Shown: piece by piece, positions 1 through 64,000 of the stretch
Layout: each line of letters starts with the position of its first letter
Position numbering within the stretch: the stretch's first letter is position 1
NCBI GenBank assembly: GCA_030264375.1
Contig: JASCQW010000001.1
Span: forward strand, 92,369,280-92,433,279
Direction: 5' to 3'
Source: Carcharhinus longimanus
Taxonomy: Eukaryota
Length of the DNA stretch: 64,000 bases
Translations under genes and position numbers: made by a program
The notes under the pieces: generated by a model
Databases searched by the model: none
The model's input: only the letters and a program-made list of their open reading frames with translations
Told to the model about the DNA's origin: nothing

Positions 1-834
1 GGATTGTAGATGGTGAAGTCAATTAAACCATAATTGCCCTTCACGTTGCCGATCAGAACCCGTAATAAAAATGTTTGGCTTCATGAACATGCAAGTATTA
101 AAAAAGTGAGAAAGAACCCATTTGCTATCAATACTTCAATCCATTAAATAGTGCAACCACACAGAATTATTAATGATTCTAGCTCCTGAGAGAGGCAACA
201 CGCAAGAATCTATGGCTATGATCAGGAAAAAAAACTATGAGAGTTCTCCCTCAGACAATCAAGATTGCTTCAGGAACCCTATGATATATATCCTCACTCT
301 GAAATGACATTATGCCCCAATAAACATAAGACTATACTGGCGCAGAAAAAAATGACAAGGTAGAATTTCAGCAATAATCCTCCCAATCTTCCACTTCTGT
401 GTTAGTGGAATGTCAGTGGAAACCCAAGAGAACCAACATAAGCCATTTCTTATGTTTTTTTCAGGTTTTCTTCAACCGAAGAGAGTGGAACCTGCACAGA
501 ATTTCTAACTTAATTGTTATCCATCAATCCCAAAGTTCACAGACTTTACAGTTTGCTTTATCTCTCATGTTCTTCAACAGCACTGTCATTCAAAAATACC
601 TTCACAACTTCTTGAAACGCATAATACCCAGAAATGTTTTTGGATTTGTTCAGCAGAAATTCTGCTTCATTACAGAAAGGATTCATACTCTCTTCCACTA
701 CAGCATGAACAATTCTGAGGAGACTTCAGACTAAAAATCAATTCCTTGTCCTATTTTCTTCAGGAGGATTGCTCCGCATATTCATTTTCTTTCACATTGT
801 TTGGTTCTTTTTATCCTCTTTTTTCAGGGACTTG

Positions 835-990
835 AAGTCAAAGAATGCATTGGTTGTAATCTTTCAAAATACCTCAGATTCTGGAAAGGTCCCAGTAGGT
901 TGCAAAACTATAAACCTAATTCCTTTATTCGAGAAAGGAGGGAAACAGAAAGCTCAAAACCATAGGTTAGTTAGCCCAATGTTTGTCACT
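835..990 (+). mobile_element. CR1 LINE RT fragment
   Basis: ORF 769-1095 contains NALVVIFQNTSDSGKVPVGCKTINLIPLFEKGGKQKAQNHRLVS, a decayed CR1 IFQ.SL..G.VP.DWK.ANV.PLFKKG motif. Confidence 0.85.
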
Positions 991-1399
991 GGAGCAATAT
1001 TACATGGGCTTCACAAACATCTTCAGTGGAAATCACAGTGGCAGGTTTCAGGATGGCTCGGCTCCAGCACTTGGACGTTGCACTGCAGGTTCTGATGAAG
1101 GGTGTTCAGCAGGGACAGAATGCCTAATACTCACAGGGAGAAGGTGTGGGGGCAGAAGTGCATTTTGCCTCCTGTCATTCTATTTGGTACTGCCATTCCT
1201 TGCTTCCAGTCCTCCATGGACACCAACTAAAGGAGCAGGGATGCGCCCCACAAAACCTCCCAGTGAATCACCCAAACAATCCTTATTATTGATTCATTTT
1301 ACAAGTAATTCATTACTGGTCTCTAGCACATGGAAAATTATTCAGAAATAATTTATAGTAGAAGAGATGTTTTCAGTGAAGTTCTATTAATAAAGACAG

Positions 1400-1595
1400 A
1401 GATCCCTTAACAGCCTTCTGGAATATCCTGCCACCTTCAAAGATTTGTGTATATGCAAACTTAAGTCTCTCAGTTTTTGCATGTCTTTTAAATTAAGCCA
1501 CTTATTTTATATTACCTCTCTTCATTCTTCTGACCAAAGTGAATCACTTCACACTTCCCTGTGTTAAATTTCAACCATCTGCTCATTTCACCAAT
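1400..1595 (-). mobile_element. CR1 LINE fragment (decayed)
   Basis: Resembles the reverse complement of the CR1 segment at about 30650-30820 (KC.V.HFG region). Confidence 0.65.
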
Positions 1596-1723
1596 ACATA
1601 GGGGGAAAAGATGGGCTGGATAGCACTCATTTTTGAAGCACCATGTTGCCTAGAATGGCATCAGTTTTGTGTGTACACACTTCTGAAAGCAATATACATT
1701 AGGCACTATCTGGCAAAATGCAC

Positions 1724-2143
1724 ATGATGTGGAGATGTCGGCGTTGGACTGGACTAAACACAGTAAGAAGTCTCACAACACCAGGTTAAAGTCCAACAAG
1801 TTTATTTGGTAGCAAAAGCCACTAGCTTTCGGAACGCTGTTCCTTCGTCAGATAAGTGGGAGTTTTGTTCTCAAACAGGGAATATAAAGACACAAACTCA
1901 ATTTACAAAATAATGGTTGGAATGCAAGTCTTTGCAGGTAATCAAGTCTTGAAGGTGCAGACAATTTGAGTGGAGAACGGGTTAAGCACAGTTAAAGAGA
2001 TGCATATAGTCTCCAGCCAGGACACTTAGTGAGATTGTGCAAGCCCAGGCAAGTTATGGGGGTTACAGATAGTGTGACATGAACCCAAGATTCTGGTTGA
2101 GGCCGTCCTTATGTTGGACTTTAACCTGGTGTTGTGAGAATTC
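1724..2143 (-). mobile_element. Penelope-like element family A: pLTR fragment with short inverted end
   Basis: Colinear with 33718-34034; ends in tgttggactttaacctggtgttgtgaga, the inverse of about 1770-1798. Confidence 0.85.
1820..1854 (-). ncRNA. Minimal hammerhead ribozyme in Penelope pLTR
   Basis: Minus strand reads tat CUGACGA a ggaac-agc-guucc GAAA gcua gug. Confidence 0.7.
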
Positions 2144-2479
2144 TTGAAGTGCTCAGTGTTCACCAGAAGTATACGGAGCAGTCAATTTATGACATCAGTC
2201 ATGTTCCAACGGTAATTTTACACCAGCATTTCCATTTTGCAACCTGCACAGATAAACACAGATAAGAACCGTGAAGGACCTCCCCCACCAACATTATTTA
2301 AAAGGATCATCAAATGCTTCCAGGTTAGTTACTGTTTTACTGTTTCTGGCTGTTGCTACAATTGGTGCTACTAGTTGTTTAATGTAGCAAAAGTTATTGG
2401 GATTGGTGTGACAGGTACTGATGGAACTTTGGCTGACTTCAGGGCTTCTGCACAAATCAATTACCCCCAGACTTAGGCA

Positions 2480-2938
2480 CACCCAACACTTAAGAAGCTG
2501 TACACTATTCAGGAAAAAGCAGCCTGTTTGATTAGCACCACCTTAAATATTCTCCTTCTGCCACTGCACAATGACAGCAGTATGTGTTATCCACAAGATG
2601 CACTGCATCTTTTCACCAAGGCTCCTTCACACCACCTTTCAAAACTATAATCTCTACCACATAGGAGGACCAGAGTAGCAGATGTGTGGGAACACCATGA
2701 CCTTCAAGTTGTCCTTCCAAGTACACACCGCCCTGACTTGTCACCGTCCCTTCACTGTCACTGGGTCAGAATCCTGGAAATCCTTTCCTCACAGCACTAT
2801 GTGTGTACCTACACCACATGGACTGCAGCAGTTCAAGAAAGTGGTTCACAAACAGATTCCCAAATGCAATTAGGGATGGGCAACTAATTCTAGATTAGCC
2901 AAAGATGCCTACACCCCATAAATAAATGAAAAAAAAAC
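2480..2938 (+). mobile_element. 3' end of CR1-like LINE ('family T') with A-rich tail
   Basis: Decayed KKL.TIQ.KAA.LI; ends caattagggatgggcaac...ccccataaataaatgaaaaaa, a tail shared with 34740-35075 and the family-T SINEs. Confidence 0.8.
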
Positions 2939-3039
2939 ACCAGTAGGACGTTATCTTGGAATTGTGCACCACAGAGAGAAAGATTTGAGGCCATGAAGAG
3001 AAGGGCCAACTGCTAGAAGGGAAATAAATGAAATCTGTC

Positions 3040-3565
3040 ATCTTTCCTATTCTATGATAAACCTTAGCAACAACCTATGTTTAAGATATCTGTGCATTAT
3101 TAAGGTGCAGTCACTGAAATATATCAACTTCTGCATCCATCACTCCAACCTCAGAGCAGGGAAAGGAGCATATTGATCGCTAGTAGCAGTAATGGTGAAT
3201 GCACCAGTAGTATTTCAATTGGTTCTGGAAATAGTAGCAATATCTTGAAGTTTTCAGTCAACTGAGACATGAAGGAAGTCACTGAGCTTCTCTATTCAAA
3301 AGGAAATAACTCCATTTAACTCCCTCATCCCCAGAGACAAACAAGTAGAATGAGCATGAGGGTCTACAAGGATTGCAGGCTTTTACATAGCGCAGAGTGC
3401 CATTGACTGCACAAACATCAGCAGGTAAACTTTGGCAGGTAGCAGAACTGCAAAGGATTCCAATTGTTCAATGTCCTGCTGGTTTAAGTAGGCAGCACAT
3501 CATCCAGGTCAATGCCCAATATCCCAGCAGCTGTCACAATGCCTTTATTCTGTGGCAGCTTTATT
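3040..3565 (+). pseudogene. PIF/Harbinger (HARBI1-like) DDE transposase remnant
   Basis: Broken frames give AVTEIYQLL, QSAIDCTNI, CKGFQLFNVLLV and IIQVNAQYPSSCHNAFILWQ (cf. GAIDCTH, NRKG.HS.NVQ, A.YPGS.HD.FIL). Confidence 0.8.
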
Positions 3566-3659
3566 CTGAGGAAGCTTGCTGTGCCTGCTGCATTTCAGCT
3601 AACATGCCAAATCAAAAGGACAATAAGGCTATCCACTGATGTAATCGCTCATGTGTCAA

Positions 3660-4475
3660 TTGATTTGATTTGATTTATTAGTGTCACATGTATTAACATA
3701 CAGTGAAAAGTACTGTTTCTTGCATGCTATACAGACAAAAACATACTGTTCATAGAGAAGGAAATGAGAGAGTACAAAATGTAGTGTTACAGTCATTGCT
3801 AGGGTGTAGAGAAAGATCAACTTAATGCAACATAAGTGCATTCAAAAGTCTGACAGCAGCGGGGAAGTTGTTCTTGAGTCAGTTGGTAAGTAATCTCAGC
3901 CTTTTGTATCTTCTTCCCAAAGCTATACGCTATTCAGGAAAAAACAGCCTGTTTGATTAGAAAGTGGAAGAGAGAATGTCCAGGGTGTGTGGGCTTCTTA
4001 ATTATGCTGGCTGCTTTGCTGAGGCAGCGAGAATAGCAGACAGATTCAATGGATGGGAGGTTGGTTTGTGTGATGGATTGGGCTACATTCACGACTTTGT
4101 GTTTCTTGGGTACAGCAGAAGTCTTACCAAGCTGTGATACAACCGGAAAGAATGCTTCCTATGGTGCAACTGTAAAAGTTGGTGAGTCGTAGCTGACGTG
4201 CCAAATTTCCTTAGTCTTCTGAGAAAGTAGAGGCGGTTGTTGACTTTCTTAACTATAGTATCGGCATGGGGAGACCAGAACAGGTTGTTGGTGATCTGGA
4301 CACTAAAAACTTGAAGCTCTTGACCCTTTCCTCTTCATCTCCATTGATGTACACAGGGACATGTTCTCCTTTATGCTTCCTGAAGTCAATGACAATCTCT
4401 TTCGTTTTATTGACATTGAGGGAGAGCTTACTGTTGCTGCACCAGTTCAGCAGGTTCTCTATCTCATTCCTATAT
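3660..4475 (-). mobile_element. Rex1/Babar LINE 3' part
   Basis: Minus strand encodes SLNVNKTKEIVIDFRK; (AAATC)n tail at about 3660-3675; matches 37310-38205. Confidence 0.85.
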
Positions 4476-4572
4476 TCTATGTATCAAAGAGATTTGTAAT
4501 GTTTCATCTGGCGTCAAACCATCGACTGCTGCAAAGATCCTGACAAATTACAAAGATGTTTCCACAAGTCTT

Positions 4573-4876
4573 AAAGTTTATTTATCAATGTGACAAGTAG
4601 GCTTTCATTAACACTGCAATGAATTTACAGTGAAAATCCCCAAGTTGCCACACTCTGGCGCCTGTTTGAGTACACTGATGGAGAATTTAGCATGGCCAAT
4701 GCACCTAACCAGCACGTCTTTTGAACTGTGGGAGGAAACCGGAGCACCCGGAAGAAAGCCATACAGTCACAGGGAGAACATGCAGACTCCACACAGACAG
4801 TGACCCAAGCCAGGAATCAAACCCCAGTCCCGAGCGCTGTGAGGCAGCAGTGCTAAGCACTGTGCCACCATGCCGC
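4573..4876 (-). mobile_element. HE1-like V-SINE with Rex1-type tail
   Basis: tRNA-like head and V-domain on the minus strand; tail ...attgcagtgttaatgaaagcctacttgtcacattgataaataaacttt. Confidence 0.85.
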
Positions 4877-5034
4877 TTGGATGTCTTCCTAGGGAATATC
4901 ATCTTCAGGTCGATGAGAGTGTGAGACCAACTCAGTACCTTCCGAGAAGGGTTGTAGCTGCTCACAAGTCCAGCCTGAAAGACTAGATAGAGGAGCTTGA
5001 AAAGATTTGAGTAATCAAGGAAGTGACATTTTCT

Positions 5035-5230
5035 TTCTTTTTTATTGACTTGTGGGGCATGGGTGTCGCTGACTGGGCCAGCATTTATTGCCTATCCCTA
5101 GTTGCCCTTAAACTGAATGGCTTTATCCAGACCATTTCAGAGGGCAGTTAAGAGTCAACCACATTGCTGTGGCTCTGAAGTCACATGTGGGGCTAGACCA
5201 GGTGAGGAGACAGATTTCCATCCCTAAAGA
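5035..5230 (-). mobile_element. Family-T SINE, 3' half
   Basis: Reverse complement of cacagcaatgtggttgactcttaactgccc...aagggcaactagggataggcaataaatgctggcc. Confidence 0.8.
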
Positions 5231-5913
5231 ATACTAACCCAGTCCTACAGACTGGATTAGCAGCAAGGTGGCAGTGAAAGCCAAGAGTGTGCTCAGATCC
5301 AAAGGGCCTCAATAAAACCTTGAAGAGGTCTGACTAACCCTTGCCAACCTCTGAAGAAATGTTGCTGCAACTTGCCAAGGTAAAGCATTTTACCAACTGA
5401 GATTTGAGTACTGGCAAGAGAAGCTGGATGAAAGCAACAGTTTTCTGACCATGTTTTGGATGCCGTTTGGGAGGCACTGATAGCTATGCATGCTGCTTGA
5501 TATTTTCACTACTCCAGAAGCGTATGAACACAGGCAGCATGAGGTAATCAATGATCTTTCAGAGGTAGAACTGGTCTTGAATGTTCTGCTTGTCTATGGA
5601 GCTGGGAATACAGTGGAAGAAGCCTTCAAAAATCATGATCAGAATTGACAGAAACTGCTCGAGAGATCTCTCCAAGTGAATCTGTAGTTGGACAAGAAAA
5701 AAAGGTGTAACTGAAAATAGCTGAATTCATGTACATGGGTCATGTACAAATAGTGAAAGAACTTCTCTCTGACATTGATAAGCTGAGAGCTGTGACAGAG
5801 ATCCAACAACTAACAGACGTGAAGGCAGTGCAACAACTTGTTGGAATTGGGAACTACCTGGAAAAGTTCTTGCAATTTGTCATCAGAATGTAAAACTCTA
5901 CACAATCTGTTAG

Positions 5914-6197
5914 GGGTGGCATGGTGGCACAGTGGTTAGCACTGCTGGCTCACAGCACCTGGGACCCAGATTCAATTCCAGGCTTGGGTCACAGTCTGTG
6001 TGGAGTTTGCATTCTCCCTGTGTCTGCATGGGTTTCCACCGGGTGCTCCTGTTTCCTCCCACAGTCCAAAGTTGTGTGGGTTAGGTGGATTGGCCATGCT
6101 AAATTGCCCCTTAGTGTCAGGAGGACTAGGAGGGTAAATGTATGNNNNNNNNNNTTGGTGCAGACTTGATGTGCATAATGGCTGTATCATTTTATGA
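5914..6197 (+). mobile_element. HE1-like V-SINE (CR1 tail)
   Basis: ggcatggtggcacagtggttagcact A-box, gattcaattcc B-box, V-domain. Confidence 0.85.
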
Positions 6198-6354
6198 TGG
6201 AAGCTCACTGCAAAGGATGTTTAGTGGCACTGGGGCATGCAACAAGAAGCAGCTTTCAGTCACAACAATCAGCTAGCCCGAAAGCTACTTGTATCTGCGT
6301 CAAAGCACATGCAAAGGACATTAGTTCATTTGCAGAGGTATAATTTGGAAGTGA

Positions 6355-6712
6355 AGTACAAGGGTAGATGCAGGGAGGATGTTCCCAATGGTGGGGGGGA
6401 GGGATCCAGAACTAGGGGTCACACTCTGAAAATTTGGGTAGAACTTTTAGGATGGAGGTGAGGAGACATTTCTTCACCCAAAGAATGGTGAGCCTGTGGA
6501 ATTCATCACCACAAGAAGTAGTTAATGCCAAAACATTGAGTGTATTCAAGAGGTGGCTAGACATTGCACTTAGGGCGAACGGGATCAAAGGTCACGGGGA
6601 GAAAGCAGGATTAAGCTATGGAGTTGAACGATCATCCATGATCGTGATGAATGCCGAAGCAGGCTCAAAGGGCCAAATGGCCTCCTCCTGCTCCTATCAT
6701 TTATGTTTCTAA
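6355..6712 (+). mobile_element. CR1 LINE 3' end
   Basis: TRGH.LK, FRMEVRRHFFTQRMVSLWNS; 3' UTR gggccaaatggcctcctcctgctcct. Confidence 0.9.
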
Positions 6713-7019
6713 TTCCAATGTATTATTAAGAGTTGTACTCCCTATTACAGAATTTGATGATGCTAGTGCAGAGACATCTTCCTGACTTAATAAGAATCAA
6801 AAGCACAACTTGTTCTAGAAGTCTTCAAACCAGCAGAGGCACAGAATCTGATAGACAATTGTCTTCCTCAGATCAAGGCTGGCTGGCTTGTTTTACAATT
6901 ATGTATATTTTTAACTGCCAAAGATGGGTGAATCCCAGCTGACAGGCACTGCTAATGCCAACAGCAAACACTCCTGTTTTCCCACTGGTTGAAGCACTTA
7001 GATTGCAGTCCATAGAATT

Positions 7020-7175
7020 TTACAGAGTTTAGACTTTAAAGCACAGAAAGAGGCTCTTTGGCCCATCGTGCCTGTGCTGGCCATCAAGCTTCTGTCTATT
7101 TTAATACAATTTGCCAGTACTTGGTTCTTCACCTTTTATGCTATGGAGTTTCAAGTGCCTATCTAAATGCATCTT
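7020..7175 (-). mobile_element. CR1 3' end, interrupted by the SINE at 7183
   Basis: cacagaaagaggctctttggcccatc is an antisense CR1 tail. Confidence 0.65.
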
Positions 7176-7182
7176 AAATGTT

Positions 7183-7454
7183 ATAGAATCCCTACAGTGC
7201 AGAAGGAGGCCATTTGGCCCATCAAGACTGCATAAACCACAGTCCCACCCAGGCCCTATCCACATAACCCCATGCATTTACCCTAGCTGGTCCTCCTGAC
7301 ACTATAGGGCAATTTAGCATGGACAATCCACTTAACCCTCACAGGAGGAAACCCATGCAGACACAAGGAAAATGTGCAAATTCCACACAGATTTGAACCC
7401 AGGTCCCTGGCGCTGTGAGACAGTGGTGATAACCACTGTGCTATCATGTTGCCC
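7183..7454 (-). mobile_element. HE1-like V-SINE with 7-bp TSD
   Basis: aaatgtt at 7176-7182 and 7455-7461 flanks the SINE. Confidence 0.85.
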
Positions 7455-8429
7455 AAATGTTGTGAAGGTTAAGGAGGTGAAAAGAGAAAGAGATGGTTGT
7501 GCATGCCATTCTGCCCATCTAATTGAATCTGGCATTCAATACTTGTCATGGTCGTATGATGTTGTTGGATAATTAATTTATTATGTCTTTTTTTTATATT
7601 CCAGTTAAACTCAATATTTCATGCTATTGGTTGCTGTTGATCCTGCTTATTTCTAATCTCAATACACACTAATGCTCCTGTCTAACCAAAGTTTCCTGAG
7701 ATCAACTGTAGACACCCTTACTGCCAATCTGGCTGAGGTCAGCTCATTCGGCGCTCACTGGGACTATTTTAGGTGTTAGGGAATTGAAAAATTGCAGAAA
7801 TTTAAATTGGAACAGTTTAATCATGAATCTGAATCTGTTTATTTCCAAATTTTCCTTGCATACTACTTTCCATCATCTCCCCTTGTCTAATATCAGATTG
7901 TGCAGCAAAATCGTTCAAGGTTATTCTTGCTTCTAAGACATCCCAAGGGAAACAGAGAGGCAATTAATGGAACCCTATTAAGGGTTTCTAGGGACTTTGA
8001 CAATTAAAAGTCTGCAGACGAATGCATCACATACCAAGAATGTGCATTCACCAGATAGTGAGATAGCACATTGGCTTCACTCTAAGATCAACCATTCTGA
8101 TATTGTAGTGTTAGGTTTGAGGTCACCGAACATTAAATGGGAGTTCTCTTAGAAAAGCATAAAGTAAAACCCCTTCATGTCTTAGCTACACAGAACATGT
8201 GTGATGTTAATTTGATTTTTAAAAATGGCTTCTTCAAACTGGATTCCTACATGTTTGAGAGTAAAGTACAAAGGAAGTTTACACAATTCCAACATTTCTA
8301 AACACTCTCAATATGGGGTTTGAGCCTCAACTGTTACTTATTCATTTTGTCAGCAATGATGCAAAATAGTGTACATTCTTAAAAGTAATTGACATGGGTT
8401 TAACAAAGGCACATCGCTATAATGATATA

Positions 8430-8610
8430 TCAATAAACCACACACTTATGAACTGCTTATAGTTATATCTGCTTAGTTTTACTGAAGGTAGTATCATGAG
8501 TGGAGGAACAGATAATGGAAATAGCCGTATTAATGTTATTGGAATTCCATCAAAGAACTATTAAAATCAGTATGTGAAACATCCCAAATTTATTGGACAT
8601 TCATGTTTGA
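8430..8610 (+). repeat. Unclassified ~200-bp AT-rich unit, copy 1
   Basis: Aligns with 11488-11680 (shared ttttactgaag, agtggaggaacaga, tatgtgaaacat). Confidence 0.75.
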
Positions 8611-8965
8611 ATCATAGAATAGAATCATAGAATAGAATCATACAGCACAGAACGAGGCCATACAGTGCAGAACGAGGCCATTCAGCCCTTCAAGCCTGCG
8701 CCAACAACAATCCCACCCAGGACCTATCCCCGTAACCCAACATATTCACCCTGTATTCTCGCTGACACTAAAGGACAATTTAGGGTGGCTAATCAACCTA
8801 ACCCGTACATCTTCAGACTGTGGGAGGTAACCGGAGCAGCTGGAGCAAAACCCATGCAGACATGGGGAGAACGTGCAAACTCCACACAGTCACCCGGGGC
8901 CAGAGTTAATCCTGTGTCCCAGGCACTATGAGGCAGCAGGACTAACAACTGTGCTAACGTGCAGC
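8611..8965 (-). mobile_element. HE1-like V-SINE with 10-bp TSD
   Basis: tcatgtttga at 8601-8610 and 8966-8975; repeated atcatagaatag tail. Confidence 0.9.
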
Positions 8966-9509
8966 TCATGTTTGACATGATCCATTATAATAATCTATGT
9001 ATGCAGATCTACTCCCTTACGTTGACCTAGTAATTTGGTCAATAAATATGATTTGCTTTGAATGTCTGGAGAGAGATTTGGGATTTTACTTTCTTTGTCA
9101 ACATAAACAGGATGCAAACCAATGCAATGTAAAATCACTTCATAGCTTGATATAATAAAGAAGATATAAAAATCAATATTGTTGCAGCAATTCCATTCCA
9201 TGCCCAAAGGCATAATATTAGCTCATTGCCTTCACCCAGAGCCATTTTTCTTGGCAGTTTTTGTCAGTGCTGGTTTGCCATTGCTTTTCAGTCTAAGAGG
9301 CAAGACAATGAGGCAGATCCCAAATCCACCTCAGGAGTCAAAACGGCACTGTTGGTATAACTTAAAACACACATTCAACATTTAGCCAACTGGGCTAAAC
9401 AGCTCCCTTGGAAGAGAATACCAAAATCATAATTCACTTGTTGAGATTACTGTGTATTTGTAAATGATGAACTGAAGGAAATTCAAACAGATTTTACTAC
9501 AATTAAGTG

Positions 9510-9745
9510 CAGGTCTTGCTGCACAGTGAGTAGTGTTTACTGCCTCTGAGCTAGAGAGTGTGATCATAACACAGCTAAACAAGTTGAGTGTCAACGTATA
9601 AATTCTTCCAACACACGAATGGCTGGTGGTAAAAGTAGGAGAGCCTCCGGCTCAGCTACGCTTGATGTGGAGTGGTATCCCTTAAACTATAAGCCTCTGT
9701 CAATGGACAGGTAGCCTGTTCCAGGAATGACTGGCTTTAGTGCAC
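9510..9745 (+). mobile_element. tRNA-derived SINE (third family), decayed
   Basis: Head gcacagtgagtagtg...tgcctctgagc; an antisense head of the same type lies at about 46355-46420. Confidence 0.55.
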
Positions 9746-9789
9746 AACTAGGTGCGGGAAGAGAACTAGAATTGGACTGCTTGGAGACA

Positions 9790-9967
9790 ATGGCCAGACT
9801 GTTCAAACCGATAGGGTCTTCTGCTTTGGATGATGGTGCACCCCAAGGTGCATTCAATGGGAAACCCCACTGACAACAAATGGGACCAGAAGGCCCCACT
9901 ACTGACCAATGGCGGGCCCCTCTTCCCACTGTGAAACGCACAGCTTGTTGTGTGGTAAATCAAGCCC
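9790..9967. mobile_element. Short non-autonomous DNA element (MITE-like)
   Basis: Shares core gtgcattcaa(t/c)gggaaacc...tgacaa with 23605-23782; ends ...aaatcaagccc. Confidence 0.5.
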
Positions 9968-10204
9968 TACATTCCTTTATGCTCCATTTGAATAGTTACA
10001 ATTTTATATAAAGTGTAAAGAAGTGAATTTAAATATTCTGATTACCAAAATTGTCTAGGGAAATTTCTTGAAATCAGACCTCAGTAAAGAGAGTTGGAGC
10101 TGTTAATATAATTTATTATTTAGAATCCCAGTGTTATCATCAGGCAACATCTCATTTAGAGCATTGCTAACTGCAGAGATCCCTTTGTTCTGGCCCAATA
10201 GTAT

Positions 10205-10269
10205 GTAAAAAGTCTGACAACTTTTTTTTACTGTGTTTACGCCAGTCCAACGCCGGCATACCCACATCA
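10205..10269 (+). mobile_element. ~65-bp Penelope family B mini-insertion with 12-bp TSD
   Basis: ccaatagtatgt at 10195-10206 and 10270-10281; insert ends match those of 28662-28946. Confidence 0.8.
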
Positions 10270-10559
10270 CCAATAGTATGTGCCAACCCCAGGATCAGAA
10301 TACTGTCTTACATTGTAATATTGTAAATTTCTCCATCTTAAAAAGTTAACCTACTCTTCAGAAAGCATAGAAAAGCTATTGTGTCAAACGGCAAGAATTA
10401 TATTGTGATGCAGTCCCTGCTTTGGCTGACGATTGGTTATTTATCTGTGTGGTGCGAGCCACTAGACTTCAAAGAAATGAACTGAATGTGAAAAATTGAA
10501 GATGAGTGAGAGACTTGTGACATATAAACAGTGGTTTTCATTTTCATGAATGCTAGGAA

Positions 10560-10937
10560 TGGCACGGTGGCACAGTGGTTAGCTCTGCTGCCTCAGAGCC
10601 CCAGGGAACCAGATTCAATTCCAGCTTTGGGTCACTGTCTGTGTGGAATTTACACATTCTGCCCATGGGTTTCCTCTGGCTGCTCCGGTTTCCTCCCACA
10701 CTCCAAAGATGTGCAGATTGGGTGGATTGGCCGTGCTGAATTTCCCCTTAGTGTCCCAAGATATGTAAGTTAGGGGATTAGAGGGGTAAATAAATGCGTG
10801 GGTTAGGAGATAGGCTGGGAGGTCGGGTGGGGGGGGCGCATGGGGTGTTGTGTGAGATCCTCTGTCAGAGAATCAGGGTTGGACTCGATGGGCCAAATCG
10901 CCTCCTTCTGCATTGTAGGGATCCTAGGATTTTATGA
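10560..10937 (+). mobile_element. HE1-like V-SINE (CR1 tail)
   Basis: tRNA-like head, V-domain, gactcgatgggccaaatcgcctccttct tail. Confidence 0.9.
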
Positions 10938-11487
10938 CCTGCACTCCCATAGATGATCTATTCAAATAAATTCATGAAGAGCTTTGTGTTCCGGGCCTAT
11001 TTTAGTCAGAAACTGGATTGAGGCTGTACAAATTCCAATCAAAATTTACCCTAACAACCTGGTCTGCAAATGAATTATGGTCCATTAGATTCAAACCTCA
11101 TCCATTCCACTCTATCCCTCTTAGCTAGTAACAATTTATAAAGAAAAACATGTTTTGCAACACCAAAAATTGTCACGAAACAAGCAAAGAAAGAAGCAAA
11201 TGTCTAAAAATGAACAAAACGTTATTGGGGCAACGTTAGAAAGTTTCATTCGTTAGTTTTGCCTGTTTATAAACTACCTTCTGAAGTTTTGCCAATAATC
11301 TGACCAAGGTGATATTGCCCCTTTTAAGAGTCCAGACTCTATCAACCTGAATTGCTAATTTATTTTAATACCATCTAAGACATTTAAAAGGAATTAGTAA
11401 AAGCTGAACAAAAATTTGTGGCACCAAAAGTGATAGTGGCACATTTCTAACTGTTTTGTAACCAGTTTCACATAAATTGATACCACA

Positions 11488-11680
11488 TGCTACCAAACAT
11501 TTATGAATCGCTTATCGTTATGTCTGCAGAATTTTACTGAAGTATTATCATAAGTGGAGGAACAGAATATGGAAGGTGCTAATTGGCTGTATCAATAATA
11601 TTAGAATCCTTTAAAGGGTTAATATCGATATGTGAAACATCTCAATTTTATTGAACTTAACATTTGACATGTTCCAGTGG
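11488..11680 (+). repeat. Unclassified ~200-bp unit, copy 2 (no SINE insertion)
   Basis: Paralog of 8430-8610 plus 8976-8990. Confidence 0.75.
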
Positions 11681-11977
11681 AATAGGCTTGGACTAATAAC
11701 TGTACCTTGTTCCAAAATACTTCTTTTACAACTATTACTCATGTCTGAAAGTTTCAACCATTCTTCCCATCACCCATCCCTTCTGGTCCAAACTGACTCC
11801 CTTCTATTTCTGCTCAATTAGTATGCCCCCTTCAGGTCCGTTCTTGTATTACTCGCAACTAAGTTAGCCACAAATTTAATAAAATGATCCCAGATGGAAG
11901 CTTACAATTGAACTGCAATTTATATCAGACATTCAAAATAAATATAAAAATGGTTGCCGTGCCACCTAACAATTGAT

Positions 11978-12750
11978 TGGCGAATGCGTGGCAAAGTGGT
12001 TAGCACTGCTGCTTCACAGCGCCAGGACCTGGGTTCAATTCTGGCCTTGGGCTACTTTCTGTGTGGAGTTTGCATGTTCTCCCTGTGTCTGCGTGGGTTT
12101 CCTCTGGGTGCTCTGATTTCCTCCCACAGTCTAAAAATGTGTGGGTTGATTTTTTTCTAGTTGTATCACACTTGTATGGCTCCTGCTCTGCCCAAGACCA
12201 CAAGGGGCTATGAAAAAGCATGAATGCAGCCCAATCCATCATGCAAACCAGCCTCCCATCCATTGTCTCTGTCTACACTTTCCATTGCCTCAGGAAAACA
12301 GCCAGCATAATTAAGGAACGCACGCACCCTGGACAGCCTCTCTTCCATCGGGAAAAAATGCAGAAGTCTGAGGTCACGTACCAACCGATTCAAGAACAGC
12401 TTCTTTCTTGCAGCTGTCAGACTTTTGCATGGACTTACCTTGCATTAAGCTGATGTTTTTCTGCACCCTAGCTCTGAGTGTAACACTACAGTCTGCACTC
12501 TCCCATTTCCTTCTCTATGAATGGTATGCTTTGCCTGCATAGCGTGCAAGGAAAATAACTTTTCACTGTATGTTAATACACATGACAATAATAAATCAAA
12601 TCAACTCAAATCAAACCATGCTAAATGGACCCTAGTGTCAGGGGGATGGTAAAAATGTGGGGTTATGGAAATAGGGCCCGGGTGGGATTGTGATCAGTGC
12701 AGACTCGATGGGCCGAATGGCCTCCTTCTACACTATAGGGATTCTATGAG
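11978..12750 (+). mobile_element. HE1-like V-SINE split by a Rex1 insertion
   Basis: Head and V-domain run to about 12150; the SINE resumes at ccatgctaaat (about 12616) and runs to ttctatga. Confidence 0.85.
12152..12615 (+). mobile_element. Rex1/Babar LINE 3' fragment
   Basis: AAQSIMQTSLPSI, TASIIK; tail aataataaatcaaatcaactcaaatcaaa. Confidence 0.85.
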
Positions 12751-12807
12751 TATTAAAATAAATGGGAAAACTAGCTCTTAATGTAATGCATGTAGTAAAA
12801 GACAGAA

Positions 12808-12930
12808 GGTGGAATTCATTTGCCCCACTGCTGCCAATGAGAACGGAGAATGAGGCACCCAGCCAAATCTCCATTCACTGCAGTGGGACTGGAGAATTCC
12901 AGCAGTGGGCAAGGTTGGAGAATTCCGACC
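12808..12930. mobile_element. MITE-like element
   Basis: Imperfect TIRs ggtggaattc / gaattccgacc; a related inverted copy lies at about 31390-31524. Confidence 0.5.
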
Positions 12931-13204
12931 AGAGTATGAAGTGATTCAGGTGGAAATTGGACTCAAACTTGGATTAGTTTTCCAAATAGATCTAAAATAT
13001 ATCAAGCCAAACTGATTATCATAATCACAAGCTTAAAGCCTTCCAGGCATCTATTCAATCAAACAGGGAATACAACATAATTTTCTTCCAAAATAATCCT
13101 TGATATATTTAGCTCTTCAATTCTGAATAAAGCTCATTAACCTGAAAGGTTGGGCAGGATTTTAACTTTGGGATTGAGGACACTGTCATCAGGCTAGAAT
13201 GGGC

Positions 13205-13500
13205 AATAGGAAGTCTCTCTCTCTCTCCCTTCACAGATGCTGCCTAATCTCCTGAATAGTGTCAACATTTTTTTATCTTTGCTCGATGGGATTTGACAGT
13301 TCCAGAGTTGCCGGCCAAAGTAGTAATATCTGTGGAATGCAGCAGACCTGGGTTGAACACTTGGAGATATGCAAAGTCTGAAATGGCAACTGAAAATGCT
13401 GGAGATATTCAGCAGGCCTGGCAGCATCTGTGCACAGATAAGCCAAGGTAACACTTCAGCCTGGTAACGTTTCTTCAATACTGGAAAAGCTAGAAGCTTA
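13205..13500. mobile_element. Penelope-like pLTR end remnants in opposite orientations
   Basis: cacagatgctgcc... and aaaatgctggagatattcagcaggcctggcagcatctgtg; same motif at about 42150 and 53905. Confidence 0.6.
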
Positions 13501-14034
13501 ATAGGTTTTGAGCAGGAGCTGGATGGAAAAAGGACAAAAGGAAAGTCTGTGAAAACTCGGAGCTCGTTTTGGCTACATTCAGGCTTCAGAAAGAATTTTA
13601 TATGAAATTTTTCCTCAAGGTGGAATTGGATCAACTCCAGGTTCAGGTGCGTGGTATGTAGAAGGAGCAAGTCTGTGAGTGCAATTACTTTCTTATGCGC
13701 TTATCATAAATAAAGATATGTTCTTTTTAGCTGTGGGCTCGCATTGACAAGTGTAAATGCACTGGTTACTAGCAGTGATATTTGACACCATGGTGTCCTT
13801 GTGAAATTATACCTCCGGGGGGAATTACAACATGGTGGAGTCATTCCTACCATTAACAATGAAAAAAAGATGTAGGATTCAAATAGTTTATTTAGTAAGT
13901 GCTGGTAGATCTTCTGTGTCATTGCTGATTAAATCTGGATCTAGTTTCTAATGTTTACTGCAGTCTAGCTGCAGCCTAACTGGGACTGCAGTTTAACCAT
14001 CACTGTTGCTTAGCAAGTTTATTGAAGTAGAGGG

Positions 14035-14391
14035 GAGGTGATGGCCTAGTGGTATTATCAGCAGACTATTAATCCGAATGCTCTGGGGACCCGGGTTCAA
14101 ATCCCACCCTTTTAGAAAAAGTCTGGAATTAAGAATCTACTGATGACCATGAAACTATTGTTCACTAATGTCTTTTAGGGAAGGAAGTCTACCGTCCTTA
14201 CTTGGTTTGGCCGACATGTGACTCCAGAGCCACAGCAATGTGGTTGACTCTAAAATGGCCGAACAAGCCACTCAAGTTGTATCAGCATTTCAAGAAGGAA
14301 GCTCGCCACCACTTTCTCAAGGGCAACTTGGAATGGGCAATAAAACCTGGCCTAGCCAGAGACACCCATGTCCCACAAATTAATAAAAAAA
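14035..14391 (+). mobile_element. Family-T SINE, near full length
   Basis: A-box tggcctagtgg 14042-14052, B-box ggttcaaatcc 14094-14104, body ttagggaaggaa...cacagcaatgtggttgactc, family-T tail. Confidence 0.85.
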
Positions 14392-14589
14392 AGATATTTA
14401 GAGATTGGATGGGATTTTCTGGTTGCGCTCGCCCCAAAACTAGAAAATCTCACCCGAGATCAATGGACCATTGCATGGTCCAACCCCTGCCTTGCTTCTC
14501 TTCACCCTTATCCGCTACAGTTCCCAAAGTGGGCAGAACAGGAAAACTTCCCCCTGAAATCTCATTGAAATATGTCAAATGCTGAAGTT

Positions 14590-14925
14590 GCTTGGTAGTG
14601 TAGACTTTGAGAGGCTGTTTCTCCTGGCTGGACTGTCCTTGGGACATAGCCTCAGGATATGAGATAGATCAGCTGAACTGAAGCTTAGTGAAATTTTAAG
14701 AATTCTCCATTCCAGAGGGCCATGGATGCTCAGCTGTTGCGTATTTTCAAAGGCTGAGGTATATAGCTATTTGGACTTTATGGGGCATCAAGGGGTATGG
14801 GAATCGAGCAAGAAAGAGGAATTGATCAGCAGTGATCTTATTACATAGTTATTGCAAGTTATTAATGCACAAATTAGCAAGCTAGAGAGACCACATGCAT
14901 CTGCTCCTATTTCTTATGTTCTATG
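14590..14925 (+). mobile_element. CR1 3' end (decayed)
   Basis: gggacatagcctcaggat; tail ctgctcctatttcttatgttct. Confidence 0.7.
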
Positions 14926-15569
14926 CAATTATACAACATAAGGTAAACTTAATTCGAGGTAAAAGTATGACGCATATGATTAATATTAAAGATGGAGGCC
15001 TCATTGAAATAGAGCCTAACTTTGCTGAAAGATAATGCTGGGTGAATCACACACCAAGTTATTAACACACAAATTAGCCAACAACTTGAAGTGAGAGAAA
15101 GCTACCTCATGAATTGTGAACCGCAGATTTCTTGCTGCCTCACCCTCACCTTCACAGAAACAACAGCATTAAACATTCAAGTGATTTTCATGAACTTCTT
15201 CAACTTTCACATTAGACTCATCATGGAAAATTAAGTCCAAAATTTAATAGGGTAAGCAGTCTTTTAACAATGTGATCATTGCTAATCCACTCTTGCCTGG
15301 AAAGTGAATAATTATAATTATAAATATGGACTAATATGGGGTCTTCCAATTGCACCGATGGAACCCTGCCCCCCCCGCCGACAACCCTGCACCATGGGGG
15401 GTTCCCCAGCAGTGCAGCCAGTGAACAACGCAAAGTGCCACCGACACTGGCAGGACCAGGAGATCCAACTGCTGGCCAATGGGGGGACACCTTTGCTTGC
15501 AGTGAGGGGGAGTGGGTGGAAAATCCCAGCCGATGGGATCATATCACTTCAGGTTGTGGAAGGTTTTAA

Positions 15570-15770
15570 GAGATTCAAAAGTTCTGTCCTTCTCTATGCT
15601 CCTTTAATGTTCCCTTTAAACCTTATCTCCTTGACCAGTTTTCTGGTCACCTGTCACAATATCTCCAGAATTAGCTCAGTGTCAAATTCTGTTTGATAAT
15701 GTTGCCATGATGGAACTTGGGACGTATTACCGCATCAAAAGCACGCTATATGAATACATGTTGTTGTTGC
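15570..15770 (+). mobile_element. L2 LINE 3' end
   Basis: taaaccttatctccttgacca...gctatatgaatacatgttgttgttg; similar to about 55400-55570. Confidence 0.6.
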
Positions 15771-15891
15771 TGAAGAAGAACAGTTTGACTGNNNNNNNNN
15801 NNNNNNNNNNNNNNNNNNNNNNNNNNNNNNNNNNNNNNNNNNNNNNNNNNNNNNNNNNNNNNNNNNNNNNNNNNNNNNNNNNNNNNNNNNN

Positions 15892-16400
15892 CCTGTTGCA
15901 GCGATAGGCAAACTGTAGTGGATCTAGGTAGTCCAAGAGGCTGGAATTGATTCGTGTCATGAGTAATGTTTCGAAATGGAGTTCAGAGCCACCAGCCAAT
16001 AGTCATTAAGGCACACTGCTTGATTTTTCTTAGTTACCGGAATGATGGTCCTCTTCTTGAAGCAGATAGGGACCTCAGATTGTTATAAAAAGAGGTTGAA
16101 GGTATTTGTGAATACTTCCACCAGCTGATCTGCAAAGAATCTGAGTGCTTATCCGGGTACTCCATCCGGGCCAGTTGCTTTCTATGGGTTGACCTTCAAG
16201 AAAGCTACTCTGACATCTGCAATGGTGACCCCAGATACAGGTTCATCCAGGCTCAAAATGGGTGTAGAATGCATTGAGCTCATCAGGGAGGGGTGTGTTG
16301 GAGCTGGTGATTTTATATGTGCACGTCATATGTGTATAGCCTGGGAGTCATGCTGCAAGGTGAATGTACAAGAGTATACCTTAGTATGTGGAAGCAAAGA
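15892..16400 (-). mobile_element. Rex1/Babar RT fragment
   Basis: LDPLQFAYRCNR; KATGPDGVPG..LR..ADQL..VFTN.FNL. Confidence 0.8.
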
Positions 16401-16974
16401 TTTCACTCCATAGGTGACTCTGGAGGAGGTGTGCAGTCCTTTACTGAGTGAGTATCAAGCTTTGTGATAGTCTGCTGCATATTGCACAATCTTACCTACA
16501 TGAGGGAGAGGCCAATTGCCAACGCCTATAATGAGAGTAGCTGAGAAGCAGCAGCATAGGAAGGAGGAGGAAGAAGTATAAGGGAGGCTGCAACCCCTGT
16601 ACAGCGCATTTCTCCCCTGCATGTCTATGAAGAATTTATTCAATTATGATACCAACAACATCAAACCAATTTTCCATTCACTACTGTCTCACCCTCCTTA
16701 TCTTCCTTCTGGTTGTGTGCAATTGTCTGCTGCAAGAAAGAGGTAGTATTCCAGGGAGTGTTGTGCATCTGTTTGGCTGTTGTGGCTGCCATAGCTGAAT
16801 AGCTAGCTGGCATTGTGCTTATGCTGTGACTTGCGGGTATAGAGTTCACCACAGTGCTAAGTGTGTGAGGATGAGATGAGATTATGAATTTGAAGTATGA
16901 CATATGATTGATTGAGATCATTGATAGGTGAATGGTTGAGGCTAGTGGTGCATTGGGAGGCTATAATAAGGTGA

Positions 16975-17490
16975 GTGTGATTGTCCTCATCATGAAGGTA
17001 GCATTTGACTTTGTTGAGGAGTCACTGGCTGCAGGTCATACCCAACACAAAGGAAGATGGTTCCAAATTTGTGATTGTTGGAGANNNNNNNNNNATTACA
17101 GCAATATCCTTGCCCCAAGTATTTTTAGCTGTTTTATCTCTCCATCCTAAGTTCAGAAGCGAAGATGTTTGCCAATGATTGGACAATGTACAGAACCATT
17201 TACAACTCCTCAGATACTGCAGTAGTCCATGTCAGCGTGCAGCAAGACTGGATCAAAATTCAGATTTGGGTTAATAAGTGGCAGACAATATTGTTGTCAC
17301 AAAAATGCCACAAAATTACCATCTGCAATTTGAGAAAATTGAACCACCTTTCTAAGCAAACAATCGCATTACTGTTGCAGAATTCCTAATCATCAAGAGA
17401 AGGCTGTGTGTTAGGCAGCAAGGAACTCACCTCCAAGCTTCCTAAAGTCTTCTCAACTTTATGCCTTTCTCAAGGCATAAGCCAAGTATG
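16975..17490 (+). mobile_element. Family-T LINE RT fragment
   Basis: K.AFD.V; MFANDWT (FADD-like); QIWVNKWQ. Confidence 0.7.
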
Positions 17491-17624
17491 TAACGATTTT
17501 TGAAGTTGAGTGAATATACCTTCAATTAAGTACCTAATCTTAAGGTTACTGTTTCTCATTATATTCAGCTAAATTGCAGATGACGCAAAACAGCCCAGAC
17601 CAAGATGGCCCATTTGACAATTCA

Positions 17625-17990
17625 TTTTGGCTCAAGTTGGTAATACTTCTCTCTAAGTCAATGAATATTGCTCGAAATGTGCTGCAGTGCATGGGCAAGG
17701 CTTAGGCCTCAGTGAGATACTCAGGGAATGCTACATTTTTGATGAACTCTAAACCTCAGGTCTCACTCGCTTTTCTTGATACTCCAAATTGTTCAAGATC
17801 CCATCAGACTATCAGAGAAAATGTAAAGAATTTTCCAAATTTCTTGACCATGTTTTGCCCTGACCAATAAAAATGTTGACCGGTGAATTTCAGAACAGAT
17901 TGTCTACCTCCTTACAGAAGTTACTGGAGTTCATATTAATTTGCTGGATATGAAGTTTTTGAAAATGTGGAAAGTCAACTGCCATATTTC
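17625..17990 (+). mobile_element. SacSINE1-like DeuSINE (decayed)
   Basis: tggctcaagttggta head, tactcagggaatgct, taaacctcaggtc, aagatcccat resemble Deu-domain motifs as recalled. Confidence 0.55.
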
Positions 17991-19345
17991 ATGTCTTCTT
18001 TGTATAAGTATTGTTGCTGTTGCAGATTTGCACATGAGAAATTTGGAAAAATAATTACTTCTAGCATTATTAAAGCAAAAGGCATTCACTCAAATTGGTT
18101 AATCTGCTAATGGGATTTACTTTCCCCAAGACGCAATTCATTAGCTTGCCTCAGTAAATATGAATATCTCAAACTCATTGCATGGAATTTAATCTCCTGC
18201 CCCATGATGGGTTTGGTGGTGGGGACAGTTAATTAGGCGAGAGCATAGAGGATGTTTATTCCACTGCCTTCCCATCTGTATCCCCATTAAGGAGGACTAA
18301 AAAAAGAAGCGTATCCTCACCATCAATTGAACCCTTAACTAGGCACTTAATGGCCACTTAAAGGCCTCATCTCACTGTTACTGATAACCCAGTGACAGGG
18401 GGTTCACCATTAATAGAACATAACAAGCATTCCTGTGTGCAGTTTGTTGTGGGCTCTGGAGACTTGGGCCTTGATTAAAGGCCACTCGATTTCCAATTGA
18501 GGGTCTTAGCATTGGAAAGGGAAGGGCCTACAGTGAACCAAATCCTACCCTTGCAAAAAACTCCAATCACTACTCCCACAACTGTCCTCTCATAACCATG
18601 CATCTTGAGTGAGAGTAGTACTAGTAACAGCCATTGCCTCCTGGTTTCACCGCTGTTCATGAGAGTTGTTGGCTTCTGATTTATTTTCAGCTTTCAGCAG
18701 GTGGTAATCATTGGCCCTGGTGGGGTTTTCTGTCTCGGTTGATCAAGGGAAAATAGATTTTTGAAAAAGAAAACAGCACAAGTAGTCGGATCTAACTAAG
18801 GCTATAGACAATGAGTCATTTGTTTAAAATAAAATGTTGCAATCATTTTCACACAAAAAGATTGCATGGGGCTTTCAGTGGCTAGTTTTAGAAAACTTGG
18901 AAATCTGAGGATGTGAAACTAAATTTAAAACTATGTTGAAATATTGATTGAATTAATATTTACCCCATGTTAATAGATGAAGTACCTCTTAGTGACATGT
19001 ACACAATCAGCCTAACATGTTCAAGTAAATCAGAAATATTGTCGGTGCCAAATTTAAATTTAAACACATTTTTCATTTTAAAATGTAGGACAATGTATTA
19101 ACTGTATCAAATGGAGTGAAAGAAAATTTTAATTCTAACTGGGATAAATATTAAAAACAAATCAAAATATATTTAATGCATTTCACAGCACTTTTCTATA
19201 GCAGGGAGGGTAAACTGGACAGGTTCATTGTAAAAGCAACTAGTGAAAACAGGAGACCGTAATAATTTTAAAATTGCAGATTATTGTAATTAAATGAACT
19301 CAAAATGTACATATGGGAGACTATTAAGTTGGTTCTTTTAATAAT

Positions 19346-20265
19346 TGTTATGAATATAAATTCCATTGCATGTGTGAAGATGAAGGAAGAAGCAAGCTAG
19401 TTGTGTTTGTGTCTATGTGTGTGTCCAATTTAATTAAACTAAAGAGTTGGTAGTATCAAAAAAGGGTATGTAAAGGCATGCAGTGGAAATAAAAATGACC
19501 GAGTTGAATTTTCTACAAGTAAATAAGTTGTGGTCAGAAGTAAATAAAGCAATGTTATTAAATATTATGTGGAAGTAATGAGAACAGAAAATACATTTTG
19601 AGAAGGTTCAGTTTCAAAGAAGAGCTACACACAAAGGAATCAAGATGAAAGAGAAAAACAAATACTTAAGGAGAGGTTAGGAACTTGTGGGGAAGTTTTT
19701 GTAAGCATTGAGGAGTGGCCATGTGAGACCTCCTGGGGCGCTCGGAAAATAAGTTGTGAAGAGTCAAAGTGAGTAGCCTTGCAGCCAACCCAGAAAATTG
19801 TCTGATTTTCAGAGAGCACAGCTTTATTTTAAAGTTCCTTGAAATTTCACAGCAGAATGGGATTAAGGTGAGAAGCCGTTTTCCCCACAGAAACAGTGGG
19901 TTTGTTTTGTGGAAATATTACTGGAATTTCTACAGATGAACATAAAAAATTATTGCTTAAAGACATGTTTATTTGTGAGTCCAACTAAGTAGATTTTACT
20001 CAGTGAGTCAAACTAAGTAATAGGAGGAATGTCCTGTACTACTAATTTTAACTGGAAATGTAATCTTGCATGTTAAAGTTTTCTTTGCCTTTGTTAATAA
20101 ATGTTTAAATTTCTTGTTTAAAATCAAGTGTTACAGGAATTCCAAAGTCCGTAAACATATCTTGTTGTCATCAAAATACAAAAAGGAAAGAATTGTAAAT
20201 ATGTAGGCTAAGTTTCCTTTTGGGATTTTGTTTGTTCAGCAATTAACATCTAGCAGATCATTACT
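19346..20265 (+). mobile_element. Probable solo LTR
   Basis: Begins tgttatga, ends gatcattac (imperfect inverse), internal aataaa near 20096; no TSD seen. Confidence 0.4.
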
Positions 20266-21214
20266 TGTCCATGAATTTATTCCTATTATAATTTCACCAA
20301 TGAAAGATTAATTTGTTACTCAGATTTGTGTTGATAGTCATAGACTGATTGCAGATTCTGGGGAAGTTCAACTTGCTCTTAATGGACCAACTGTGCTTAA
20401 TGAGGGTTCCAAGGTTTCTTAATTTACAGCAACATGCAAATTCATTAATTTCCTTTTTCGGATTTACCTAAATGACAGCTAAGCAACCAATAAGGAAATA
20501 ACTTAGAAATGCCGTCAAATCATATATTAACTGCTTTAATAGTCAATTTATCACTAAAAATAACAAATATTGGAGCAGTGATGTCAGGAATTTATTGTTG
20601 AGCAACTTTTATATTATTGTGAATGGAGTGGTGAATGTGAATCGTTCAGAACACAGCACATATGACAATCATATGGGAGGTGAATGCACTCTTGATGACC
20701 TGTGATAATTGGAAGTAGATACAGAAGACAAAATCCAACTTGAGAAACAAACAAGGATCATGGTATGTTAATTATAGTGCTGTACATTTGTAACAGTGTC
20801 AATCGTCATCCTATTTGGATAGAAATACCCACCCAGAGAGTTTGCAAATGTCAGCATGTGTGCATGAATAATTTTGTGGGAGATTGTTAATCTAAATCTA
20901 GCTAGTTTATTCCTACTTGTGCAATGCAAAAGAGTGGTAATAAGTATATTTTAGAACTATTACAAAGGGCTAGAAAAGACAGGAAAAGATGGTACAGTAA
21001 TTATTCTTAGGTACACAGGTGCATTCTGCTTATCCATTTACGAGGTATTTCCTATTTTGTTTGTTTTGATCTGACAATACATAACCTGTTAATTGTACTG
21101 TTCTTCTGTTTGCAATCCATATCGCTCAGTCATGGAAGATGGACCTCAGTGGGTGCTTTTGTATCAGGATCACTGATGGCATCTGATGGATTTACTATTA
21201 TTCAGTTATTATGA

Positions 21215-21495
21215 GGAGGCAGTGGGCTAGTAATTCAGAGACCCAGGCTAATGGTCTGGTTTGAAATTTGAATGTAATGAAAATCTGAAATGAAAAGTCT
21301 AATGACGACCATTAAATCATTGTCAATTGTTGTAAAAACCCATCTGATTCCGTTAGGGAAAGTTATCTGTCATTCTTACCTGGTCTGTCCTACATGTGAC
21401 TCCAGATCTATAGCGACATGGTTGACGCTTTAATATCCTCAGGGATGAGCAATAAATGCCAGTATCACCCACATCCCATGAACAAATAAAGAAAC
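21215..21495 (+). mobile_element. Family-T SINE
   Basis: ctagtaattcagagacccaggctaat...aaaaacccatctg...cctacatgtgactccaga...cccacatcccatgaacaaataaa. Confidence 0.8.
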
Positions 21496-22769
21496 AAAAT
21501 TATGAAAGTTACAATTTGACAAGCAAAGTGGCACAGTTAAGCCTATGGAAGAGACACACAGCATTATTGGTATATGCAAGGTCATTTGCATTGGTGACAA
21601 GTATGGCTGGAGGGTGTTTTAGGCGTTTTCACACCCACCCGGCATAATAATGTCATCCCATTGCAGTGAACAGCCCAGGTTATAATAACAATCAGTATTG
21701 ATCTGCTTCAAAACATATGAGGCACAATCAACAGGAAGGGATTCTGAGGTTGTGCAGCAGATCACCTGTCACTGCACATCAAGATCAGTCAGAANNNNNN
21801 NNNNNNNNNNNNNNNNNNNNNNNNNNNNNNNNNNNNNNNNNNNNNNNNNNNNNNNNNNNNNNNNNNNNNNNNNNNNNNNNNNNNNNNNNNNNNNATACTG
21901 AGAAATATGGCTGTGCAGTATACAAGACTGTGATGTTATGTCAGTTAGCCTGGGAGCCTGGGCTTTTTGGTGGACTGTCTAGGGCTTTCGCCTCCCGAAC
22001 CGTGGTAGCTGTGTTGCTGTGAGGTCACTGCCAGTCTCTTGATAACAATTTAAGCAAGTGACAGAAGAAGTACCCTAAAGCATGTAATATCTATATAGTT
22101 AAATTAGAAAACTCTATTCCTAGAACAAACAGAAGATGCATAGATCTGCAGCTAAATAGACAGTGGAAATGTAGGCAGGTCCTAAGGAGATCTTCTGTAA
22201 GCCTACTACTTCCAGGGGGTATAAATTAGAAGTAGCAAGAAAACAAAATATTCACACACAAAGACAATCAACAATGCATCATATTAACCAGACTGCACTC
22301 AAGAATTATTACACTAATAAAAGTAATTCCTGAATGCTATGATTATATAAAAAAGCAAGAGGAAAAACACTTATTTATTATTGTGCCACAACAAATATGA
22401 CAATTTTGGTTTGAATATATTTACAAAGTTATGGTTATGGTTGTAGAGAAGGACATCCAGAAGATTTGAGAGGAATCCTGTTGATGTGTATGTGCTGTAC
22501 CTGCAAGGGAAATTAGGGATGGGCAACAAATTCTGGCCTTGCCTGCAACACCCACATCCCATAATAAATAAAAATATATATATTTAAAGGATCCTGAAGC
22601 CTGACTTCCAATCTTAAACTCCCCCTTAATCATATTTATTACAAATTGCCCAAATTCCATAGAAGTTCTCAATGGAAAATCATTGACATGCATCACAAAG
22701 ATGCCTGAGACTCTCCCTTTGTGGTGTCAGCAGAATATTGCTGGATTGGTTTTCGGTTGCATATTGCTT

Positions 22770-23240
22770 ACTTACAGCAAGACAGAGCTCAATGAAAAAT
22801 ATCATATCCACAAATGTATTTACATGTTGCTGAAAAGAGAATATGTTGCCAAGCTTTTCATCTTGCACTCATCAGGACAATCACAAAACTGCCAGATTTC
22901 AAGTGATCATAGCAATTTATTCTACAGGAGAAAAAAGTGCTGATAAGTTGGCAGGTTGACTCTGATCGCTGAGGCATTGCCATGAAGAAAACAACAGGCA
23001 GCTATAGGCTCCCCAAACCCCTAAGTAATTCAAAAAAGGTGCAACACCTGAACACATTCCTGTTGTTTGCAGAGACTGGATCCTTGGTTATGAATTTATG
23101 TCACTTCCAGCAAGTGTATATGACCCACATTAGGAGCTTGATTGATTCTCTTCAATTGCTTGTTTATGTAGCTGTTCATGGACTCAGGATTGTTCAGCAA
23201 ATGCTGCCCAATTTGCAGTCAGATAATGTTGTACTGCCAG
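22770..23240 (-). mobile_element. Penelope-like family C: GIY-YIG C-terminus and pLTR with decayed hammerhead
   Basis: Minus strand gives IGQHLLNNPE and LLEV..I..QG.SLCKQQE; cctgatgagtgcaagatgaaaagctt at 22851-22876. Confidence 0.7.
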
Positions 23241-23604
23241 GGAATCTTCTAAAAAATAAGCTAGAAACTAATTTGCCATATGCATGCCACCATCACTCTA
23301 ATTTTAAAGAATAGATTATTATGACAGCATATGATATAATGTCCTAATGGATCAAGTTCCACAATAGGAACAAGATTCATAAACTTAAATTTAATAAGTC
23401 AAATGTGCTTTGCTATTTTCCATACACAGAACTACCCAACCTGTAAAGTTACACTGTTGCACATATTATCATTTTGACATTTAGGCTATAATTTTATTGG
23501 CATGATGAGGGTCCTGAAGCTAGCATCAAGTATAAGTCCTGAGCTCTCACTTGTTACTGACTTTGAAAATTCAACTGCCAAAATCTTGCTACCATTCATG
23601 CAGT

Positions 23605-23782
23605 GAGACTTTTATGGACCTGCTGCCAGCACACCCCTGCCACGGGTTCCCTGGTGGCGATGGGTGCATTCAACGGGAAACCTTGTTGACAATGATGGGA
23701 TTATAAGAACTCACTGCCAGCAAGTGCATACAACTTCCCGCTGCCACTAAACAGACCGTGGAGTAGAAGAAAAATCCTGCCC
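23605..23782. mobile_element. MITE-like element
   Basis: Core shared with 9790-9967; ends aaaatcctgccc. Confidence 0.5.
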
Positions 23783-23893
23783 AACATGTTAGACGCATAC
23801 ATATATAATGTGATGATGTGGAAGTGAGTTTTCCCTCTGCTTGATTTTGGGACCACTCAAAGGGATATACCCTCACCTCATAGTCTTGTACAA

Positions 23894-23914
23894 GTGTGTG
23901 TGTGTGTGTGTGTG
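23894..23914. repeat. (GT)n microsatellite
   Basis: About 10 GT units. Confidence 0.95.
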
Positions 23915-25339
23915 AGGCAGTAGGAAGTTACTGGTTTTGGTAAATTAAAGCAGAATCGGACACTCTATCATGAACAATTAATGGGCTTTATTTTTAAACT
24001 AGTGACAACCTTATTAAAACAATTAACAAACTGAATAAAATACCAATAGAATGGTTTTCAAGTATTACAAGACTCCTTCAGGAATAATGAAATAAATCAT
24101 TACAGAATTCAGTCACTCTCAACTTATATACAAACAAGCGTCTTTTGGAAATATGAACTTTCTTCGGTGATGCTCCCATCTGGAACACTTTCTGAATTGG
24201 TATCTCTTTCCATTTAGATGGTGTTTATGAAGACATACATGAAATTGGAGGATTTACATGAGAGCCTCGCCTTTCCTCCTTCCGACTCAAGAGGTGGCAA
24301 GCATACCCTGACTGATAGCTCCCCTTGTCTGGGTTTATATGCCTGGAATTACCTCACAATATTCTTGTGATCTGAATGGTTTGACACTGTCAATAATCTT
24401 CATATTTGAATTCCATTGCTTGTGTGTCTCTGCGTGCTTGGTCCAATTCCTGTTTTGGTTAGGTTAAAATACTGACTGCTAGGCTTTGGTACAAATGTTG
24501 CAAAAACCTGCTTCTGCAGCCTGCAATTTTAAAGTCCACACATAAAAACAATACTATTAAAGAGATAATGCTATTTGATTTCTTCTTTTCTCTTAGCATT
24601 TCTTTTCACTACTTACATTTGTCAAACACCACATTTTTAACCTTACATATGCAACTTCACAACAGTACAATGTGGCATTTCTCACAGAATAGCTTGAGAA
24701 CTAGGATTGCCATTTTAGAAAAGTGCAAATGGTGGGTAAGATGGTGTGAAATTGTTTCATCAGCTGTTTTGGAAAATGTGGCAGATCAATCTAAATTTAG
24801 AGAAGACATTAGCTTCTCTAAGTTGTATAATTAGGCATTCTAATCTGATTACTTCTCAAAGATAATTATGTTAAAATGCACTCCTCTGTTCAATCATGAC
24901 TGTTAGAATAAATTATATTTAAATTAAGCTTGCAAATTAGACAATGTAAGCTTATTTTCCAGTGAACTCAAAGCCTAATAACACATGACCGTTTGATATT
25001 GTTTAGGAGTCTAAGGTCTCCACTTTCCTCTTCTTTAGATAAATTTCTAATTGCATTGTTAATAATGAACAGCTAAAAAAGTCTAAAATATACCATTCTG
25101 ACCTTGACAGATTACTTTACTGTTCGGGCATGAAAATTACAAGAAATAAGTAGACAGCATTCAAAGCTGAAATTAACACTAATGACTTTCCTAGGTTTGA
25201 ACTATGCTCCAGGTTAATGTATCCCATTGAAAATACATCCATTAACAATATAGCTATTAGTCACAAATACACTGTAAGAAATCATACAGATGGTCACTCA
25301 GTGAACAGTCAACCTCCTGCCAATTGTACATTTTAGCAA

Positions 25340-27320
25340 TTGGCCAAACTGCCCAAATTAAGCACTGTATCCCAAGAAGGAAGAAACATGGTAAGGTGAG
25401 AACGAGGCATCTATGGCTGATGAGGGAAGTCAAGCACTACATAAAAGCAAAAGAAAAATCATACAAAATGGTGAGGATCAGTGGGAGCCAGAGGATTGGG
25501 AAGACTTTGAAAGCGAGCAGAGGACAACTAAAAAAGCAATAAGGGGGGAGAAGGTGAAATATGAGTGTAAGGTAGCTAGTGATATAAAGGAAGATAGGAA
25601 GAGCTTTTTTCAATATATAGAAGGTAAGAGAGAGGCAAAAATAGACATTGGACCACTGGAAAATGAGGCTGGAGAAGTAATAATAGGAAACAAATGTCAG
25701 AGGAACTAAATAGTTACTTTGCATTAGTCTTCACGGTGGAAGACACCAGTGGGATGCTAGAGCTCCGGGAGAATCAGGGGGCACAGGTGAGTGTAGTTGT
25801 CATCAGAAAGGAGAAGGTTCTGGGGAAACGGAAAGGTTTGAAGGTGGATAAGTCACCTGGACTGGATGGAATACACACTAGAGTTCTAAAAGAGATAGCT
25901 GAGGAAATTGTGGAGGCATTGATGGGGATCTTTCAGCAATCACTATAGGCAGGGAGGGTCCCAGGGGTCTGGAAAGTAGCTAATGTAACACCACTGTTTA
26001 ACAAGGAAGGGAGGCAGCAGACGGAATTATAGGCCGGTTATCCTGACTGCCGTCATTGGCAAGATTTTAGAGTCCATTATTAAAAATGAGTTCGCGGAGT
26101 ACTTGGAAGTGTATGATAAAATAGGACTGAGTCAGCACGGCTTCATCAAGGGGAGGTCATGTCTGACAAATCTATTAGCGTTCTTTGAAGAGGTAACAAG
26201 GAAGTTAGATAAAGGAGAACCAGTGAGCATGATTTATTTAGATTTCTAGAAGCCTTTGACAAGGTGCCACATAGGAGACTTAAATAAGTTAAGGGTAAGA
26301 ACCTGGCATAGATAGAGGATTGGCTGACTGGCAGGAGGCAGAGAATGGGGATAAAGGGGTCTTTTTCAGGATAGCAGCTAGTGACTAGTGGTATGCCTCA
26401 GGGGTCGGTGCTGGGACCACAGCTTTAAACAATATACATTTGGAACGATTTGGAAGAAGGAACTGAAGGCACTGTTGCTAAGTTTGCAGATGATATAAAG
26501 ATATGTACAGGGACATGTAGTATTGAGGAAGCAGGGGGGCTGCAGAAGGACTTGGACAGTTTAGGAGAGTGGGTAAAGAAATGGCAGATGGAATACAATG
26601 TGGAAAAGTGTGAGGCTATGCATTTTGGAAGGAGAAATGGAGGCATATGCTATTTTCCAAATGGGGAAATGCTTAGGAAATCAGAAACACAAAGGGACTT
26701 GGGAATCATTGTTCAAGATTCNNNNNNNNNNNNNNNNNNNNNNNNNNNNNNNNGCAAATGCAATGTCAAGAGGGTGAGAATACAATCTTAGGGATGTACT
26801 TGTGAGGCTATATAAGGCTCTGGTCAGACCCCATTTGGAGGATTATGAGCAGTTTTGGGCCCCATATCTAAGGAACAATGTGCTGGCCTTGAAAAGGGTC
26901 CAGAGGAGGTTTACAAGAATGATCCCAGGAATGAAGAGTTTGTCGTATAAGGGGTGGTTGAGGACTCTTGGTCTGCACTCGTTGGAGTTTAGGATGAGGG
27001 GGGATCTTACTGAAACTTACAGGATACTTTGAAGATTGGATAGAATGGACTATTAGGAAAAACTAGAACCAAAGGGCACAAGGGTGCCCTTTAAAACAGA
27101 GGTGAGGAAGAAGAGCGGTGAATATGTGGAACTCTTTGCCACAGAAGACTGTGGAGGCCACGTCATTGAATGTCTTTAAGACAAAGATAGATAGGTTCTT
27201 GATTAATAAGGGGATTAGCAGTTATGGGGATGAGAAAAATATCAGCCATGATTGAATGGCAGAGCAGACTCATTGGGCCAAGTCACCTAATTCTGCTTCT
27301 ATGTCTTATTGTCTTATGGA
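25340..27320 (+). mobile_element. CR1 LINE, ~2 kb 5'-truncated ORF2 pseudogene
   Basis: KSPGLDGIHTRVLKE, SQHGFIKGRSCLTNL, GMPQGSVLGP, KFADD, LYKALVRPHLE; frameshifted; tcttat-repeat tail. Confidence 0.95.
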
Positions 27321-28661
27321 TTCACTCTTTGAAAATAAGTTTTTAGATTTTTCTTTCCAAGGTGTGCAGGATGCTTTAAGGACAAGATTGTACTGCCTTA
27401 TCACCTTAAGCTACCATTGTCCACTGTCTAATTCTTTGTTGAAACTATAATATTAGACACTATCTTGACATTGAGTATCATTTTAATCCTTCTTTTGTAA
27501 GTGTATCCATCATGAATTTTCACATCAGCTACTCCCTTGGTCACACACATGTTGAAATCGCAAGATAATGAAAGCCCCAGGTTACTAACTTCTTGCAGGT
27601 TGTTGCTGGGAGAATTTGAGATAGATAAAGCAAGTAATTATCCGATAAAACAAATAAGCTAAACATGTATTCTTGTGCAGTTAAGATCTTTGCATCACAG
27701 GAGGAGATAAACTATGATATCATCAATCAGCTTCAGTTTCTGCCACTTTCTCACAATCTTCAAAATTCTTAAGTTAGCTGAACAGACATTTTGACCATGT
27801 CAGTTGTGTGCATGAAGCTTCACAAAAAATTTAAACTTGGCAGCACAACATTGGATTATGTCTGTTTAATAGATTTTACAACATTTGTACCTTGTTCCTA
27901 AACATTCCATAGCCTTTAAGTGTTTTTTTTCTTTTTAACCAGTGGCTTTGTTTATGTGTATTAAGACAACTTACAACTCTAAGCAGGTTACTTTAGTTTG
28001 AAAAATCTTTTGATTCAGTCAGTTTCTGTACCTGCCTACAGCCATCATTATTCTGTATTTCATTTTAAAAAACTGGCTCTTCCTCCCTTCAGTTTTCACA
28101 AACCTGAAACAAAAGATATGATTAAAATACAATGAAATTAGTTTAAAAATATTGTAACTTCTGAAGGCAGAATCATGTAAGGTTGATATTCAGGCTTGTA
28201 GAGACAATGGAAGAGGTGTGCCAGAAAATAAAGTGGAACTTCAAATAGCCCACTCAAAGATGGCTGAAAAATGATGATAAGAGTGTCACAGGTCAATTTC
28301 CCACTCATCTCCACCCATTGATGTAAGGGGTGTGGTTGGGGAAAATCCTCTCTTTTCCTAAGAAATGCCACTCATTCTGCCAGCTGACAAACTGAACCTA
28401 TTCTTCCTGGGTGTTTCAGCCACATTGCTCTGTGTCTGTGGTACTACCCATTGAATGTCAAGAGAAAAACGGATACATCCTGTGTTACTGAGGGAATCCT
28501 GTGCAGCATCAAAAGTCCATCCCAAATGCACTCTTGATCCTGTACTCACAACGTGAAATGGGGTGCAAAGCACAACCCAAAGGTGGACTGTGAAGTCCAT
28601 GAATTGGGCAGTTTTTCTAGAATTTCAATCTTGCAAAATATGCAATGCCATTGAATACAAA

Positions 28662-28946
28662 GTAAAAAGTCTGACAACACCAGGTTTTAGTCCAACCTAT
28701 TTATTTGATAATATTCTCACAAGCTTTCGGGTNNNNNNNNNNNNNNNNNNNNNNNNNNNNNNNNNNNNNNNNNNNNNNNNNNNNNNNNNNNNNNNNNNNN
28801 NNNNNNNNNNNNNNNNNNNNNNNNNNNNNNNNCAGACAGTTTAGAGATTACTGATTAAAATGCGAATCCTTACACCTAACCTGCTGTTCAAGACCTGAAG
28901 TGGCTGATACTGTGTTTACGCCAGTCCAACGCCGGCATACCCACAT
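28662..28946. mobile_element. Penelope family B insertion spanning a gap, 13-bp TSD
   Basis: cattgaatacaaa at 28649-28661 and 28947-28959; inverted pLTR start and ccagtccaacgccggcatacccacat tail. Confidence 0.8.
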
Positions 28947-29323
28947 CATTGAATACAAATGCATTGATAGAAACAGAACACCAAACATGAAACATTTGTA
29001 ATAAAAATCTTTTAACATATTTTAATTAGATAAGAAAAAGCTAAATTGTTTGTGTTGAAAAATTCATGAATCCAACTGTAAAGAGTGCAACATTTTTGCT
29101 GAGTAACAAGTTCAAAAAAGCCATTTTATCTCTGGCATCTAACTTGTGACTTGTATTACAAAGAAATAGTTAGGGTATTTTTCCTGTAGGAGACTCTGAC
29201 ATGGAAACCACTGTGACAAGTTACATGAATGGAGTGAATGGCCTATTACTGTAAAGATCTGGAGGAAGTTGTCTGTTATAGAATTAATGTATGAACATCA
29301 TTATAAAACAGCAGTCCAGAAGT

Positions 29324-29850
29324 TGGGCAGCACGATGGCACAGAGGTTAGCACTGCTGCCTCACAGCGCCAGGGACCTGGATTAGATTCCAGCCTTGAGT
29401 GACTGACTTTGTGGAGTTGCACACTCTCCCTGTGTCTGTGTGGGTTTCCTCTGGATGCTCTGGTTTCTTTCCACAGTCCAAAGATGTGCAGGTTAGGTTG
29501 ATTGGCCATGCTAAATTGCCCCTTAGTATCAGGGTGACTAGCAGGGCAAACTGATTAAGTGGTTAATTAATCAAGCATATGGGATTCTTGCCTCTACAAA
29601 TAAGGATATTGAATACATGGAAGTCATGCTAAACCTTTACGAATGTCTGGTTAGGTCTCAACTATACTGTCATGGATAATTCGAGGCACAACCCTTTATG
29701 AAGGATTTAGGAAGGCCCTAACGAATGTCTAGAAGAGCCAGGATGATATTAGGAATACATGGGGTTTTGCGAATAGGGCCTGGTTGAGATTGTTGTCGGT
29801 GCAGACTCGATGTGCCAAATGGCCTCCTTTTGCTCTGTAGAGATTCTATA
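29324..29850 (+). mobile_element. HE1-like V-SINE containing a 209-bp foreign insert (29549-29757)
   Basis: SINE reads ...agcagggcaaa | insert | tacatgggg...ttctat. Confidence 0.85.
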
Positions 29851-29989
29851 TAAACAAAATAACTGTGGAAATGAGGAGACATCTTTAAAAGTACAAGTTG
29901 AAATGATGTAATCAGATTTTTGCAAGCATAAATGAAAATAGTGTGTTACGCTAGCCGTTTTTATAGATGAATGCACAGATAGTAAGATA

Positions 29990-31715
29990 TTACCTATGTT
30001 GCTGAGGAAAGCCAGAACAGAAATAACTGAAGCTCTGACATTGATCTTTCCTTCCTCTTTGGATATGGGTCAGAGAATTGCAAATATCACGTCTCTGATC
30101 AAAAGAAAGGGGAGGGCATCAGCCTAGTAAATATAGGGCAGTCAGTCTAACATCAGCTGTGGGAAAACAACAAAGGGAAAAACAAATCTCACAATGTATA
30201 GCATGGGTAAATAACATACAACCAGCACAAATATGTTAACAGCAAATCATTTTTGACTAACTTGATTGAATTGTTTAATCTAATAATAGAGAGCGTTGAT
30301 GACGGTTGCAAGGTTGATGTTTAATACACTTTCAAAAGACATCTTATTAAAAAAGTTTGAAAAGTAGAAGTGGTGATCTTGAAGAATTATGGTAAAGTGG
30401 GTTCATAATTAACTAAAGTATAGGAGACAGATAGCAGTGAGTGAACAGATTTTTTTTTATCTGAATGGAGAGCTGTATGCAGTAGGGTCTCCAAGGATCC
30501 CAGATTAAGAAAATTGTTTTTTTGATTTGTGTGCAGATGGCCCTGACTTGTTTATAGGAAATACAATTTTGAAGTTTACACTCAGTTGGCAAAGTGATTG
30601 ATAGTGAGCAATATAATGGCAAACTTCAGGAGGAGAAAGACTGAGAAATGGGGAGACACATGGCAAACACAATTTAATAGAGATGTGTGAAGTTATTTGT
30701 GAGAAACAACAGGAGGGGCATTGCATTCTAAAAGGTACTATTCTGAGGGAGGAGTGCAAGAATTGAGGGGACCAGGGCTGCATATTCATAAAACTTTGAA
30801 GATGGCAGGACCAACTGATTAGGTGGTTAATTAATCAAGCATATGGGATTCTTACCTTTGCAAATAAGGATATTGAATACGTGGAAGTCATGCTAAACCT
30901 TTACAAATCTCTGGTTAGATCTCAACTATAGTATCATGGATAATTTGAGGCACCACACTTCATGAAGGATTTAGGAAGGCCCTAACGAGTGTCCAGAAGA
31001 GCCAGGATGATCCTAGGAATAAGATGTTCAGGTAGGTAGAAAGATTGGAAAATCTGGGATTGTTTCTTTAGAGTAGACAAGGTTAAGGAGCAACCTGGAG
31101 ATATTTCATATTAGGAAGGGCTATGATAGAGCTAGGAAGGAGAAATTATTCCCTCTGGCAAGTGGCTCATTAGCAGAGGTGACAGATTTAAAGCAATTGG
31201 CAAATGAAGATAAATTTCTTTGCAAATAATTATTAAGTTTTNNNNNNNNNNNNNNNNNNNNNNNNNNNNNNNNNNNNNNNNNNNNNNNNNNNNNNNNNNN
31301 NNNNNNNNNNNNNNNNNNNNNNNNNNNNNNNNNNNNNNNNNATTGGCAAATGAAGATAAATTTCTTTGCACATAATTATTAAGTTTTGGGACCAGATTCT
31401 TCGACTTCACTCACAGATGAGATTCTCCCATCCCACTACAATGAACAGAAATTTGGCTGAACAGCAAATTCTCCATCCTCGCTGGCAGTGGCGATGGGAC
31501 ATGAATGGCCTGAGAATTCTTGCCCTGGAATGCATTTCCTGAAAGTTTGCAGAATCCGATTCCCATGGAACGTTTAAAAGGCAATTGAACACATACTTGA
31601 AGAGAACTAATTTGCTAACTTGGGGGAGAAAAGGTGGGCTGTGAGATTAAATTGGACATCTCTTTTAAAGAGCCAGTACAAACATCATGGGCTCAATGGC
31701 CTCAATACATGCTGT
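29990..31715 (+). mobile_element. Old CR1 LINE (heavily decayed) with MITE at about 31390-31524
   Basis: YRAVSLTS, KS.LTNLIE, LNLYKSLVR.QL, CR1-type 3' UTR. Confidence 0.8.
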
Positions 31716-32144
31716 GAGAATGACAGCGAGGAATTTGAAAGGTTAATCATCCTAGCTCAATTCATACATGTAAGTAAAAACATAGAAAGATCCACAGCAC
31801 AAAAGAAGACCATTTGAGCCATTTCTCTGTGCTGGTTATAAAAGAACTAATTCCACCTTTCCTCTGGTCTACGATACTTCTTAGAATCCTGTCATTTATT
31901 TCATATTCCTTTGTTTTGTTTATCCTTCTCCAGATTGGATTCCATTTAACATTTTTCTTCCCACCCGATCACTCCATTGATATCTTCCTGCACTTGTCAG
32001 CTTTATTTCTTACTATCAACAACATGGCCAATTGTGGTGTCATCATTTAGGTCTAAACTTCTGATTCATCATGAATCTCAAGGGATCCAGTACTGAGTCC
32101 TTTGGGACCCAAATGGAAACAAATCTACTATAATCCTTTGCTCT

Positions 32145-32315
32145 CTATCATAGAATCCCTTCATAATAGAAGTAGACCATTCAGCTCACCGAGTCTGTAC
32201 TGACCACANNNNNNNNNNNNNNNNNNNNNNNNNNNNNNNNNNNNNNNNNNNNNNNNNNGCCTACCATTAGGCTCAATATAGCCTGGCCAGTCAACCTAAC
32301 CTGCACATTTTTGGA
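32145..32315 (-). mobile_element. HE1-like SINE 3' half (gapped)
   Basis: atcatagaatccc tail; ggccagtcaacctaacctgcacatt. Confidence 0.7.
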
Positions 32316-33120
32316 TAATGGGCTAATTTTGGATCCAACTTGCCACTTACCATTGGACTCCAGGAACTTTTACTTTACTGACCATCCTGCTATATGGAGC
32401 TTTATCAAAAGCCTTTCTAAAATCCATGTTGGCTATAGCAAAACTATTACTTCACTAACTCTTTGTAGCTGCCTCAAAAATTTCAATCAAGTTAGTCAGA
32501 CATGACCTTCCCTTAACAAATCCATGCTGCATGTCCTTATTTAATCTGCATCTTTCTAAATGATGATTTGTGCTGCTTCTCAGAATTCCTTCTAATAATT
32601 TGCCCACTTCTGATGTTAGGCTGACTGACCTGCAATTACTCAGAATATCCTTTCCTACTTTTTTAAACAATAGCAGAATGTTAATAGCCCTCCAGTCCTC
32701 TGGCACTATGCCTATAGCCAAGGAGAATTGAAAGATAATGATCAGAGTTTCTGTTATAATTTCCCTTGTTTCCATTAGTGACCATGAATATATTTCATCT
32801 GAACCAGGCAATCTATCCAATTTCAACTATGCTAAACACTTTAATATTTCCTACCTCATTGTTTATTCCCTCCAATAGTTCAAACTCCTCCTCCTTAATT
32901 ACAATGCCTGGTTCATACACCTCTTTTGTAAAAACAGGTGCAAAATGTTCATTAAAAGCTACATCCACATCTTCCATTGCTACACAAAAAATTACCTTTT
33001 TCATCTCTAATGGGTCCTATTCTTTCAACGTTATGTCTGTGTTTTGCCTATTCATAAAACATTTTTGAGTTTTCCTTGATTTTACTTGCCTCTCTTTACT
33101 TTCCTGAATTCATTTTTAAT
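32316..33120 (-). mobile_element. CR1 RT fragment
   Basis: ORF 32455-32826: GIVPEDWR, QHGFVKGRSCLTNLIE. Confidence 0.9.
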
Positions 33121-33717
33121 ATACAATTGATGCCTGTCAGTTAGCACTTTGAATGATTACATTCATCACAATATTTTTATCAACTCATGTGTAATTTCAA
33201 TTCAATTTGTCCATTACAATGAATGCAATGACAATACAGTACTCAAGTAAATGTGTTATCCCATTTCCACTTGGAGCAAAAACAGTTTAGATGTCACTTA
33301 ATATGCTGACAAAGAGCAGCACACAACACACCACCAATTATTGCCCCCAAATCCATACCAGGCAGCAGCTCATACTACTAATAACGTGAATTAAAATACT
33401 AATGTGACTGGAAATGCAAGCTTGACAACGCAATAAGGAGTTGAAATGGAACCAACAGGCACAATGTTGAGGAATGCAGCAATAGTTGTTAATGGGTGTG
33501 GTTTCTAGTGAAGGGTATTAGAATTCATGCTTGAAGTTGAATAGTCTATTGTATTCATCCACAAGTGCTACACCTTGTTTGAACCATGGTTATCTGTTCC
33601 AGAATCCAATACGGGATACCTACCTACAGAAGTGTAGGTCACAACACAATTGGGATGATCACCCACCTTTTCCTAATGAGGTTTTGAATTCAATAATGCA
33701 TGAGTGACTTTAACTTT

Positions 33718-34666
33718 AATGTGGAGATGCCAGCGTTGCACTGGGGTAAGCACAGTAAGAAGTCTCACAACACCAGGTTAAAGTCCAACAAGTTTTTTTG
33801 GTAGCAAAAGCCACTAGCTTTCGGAGTGCTGCTCCTTCATCGGGTAAGTGGAAGTTCTGTTCACAAACAGGGCATATAAGGACACAAACTCAATTTACAA
33901 AATAATGGTTGGAGTGCGAGTCTTTACGGTATTCAAGCCTTAAAGATACAGACAATGTGAGTGGAGAGAAGGTTAAGCGCAGGTTACAGAGATGTGTATT
34001 GTCTCCGGCCAGCACAGTTAGTGAGATTTTGCAACTTGTTATACTTGCAACTCAGCCAACGTTGTCTCCCTGATACGCTGCAGGAAAGGATGTCCCAAGG
34101 CATGGTACATTGGGGACACTATGCAGACACTACAACAACAAATGAATGAATACTGCTCGACAATCGCCAAGCAGGAGCATTCTCTTCCTGTTGGGGAATA
34201 CAGCGGTCATGGCATTTGGCCTCTGATCTTTGGGTAAGCGGTCTTCAAAGCAGCCTTAACGACATACAACAAGTCAGAGTCGCTGAGCGGAGACTTGGTG
34301 GCCAAATTCTGCACTCATTAGGACGCCCTCAGTTGGGATCTTGGGTTCATGTCACACTACCTGTAACCCCCTTGACTTGCCTGGGCTTGCAAAATCTCAC
34401 TAACTGTCCTGGCTGGAGATAATAGACATTCTTTAACCTGAGCTTAATCCTCTCTCCACGCACATTGTCTGTACCTTTAAGATTTGATTACCTGTAAACA
34501 CTCGCATTCCAACCATTATTATGTAAATTGAGTTTGTGTCTTTATATGCCCTGTTTGTGAACAGAACTCACGCTTACCTGATGAAGGAGCAGCGCTCCGA
34601 AAGCTAGTGGCTTTTGCTACCAAATAAACCTGTTGGACTTTAACCTGGTGGGGTGAGACTTCTTAC
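33718..34666 (+). mobile_element. Penelope-like family A: GIY-YIG endonuclease remnant flanked by ~280-bp inverted pLTRs
   Basis: CNSANVVSLIRCRKGCPKAWYIGDTMQTL...DLGFMSHYL*; inverted arms 33755-34034 and 34387-34666. Confidence 0.92.
34575..34609 (+). ncRNA. Minimal hammerhead ribozyme (intact core)
   Basis: uac CUGAUGA a ggagc-agc-gcucc GAAA gcua gug. Confidence 0.78.
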
Positions 34667-34739
34667 CAAATCAGGAGAGGCACTGTAGGCTCGATCACAG
34701 ATTCAGAAGAGGAGGTGCTCAGTATCAGTTGCCTCTTCA

Positions 34740-35075
34740 AAACAAGGCACGCTGCTGTCTTACTTACTCTGACAGCATCTTTCCAAAAACCATGACTTCT
34801 ACTGCCTGGAAGGACAAGGGCAGCAGGTACTTTGGAACACCACAGCCTGTAAGTTTTCTTCCAAGCCATGCACCGCCCTGACTAAGTTCCTTCACTGTTG
34901 CTGGGTCAAAAACCTCAGACTGCCTCCCTAAAAGCGCTGTGGGTATAGTTGTACCACATTGGCTGAGACAATTCAAGATGGCAGCTTGCCACCTCCTTCT
35001 CAGGGGCCATTAAGATGGACAATACATGCTGGCCTTGCCAGTGACACCCAGACTCCTTGAACACATTTTTAAAAT
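34740..35075 (+). mobile_element. Family-T LINE 3' end
   Basis: Colinear with about 2620-2938. Confidence 0.8.
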
Positions 35076-35323
35076 AGACAATAATGACCTGGCCATTGTT
35101 AATAATTGAGCACATCTTCTCAGGGAGCCTCCGTCTTGGTGTGGCCTTGTTTCCTCCGGCCTGCCACAGCACCAGCCTTCTTCCCCTGAGGTCCTGCCTG
35201 CAGGGTATCGCTGCAGGCCCCTTCCTATTAGACCAGCCCGGTGCCCTTCCCTCCTGCCATCCTTAATTGGATGGTGCTCCCTGAGCTGGCCTCCGAATTG
35301 ACTCTCTGAGGTGTGGCCTTATT

Positions 35324-35617
35324 AAAGTTTATTTATCAGTCACAAGTAAGCTTGCATTAACGCCGCAATGAAGTTACTGTGAAATTCCCCGAGTCGCCGC
35401 ACTCCGGCACCTGTTCGGGTACACCGAGGGAGAATTTAGCATGGCCAGTGCACCTAAGCAGCATGTCTTTCGGGCTGTGGGAGGAAACCGGAGGAAACCC
35501 ACGCAGACACGGGGAGAATGTGCAAACTCCACGCAGACAGTGACCCAAGCCGGGAATCGAACCTGGGTCCCTGGTGCTGTGAGGCAGCAGTGCTAACCAC
35601 TGCGCCACTGTGCCATC
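35324..35617 (-). mobile_element. HE1-like V-SINE with Rex1-type tail
   Basis: CpG-rich copy with the same tail as 4573 and 50597. Confidence 0.88.
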
Positions 35618-36304
35618 CCTCATGGTTGATCTCTTCTTAATTTTCATAGAATCTCTATAGTACAGAAGGACATCATTCGTCATCGCTCCGCTCTCTATGT
35701 CTACCTTGTCAATCCCCGTTAGTATCTTACATACTTCAATTAGATCAAATTCTTTAAGCGCTTTCAGAAAATTCAGAGCAAGGTGGTTGCAATATCCTGA
35801 ACAGAAAGTTTAAAAAGCTGCCTTGTTGAATCTTTCCTGAGTTGTGAATGTTTAGCCTTTGGTTTTAACATGTCTGTGGAGTGTTACTAAAGTACACTTG
35901 TTCTCAACTCCAATATTTTTTCCAAGAAACAATGGGTTTGCATTTGGTGACCAAGTTTCCTCCACCTTCAGCTCAGTGGCTGAAGATACTTTGGGGGCAG
36001 GTGGAGGTGCTGGGTCACAAAAGCTGACTGATAGCAGCAGAGGCGGTGACAGGCCTCTGTGTTATCAGAGCACAGAATCCTGCACAAGCGCAATTGCGAC
36101 CCCTGCTGCTATCATCTGGCTTTTAGACAATTCCCCCACTACCTCTGCTGGCGAATTTCAAGTTTGTCAAGATTTTTTTGCATAATTCAGGTAAGATTTG
36201 ATTTTTAAGTTGCCCTGAAAAAAGGCATGAATTTCTCCCACTTTCACACTCGTTTGGCACACGCAATTTTTTTGGTCCCCTCTGTGCTTTTGTTCCCCAT
36301 TATT

Positions 36305-36560
36305 CTGTCACGGGATGTGGATGGCGCTGACTGGGACAGCATTTGTTACCCATCCCTAGTTGCTCTTGAGCTGAGAGCATTTCTGAGAGTTGTTAAGAGT
36401 CAAACACATTGCCACGGGTCTCAAGTCACAATTAGGCCAGACCAGGTAATAATGGCAGATTTCCTTCCCTGAAGGGCATTAGTGAATGCGATGGGTGTTC
36501 TGTGCCCATCATTACCAGGACTAGTTTTCAATCCTAGATTTTACTGATTAAATTCAATTG
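36305..36560 (-). mobile_element. Family-T SINE, 3' part
   Basis: gggatgtggatggcgctgactggg...ttaagagtcaa...ttccttccctgaagggcattagtgaa. Confidence 0.78.
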
Positions 36561-37100
36561 TCTCTTTACTTCAGAGTCCCCTCGTTTATTCTTCCTTGAA
36601 TTTCTTCTGAGCGAAGCCTTAGTCTCTGTTAGCTCTCTGACACTTAACTTCAGTTGTCTGAACTCTTTCTGTTACAAGTCCCTGCTGCCTTGTTTTCTTG
36701 GAAGTTTGCAGCTTTGCATCCCCCTTCCTGTCCAGCTACTCCTGGCTGAGTTGAGAGAGAGCTGTTCACTATTCCATAACTTATCTCCAACTGCCTCTGG
36801 GTGCCAGCTAAAACTACAGAACAAAGAACATTTTTTGCCTTACCTTACAAGGTTGCTTGTAAGCCCCTGTTTGCTAAGCGACGAGATGTACTCTTCCCAT
36901 TGTAGCTCTCTAAACACAATAGAGTCCCAGCTGGAATTGAAACTAACCATCACATATACAAACGTCTTTGTCCAGGATGAAATCTAACCATAAGTTTCCT
37001 TCAGGCACAGAGACATTAAATTAAACCCACTTAAAACTTTAGCTTATTTCTAATGTTAACCACTGCAAATCCTTTAAAACTACCTGAATATATTGGATTG
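36561..37100 (-). mobile_element. LTR-like fragment
   Basis: Composition and motifs resemble a retroelement LTR; termini and TSD not identified. Confidence 0.3.
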
Positions 37101-37309
37101 CTCGGACCAAAGCACAGAAGATAAATAATGGGGGGAGGGCAGGCCATAGCATCCCTATTGTGTAGAAGGGCCAAAATATCCAAACTCTGGGGCCTGGGCC
37201 TTGGCACCACCCTCTGTGAATGGATCCTGAACTTCCTAATTCACAGGCCACAATAGGTAAGAAGAGGCAACATCCACAATCATCCTCAACACTGGCGCCC
37301 CACAAAGCT

Positions 37310-38205
37310 GTGTTTTCATCCCCCGGTATACTCCTTTAACACCGATGACTGTGTGGCCAATTCAGTTTTCAAGTTTGCTGACGATACCACTGTAATCTGT
37401 GGTATCGGCGGGTCGGATCTCAAACAATGACGAGACAGAGTACAGGAATGAGATAGAGAATCTAGTGAACTGGTAGGGCAGCAATAATCTCTTCCTCAAT
37501 GTCAACAAAATGAAGGAGATTGCTATCGACTTCAGGAAATGTAAACGAGAACATGTCCTTGTCCGCATCGACGGGGACGAAGTAAAAAGAGTCGAGAACT
37601 TCAAGTTTTTAGGAGTCTAGATCACCAACAACCTGTCCTGGTGCCGACACTACAGCCCCCCAACGCTTCTACTTTCTCAGAAGACTAAGGAAATTTGGCA
37701 TGTCAGCTATGACTCTTACCAACTTTTACAGATGCACCATAGAAAGCATTTTTTCTAGTTATATCACAGCTTGGTATGGCTCCTGCTGTGCCCAAGACCG
37801 CAAGGAACTACAGAACGTAGTGAGCGTAGCCCAATCCATCACACAAACCAGCCTCCTATCCATTGACTCTGGCTACACTTCCTGTTGCCTTGGCAAAGCA
37901 GCCAGCATAATTAAGGACCCTACGCACTCCTGACATACACTGTTCCACCTTCTTCCTTTGGGAAAAAGATACAAAATCCTGAGGTCATGTACCAACCGAC
38001 TCAAGAACAGCTTCTTCCCTGCTGCTGTCAGACTTTTGAATGGACTTGTTTTGCATTAAGTTGATCTTTCGCTACACCCTAGCTATGACTGTAACATTAC
38101 ATTCTGCACTCTCTCATTTCCTTCTCTGTGAACAGTATGTTTTGGCTGTATAGCACTCAAGAAACAATACTTTTCACTGTATGTTAATACATGCAAATCA
38201 AATCT
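37310..38205 (+). mobile_element. Rex1/Babar LINE 3' part
   Basis: FKFADDTTV, ISNNDETEYRNEIENLVNW, LNVNKMKEIAIDFRK, FYRCTIESI; aaatcaaatc tail. Confidence 0.9.
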
Positions 38206-39029
38206 AAAGCATTTAAATGATATTTAGAATATCATTTAAATGTTAGCCCTGCCTTCCCACTGATTTCTGATGTGGAGCAGACCATGCAGGAAATGTGGCG
38301 CAGGGAAACACTAGCAGGGCACAAATCCCACATAATGCCCCTGCCCCCAAGTGATTTTCCAGCAGTATGGGAGAATCACGGCCATTAGTAGTCAGTATCA
38401 TTAAATAAATATTTTATTTAACTTATAACTGGGTGCAAGATATCGGGCTGGTGATACAAAGCTGAGCGGGAATTTAAGACATACCCACACAAAGCAGATT
38501 TTCAATGCATGATGGACAGTGAAGAGAAATGAATCTTCCAGCAAAGCTGATTTCAAGCTAAAAGTCATAACATTTGCAAACTCATCAAGTAAGCGAGAAA
38601 ATTCATTGAGAGTGAAAAACTGGTGTGAGAATGAGAGGAGGATGAATCCTGAAGAAGATTCCCGAGACCAAATGCACCATTAGAACAGGGCAGCCTGATC
38701 TTGAGAATCATGTGTAGGAATGAGTCCTCAAAAATTGTCACCAGAAATGCAAAGTGGGCCCAATGAAACCCTGAGTCGAGCAAATATTTCAATCCAAGAG
38801 CTAGTTAGTGTAGTCATTTTATGGGATGAAATGTCTACCCTTGTAGCAGAAGACTCAGAGACTATCAAAATACCCCAATGCCAAGATGACCTGTTTCCAC
38901 CATCAGAGAGAAGTTATTACGAGTGCCTACTATGCCACCGTATTATTCCAGTGAACACGACAGGATGTGAGAAGACAAGAGTCTGGGTTTTCACTCCAAG
39001 TCAGGGCAGGGCAGGAAATAACTATTACG

Positions 39030-39125
39030 AGGGAGGAAGTGCTAGGGCTTTAGGTAGCGTAAGGACGGATAAAGCTCCGGGGCCTGATGGTATTTATCCC
39101 AGGCTGCTTAGGGAGGTGAAAGATG
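39030..39125 (+). mobile_element. CR1 RT fragment at gap edge
   Basis: DKAPGPDGIYPRLLRE. Confidence 0.85.
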
Positions 39126-39395
39126 NNNNNNNNNNNNNNNNNNNNNNNNNNNNNNNNNNNNNNNNNNNNNNNNNNNNNNNNNNNNNNNNNNNNNNNNNNN
39201 NNNNNNNNNNNNNNNNNNNNNNNNNGTGAGTGTTTTACACCTGTATTAGATGTCTCCATCTCCAAACTCAGCATCTCAGAATCTTTGAGTTGAATTGCAA
39301 GTTAGAAGGTCTCCACATAATGGAAGGGAGAGGCAACTGAATAAGTTAGCATAGGTTTTGCTCACACTATTGCGGTGCACAATCAGAATGGGGGT

Positions 39396-39440
39396 GGTAT
39401 GACTGATACGGGTATGACTGATACCGGTATGACTGAGACT
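39396..39440. repeat. 15-bp tandem repeat x3
   Basis: ggtatgactgatacg ggtatgactgatacc ggtatgactgagact. Confidence 0.9.
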
Positions 39441-39447
39441 CTCCATG

Positions 39448-39660
39448 ACTGCGTGGGTTTCCTCGGGTGCTCCAGTTTCCTTCCAGAGTCTAAAAATGTG
39501 CAGGTTATGTGGATTGGTCATAGTAAATTGCTGTTTAGTGTCAGTGAGATTAGCAGGGTAAATACGTAGGGTTATGGAGATAGAACCTGGGTGGGATTGT
39601 TTTTGGTACAGGCTTGATAGACCGAATGGCCTCTTTCCACACTGTAGAAATTCTATGATC
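39448..39660 (+). mobile_element. 5'-truncated HE1-like V-SINE
   Basis: ctgcgtgggtttcctc...ttctatga. Confidence 0.85.
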
Positions 39661-40179
39661 ATGTACAGAGTAAAGGAGCCAAGGTGAGATATGGGACAAG
39701 GATTTGTGGAAACTGATCCTATCCAATATCTCAACTGCTTTGAAAGGATTTGGTAGAGAAATGAGAATTTATTCATTGCAATCTATTTGTGGTCTAATAA
39801 CATGAAAATGACTGGGCAAGAGGTTTTGTTCAGAATGTACAAGGTGCTAAATTTTAAATCTCAAGAGTTAGAATTTCTGGATTATGGCCCACATGAAAAT
39901 TGGCACAGGGCAGATTAGTGAATATTTGGCAGAAGAGAGTGGCATGGGAAAGACCATTTCATTTTCATGGAATGCTGGCAGCAGTATTGGAATAACAAGA
40001 TATGTACCATTGAGACAGGCTGCATCAGAATCAGGCTCGGACTGTGGTTAAATAGGGTATTTAAAGTAGTAACAGGTGGCTTGGGAAGGGGGAGTGGGCA
40101 CATGGGTGGGGTTCTTGATGGGGGCGTACAAGGCATTCAAGTGGAATAGGTAATATAAATAATATTTTGGAAGCAAAGG

Positions 40180-41385
40180 AAAAGGAGCTAGTGTGGATTT
40201 ATAATGGGTTGGGCATGTCTGACTAATTGATTGGATTTTTTTGAAGGTGTGACTTACGTAGTAGACAAGGGAATGTTTGAATATGTTATTTATATGGACT
40301 CCCAGAAGGCATTTGATGAAGTCCCTCATAAGAGATGTTGAAGTTCATGAAAATGAGGGCAAACTGGTCAGAGACTGGCTAGGTGATAAGAGTTAGAAAG
40401 TAGAAATAATAAACAAGAAAACTATTTAGCAAGATGTGACTATGATGACTCATAATGATCTGTGTGGGGACTTTGACTATTCACTGTATTTGTTAATGAT
40501 TTAGATGATGAGATAGAGAGCCTGCTGTCCAAATTTGTGGTTGGTACAAAGATAGACATTACAAAGAGATATTTATAAATTGAGTGAATGGGAAAAAAAA
40601 ACTGTGGCAAATGGATTTCAGTATAGGCAAAATGATGTCATCCAGTTTGAACCTAACAAAGGATAGATTCTAAATAGTGAAAATACAAATGCAGTTGAAA
40701 TGCAAAGCATTAAAATTACATGGACAGAAATGAAATGTAATCAAAAAGGTTAATAGAATGCTGGCTTTGATATTTAAAGAGTAAAATACCAGGAGTTAGA
40801 TGTCATGCTGGATCTATAGAGAGGACTGGTTAAACAACACCTGGACTACTATATTTAGTTCTAGGCACACAATACTTTAGGAAAGTTATATTTATCTTGG
40901 GAGTGCAGCATAGATTTACTAGAATAATACCTAAATTAGAGAGTTATATTACAGAGAGAGATTACATAAATTTGGGTGATAATCCTTGAAATTTAGAAAA
41001 CAGAAGAATGATTTGATTAAAGTTTTCAAGATATTATCATGAAGTGATTGGGTGGATAGAAAGAAATTGATTTTGTTTGGTGAATCTAGGATGAGAGAAT
41101 GTAGCTTGAAAAACAAAGAAAGACTTTCCAGAAATAAAGTTAGGAAATGCTTCTCACGCAAAGGGTGATAGAAGTTGAAACTGTTTTCTATAAGTGGCAG
41201 TTGATGCTGAGTCAATCATTAATTTTAAATCTGAAATTGATAGATTTCTGTTTGTTTACTAAAAGTATTATTGAGTATGAAACAAAGACAGGTGTATGGA
41301 GATAGTTCACAGTTCAGTCATGATCTCATTGAATGGTAACACAGGCTTGAGGGATTATTTACCCTACTCCTGTCCATGTGTTCCT
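40180..41385 (+). mobile_element. Old CR1 LINE 3' part
   Basis: Y.DSQKAFD.VPH, FT.FVNDLD, LVKQHLDY, CR1-type 3' UTR. Confidence 0.8.
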
Positions 41386-41689
41386 GAAGCTCCCTTATGC
41401 AAACCTATGTTCTTTGTACAAATACAAGTAGTAGCCTGCCATCCACTGCAGCTTTTGAGTGGCACTAACCAGTGTGGCTTCTTGAATTAAAGCAGCAGAT
41501 GCTTCTGAGACACAACAACCATATAGAAATCCACAGTACCCAGGGGAAAACACAGCAGCAAACAAACAACAGCCACTTCTACAGAAATACAATCATTGCC
41601 TGAAATCATACTTCTTGTATTCACTAGATGACCTGTGTTCTTTGCACAGCCAATGATGTTCTCCAACAAAAACAAAATACTATGGGGTA

Positions 41690-42136
41690 ATGGGGTCCAT
41701 AGCATAATTGTGATGTTACTGGATTAATAATCTAAACTAGTACTCCAGAGTCATGAGTTTAAATCAATGACAGCTGGGGGAATTTGAACTCAATTGATTA
41801 ATTAATGTTGAATAAAATGCTAGGCTCATTAATCATGATCATGAAACTACAGGATTCTCATCGTTTTAAAAAATGCGTTCACCAACCCCTTTTGAGAAAG
41901 AAATATGCCATCCTTACCCAGATTCACAGTAATGTGATTAACTCTTCACTGTCCACTGTGAAATGGTCTGGCAAGTCATTCAGCTGTATTAAACCACTAT
42001 AGAAAAAAAGCACAGTGGGCGTACCTATACCACATGGCCTGCAGCAATTGAAGAAGACTATCTTCTCGAGGGCAATTAGGAATGGACAATAAACGCTGGC
42101 CTTGCTAGCGACATGCTAATCTCAAGATCAAAAAAT
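41690..42136 (+). mobile_element. Family-T SINE variant with longer LINE-derived segments
   Basis: Head and body join at about 42010 to gcacagtgggcgtacctataccacatgg (cf. 2794). Confidence 0.75.
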
Positions 42137-42242
42137 TGATGCTGGATATCCAAATAGAAAATTTTGGAAATATTCAGCAGGCCTGGTAACATATGTGGAG
42201 AGAGAAACAGAGTTAGTGGGCAGGTCCCCCGTCTGCCGGCAC

Positions 42243-42517
42243 ACAAAGAACAAAGAAAATTACAGCACAGGAAGAGGCCATTTTGCCCTCCAAGCCTGCA
42301 CCGACCATGCTGTCTGACTTAACTAAAACCCCCCACGCTTCCGGGGACCATATCCCTCTATTCCCATCCTATTCATGTACTTGTCAAGACGCTCCTTAAA
42401 AGTCATTACCATATCCGCTTCCACTACCTCCCTCGGCAATGAGTTCCAGGCACCCACTACTCTCTGTGTAAAAAATCTGCCTCGTACATCTCCTTTAAAC
42501 CTTGCCCCTCGCACCTT
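42243..42517 (-). mobile_element. CR1 3' end
   Basis: RGARFKGDVRGRFFTQRVVGAWNSLP; tail read as caaagaa repeats on +. Confidence 0.92.
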
Positions 42518-42617
42518 NNNNNNNNNNNNNNNNNNNNNNNNNNNNNNNNNNNNNNNNNNNNNNNNNNNNNNNNNNNNNNNNNNNNNNNNNNNNNNNNNNN
42601 NNNNNNNNNNNNNNNNN

Positions 42618-43099
42618 CCAGAGAACGATTGGGCCTCCCTCCTCCCTTCCCCTCAACCAGAGAATGATCGGGCCTCTCTCCTCTCTCCCCCAGCCTTTCA
42701 TCAGGGAATGATCTGGTCTGCCTCCCTTCCCATCCCCCCACCGCTGATCTGAGTCAGAGAGCTGTTAGAAGCTCTGAACTTACCTCTTCAGAAGCTGGAG
42801 CGCCCAAAATAGACCTTTGCCGAGCATGTCTGTTTTGCGCCCAATCTGGACACATGAACACGATGATAAAGGGGGAAATGCTGGTAAGATTGGGCAGGCA
42901 GTCCATTAATTCAATTTAAATGCATATAAATGCATTTTAATCGCTGTTGTAAGCATTTTGGGCGTGATTCAGATTGTGGCCATTTTCAGGCCTTGGTAAA
43001 GTGGGCATCTGCATGGACGCAGGCGCGGATTGCACTAATTGCCTCATGCCCAAGTTTTTGCGCTGAAAATGGGCGCAACACAATGGTAAAATTGGGCCC
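42618..43099. mobile_element. Non-autonomous DNA element with ~40-bp internal tandem units
   Basis: ccagagaa(c/t)gat.gggcctc units at 42618-42740; terminus ggtaaaattgggccc. Confidence 0.5.
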
Positions 43100-44319
43100 A
43101 ATGTTAAGAAACTAAAGTGCCTGGCTAAAAGATAAGGAGCTGTTCCTTGAGTTCATGTTGAACTTTATTGGAGAACTAAAGTAGGTAATAAAAATAAGGT
43201 ACATTAGGGTAACTATATTATTGATGAAAGAATACATATATTAATGAAATAGAAAAACAAATTCAGTCAAATGGTAAATCATGTTTGAAATATTACATGC
43301 TGCACAATAAACACTATTGTGTGTCCTTCATTTTTTCACAGCAGATTCTTTGTTAATCATGCTTCATCTGTTGCTCCTCTGCTCTTCTGAAAGCAAAATC
43401 CGAAGTCAAACACACTAAAACTTATTAAATGTCATTGCTTGGGGTCAATCTGTTTTCACTATGAAGTAAGTTCTGTGTTCAGAATCCATTATTCTGTCTA
43501 GGCTTTTAAAGGAATAGATGAAAGATTCCTGGTCTGATTAAATAATGATCTGTAGCAATCAAAAAGGTCACACTTACTTTCTTAAAGCACGGATATATTT
43601 GTTAAAGAAGTAAGACAGACTTGGAGAAAGTGGTTTTGTGTCTCAAACATTATATCAATTCAGAAGCCACAACAGAATATTTGCATTTTTCCTTATCAGT
43701 AGCATTTTCTTAATGGATCCCTATTGANNNNNNNNNNNNNNNNNNNNNNNNNNNNNNNNNNNNNNNNNNNNNNNNNNNNNNNNNNNNNNNNNNNNNNNNN
43801 NNNNNNNNNNNNNNNNNNNNNNNNNNNNNNNNNNNNNNNNNNNNNNNNNNNNNNNNNNNNNNNNNNNNNNNNNNNNNNNNNNNNNNNNNNNNNNNNNNNN
43901 NNNNNNNNNNNNNNNNNNNNNNNNNNNNNNNNNNNNNNNNNNNNNNNNNNNNNNNNNNNNNNNNNNNNNNNNNNNNNNNNNNNNNNNNNNNNNNNNNNNN
44001 NNNNNNNNNNNNNNNNNNNNNNNNNNNNNNNNNNNNNNNNNNNNNNNNNNNNNNNNNNNNNNNNNNNNNNNNNNNNNNNNNNCATGATCTTATTGAATGG
44101 TGGGGCAGGCTCAAAGGGCTAGTTGGCCTACTCCTGCTCCTATTTCTTATGTTCTTATGGTCCATGGCGCTGTGAGGCAGCAGTGCTCACCATGTGCCAC
44201 CATGCCACCCCACTGTGCTACCATGCTGAGATTTGAAAATGAATGCTGAAAATCTAAATTAAAAGCTGGAAATGCTGGAGAATGACATCTGAAAGGAAAA
44301 ATATTGACAACTTATTTTA

Positions 44320-45677
44320 TAATTCAGTAGGCGTTGCTGGGTTGGCCAGCATTTAATGCTTATCCACAGTAGCCCATAGGAAGGTATTAATGAACACCTT
44401 TCCTGAACTGCTGCAGGCCATGTGGTGTAGGTACATAAACAATTATGTTGGCAGGGAATTCCAGGACTCAATGACAATAATGGCAATATATTTCCAATTC
44501 TGAATGGGAAGAGAAATTGGAGGTTGTGAGGTTCCCTTGCACATGTTGTCCTTGTTCTCTGAGATGATAGAAGGTGCTATCAAAGAAGCCTTGATGAATT
44601 CCTGCAATACCTTTTGGAGATGATGCACATTGCAGCCAGTGTGTGCTGTTGGTGGATGGGGTGTTGATCAAGCAGCTGCTTCATTCTAAAAGTATTGATC
44701 TTCATGAATGTTGTTGGAGCTACACTCATTTGTGTCTGGTGTCAGGAGATAAGTTACTTGCTGCAGAATACATAGGTTTGACACGTAACTGGAGTATTTA
44801 TATGGCTGGTCAAGGTATATTTCTGTTCAATGTTGACCTCCCAGGATGTTGATAATGGAAAATTTCAACAATGGTAGTGCTTTTAAATATTATGGGGAGA
44901 TAGTCATTGCCTGGCGTTTGTGAGATGCAAATATTACCTGCTACATCCAATCCTGAATGTGGTCCATGTATTGCTAAAGGTAGGCACAAATTGCTTCAAT
45001 ATCTAAAGATTTACAAATAAAACTGAACACTGTGCAATCATCAGCAATGGTCCCATTTCTGATCCACTGTTGGAGTGAAGATCATTGATCAAACTGCTGA
45101 AGATGTTTTAATCTGGGACACTCATGCAGTGAGGTCCTGTGGCTGGGTTGATTAGCTTCTGACAACTGCATCTTTTTTGTTAGGTATGATGTCGGCCAGT
45201 GAACAGCTTCCCCTCTGATTCCAATTTTACTTGGGCTCCTTAATGCCACACTCAGTTAAATGCTGCCTTAATGTTTAGGATAGGAATTCACACCTCATTT
45301 CTGGAATTGAGCTCTTTTGTCCTTGTTTGGACCAAGACTGTAATGAGGTCTGGAGCCAAGTGGTCTTGATAGAAGCCAAAGTGTACACTGGTGAGTAGGT
45401 TATTGCCAAGTAAGTGTAATTTAACACTACAGACAACCTTGACCATTTGATGGAGCATTGAGTGGTGTGAAGTTGAATTTTAAGGCAGATGATCATTTGC
45501 AGGCATTTGTGTGGCTGAAATACTTTGACACTTATCAGATCAGGCCTGGATGCTGTCTAGGTCTTACTGTATGTGTACATGGACATTCTCACTTTCTGAA
45601 GAGTTACAGATGAAACTAACATGTTCAGTCATCAGCAAACATTCTTATGATGGAAAGATGGTCATTGATGAAGAGAT
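44320..45677 (-). mobile_element. Family-T LINE 3' ~1.3 kb (decayed)
   Basis: Antisense tail gcgttgctgggttggccagcattta; FSSLINDL and ADDCTVF on the minus strand. Confidence 0.8.
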
Positions 45678-45809
45678 NNNNNNNNNNNNNNNNNNNNNNN
45701 NNNNNNNNNNNNNNNNNNNNNNNNNNNNNNNNNNNNNNNNNNNNNNNNNNNNNNNNNNNNNNNNNNNNNNNNNNNNNTCTTATGATGGAAAGATGGTCAT
45801 TGATGAAGC

Positions 45810-46340
45810 TACCTCTGATTACTTTGTTGATGTTTCTTCACTCAGACTCTTTTCCTCCTTTGACAACTTACTTTCCTCTCTATCTTGGTGCTCCCATTTA
45901 TTGAGTCCCTACATCCAAGTCATTGATATAGATTGTCAATAGTTGAAGTTCCAGCACTGATTCCTAAAGGAGCTCCACTAGTTATGGCTTGTCAACCTGA
46001 AAAGGGTTCATTTATCCCTACTCTCTACTCCCTATTGGCTAACCAATCCTTTACTCTTGCTGATATGCTACCCTGTACACCATTAGCTCTTATTTTGTGT
46101 AGTAACCTTTGATGTGTCACCTTATCAAATGATTTTTGGAAATTTCAGTACACCATAGCAACATTTTGCCTTTATACTGCTTGCTTTTTACTTCCGCAAA
46201 GAACTCTAATAAATCAAACACAATTCCCTTTTCCCAAAATTATGTTAACTTTGCCTGACTCCATTATGATTTTCTAACCATCCTGTTATTACCTTCTAAC
46301 GAATTTTAGCAATTTCTTTTTGACAGATGTCAGGCTAACT
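45810..46340 (-). mobile_element. CR1 fragment
   Basis: caccttatcaaatgatttttggaaat is antisense FQKSFDKV. Confidence 0.75.
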
Positions 46341-48099
46341 CTATCGTTATACTCAAAGGATTTGAACCCAGAGGTTCTGGCTCAGAGGTAGGGGTGCTAC
46401 GCACTGTGACACAAGATTGCCTTAGCTAAAACCATGTTGCTGGCAATAGTTGCACTAATGCTGTGTGAAGATTTTCCACACAAAAACAGCTGACCTTTGG
46501 AAAAAAGTTTCTCTGAGTATTTTCTCACATGAAAATAGAAATTGTACTACCTGGTTCACTTTGGTGATTTTAAAGGGCTTTATCTTTGTGAGTTTGGAAA
46601 GGTTCAGTGAACAATGATTTCACCTGGAGAGCTACTTTGTATTGACAAAACCTACCAGGATTATTGCAAGGTCAACTCAGAAATCTTTCTTCTTCACCCT
46701 GGCAACTTATTACAACAACCTTGTATGCATTGTTTAAATTTTTAATGACACAGTCACTTTGCTCCTATTTCTTGATAACTGAGAATGTCTGGGATATGCC
46801 ATCATCCTGTCATTGATTATAGATCAGTGGATTGCTGTGAGAGGCTCAGCTTCACTTCCAAAACCTTCATTTTGTACAGTGGATTGGCAGTTCAGGAACT
46901 TGATTCATAATGAATGATACATTAGGACTTTCAGAACATGTTTTTCAGCATCATCGTGTCTTTCTGGAACTTTTAAAGGGCAACAATTATCAGACAATAT
47001 CAGAGCAATCACTGGTCAGTTTTTAATTCAGTTATTAACATGAGTTAGAACTGGTGCAATGCACTTGACTGCATACACTGCATGGTTCATCAAGCAAAGT
47101 TGTTTCATTTCAACTTGACTGTATTTCTACAAGTGTTTGCTTAACTTCATATTCTCTGTGTTGTTGTTATTTAAATTGTAATTCAAATTGCAACAACAAG
47201 GTCAGTTTTTAATACTTTCACTAGACTTTCTCTCAAGAAAATGAGGATTAGTGGATCTTAACCAGCCCTAACATCTGGATGCTCAGATCATTTGATGCAT
47301 GCTGTAAGTTCCCAGTTATCTGTAGTCTTCCCAATGTCAGAGAAGTAACGAGACTGTTGAGAATTCACTAACTAAATTAGCCAGTATGTTTTTGAAATGG
47401 GTGGTTGACCATAAGTTATTTGGTCAAATTCCCTCAAGCAGCCCATGGCAGGTTTTGTGTTGGGTGAATGCAGGAAATTTGGCGAGATTCAAAAAGTCGA
47501 AAACCCACCAGCATAAAATCTGGTTGCAATTCTGCCAAAGGCAGGTTAATGGAAAGTCCATGTTCCCATTGGCAGGTGCCACAAATGTTATTTGCATTCA
47601 TCTGTATCTCATGAATGATCTATAAATAGCTGCCCACCAGCATTTCATCAGGCCTTTCAGTCTTGTGTCAAGCCAATGGGAATTTATATCAGTGTCAAAC
47701 TCAATTGAAAAACAGTAGCATGCACAAAGCGGTCCTCTGTTCCCCAGAGACTTCAGCGTGTGTGCAACAACTTTCTCCATAGTGCTACACCACTCCTGAT
47801 GCACTGTTTACTACTCTGCCAGCACAGACCAGTTCCTGCCCTCCATCTGCATGCTGACCTGATCTTCATGGACAGCACCATGCTGCTAGGCCCTTTGACT
47901 CTTTTGTGGAACTGAGTGGGATCAGTACAGCACCTGGTTTCATGATGTAACAGTCAGAGAGAATGATAATGGATATGGTAAAGAAACAAAGTTTGTGTCT
48001 AAATGAAGCATGAATTGTGACATTAAAACCATTGTATTGCACCCAAAAAGATAAAGAAACAAGACAAGGCCAACACAAAAAAAAGAAAAAAAAACAACA

Positions 48100-48857
48100 G
48101 GTTAGAATTTTATGCTGCTGGCCCTGGCCCCAGAGTTGGTGGATTTTGAAGTGGAGGGAGGTGGGGGTGGAAAGAGTATGAAATTACGTAGACAGGATTT
48201 CTTCCAAGTTTCTGCCTGCCTTGGCCTGGTTATTACTTTACATTGGGGCAGACAGGGCCTTGCCTTAATTAAGGCCACTTTAATTAAGTGACCACTTTGA
48301 TCATCTAATAGCCTCTTAAGGACTTTTTCCCGAGCAGCCCTCATGTATAGGCTGGTGTGCTGATAACAGTTTGGGGTGTGGGGGCAGGGAGGCCAGAGAA
48401 AAACGAAGTTCAATCTTGGGCAAAAAGTGGGGGTGCCTCCATCAGAAGACCCTTTCTGACTTGAGGCACCATTCCCTTAATGCCCGATGGCTTCCAGACT
48501 TCACTCCCCAACTGACCTAACCCACCTGATCCATCCAAAAAAAAACCCTTCCAACCCTCCAGACATTCCCTACCTTCTCACCCTGGAACCCCTGCCATTT
48601 ACCAGGCTTCTGGGTCCCTTGACTTAGTTCCAGAAGCTACCTCAGTGCCTCTTCTGGCCATTGCAGTGCTGTGCTTTGATGGAGTGGAGAACTATTGGCC
48701 AATCTGATTGGCTGGCTGGTCTCCAAGGCGAGAATTCCTCCAGAGTGAGAGCAGAAGGCCGACCTTATACCAATTAACGCTGGTTTGCTGTATTATGGCA
48801 TTGGGATTACTGGCATCGGCGGGTATGTCGAAACTTCACCATCCTAAAAATTCAGGC
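48100..48857. mobile_element. Non-autonomous DNA element with short TIRs
   Basis: ggttagaatttta...taaaaattcaggc; related GC-rich interior at about 18180-18730. Confidence 0.45.
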
Positions 48858-48884
48858 TTTAGAATAAGATGGAGGCAGAGATTA

Positions 48885-49765
48885 TGATCTAATGTTGTTG
48901 AACTCAACGTTGAGTTCAGAAAGCTGTAGATTTCAGAGTTGAAAGATAAGATGCTGCTCCTTGAACTTGTGTTGAGCTTCAGTGAGACATTGTATCAGGC
49001 CAGGACAGAAAAGTCAGTATAAGAGCCAGGTGGAGAAGTAAAATAATAAGTCACTGGAAGCACAGTAGCACTGTGGTTAGCATTGCTGCTTCACAGCACC
49101 AGGGACCCAGGTTCAATTCCGGCCTCGGGTGACTATGTGTAGAGTTTGCAGGTTCTCCCCCTGTCTGCGTGACTTTCCACTAGATGCTCCAGTTTTCTCC
49201 CATTGTCCAAAGGTGTGCTGCTTAAATGGATTTGCCATGGTAAATGTCCCAAGACATGTGGGTTACATAGAATAGCCATTGTAAATGTGTGGGGTTATAG
49301 GGATAGGAAGAGGGCTTGGATAAGACTTTCTATGAGAGAATTGGTGCAGCCTCAATAGGCCGTATGGTCTCCTTCTGTGCAGTAGGGATTCTATGATAAA
49401 CTCGGGGTCGTGCTTGCAAACTGAAGGGAAGTTTTCTGCAAATGGTCACCCAGACTACGTTTGGTCCCCTAATGTAACAAAACAACAGCATGAGAGGTAA
49501 AATTCAGTATACAAAATAGAAAGCAGTATAATCAAATCACTGTTTAACTTGGAAGGAGTGTTTGGTACAGTGATAAACAAGGAGGTAAAAGGACAGGTGT
49601 TGCATCTTCTACAGTTGCACAATAAGGTGCCATAGGGTTGGGGTTGACTGAAAACTGGGGTATCATAGAGAGAACGGTCCCTACTGAATGCTGAAATGAG
49701 AGGGCAAGGGAAGATGTGTTTGGTGGTTGCATCATGCTGGAGTTGCAAGAAGATGTCATTCATTC
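48885..49765 (-). mobile_element. Penelope-like family D: GIY-YIG domain split by a SINE
   Basis: CNCRRCNTCPF, YI.DQT, HLIFQL..LQ.SELNVEFNN. Confidence 0.8.
49060..49397 (+). mobile_element. HE1-like V-SINE
   Basis: Head with ggttcaattcc B-box, V-domain, gggattctatga tail. Confidence 0.88.
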
Positions 49766-50596
49766 AGTTTTATGTCCAAAGTAGTCATTCCCAAAAAAGT
49801 GTGAATATCACAGGTCTGCTGTCATAACAACCGGTTAGCTCTGCCTTGTGTTAATTCTTCCTGCATATTGATGGCAGTTCAGGTAATGTGCTGAGGTCAG
49901 TGACAGTGAAATTGTTGTTTTCTTTTAGAATTTAATTGCTGGGTTAGAGAAACATAAATACTCAGGGTCAGACAGCACACATGATATGTATCTTAGATCA
50001 ATTATGATGTGATTGCTTCCATTAGTCAATCTGCCTCAGTCATTGTTTATTTAGTAAGAAGTACCTTTTTTTTAAGGTAAATTGCCCTATTTCACTGACT
50101 CATAATCAACCTCTTAGCTGTACTTAGGCAGAGTCCCCATGGCCTCATAACCTACTTTTGTTGAGTGCTCCTCCTCTTCTCCTTACAAAGGTGAAATGGA
50201 ACACCAATTAAAAATAGGCCTTTATTATCGACAATTTGAACAAGATGCTTTTAATATCAGTTGGCACATTCTGGCACTGAAGAAAAACCTGAGGTGCAAT
50301 TCTCCAAAACTATTACTAAATGTCTCCAACAAGAAACAGGTTGGCACTGCCAGGGAGCCAGAGGGCAGTGTCAGGGCACTCTCCAGCCACATCCCTGACC
50401 ACAGTGGGAGTTGCATGGCCTCTGAGCCCCTGGTCATCATAGTTGGCCTCCATTTTTGGAGACCAGTAGTTATTCCCATGTTGCGCCGGCAGGTGGAAGT
50501 AATTAGCATTTACAGAGAATTCAATTTAAAGCTGATTGTGAATACTTAAACCATCATTATTGTATGCTAATCTGGGTCACGCCCTCACTGTATGTG

Positions 50597-50893
50597 TTTA
50601 TTTATTTATTTATTAGTATAACAAGTAGGCTTTCATTAGTATTGCAATGAAGTTACTGTGAAAATCCCCCAGTCTCCACACTCCAACACCTGTTTGAATA
50701 CACTAAGGGGCAATTTAGCATGGCCAGTGCACCTAATCAGCACATCTTTGGACTGCGGGAGTAAACTGGAACATCCGGAGGAAACCCACACAGACACAGG
50801 GAGAATGTACAGACTCCCGCACAGACAATGATCAAAGCCGGAAACCGAACCCGACTTCCTGGCACTGTGAGGCAGCAGTGCTAATCACTGTGT
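50597..50893 (-). mobile_element. HE1-like V-SINE with Rex1-type tail
   Basis: (ttta)n followed by the same antisense tail as 35324. Confidence 0.85.
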
Positions 50894-51597
50894 GCATGTG
50901 AACCAGATTACATCACCAGCCAGGAACAGAGAGAATCTCAAAATGTGATCTCCCTGTCACAAATCCCGTTATACCCCTCTCGCAATAGGCTGCGACTGTA
51001 ACAGGATTTACACCTGCGGATGTGGGGCTGGAGAATTGCCCTTGAATTCTGTCCAAAATTCTGGAATCTGTACAGAATTACATAATATCACAAGGCAACT
51101 TTTTTTTATGGAAGTGCTTTTTAAAATAAATTTTCCTATCAATGTACTATTTTTAAATAAAATTAATTTAATTGAAACAAATTAGAGTATAATTTTACCC
51201 AAAATATACATTGTTCCTTCTTGGACAAATGTTGTTTAATGCTATCCTATTAAATGGAACAGTGCCAGTGAAATGTAAAGTACTATGAATATTGCAGATT
51301 TTGACCTACCCATCACGTCTTACTTTTTCTGAAAAATATCCTTCAAGTCTGTTATAAATCTGTGCACTGATTGCTTATTTCAGGTATGTACACAGTTATA
51401 GATTGGCTAAACAGGTTCAAAATGAAGCATGATATTAAAGCTGACAGCCAGCTTTTGAGAATTGAAAGGTTTAAAGCAAATTATATGACCTGTTTAAAGT
51501 TTTGGCAGATTTAGTAGCTTTTTTTTAAAGTGTGTGAGTGATCAGACCAGCCTTTTGGTTTGACGTTAATTTGAAAGGTTTTTCTGAAGCTCCACCA

Positions 51598-53335
51598 TTA
51601 TAGCGTTGGTAAAAGATTCATATCGCTGGACTACAAATCCAGAGGCCCAGGCTAATACTCTGGGGACACAGGTTCAAATCCAATCACTGAAGCTGATGGA
51701 ATTTAAATTTAATTGATAAATCTGAAATTAAAAAGTTTATCTCAGTTACACTGATATGCAACAATTGTCATTTGTAGTAAAAACCCATCTGGTTCAATAA
51801 TGTCCCTCAGGGAAGGAAATCTGCCACCCTCACCTGGCCTGGCCTACATGTGACTCCAGACCCACAACAATGTGGTTGACTCTTAGCTGTCCAATGAAAT
51901 GGTCTACCAAATGACTCAGTTACATCAAAATGCTAGAAAGTCTATAAAAAGGGGAATGAGACTGAACCAACTACCTGGCATTGACCTGGCCAGTGGAAAT
52001 GACAACAGCAAACTCGGCCCTGTTGATCCCGCAAAATCTTCCTAACATCTGGAAGCTTGTGCCAAATAGGGAGAGCTGTTCCAAAGAACCATCAGCAACA
52101 ACCTGACATGGTCATGCTCATTTAATCATATTTACAGATAATGACCTTGGCACACCATCACCATCATTGGGTATGTCCTGTCCAACCAATGGGAGAGACC
52201 CAACAGAGGTTGGGTCACAGTATCTGTCCACAGTGAACCAGTTGGAAGAAGCACTAAGGATGACAAGGACATAGAGTGTACTTTAAGTGGGGATTTTCAA
52301 TGTCCATTATCAAGAGTGGCTTGGTAGCACCACTTAAGACTGGGTCTGTGGAAGATGGTGGGGGAACCAACAAGAGGGGAAAACCTATTGATTTTGTCCT
52401 CACGCCATCTATTTGTCGCAGATACAACTGTCCATGACCGTATCAGTAGAAATGGCCACTGTACAGTCCTTTGGGAATCAAAATCCTGTCTTCACATTGA
52501 GAAAGCCTCCATCTTGTTGTGTGACACTACCACCATGTTAAATGAAATAGATTGAGAACCATTTCAACAACTAAGAACTGGGAATCTGTGAAGCATTCTG
52601 AGCCACCAGCAGCAGCAGAAATGTATACAACCACAATGTGTAATCTCATGGCCTGACATATCCCCCATCTACCATTACCATCAAGCCAGGGATTCAATCA
52701 AGAATGGAGGAGGGTCTGTCAGGAGCAGCACCACGCATGCCTAAAAATCAGGTGTCAACCTGGTGAAGCTACAGTGCAGGACTACCTGCATGTCAAACAG
52801 TATTAACAGCTTGTGATAGATGGCTCTAAATGATTCCACAACCAACAAATAAGACTTAAGCTCTGTAATCCTGCTATATTCAGTTGTGAGTGATGGTGGG
52901 CAAACTGGAGGAGGATCCAAAAATATCCCCAGATTCAATGATGTGTGAGTCCAGTACGTCAGTGCAAAAGAGAAGGCGGAAGCATTTGCAAACATCTACA
53001 GCCTGGAGTGCCAAGTGGATGATCCGTCTTTGTTTCCTCCTGAAGTCTCCAGCATCACAATTGCCAATCTTCAGCCAATTTGATTAATTCCACATGTTAT
53101 CAAGGTACTGGATACTGCAAAAGCTATGGGTCCTGGCAATTTTCCATCAATAGTACTGAAGAATTATGCTCTACATAACTAGTTGTGTCCCTAGCCAGAC
53201 TGTTCTAGTACAGCTACAACACTAGCATCTATCTGTCCATGTGAAAAAATGCCCAGGTATGATCTGCACACAAAAGGACAATTTCAACCTAGCCAATTTC
53301 CACCCCTTCTCAATCATCAGCAAAGTTTGATGGTG
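51598..53335 (+). mobile_element. Family-T LINE 5' part: tRNA-like head, SINE-type body, then APE endonuclease and RT start
   Basis: B-box ggttcaaatcc 51671-51681; then NIW.LVP, QQPD.V.L, G.FNVH.QEWLGSTT, EPTRG.NLL, LDTAKAMGPGN. Confidence 0.85.
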
Positions 53336-53904
53336 TTAGCTGTCAAGTCATTCAACCACAAGCATTGTCGCATCATGTTTAGAAGACAAACTTTTCAACA
53401 GCCACAGAATTGCCAACAGAATAAGAAGTCAGGGAATTTTTGTTCCTTCCTCCCCACTTGAGAATACTGGGTCCAATTTCTGTATTCAAACTGCTACAAG
53501 GCTTTGGTGTTCTTCCAATCTAGCAGGAATTCTGACAGATTGGTGATGGTGCAGTTTTTCGTCCCAATTGCCAGTCAGCATTCTGTTCTTGCCTGATAGT
53601 CCAGCTTCAGGCTCAATTTGTAAGCCTCCTGTTGCTAATTTGAATCATTCACCTCAGATGGACAGAGGAAAATTACTGCAAAATCTGCTGCTGGATTTGT
53701 CTTTAAATTTACTTTTATTGTTCTAATTTTCTAATCTCTTCCCAGTGCAATCAAACACTATTCAATCTATTGTACAATGCAGTGTGGCCATTTAATTAGT
53801 AAAATCATCTTTTGATGAATTAGAAATGCCAAATGCCAGGAAAGCAATGCTTGATACTTGTGTTGCTAAGCTATTAACAATGGAAAGTACATCCAATGTT
53901 TTCA

Positions 53905-54488
53905 ACAACAAAAACAGAAAATGCTGGAAAATCTCAGCAGATCTGACACAATCTGTGGAGAGAGAATAGAGCCAATGTTTCGAGTGTAGATGNNNNNNNN
54001 NNNNNNNNNNNNNNNNNNNNNNNNNNNNNNNNNNNNNNNNNNNNNNNNNNNNNNNNNNNNNNNNNNNNNNNNNNNNNNNNNNNNNNNNNNNNNNNNNNNN
54101 NNNNNNNNNNNNNNNNNNNNNNNNNNNNNNNNNNNNNNNNNNNNNNNNNNNNNNNNNNNNNNNNNNNNNNNNNNNNNNNNNNNNNNNNNNNNNNNNNNNN
54201 NNNNNNNNNNNNNNNNNNNNNNNNNNNNNNNNNNNNNNNNNNNNNNNNNNNNNNNNNNNNNNNNNNNNNNNNNNNNNNNNNNNNNNNNNNNNNNNNNNNN
54301 NNNNNNNNNNNNNNNNNNNNNNNNNNNNNNNNNNNNNNNNNNNNNNNNNNNNNNNNNNNNNNNNNNNNNNNNNNNNNNNNNNNNNNNNNNNNNNNNNNNN
54401 NNNNNNNNNNNNATAAATCGGTTGGACTAAAACCTGGTGTTGTCAGACTTTTTACTGTGTTTACCCCAGTCCAATGCCGGCACATTCA
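53905..54488. mobile_element. Two Penelope pLTR ends flanking a gap
   Basis: aaaaacagaaaatgctggaaaatctcagcag before the gap; family-B ggttggactaaaacctggtgttgtcagactttttactgtg after it. Confidence 0.75.
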
Positions 54489-54989
54489 CCTCAAAGCAAG
54501 TCCCAGAGGTCCCAGGGGCAGGAGAGTATGGGAATGCCTTGGGGTTGGGGGTGGGGGGGGAAGTGGTGAGGAATGGGGATGATCACAGCATCGGGAGGGT
54601 AGGCTAGAGAGGACAGAAGGGCTGTAGCTGTAAGGCCCTGGACGGGAGGCTGCCCAGATCTTCACATCCAAGATGAAAAAAGGTTTATTTCTCTGTTCCC
54701 CAGGCTACTTGCACTTGCTCCTGTAGCCTAAAAATTGAGGCTGGGAGGGAAGCAGGTGAAAGTGGGGGTTTCCCACCAGCACTCTGACTGCCCAACTGTG
54801 AAATTGTGCCTGGACTGGAGCAGATGGGATCCCAGCCTGGGATCCTGTCCATGCAATTTTATCTTCCTCTTGCACGTTAAAGGCCTCTTTTGGAGAAGGT
54901 AAAATTCTGCTCTACGTTTTCCATGAATCTGACTGTTTGCTCTTCTTGTATCTTACTTATTCCCAAACTAAGCTTCTGACAACTTAGCT

Positions 54990-55572
54990 TCTCCATCATA
55001 AAGACCACCTACATCCACTGTGCCATTTATATATCAGGTAATCTGCAGCTGAAATATTTCTTAAAATTTCTGTTATGTCTGCATTGAACAATTCTAATGC
55101 TCTGCTGGCTCACAATCTGCAGCCTCCTTTAAACTTCAATCCATTCAGAACTCCCAGCTTGGTTCATCTACAATGATTTCTGGTCACACGTCAAATTTAA
55201 AATTTTCATGCTCATTTTTAAATCCTTCTGTGACCTTGCCATCCATTACTTTGGCTGCCTGTATCTCTGTGACTTCTATTCCACCTAATGTTCTTTGTTT
55301 TGAACATCTCTCCATCCCTGCACCTCACCATTAATAACAATATTACTTGCAGTCCATGACCCTAACTCTGGAAATTCCACCCTAAACCTTTTTGTTTCTT
55401 TGCATTCCTGCACTAATATCTAAGACCGCCACATCTAATGCATCCCGTTAACCAATATTTTGGTCACCCCTTCCTAATATATTAATCTTTGGCTCAGCAT
55501 TCAATTTTTCCTTATGCCTTTGCAAATTGACAGAAACATTGGAATGCATGAAAGATTTCATATGAATGCAAC
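54990..55572 (+). mobile_element. L2 LINE 3' part (decayed)
   Basis: SNALLA, KLQSIQNS, FKIFMLIFKS. Confidence 0.65.
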
Positions 55573-56112
55573 CCATTCCTTTTCAAAGCCAAAAACAATT
55601 AGATGATCCTTGCTTCCAGCATTACTATGGCACACATGATGCGAAGTACATCTGATAACTTATTTCCAATGTTTCAGTTTGAATATACATATTTGGGCAG
55701 AACGTTTCTTTCCCACCTTCTCCTTCACTTCCAGCAGGAGATTCTGAAAGTAGTAAAGACAGGGAGACAGGTGGGTCAGCAGCTCAAAAGAAATTTTTGT
55801 TGCATTCTGCCAGGGTCACAATTTAACTCCAGTGGAAAAATCTAGGCCATCATGAATATGCCTGCTGCTTTTAAGACATCACCAATCTTAGAGCCAAATC
55901 TAATTATATTTTCTCTACATCATGTGATCTACGTTGAGTCATTCATTCTATTCTTTCCCCCCATTTTATCAACACCGCAGGTTTGATTCAAGAGTAACCC
56001 ATTCGTGGGTTTCAAAATCAATTTCACGCCAGCCTCCAGTGGACTTCCTGATCTGGGTACCAGCAAAAGATCCTGGGGGAAATTCAGCCCCTCACTGCAC
56101 CGCCCCCACCCC

Positions 56113-56160
56113 ACACACACACACACATACACACATATACACACATATACATGCACACAC
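56113..56160. repeat. Imperfect (AC)n microsatellite
   Basis: Direct reading. Confidence 0.9.
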
Positions 56161-56499
56161 TTTTCCCTGCCTTTGGGTCCTTGGGAGAATTGTTTTTATT
56201 TCAGATTTGCGCCAATATGTGCTATGTCTATCAGCTTTCTTCTGTGATCATTCCATTGAAATACTCATCTAAGTGCTTTGCAACAGATCTCATGTGATTT
56301 TTCAATTTTTAACAGGCCTTTTAACCAATCCACATTGGCACTTGGTAGCCGTGTCACCTCCAATCTGTTTCCATGGCTGGTAGCTTGACTTTATCCTAGA
56401 TCTACCCTTCTTAGGAAACAAAATTCCTGACATTCGGGGCACTTTTTCCCAAGTTGGCAGATTTCCCAACTCTGCATACCCTCCTTGGGAGTTATAATT

Positions 56500-57145
56500 C
56501 AGGCTGGGATATGAGATTGTTTAATATTTTCAATGTTTTCAGCCGTACCATTGGCCATGGCCTCAGCAATTGGGTCCCAATAAAGGTCGGTTTCATCTCC
56601 TCCGTGGTGGTAAAGACAAACAGATAGACAAACTTGTTCCTCTCCAGTTTGCTTCTGTTTCGTTCAGTTGCATGCCACATTATCCTGTCAGAAAGGGCAG
56701 AAAGTATGTCAGTGATTGTTGTACAATCTGTTTGGCTGATCTGGCTATTATGGTTGACTAGCTGTGATGTGCATGTGAGGTTTGTAGCAAAGTGTGAGAG
56801 AGTGAGTAAAATATCTGAATGTCAGGTATGAGTCCTGATTGATAGAGACTGGGTAAGTGAATGATGGGAGTGCGGTGCATTCAGCGTTGTCTGAGATTAG
56901 TGTTAATGTTGTCAGAAAATGGTATTAGAAAGGGATCTGTTCAATGATGTTGACNNNNNNNNTACACTCATTCAATATCTTCTGACACTATATCAAAGTT
57001 CTCAAGACTTGTCTGCTGACCTTGACTGCCTCTGCTCCCATGTCCTCCTTAGTATGTATCTGTTCCATGTGGATTCAAGGCACCTCTCCAACATTCCACC
57101 TACTGCACCAAGGCCTGGTGTACAATGTCCAGAACCATTGCAGCC
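56500..57145 (-). pseudogene. Harbinger Myb/SANT-like accessory gene remnant (two exons)
   Basis: ALVQ*VE..R, LRRTWEQ and CQKILNE at about 56965-57140; acceptor ctttctgacag| at 56684, then NVACN*TKQKQTG (cf. K.AHN.R....TGGG). Confidence 0.55.
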
Positions 57146-58244
57146 TGCTCTCTCCTATGTTGTCCCATTCTTCAATGTTTCACAGGTTAAGATTCACTCC
57201 CTGCATGACTGCCAGTGCCGCCTTCTGCTCAATAACATTCATGTCCACGAGATTCAAGAAATCACTGAGTTTGTTTTCATCAGAAACTGTTAATGTGTTT
57301 CTCAGCTGGGGCTTCAGCTGGGGCTAGATTTCCAGCTGATTAACTGCTTATTTATACAAATCCCTCAATGGTATTGTTCTAAATGCAATGATGAAGTATA
57401 ACATAGATTGATTTTTATCTGTGACTCGCGCTAATATTGCACGAGTGGAATATTAAAATATTGCTATTAAACACTACGCATATTTCTCTATGTCTTACCT
57501 ACCCCTGGTTATTGTGAGTAGTCTGATTTATTTTGTTCTTGTAATTAAGATTTTAGAAATCCAGTGTAGGGCATTTATACTATCAATTATATACACTACC
57601 TTCTAAACCAGTAACAGATGAACTGGGTTTTAGGATAAAAAGCAGAAGCAACTCATGGATGTTAGGCAGTACTGGCGAAGTTCCTCTTCTTTGTCTTTGA
57701 AATGATGTTGAACTGCGTTCTGAAGAATCATACCATAAAAGTCATGGTAACGCTGTGCCAACAAAAATTACAATTTCTCAATCTTTATCCCCTCGGTCTC
57801 CCATTCCTCCTCCCTTTTTTAGAGATGGTCCAAATTCACTCATCCTACTGGCTATAGGACACAAATGATCTCATGTCACCCCACCATTGCAACAACACCT
57901 GCTTTATGGGTCATGAATTGTAGAAGTTTACATTCCAACAAAAACAAATGCACATTTCCTTCCAGGTAAAGAGAAACCATAAGTAAAGTCACATTATCTC
58001 ATCAATGTATATTAACCAAGCCCTCACTAAAGCTAATAAAATCCTCCTAGTTAAAATAATTTCTTATCATAATATCAGAGAATAAAGGTTTCCCCCCTCA
58101 GGTACAGGTCTATTAAAACACGCATGGTTTGTTTAGACAAAGTCATCCTAGGTTCACACTGTTTAGCCATTCCTTCAATCTGATTTAAAAACAAACATCT
58201 AATTGTATTGTGGCCGTAAAGATAGGATTTAAGGATTTTTAAAT

Positions 58245-58992
58245 TAATTATTGTCACATGTATTAGTATACAGTGAAAAGTATTGTTTCTTGTGTGCTAC
58301 ACAAACAAAGCATACTGTACATAGAGAAGGAAAGGAGAGAGTGCAGAATGTAGTGTTATAGTCATTGCTAAGCTATAGAGAAAGATCAACTTAATAGAAG
58401 GTAGGTCCATTCAGAAGTCTGATGGCAGCAGAGAAGAAGCTGATCTTGAGTAGCTTGGTACATGACCTCAGACTTTTCTATCATTTTCCTGATGGAAGAG
58501 GGTGGAAGAGAGAATGTCTNNNNNNNNNNGGTCCTTAATTATGCTGGCTGTTTTCTGAGACAGTGGGAAGTGTAGACAGAGTCATAGGATAGGAAGCTGG
58601 TTTGCGTTATGGAGTGGGCTTCATTCATGACCCTTTGTAGTTCCTTGCAGTCTAGGGCAGAGCAGGAGCCATACTAAACTGTGATACAACCAGAAAGAAA
58701 GCTTTCTATGATGCATCTGTAAATTTTGGTGAGAGTCGTAGCTAATATGCCAAATTGGCTTAGTCCTCTGAGAAAGTAGAAGCGTTGGTGGGCTTTCTTA
58801 ACTATAGTGTCGGCATGGAGGGACCAGGACACGTTGTTGGTGATCTAGATACGTAAAATTTTGAAGCTCGCTACTTCATCCCCATTGAAGTAAACAGGGG
58901 CATGTTCTCCTCTACACTTCCTGAAGTTGATGACAATCTCCTTCGTTTAGTTGCTATTGAGGGAGAGATTGTTGTTGCACCAGTTCACCAGA
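58245..58992 (-). mobile_element. Rex1/Babar LINE 3' part
   Basis: Colinear with 3660-4475. Confidence 0.88.
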
Positions 58993-59099
58993 TTCAGCTC
59001 AGCTCAAATGAGTTGTGTCATAAAACAATAAAACAAGTCTGTTCCTTCACAAACATCTGCTTCTTCTGGTTCCCCAACCATCTTGACTGCCCAACAACA

Positions 59100-59585
59100 G
59101 TACAGGATTTACTAGAGAGAGTGCAGCAGAGATTCACTAGGCTGACACCAATGTTGGCAGGAATGTCATGTGAGAAGAGATTGATTCAACTGGGCCTTTA
59201 TTTACTGGAATTCAGAAGGATGAGTGGAGATCGAATTGAAACATATAAAATTCTAATAGGGCTAGAGAGACTAGATGCAGGGAGGATGTTTTCCCTGGTT
59301 GGGGTCAAGAACCAGGAGCATAGTCTCGGTATATGGGGTTTAGGGCTGAGATGAGGAAAATTTTCTTCACTCAAAGGGAAGTGAAGCTGTGGAATTATCT
59401 ACCACAGAAGGCTGTCGATGCCAAGTCACTGTATTCAAAAAATAGATAGGCTTTTTTTCAGATTTTAGTGGCACCATGAGATATGGGGAGAAAATGGGAA
59501 AAGAGCATTGAGATAGAGGATCAGCCATGATCATTTTGAAAGGTGGAGCAGGCTACTCCTGCTCTAGGTTCTATGTTTCTATGTA
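59100..59585 (+). mobile_element. CR1 3' end
   Basis: LERVQQRFTRL, LGLYLLEFRRMSGD. Confidence 0.9.
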
Positions 59586-60184
59586 AATGACAAAAAGTAA
59601 ATCAGCCATGTTAATGGTATTTTCATATCCATTTCTAGTCCATGCAGAAAATTCTATACTGAATGCAATCCACGTTTAAAGTTTTGAGTATGATGTGTCT
59701 TTGCTAGGCATGACACCTGTCAAAAACACATTTTTCCTGCTTCACCTTAATCTCTATCACTTTCATTATTTGAGGAGTTCTGCTATTTTTGCCCAACCTT
59801 TCCTCTTCATGGGAATATTCTTTGGCTATATACGGACAATCCCTTCTTTAATGTCAGCCCATTGTTCAGCTACAGTTTTGCCTTCCAACCTTTAATTACA
59901 ATTTTGGAATATAGTGTTGAAGTCCTGGGGTCAGGACCAGTTAAGTTTTGGGTGTCCCATTGAAGGGAGAGGAGGTGAAACCAAAGAGTGCAGGGCATCA
60001 GGGGTAAGAGTGTTTATTGAGAGATTGGGGGGAAAGGAAGCACCCACCAGGGCAAAACTTGTTGGGAGGAGATTGCCTTGGGAGGAGATGTTGAAAGTAG
60101 GCTGTTGATGGAGGTATGCCCACCAACACTATTGTTTAGCTTCCCCTTACATTAGATCTAACACAATAAATAGCAGAACTATCA

Positions 60185-60851
60185 GGTGTATAGACACACA
60201 GAGGGATCTGGGTGTGCAAGGTGGTGAAGAAGGCATATGACATGTTTGCCTTTATTGGGGCATAGAGTATAAAAGTTGGCATATGATGTTGCAGTTATAT
60301 AGAATATTGGTTAGGCCACATTTGGAATACTGCGTTCAGTTCTGGTCACCACACTACCAGAAGGATGTGGAGGCTTTGGAGAGAGTGCAGAAAAGGTTTA
60401 CCAGGATGTTGCTTGATATGGAGGTCTTAGCTATGAGGTGAGATTGAGTAAACTGGGTTGTTCTCCCTGGAAAGACAGAGGTTGAGAGACGACCTAATAG
60501 AAATTTACAAAATTATGAAGGGCACAGATAGGATGAACAACTGGAAGCTTTTTTCCAGGTCAGAAATGACAAACACAAGGGATCACAAGTTCAAGGTGAG
60601 GGGTGGGGGGCAAGGTTCAAAACAGATATGTGGGGGACGTATTTTACACAGAGAGTGGTGGGGACCTGGAATGCACTACCAAGCAAGGTGGTTGAGGCAG
60701 ACATGCAAGGATCATTTAAGACTTATATAGATAGCCACATGAACAGACTGGGAATAGAGGGATATAAACGGATGATCAAGTTAAGAACACATGATCGCTG
60801 CAGGTTTGGAGGGCCAAAGGGCCTGTTCCTTTGCTGTATTGTTCTTTGTTT
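60185..60851 (+). mobile_element. CR1 3' end
   Basis: LVRPHLEYCVQFWSP, FTQRVVGTWNALP. Confidence 0.92.
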
Positions 60852-61109
60852 CAACACATCCTGCCAGAGGCCTCAGCAGGATCACTATTTAGTGATTCCC
60901 CCTTACCCTGAACTCATCTTGCCCATCAGAAAATTGAGGCTGTGCAGGAAATTATTTGGCCACGGAAATGCCTCAATTAGGGCAAGGGTGACACTTTAGC
61001 CTCGCTTATCCCACCATTCAATTGCAGAGATGTCAAGGCGGGTGAGACCCCAGTGGGAAGGGCATCCAAAAAATTTTACGCCCCCCTGCCCCCCAAACCT
61101 GCCCTTTAA

Positions 61110-62190
61110 TTCTTGCTCCTCTTGCACTTCTCTGTAATTTTCCTATAATTGTTTCTCTATATCTTTAGCACTGTTTGGTGACCCAGAGACTATACTAAGC
61201 AATGTAATTGTATACTTTTTGTTTCTTAGCTTGAGCCAAATAGATTCTGTCATGACCCTGGTGGAACAGCCTTTCTCTCCAGTATGGTAATGTTCCCCTT
61301 AATCAATCCTCCTTTCCTTCCTCCCCTATCTCTCCTGCACACCTTGTATCCATGAATATTTAATACCCAGTGCTGCCCTTATTGCAGTTAAGTCTCCATT
61401 ATCTGCATGGCATCATACCTCCTCCTCATGGCTATTTGCATCAACAATTCACCAATCTTATCTTTCTTACCACACTCCATGCATACATATAACTTAGACT
61501 TGATTACTTTCCCTTTTCTGCTGAACTCAACTAATACCTTACTATTTCCTATTCTAGTGCTATCTGTCTCTCCCAGTATTCTACACAACTTAGTAATCTT
61601 TTTTGAACTTGTACCCTGTTACCCACACACCTGCCAAGTTAGTTTAAATCCTCTCCTCTAGCACTAGCAAATTCCTCCACAATTAAATTGGTCCTGGGTC
61701 TTTTTAGGTGTAATCCATCCAGTCTCTCCACTTTCTCCCCCAGAGTTGATATCAATGTCACAGGAAAATAAAACCCTCCCTCCTGCACTATCTTTCCAGC
61801 CAAGCATTCATCTGTTTAATCCTCCTATTTCTACACTCATGCGATACTGAGAGTAATCGGAAGATTGTTATTTTTGAATTCCTGCTTGTTAATTTCCTGC
61901 ATTGTTCCTAAATCCTTCCTTCATTGTTGGTACCAATGTGGACCATGACTGTTGGATGTTCATCCTCCCTCCTTAGAGTTCTTTGCAGCTGTTCAATAAC
62001 ATAACATCCTGGATTCATATCCAGGCCACAGAGCTACGTGTGTTCAACTGTCAAAACTCTTATCATTATTGCTCTTACTGTCTTGCTTGTAACCCCATGT
62101 ACAGCTGAGTCTGTCATATGCTATGGACTTTGGTCTGGCTGCACTCTTCGGATGAACCATCGCTTTGATCAGTATTCAGAACTGAATATT
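61110..62190 (-). mobile_element. CR1 5' region: ORF1 esterase-like remnant and ORF2 endonuclease start
   Basis: VMVHIGTNN near 61930; KIGEL..QI....YD...I.ET near 61400-61470. Confidence 0.7.
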
Positions 62191-62204
62191 GGATGAAGAG
62201 TGCA

Positions 62205-62820
62205 ATGCACCCATGAGACAACACAGGACTACTTGCATGCCAAACAGCAGAAGCAGCAAGTAATAGGTAGCGCTAAGAAATCCCACAACTGTTGGACCAC
62301 AGTGCAGGAGGAGAACATTCGGTCCATCCACCCTCTACTGACTCTTCAACAGACATCTTACCTAGGCCTTATCCCCACTAATCTACACACCTTGGGACAC
62401 TAAGAGACAATATAGCACAGCCAATCAACCTAACTTGCACAGATTTAGACTGTGGGGGAAGTTAGAGTACCCAGCTGAAATCCACACAGACATGGGGAGA
62501 ATGTGCAAACACCCCACAGACTGTCATCCAAGGCCAAAAGTCTCTGGTGGTGTGAGGCAGCAGTGCTAGCCGCTGTACCACCGTGCTGCCCTAATCTCTG
62601 CAGCTCTGCCACATCCAGTTGTGAAAAGCAGTGGACAACTACACTAACTACACTAACTAGAGGAGGGGGCTCCACAAGTATTCCCATCTTCAATAATGGA
62701 TAAAACCAGCATATCAGTGTAAAAAAAGGCATATAAATCATTATCAGCCAGAAATGTGAAATAGATGATCTATCTTGGCTTCCTCCTGAAATCTCCAGCA
62801 TGACAGCTGCCAGCAATAGT
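62205..62820 (+). mobile_element. Family-T LINE fragment with nested antisense HE1-like SINE (about 62315-62590)
   Basis: Matches about 52770-53070; SINE V-domain on the minus strand. Confidence 0.75.
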
Positions 62821-62829
62821 ACTGGACAC

Positions 62830-63125
62830 TTGACTGAGTGTTCTTGTTAGACTGGTTTAGAGGGCAGTTAAGGGACAACCACATTACTGTGGGTCTGGTA
62901 TCACATATAAGCCAGACTAGGCAATGATGTCAGATTTCCAACCATAAAGGGCATTAATAAATGATGTGATGTTTGATGACAATTAATTAATGGTCCCCAT
63001 TATTGATACTAACTTTTAATTCCAGATATATTCATTGAATTTAATTCCAGCAGCGGCCATGTTAGGAAGATTTGAAGCCTTTCCTCTGAATTCATAGTCC
63101 AGTGACATTATCACTACTCCACCAC
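62830..63125 (-). mobile_element. Family-T SINE (decayed)
   Basis: agagggcagttaaggg..caaccacattactgtgggtctgg...tagtccagtgacattatcacta. Confidence 0.7.
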
Positions 63126-63789
63126 TTACCCAATGACAGTCCAGCACTCCCTTAATACTGTACTTGAGTGTCAAACTGGATTACATGCTTGATCTCTGGG
63201 ATGGGGCTTGAATTTATAGGCCAGAATTTTACTATTTAGTAACATGCTCATAGGTCATAACGCTGGTAAATTTCTGAGGTATTGCATCGCATTATGGTGG
63301 TGCCTGGTATCTTTTTGGTACCATGACATTTTACCAGCAGCTGAATAGTTGCCAAATTGGCCACCAGTCATGAGTCTAATTCAGCCATTTTAATGACCAG
63401 TTAAGGCCCATTTCCCACCTCTGTCGGTATTTTGCTCTTGTTGTGATGACTTTTTGCTGGCAGCCTCCAAGAGTACCCTTTTTTTGAGCACTTTGTGGCT
63501 CACAGAAGGAACTACCAGTAACATTCTCCACCCTTGCGCAACAGGACAGTTGGAGCGCCGTGAAATCCCTCCCCACTTTCGCACTCCTAATTGTCAGGGC
63601 TTACCTGCCTTGCTCTAATGACTCCATCCCCACTTACCTTTTGTCAAGTCTGCCTTGTCATAGAAATGCCCTCTCCTAGCAGCTGCAGCCTCAACAATGG
63701 TCACTGCTGGCAGCAGTGCTGCAGTGAGTGCTGAGCTACCAGCCCTCCGATTGGGCCAGTGGCTCTTCTGGGTGGATCACTATACTTAG

Positions 63790-63958
63790 AATTAGAGAAT
63801 CTGCAGAAGAAAGCCATTTGGCCCATTGAGTCTGCACCGACTCTCCAATAGGGCATGCTACCCTGGTCCTCCACCCTGCCCTATCCCCAAAGCCCCACAC
63901 ATTTCCCATGGCTAATCCACCTAGCTAAACATTTTGGGGCACCAAGGGGCAATTTAAC
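63790..63958 (-). mobile_element. HE1-like SINE 3' half
   Basis: gccatttggcccattgagtctgcaccga...ggggcaatttaacat. Confidence 0.75.
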
Positions 63959-64000
63959 ATAGAACACAGAACACTACTGCACAAACAGGCCCTTTGGCCC

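Follow-up and report, generated by a model that had tools for sequence, protein, structure and literature searches.

A tRNA-like head at the 5' end of a shark Zenon LINE and its likely transcription by RNA polymerase III

The Zenon copy at 51598-53347

The window analyzed here is a stretch of 64,000 nucleotides from Carcharhinus longimanus (contig JASCQW010000001.1, positions 92,369,280 to 92,433,279 of the forward strand), and all coordinates refer to it. A decayed, 3'-truncated copy of a Zenon LINE, which belongs to the older subfamily, occupies positions 51598-53347 of the + strand and, aligned over 1,708 bases, shows 79% identity to the family consensus. Relative to the consensus, 138 bp are deleted from this copy at 52221 and a further 31 bp at 52334, and its end at ~53333-53347 corresponds to consensus base ~1,970-1,997 of ~3,290, the 3' 1.3 kb being missing. 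An N assembly gap (53993-54412) lies ~650 bases beyond this end, and the element is not resumed past the gap. The parts of the copy and the partner SINEs in the window were as follows:

51599..51693, + strand: tRNA-like head (ARAGORN, consensus and 5' ends); A box decayed here, intact in the family
51671..51681, + strand: B box (family GGTTCGAATCC), from sequence and consensus alignment
51694..51924, + strand: conserved body or 5' UTR, common to the SINEs (alignments); neither Deu nor Meta
51925..52043, + strand: LINE-only stretch, encoding a basic N-terminal extension in the APE frame (consensus); out-of-frame ATG at 51956
52044..52500, + strand: decayed APE endonuclease domain, end approximate (motifs; Pfam PF03372 and PF14529 on sister copies)
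52501..53347, + strand: decayed linker and RT start, up to the end of the copy, without a 3' tail (Pfam PF00078 on a sister copy)
41684..42135, + strand: older SINE with head, body, first codons and last ~130 LINE bases; break ~340/3160, a multi-copy type
14032..14392, + strand: SINE of the same family; break 326/3189
5035..5229, - strand: SINE belonging to this family, detected as body plus tail; common break 320/3223-3225
36300..36499, - strand: another SINE belonging to this family, body plus tail (alignment)
21262..21430, + strand: SINE body of the same family (alignment)
62833..63061, - strand: head plus body belonging to this family, no tail found (alignment)

The head was the sole tRNA-like gene found by ARAGORN in the 64-kb window (51599-51693). 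The initial annotation, which was made from the letters of the window, had placed a B box at 51671-51681 behind a decayed A box, and both statements were borne out by the consensus alignment; the A box is regarded as decayed because 51598-51620 fails to align to the family consensus. APE motifs had been reported from about 52045 onward, followed by the start of RT, and NIW was mapped to 52044, GDFN to 52292, SDH to 52451, and the RT lead-in KAMG to 53121. The statement that head and body are the same as those of the short SINEs also held, since five elements matched with local scores of 145-196 against shuffled maxima of 51-69. Three TTTT runs are now present in the decayed copy. With SINEs counted, the Zenon family occurs about a dozen times in the 64 kb, further Zenon fragments being located at 2484-2936, 17137-17348, 34771-35050, 44330-45673, and 62223-62813.

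Family structure, coding capacity and published relatives

A search for the junction was performed with a 261-base query, which gave 613 candidates, of which 40 (39 non-self) were scored. According to the initial annotation a junction unique to this locus would speak against a native element, and continuity of the head and body into the APE region had been proposed. The junction was found in one piece in 27 of the 39 non-self matches and is family-wide. No A-tail separates the body from APE, and native continuity is supported. In order to avoid selection for the head, loci were also collected with seeds from the coding part, using APE or RT alone. With the APE seed (n=30, seed included), 25 loci extended into the head or body, and 17 of these reached one sharp 5' start; of the other loci, 8/30 ended within the head or body and 5/30 at bases 326-486. 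With the RT seed (n=35), the 5' end was reached in four loci, every one of them via the head, and 31 were truncated. The sharp 5' end of the family consists of three or four G followed by the A box at about +11; this A box, TGGCCTAGTGG, is intact and begins at the 11th base of the element, and the family B box is likewise intact. No second start position was seen among the Zenon copies, and the sequences preceding 37 truncated and 15 full-head copies had nothing in common except other repeats. The tRNA-like head was also supported by ARAGORN, at a relaxed threshold, on the consensus; on 39 metagenome loci it reported no tRNA in 23, a weak negative because many of them lack 5' ends.

The Zenon consensus of ~3,290 bases comprises the head (to base 100), the 230-bp body (to base ~323), one APE-RT frame, a 50-base 3' UTR, and an A run. 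Five full-length copies end in AATGAAT followed by short A runs, and the 3' end carries AATAAA motifs together with the A-tail. The full-length members have neither an ORF1 nor a different 5' UTR, either of which, according to the initial annotation, would have refuted its reading, and the arrangement of a single ORF with APE and RT and without ORF1 is that of Zenon, in the CR1 group. In its 5' tRNA-like head, which contains A and B boxes, the 3.3-kb element is as expected of a SINE2, but it is neither short nor non-coding. No intact young copy was seen, the copies being ~88% identical to the consensus, and Rfam returned no match for two Zenon copies, head included (E 0.1). Identity with SacSINE1 or the DeuSINEs was rejected, as the three Deu motifs (PMC7245038, Fig. 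S4) were absent at 0-2 mismatches, as was identity with the MetaSINEs, the two Meta motifs being absent from the consensus, with one 2-mismatch match in the window copy.

Several headed copies carry large internal deletions elsewhere (L150, 344/1554; L161, 493/1162; L119; L138), some of them at short shared sequences, and such copies are raw material for new SINEs. One repeat end, which we take to be a CR1 3' tail, adjoins three 5'-truncated copies (L082, L102, and L134) at different Zenon positions, either through later insertions or through a targeting bias.

Reconstruction of the consensus ORF, which the initial annotation had called for, gave a frame of 978 codons (~970) with one stop at a variable site, and Pfam APE (PF03372, PF14529) and RVT_1 (PF00078) domains were detected on sister copies. 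The pN/pS ratio, calculated between the young and the older subfamily from 16 old loci in a reference-anchored manner, was 0.27 in the ORF frame over 416 codons and 1.17 and 2.22 in the other frames. This indicates purifying selection on the ORF, and therefore a functional protein product of the headed element, in agreement with the earlier proposal of an autonomous element. A non-autonomous element with shared frameshifts was considered and rejected, as the frameshifts were an artefact of consensus building and a single open frame was obtained instead. The closest protein matches were APE-RT proteins of 930-990 aa with 40-42% identity, and the stretch between body and APE codes for a basic in-frame extension resembling the N-termini of the closest relatives (P0006 and P0012).

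Indels keep the frame from about base 330 onward and break it just upstream (assessed partly by eye), so translation should start near base ~330. No in-frame ATG precedes the APE domain in the family consensus, and the Zenon ORF likely has a non-AUG start. Whether the ATG at 51956 opens a functional upstream ORF is doubtful, because the stop of that ORF differs between the subfamilies. An HDV-like ribozyme or an IRES in the body was also rejected, Rfam giving no match and the P1/P1.1 pairings being missing by eye; the body showed no unusual folding (z -0.5 to -1.4).

Sharks and rays separated roughly 270-300 million years ago. The initial annotation had cautioned that the family might already be in repeat databases, and it is indeed in print as the elasmobranch Zenon LINE (PMC13343379), which is described in the main text of that paper as lacking ORF1 and having a poly-A tail, the five Zenon-1 entries being 3.2-3.3 kb long. 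All seven published elasmobranch consensuses (the Zenon-1 entries CarCar, HypSab, RhiTyp, and ScyCan, and SquAca Zenon-1/2/3) start, over their first 400 letters compared by eye, with the same head, body, and linker, and no structural difference from the present element was noted, these entries also being APE-RT elements without ORF1 and with an A-tail. Because all of these shark and ray consensuses carry the head, it predates the shark-ray split. The head was absent from the first 400 letters of all three of the hagfish (two) and coelacanth (one) Zenon entries of that source, the start of the coelacanth entry looking unresolved. In the main text of PMC13343379 the terms 'tRNA', 'promoter', and 'polymerase III' had 0 matches, and that text leaves the head, the loss of T-runs, and the matching SINE undescribed. 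The papers searched, few of them from subscription journals, contained no account of a Zenon with a Pol III head or of an autonomous LINE transcribed by Pol III; a LINE or SINE entry that comments on the head may exist in Repbase or Dfam. The Zenon family is thus known, and its promoter architecture appears to have gone unremarked.

Partner SINEs and their relation to the LINE

The main SINE measures 394 bases and consists of the two ends of the LINE joined together. Its break, 320/3223-3225, was shared by 26 of 31 copies (from 4,614 candidates), a fixed junction as expected of a SINE2. Among 29 head-seeded loci the majority run into the ORF and seven join the tail (six whole, one partial), with breaks at 318-365 / 3149-3225. 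The young SINE differs from the young LINE in 6/316 columns, compared with 28/319 between the young and old LINE, and its tail is that of the young LINE, the old LINE tail being different. The SINE at 41690 had been noted to keep extra LINE bases; it retains ~20-25 bases past the usual breakpoint, matching about 51924-51945. This type recurs, 5/25 loci joining ~327-345 to ~3157-3162, and keeps the first and last codons of the ORF. Since LINE-only bases flank its break on both sides, it likely derives from the LINE. The 320/3223 break is present on both old and young heads, which fits either deletions that recurred at one site or a persistent SINE exchanging homologous ends with the LINE. The proposal that the LINE is the parent of the SINEs therefore stands as likely for the 41690 type, but for the 320/3223 SINE long coexistence with end exchange fits equally well.

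In a tree of the heads, built from 65 of 77 rows after unclassified rows and rows <250 bases had been left out, SINE and LINE rows were mixed and starred branches force at least three changes, but the bootstrap did not settle. Target-site duplications sought in 31 SINE and 5 LINE copies gave only short matches, by eye no better than chance. Splicing was rejected as the origin of the SINE junction, whose ends by eye do not fit GT-AG. In the contigs of another organism (L117:1296-1323, run X10), the SINE tail appeared as loose ends behind the body in 57 contigs, and depth on head and body was far above that on the ORF. The SINE form probably occurs widely.

Short elements with some of these properties have been described. 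The lepidopteran Zenon is likewise a single-ORF element of ~3.3 kb with a short, internally deleted partner made of its two ends, Persaeus, which has variable breakpoints; in the text of that report (PMC6740152), Persaeus lacks a Pol III promoter and shows no homology to tRNA, 5S, or 7SL, whereas the shark LINE and its partner both have one. Bipartite SINEs that stem from RTE and Vingi LINEs, among them Bov-tA and CoeSINE4, also combine a tRNA head with a LINE 5' part and a LINE 3' part, but as presented in PMC5786205 the head is added after the deletion and the LINE is headless, while in the shark Zenon the coding element itself is headed. The same text names only RTE and Vingi as donors of SINE middles. 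A possible precedent is found there with RTE-1_DAn and related elements, a Repbase LINE holding tRNA-like sequence, which, unlike the shark Zenon, belongs to the RTE clade. SacSINE1 and the DeuSINEs (PMC5499810, PMC7245038, in the parts concerned) are likewise represented in sharks by a tRNA-headed SINE with a conserved body, but the SacSINE1 tail is matched to L2-2_CM (PMC5499810), and the Deu motifs are missing from the Zenon body.

T-runs and the polymerase that reads the LINE

Vertebrate Pol III terminates where the sense strand carries a run of four or more T. Depletion of TTTT on that strand, an earlier suggestion for a check, was found: the 3,287 bp consensus has 0 TTTT where 4.6 were expected (P 0.013), and 14 A, 11 C, and 9 G runs of the same kind. 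T runs >=3 numbered 5 against 22.1 expected, with 0 of 2,000 shuffles as low, and interrupted T-runs 0 against 8.1, the antisense strand being normal. TTTT is also absent from the resolved part of the old-subfamily consensus. In two other LINEs of the genome, which we take from their motifs to be Rex1 and CR1, it occurs 6 times in 1,009 bp and 5 times in 1,373 bp, and among raw genomic copies its density is 0.64 per kb in Zenon versus 6.40 and 4.25 in these controls. Among 27 distant LINE ORFs (>=250 residues, from 39 metagenome loci) none had a comparable T-run loss; these controls have 22-35% protein identity and may not be Zenon, and the closest relatives (40-42%) were compared as protein only. 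With codon usage held fixed, the loss of TTTT reached only P 0.09, and the signal in Zenon lies mostly in the use of TTC over TTT (16:2) together with a general avoidance of TT.

As full-length copies are headed and their sense strand is without T-runs, RNA polymerase III likely transcribed the element over its entire length. In such a scheme TFIIIC and Pol III would start about 10 bases before the A box, and Pol III would read through the 3.3 kb, a terminator being absent. Acting in cis, the APE-RT protein would then copy its own RNA, beginning at the 3' tail, through target-primed reverse transcription, which is the established mechanism of LINEs, and the abundant SINE RNA would use the same LINE tail in trans. 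Retrotransposition without ORF1p is reported for Pol III transcripts, whereas Pol II versions need it (PMC2666806), and by analogy a Pol III origin would spare the need for ORF1; the loss of ORF1 is nevertheless no evidence for Pol III, because headless Zenons also lack it. We are fairly confident that Zenon is a single-ORF LINE read by Pol III, likely translated from a non-AUG codon and likely either the source of its SINEs or their partner in end exchange. The stronger statement, that Zenon is an autonomous protein-coding Pol III retrotransposon which has kept a terminator-free 3-kb ORF throughout elasmobranch history, is translated from uncapped RNA with a non-AUG start, and is both a LINE and the source of its own SINEs, is marginally favored. 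Translation of uncapped RNA is the weakest step of the Pol III explanation, no mechanism for it having been found.

Against Pol III count the codon-fixed P 0.09, the distance of the controls, the missing in-frame AUG, the 3' AATAAA motifs and A-tail, the fact that no intact young copy was seen, and the TTTT runs of the window copy. In a different reading, Pol II makes the LINE from a promoter in the body or by host read-through, and the head is a passenger that the LINE acquired a single time from a SINE through template switching and that functions only in the SINE. Such an origin would accord with the treatment of LINEs as Pol II units in the text of PMC5786205 and with the lepidopteran Zenon of PMC6740152, which as described there is headless and has a short derivative without Pol III boxes. 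The A-tail and AATAAA motifs at the 3' end fit Pol II also, a capped RNA would solve the problem of translation, and the codon-preserving test of T-runs is compatible with it. It leaves unexplained, however, the strand-specific loss of T3, T4, and interrupted T-runs, which extends over the whole ORF in the young and old subfamilies, as well as the intact A and B boxes and the 5' end 10 bases before the A box, and we regard it as unlikely, though still a serious contender. A compromise, in which the boxes drive Pol III transcription of SINE-length RNA and of some full-length template RNA, and the protein comes from a Pol II transcript of its own, would reconcile the T-run loss (Pol III has to pass through the template) with the fact that no cap-independent start is evident; it requires two promoters plus action in trans on the template, the copies show no second start, and it seems improbable. 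The window copy is dead, as would suit a SINE that inserted here by chance in front of a truncated LINE, or a long non-autonomous SINE, but this reading is refuted by the junction, which is family-wide and cross-species, and by the pN/pS of the ORF, and almost no weight is left to it.

In the working rule, LINEs are Pol II mRNAs and SINEs made by Pol III cannot code for protein, the latter being stated in the text of PMC5786205. If transcription of Zenon by Pol III is correct, the element would be a long-lived natural exception in which a Pol III transcript serves as mRNA for a 970-residue enzyme; the loss of ORF1 would be tied to the choice of polymerase, and SINEs would be born directly by deletion from a LINE that already bears the promoter.

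Other repeats were also recognized in the window. Another LINE without ORF1, used as a control for T-runs, is represented by four 3' fragments (37437-38193 on the + strand, 3660-4478, 12150-12609, and 58243-58995), presumably Rex1-like by their motifs. A second and more abundant SINE family, which we assume to be HE1/V-SINE-like, is present at 50605-50892 and in about 15 more copies, one of which interrupts the Zenon fragment at 62223-62813. RT fragments at 25850-26713 and 32326-32805 are presumably of the canonical CR1 type.
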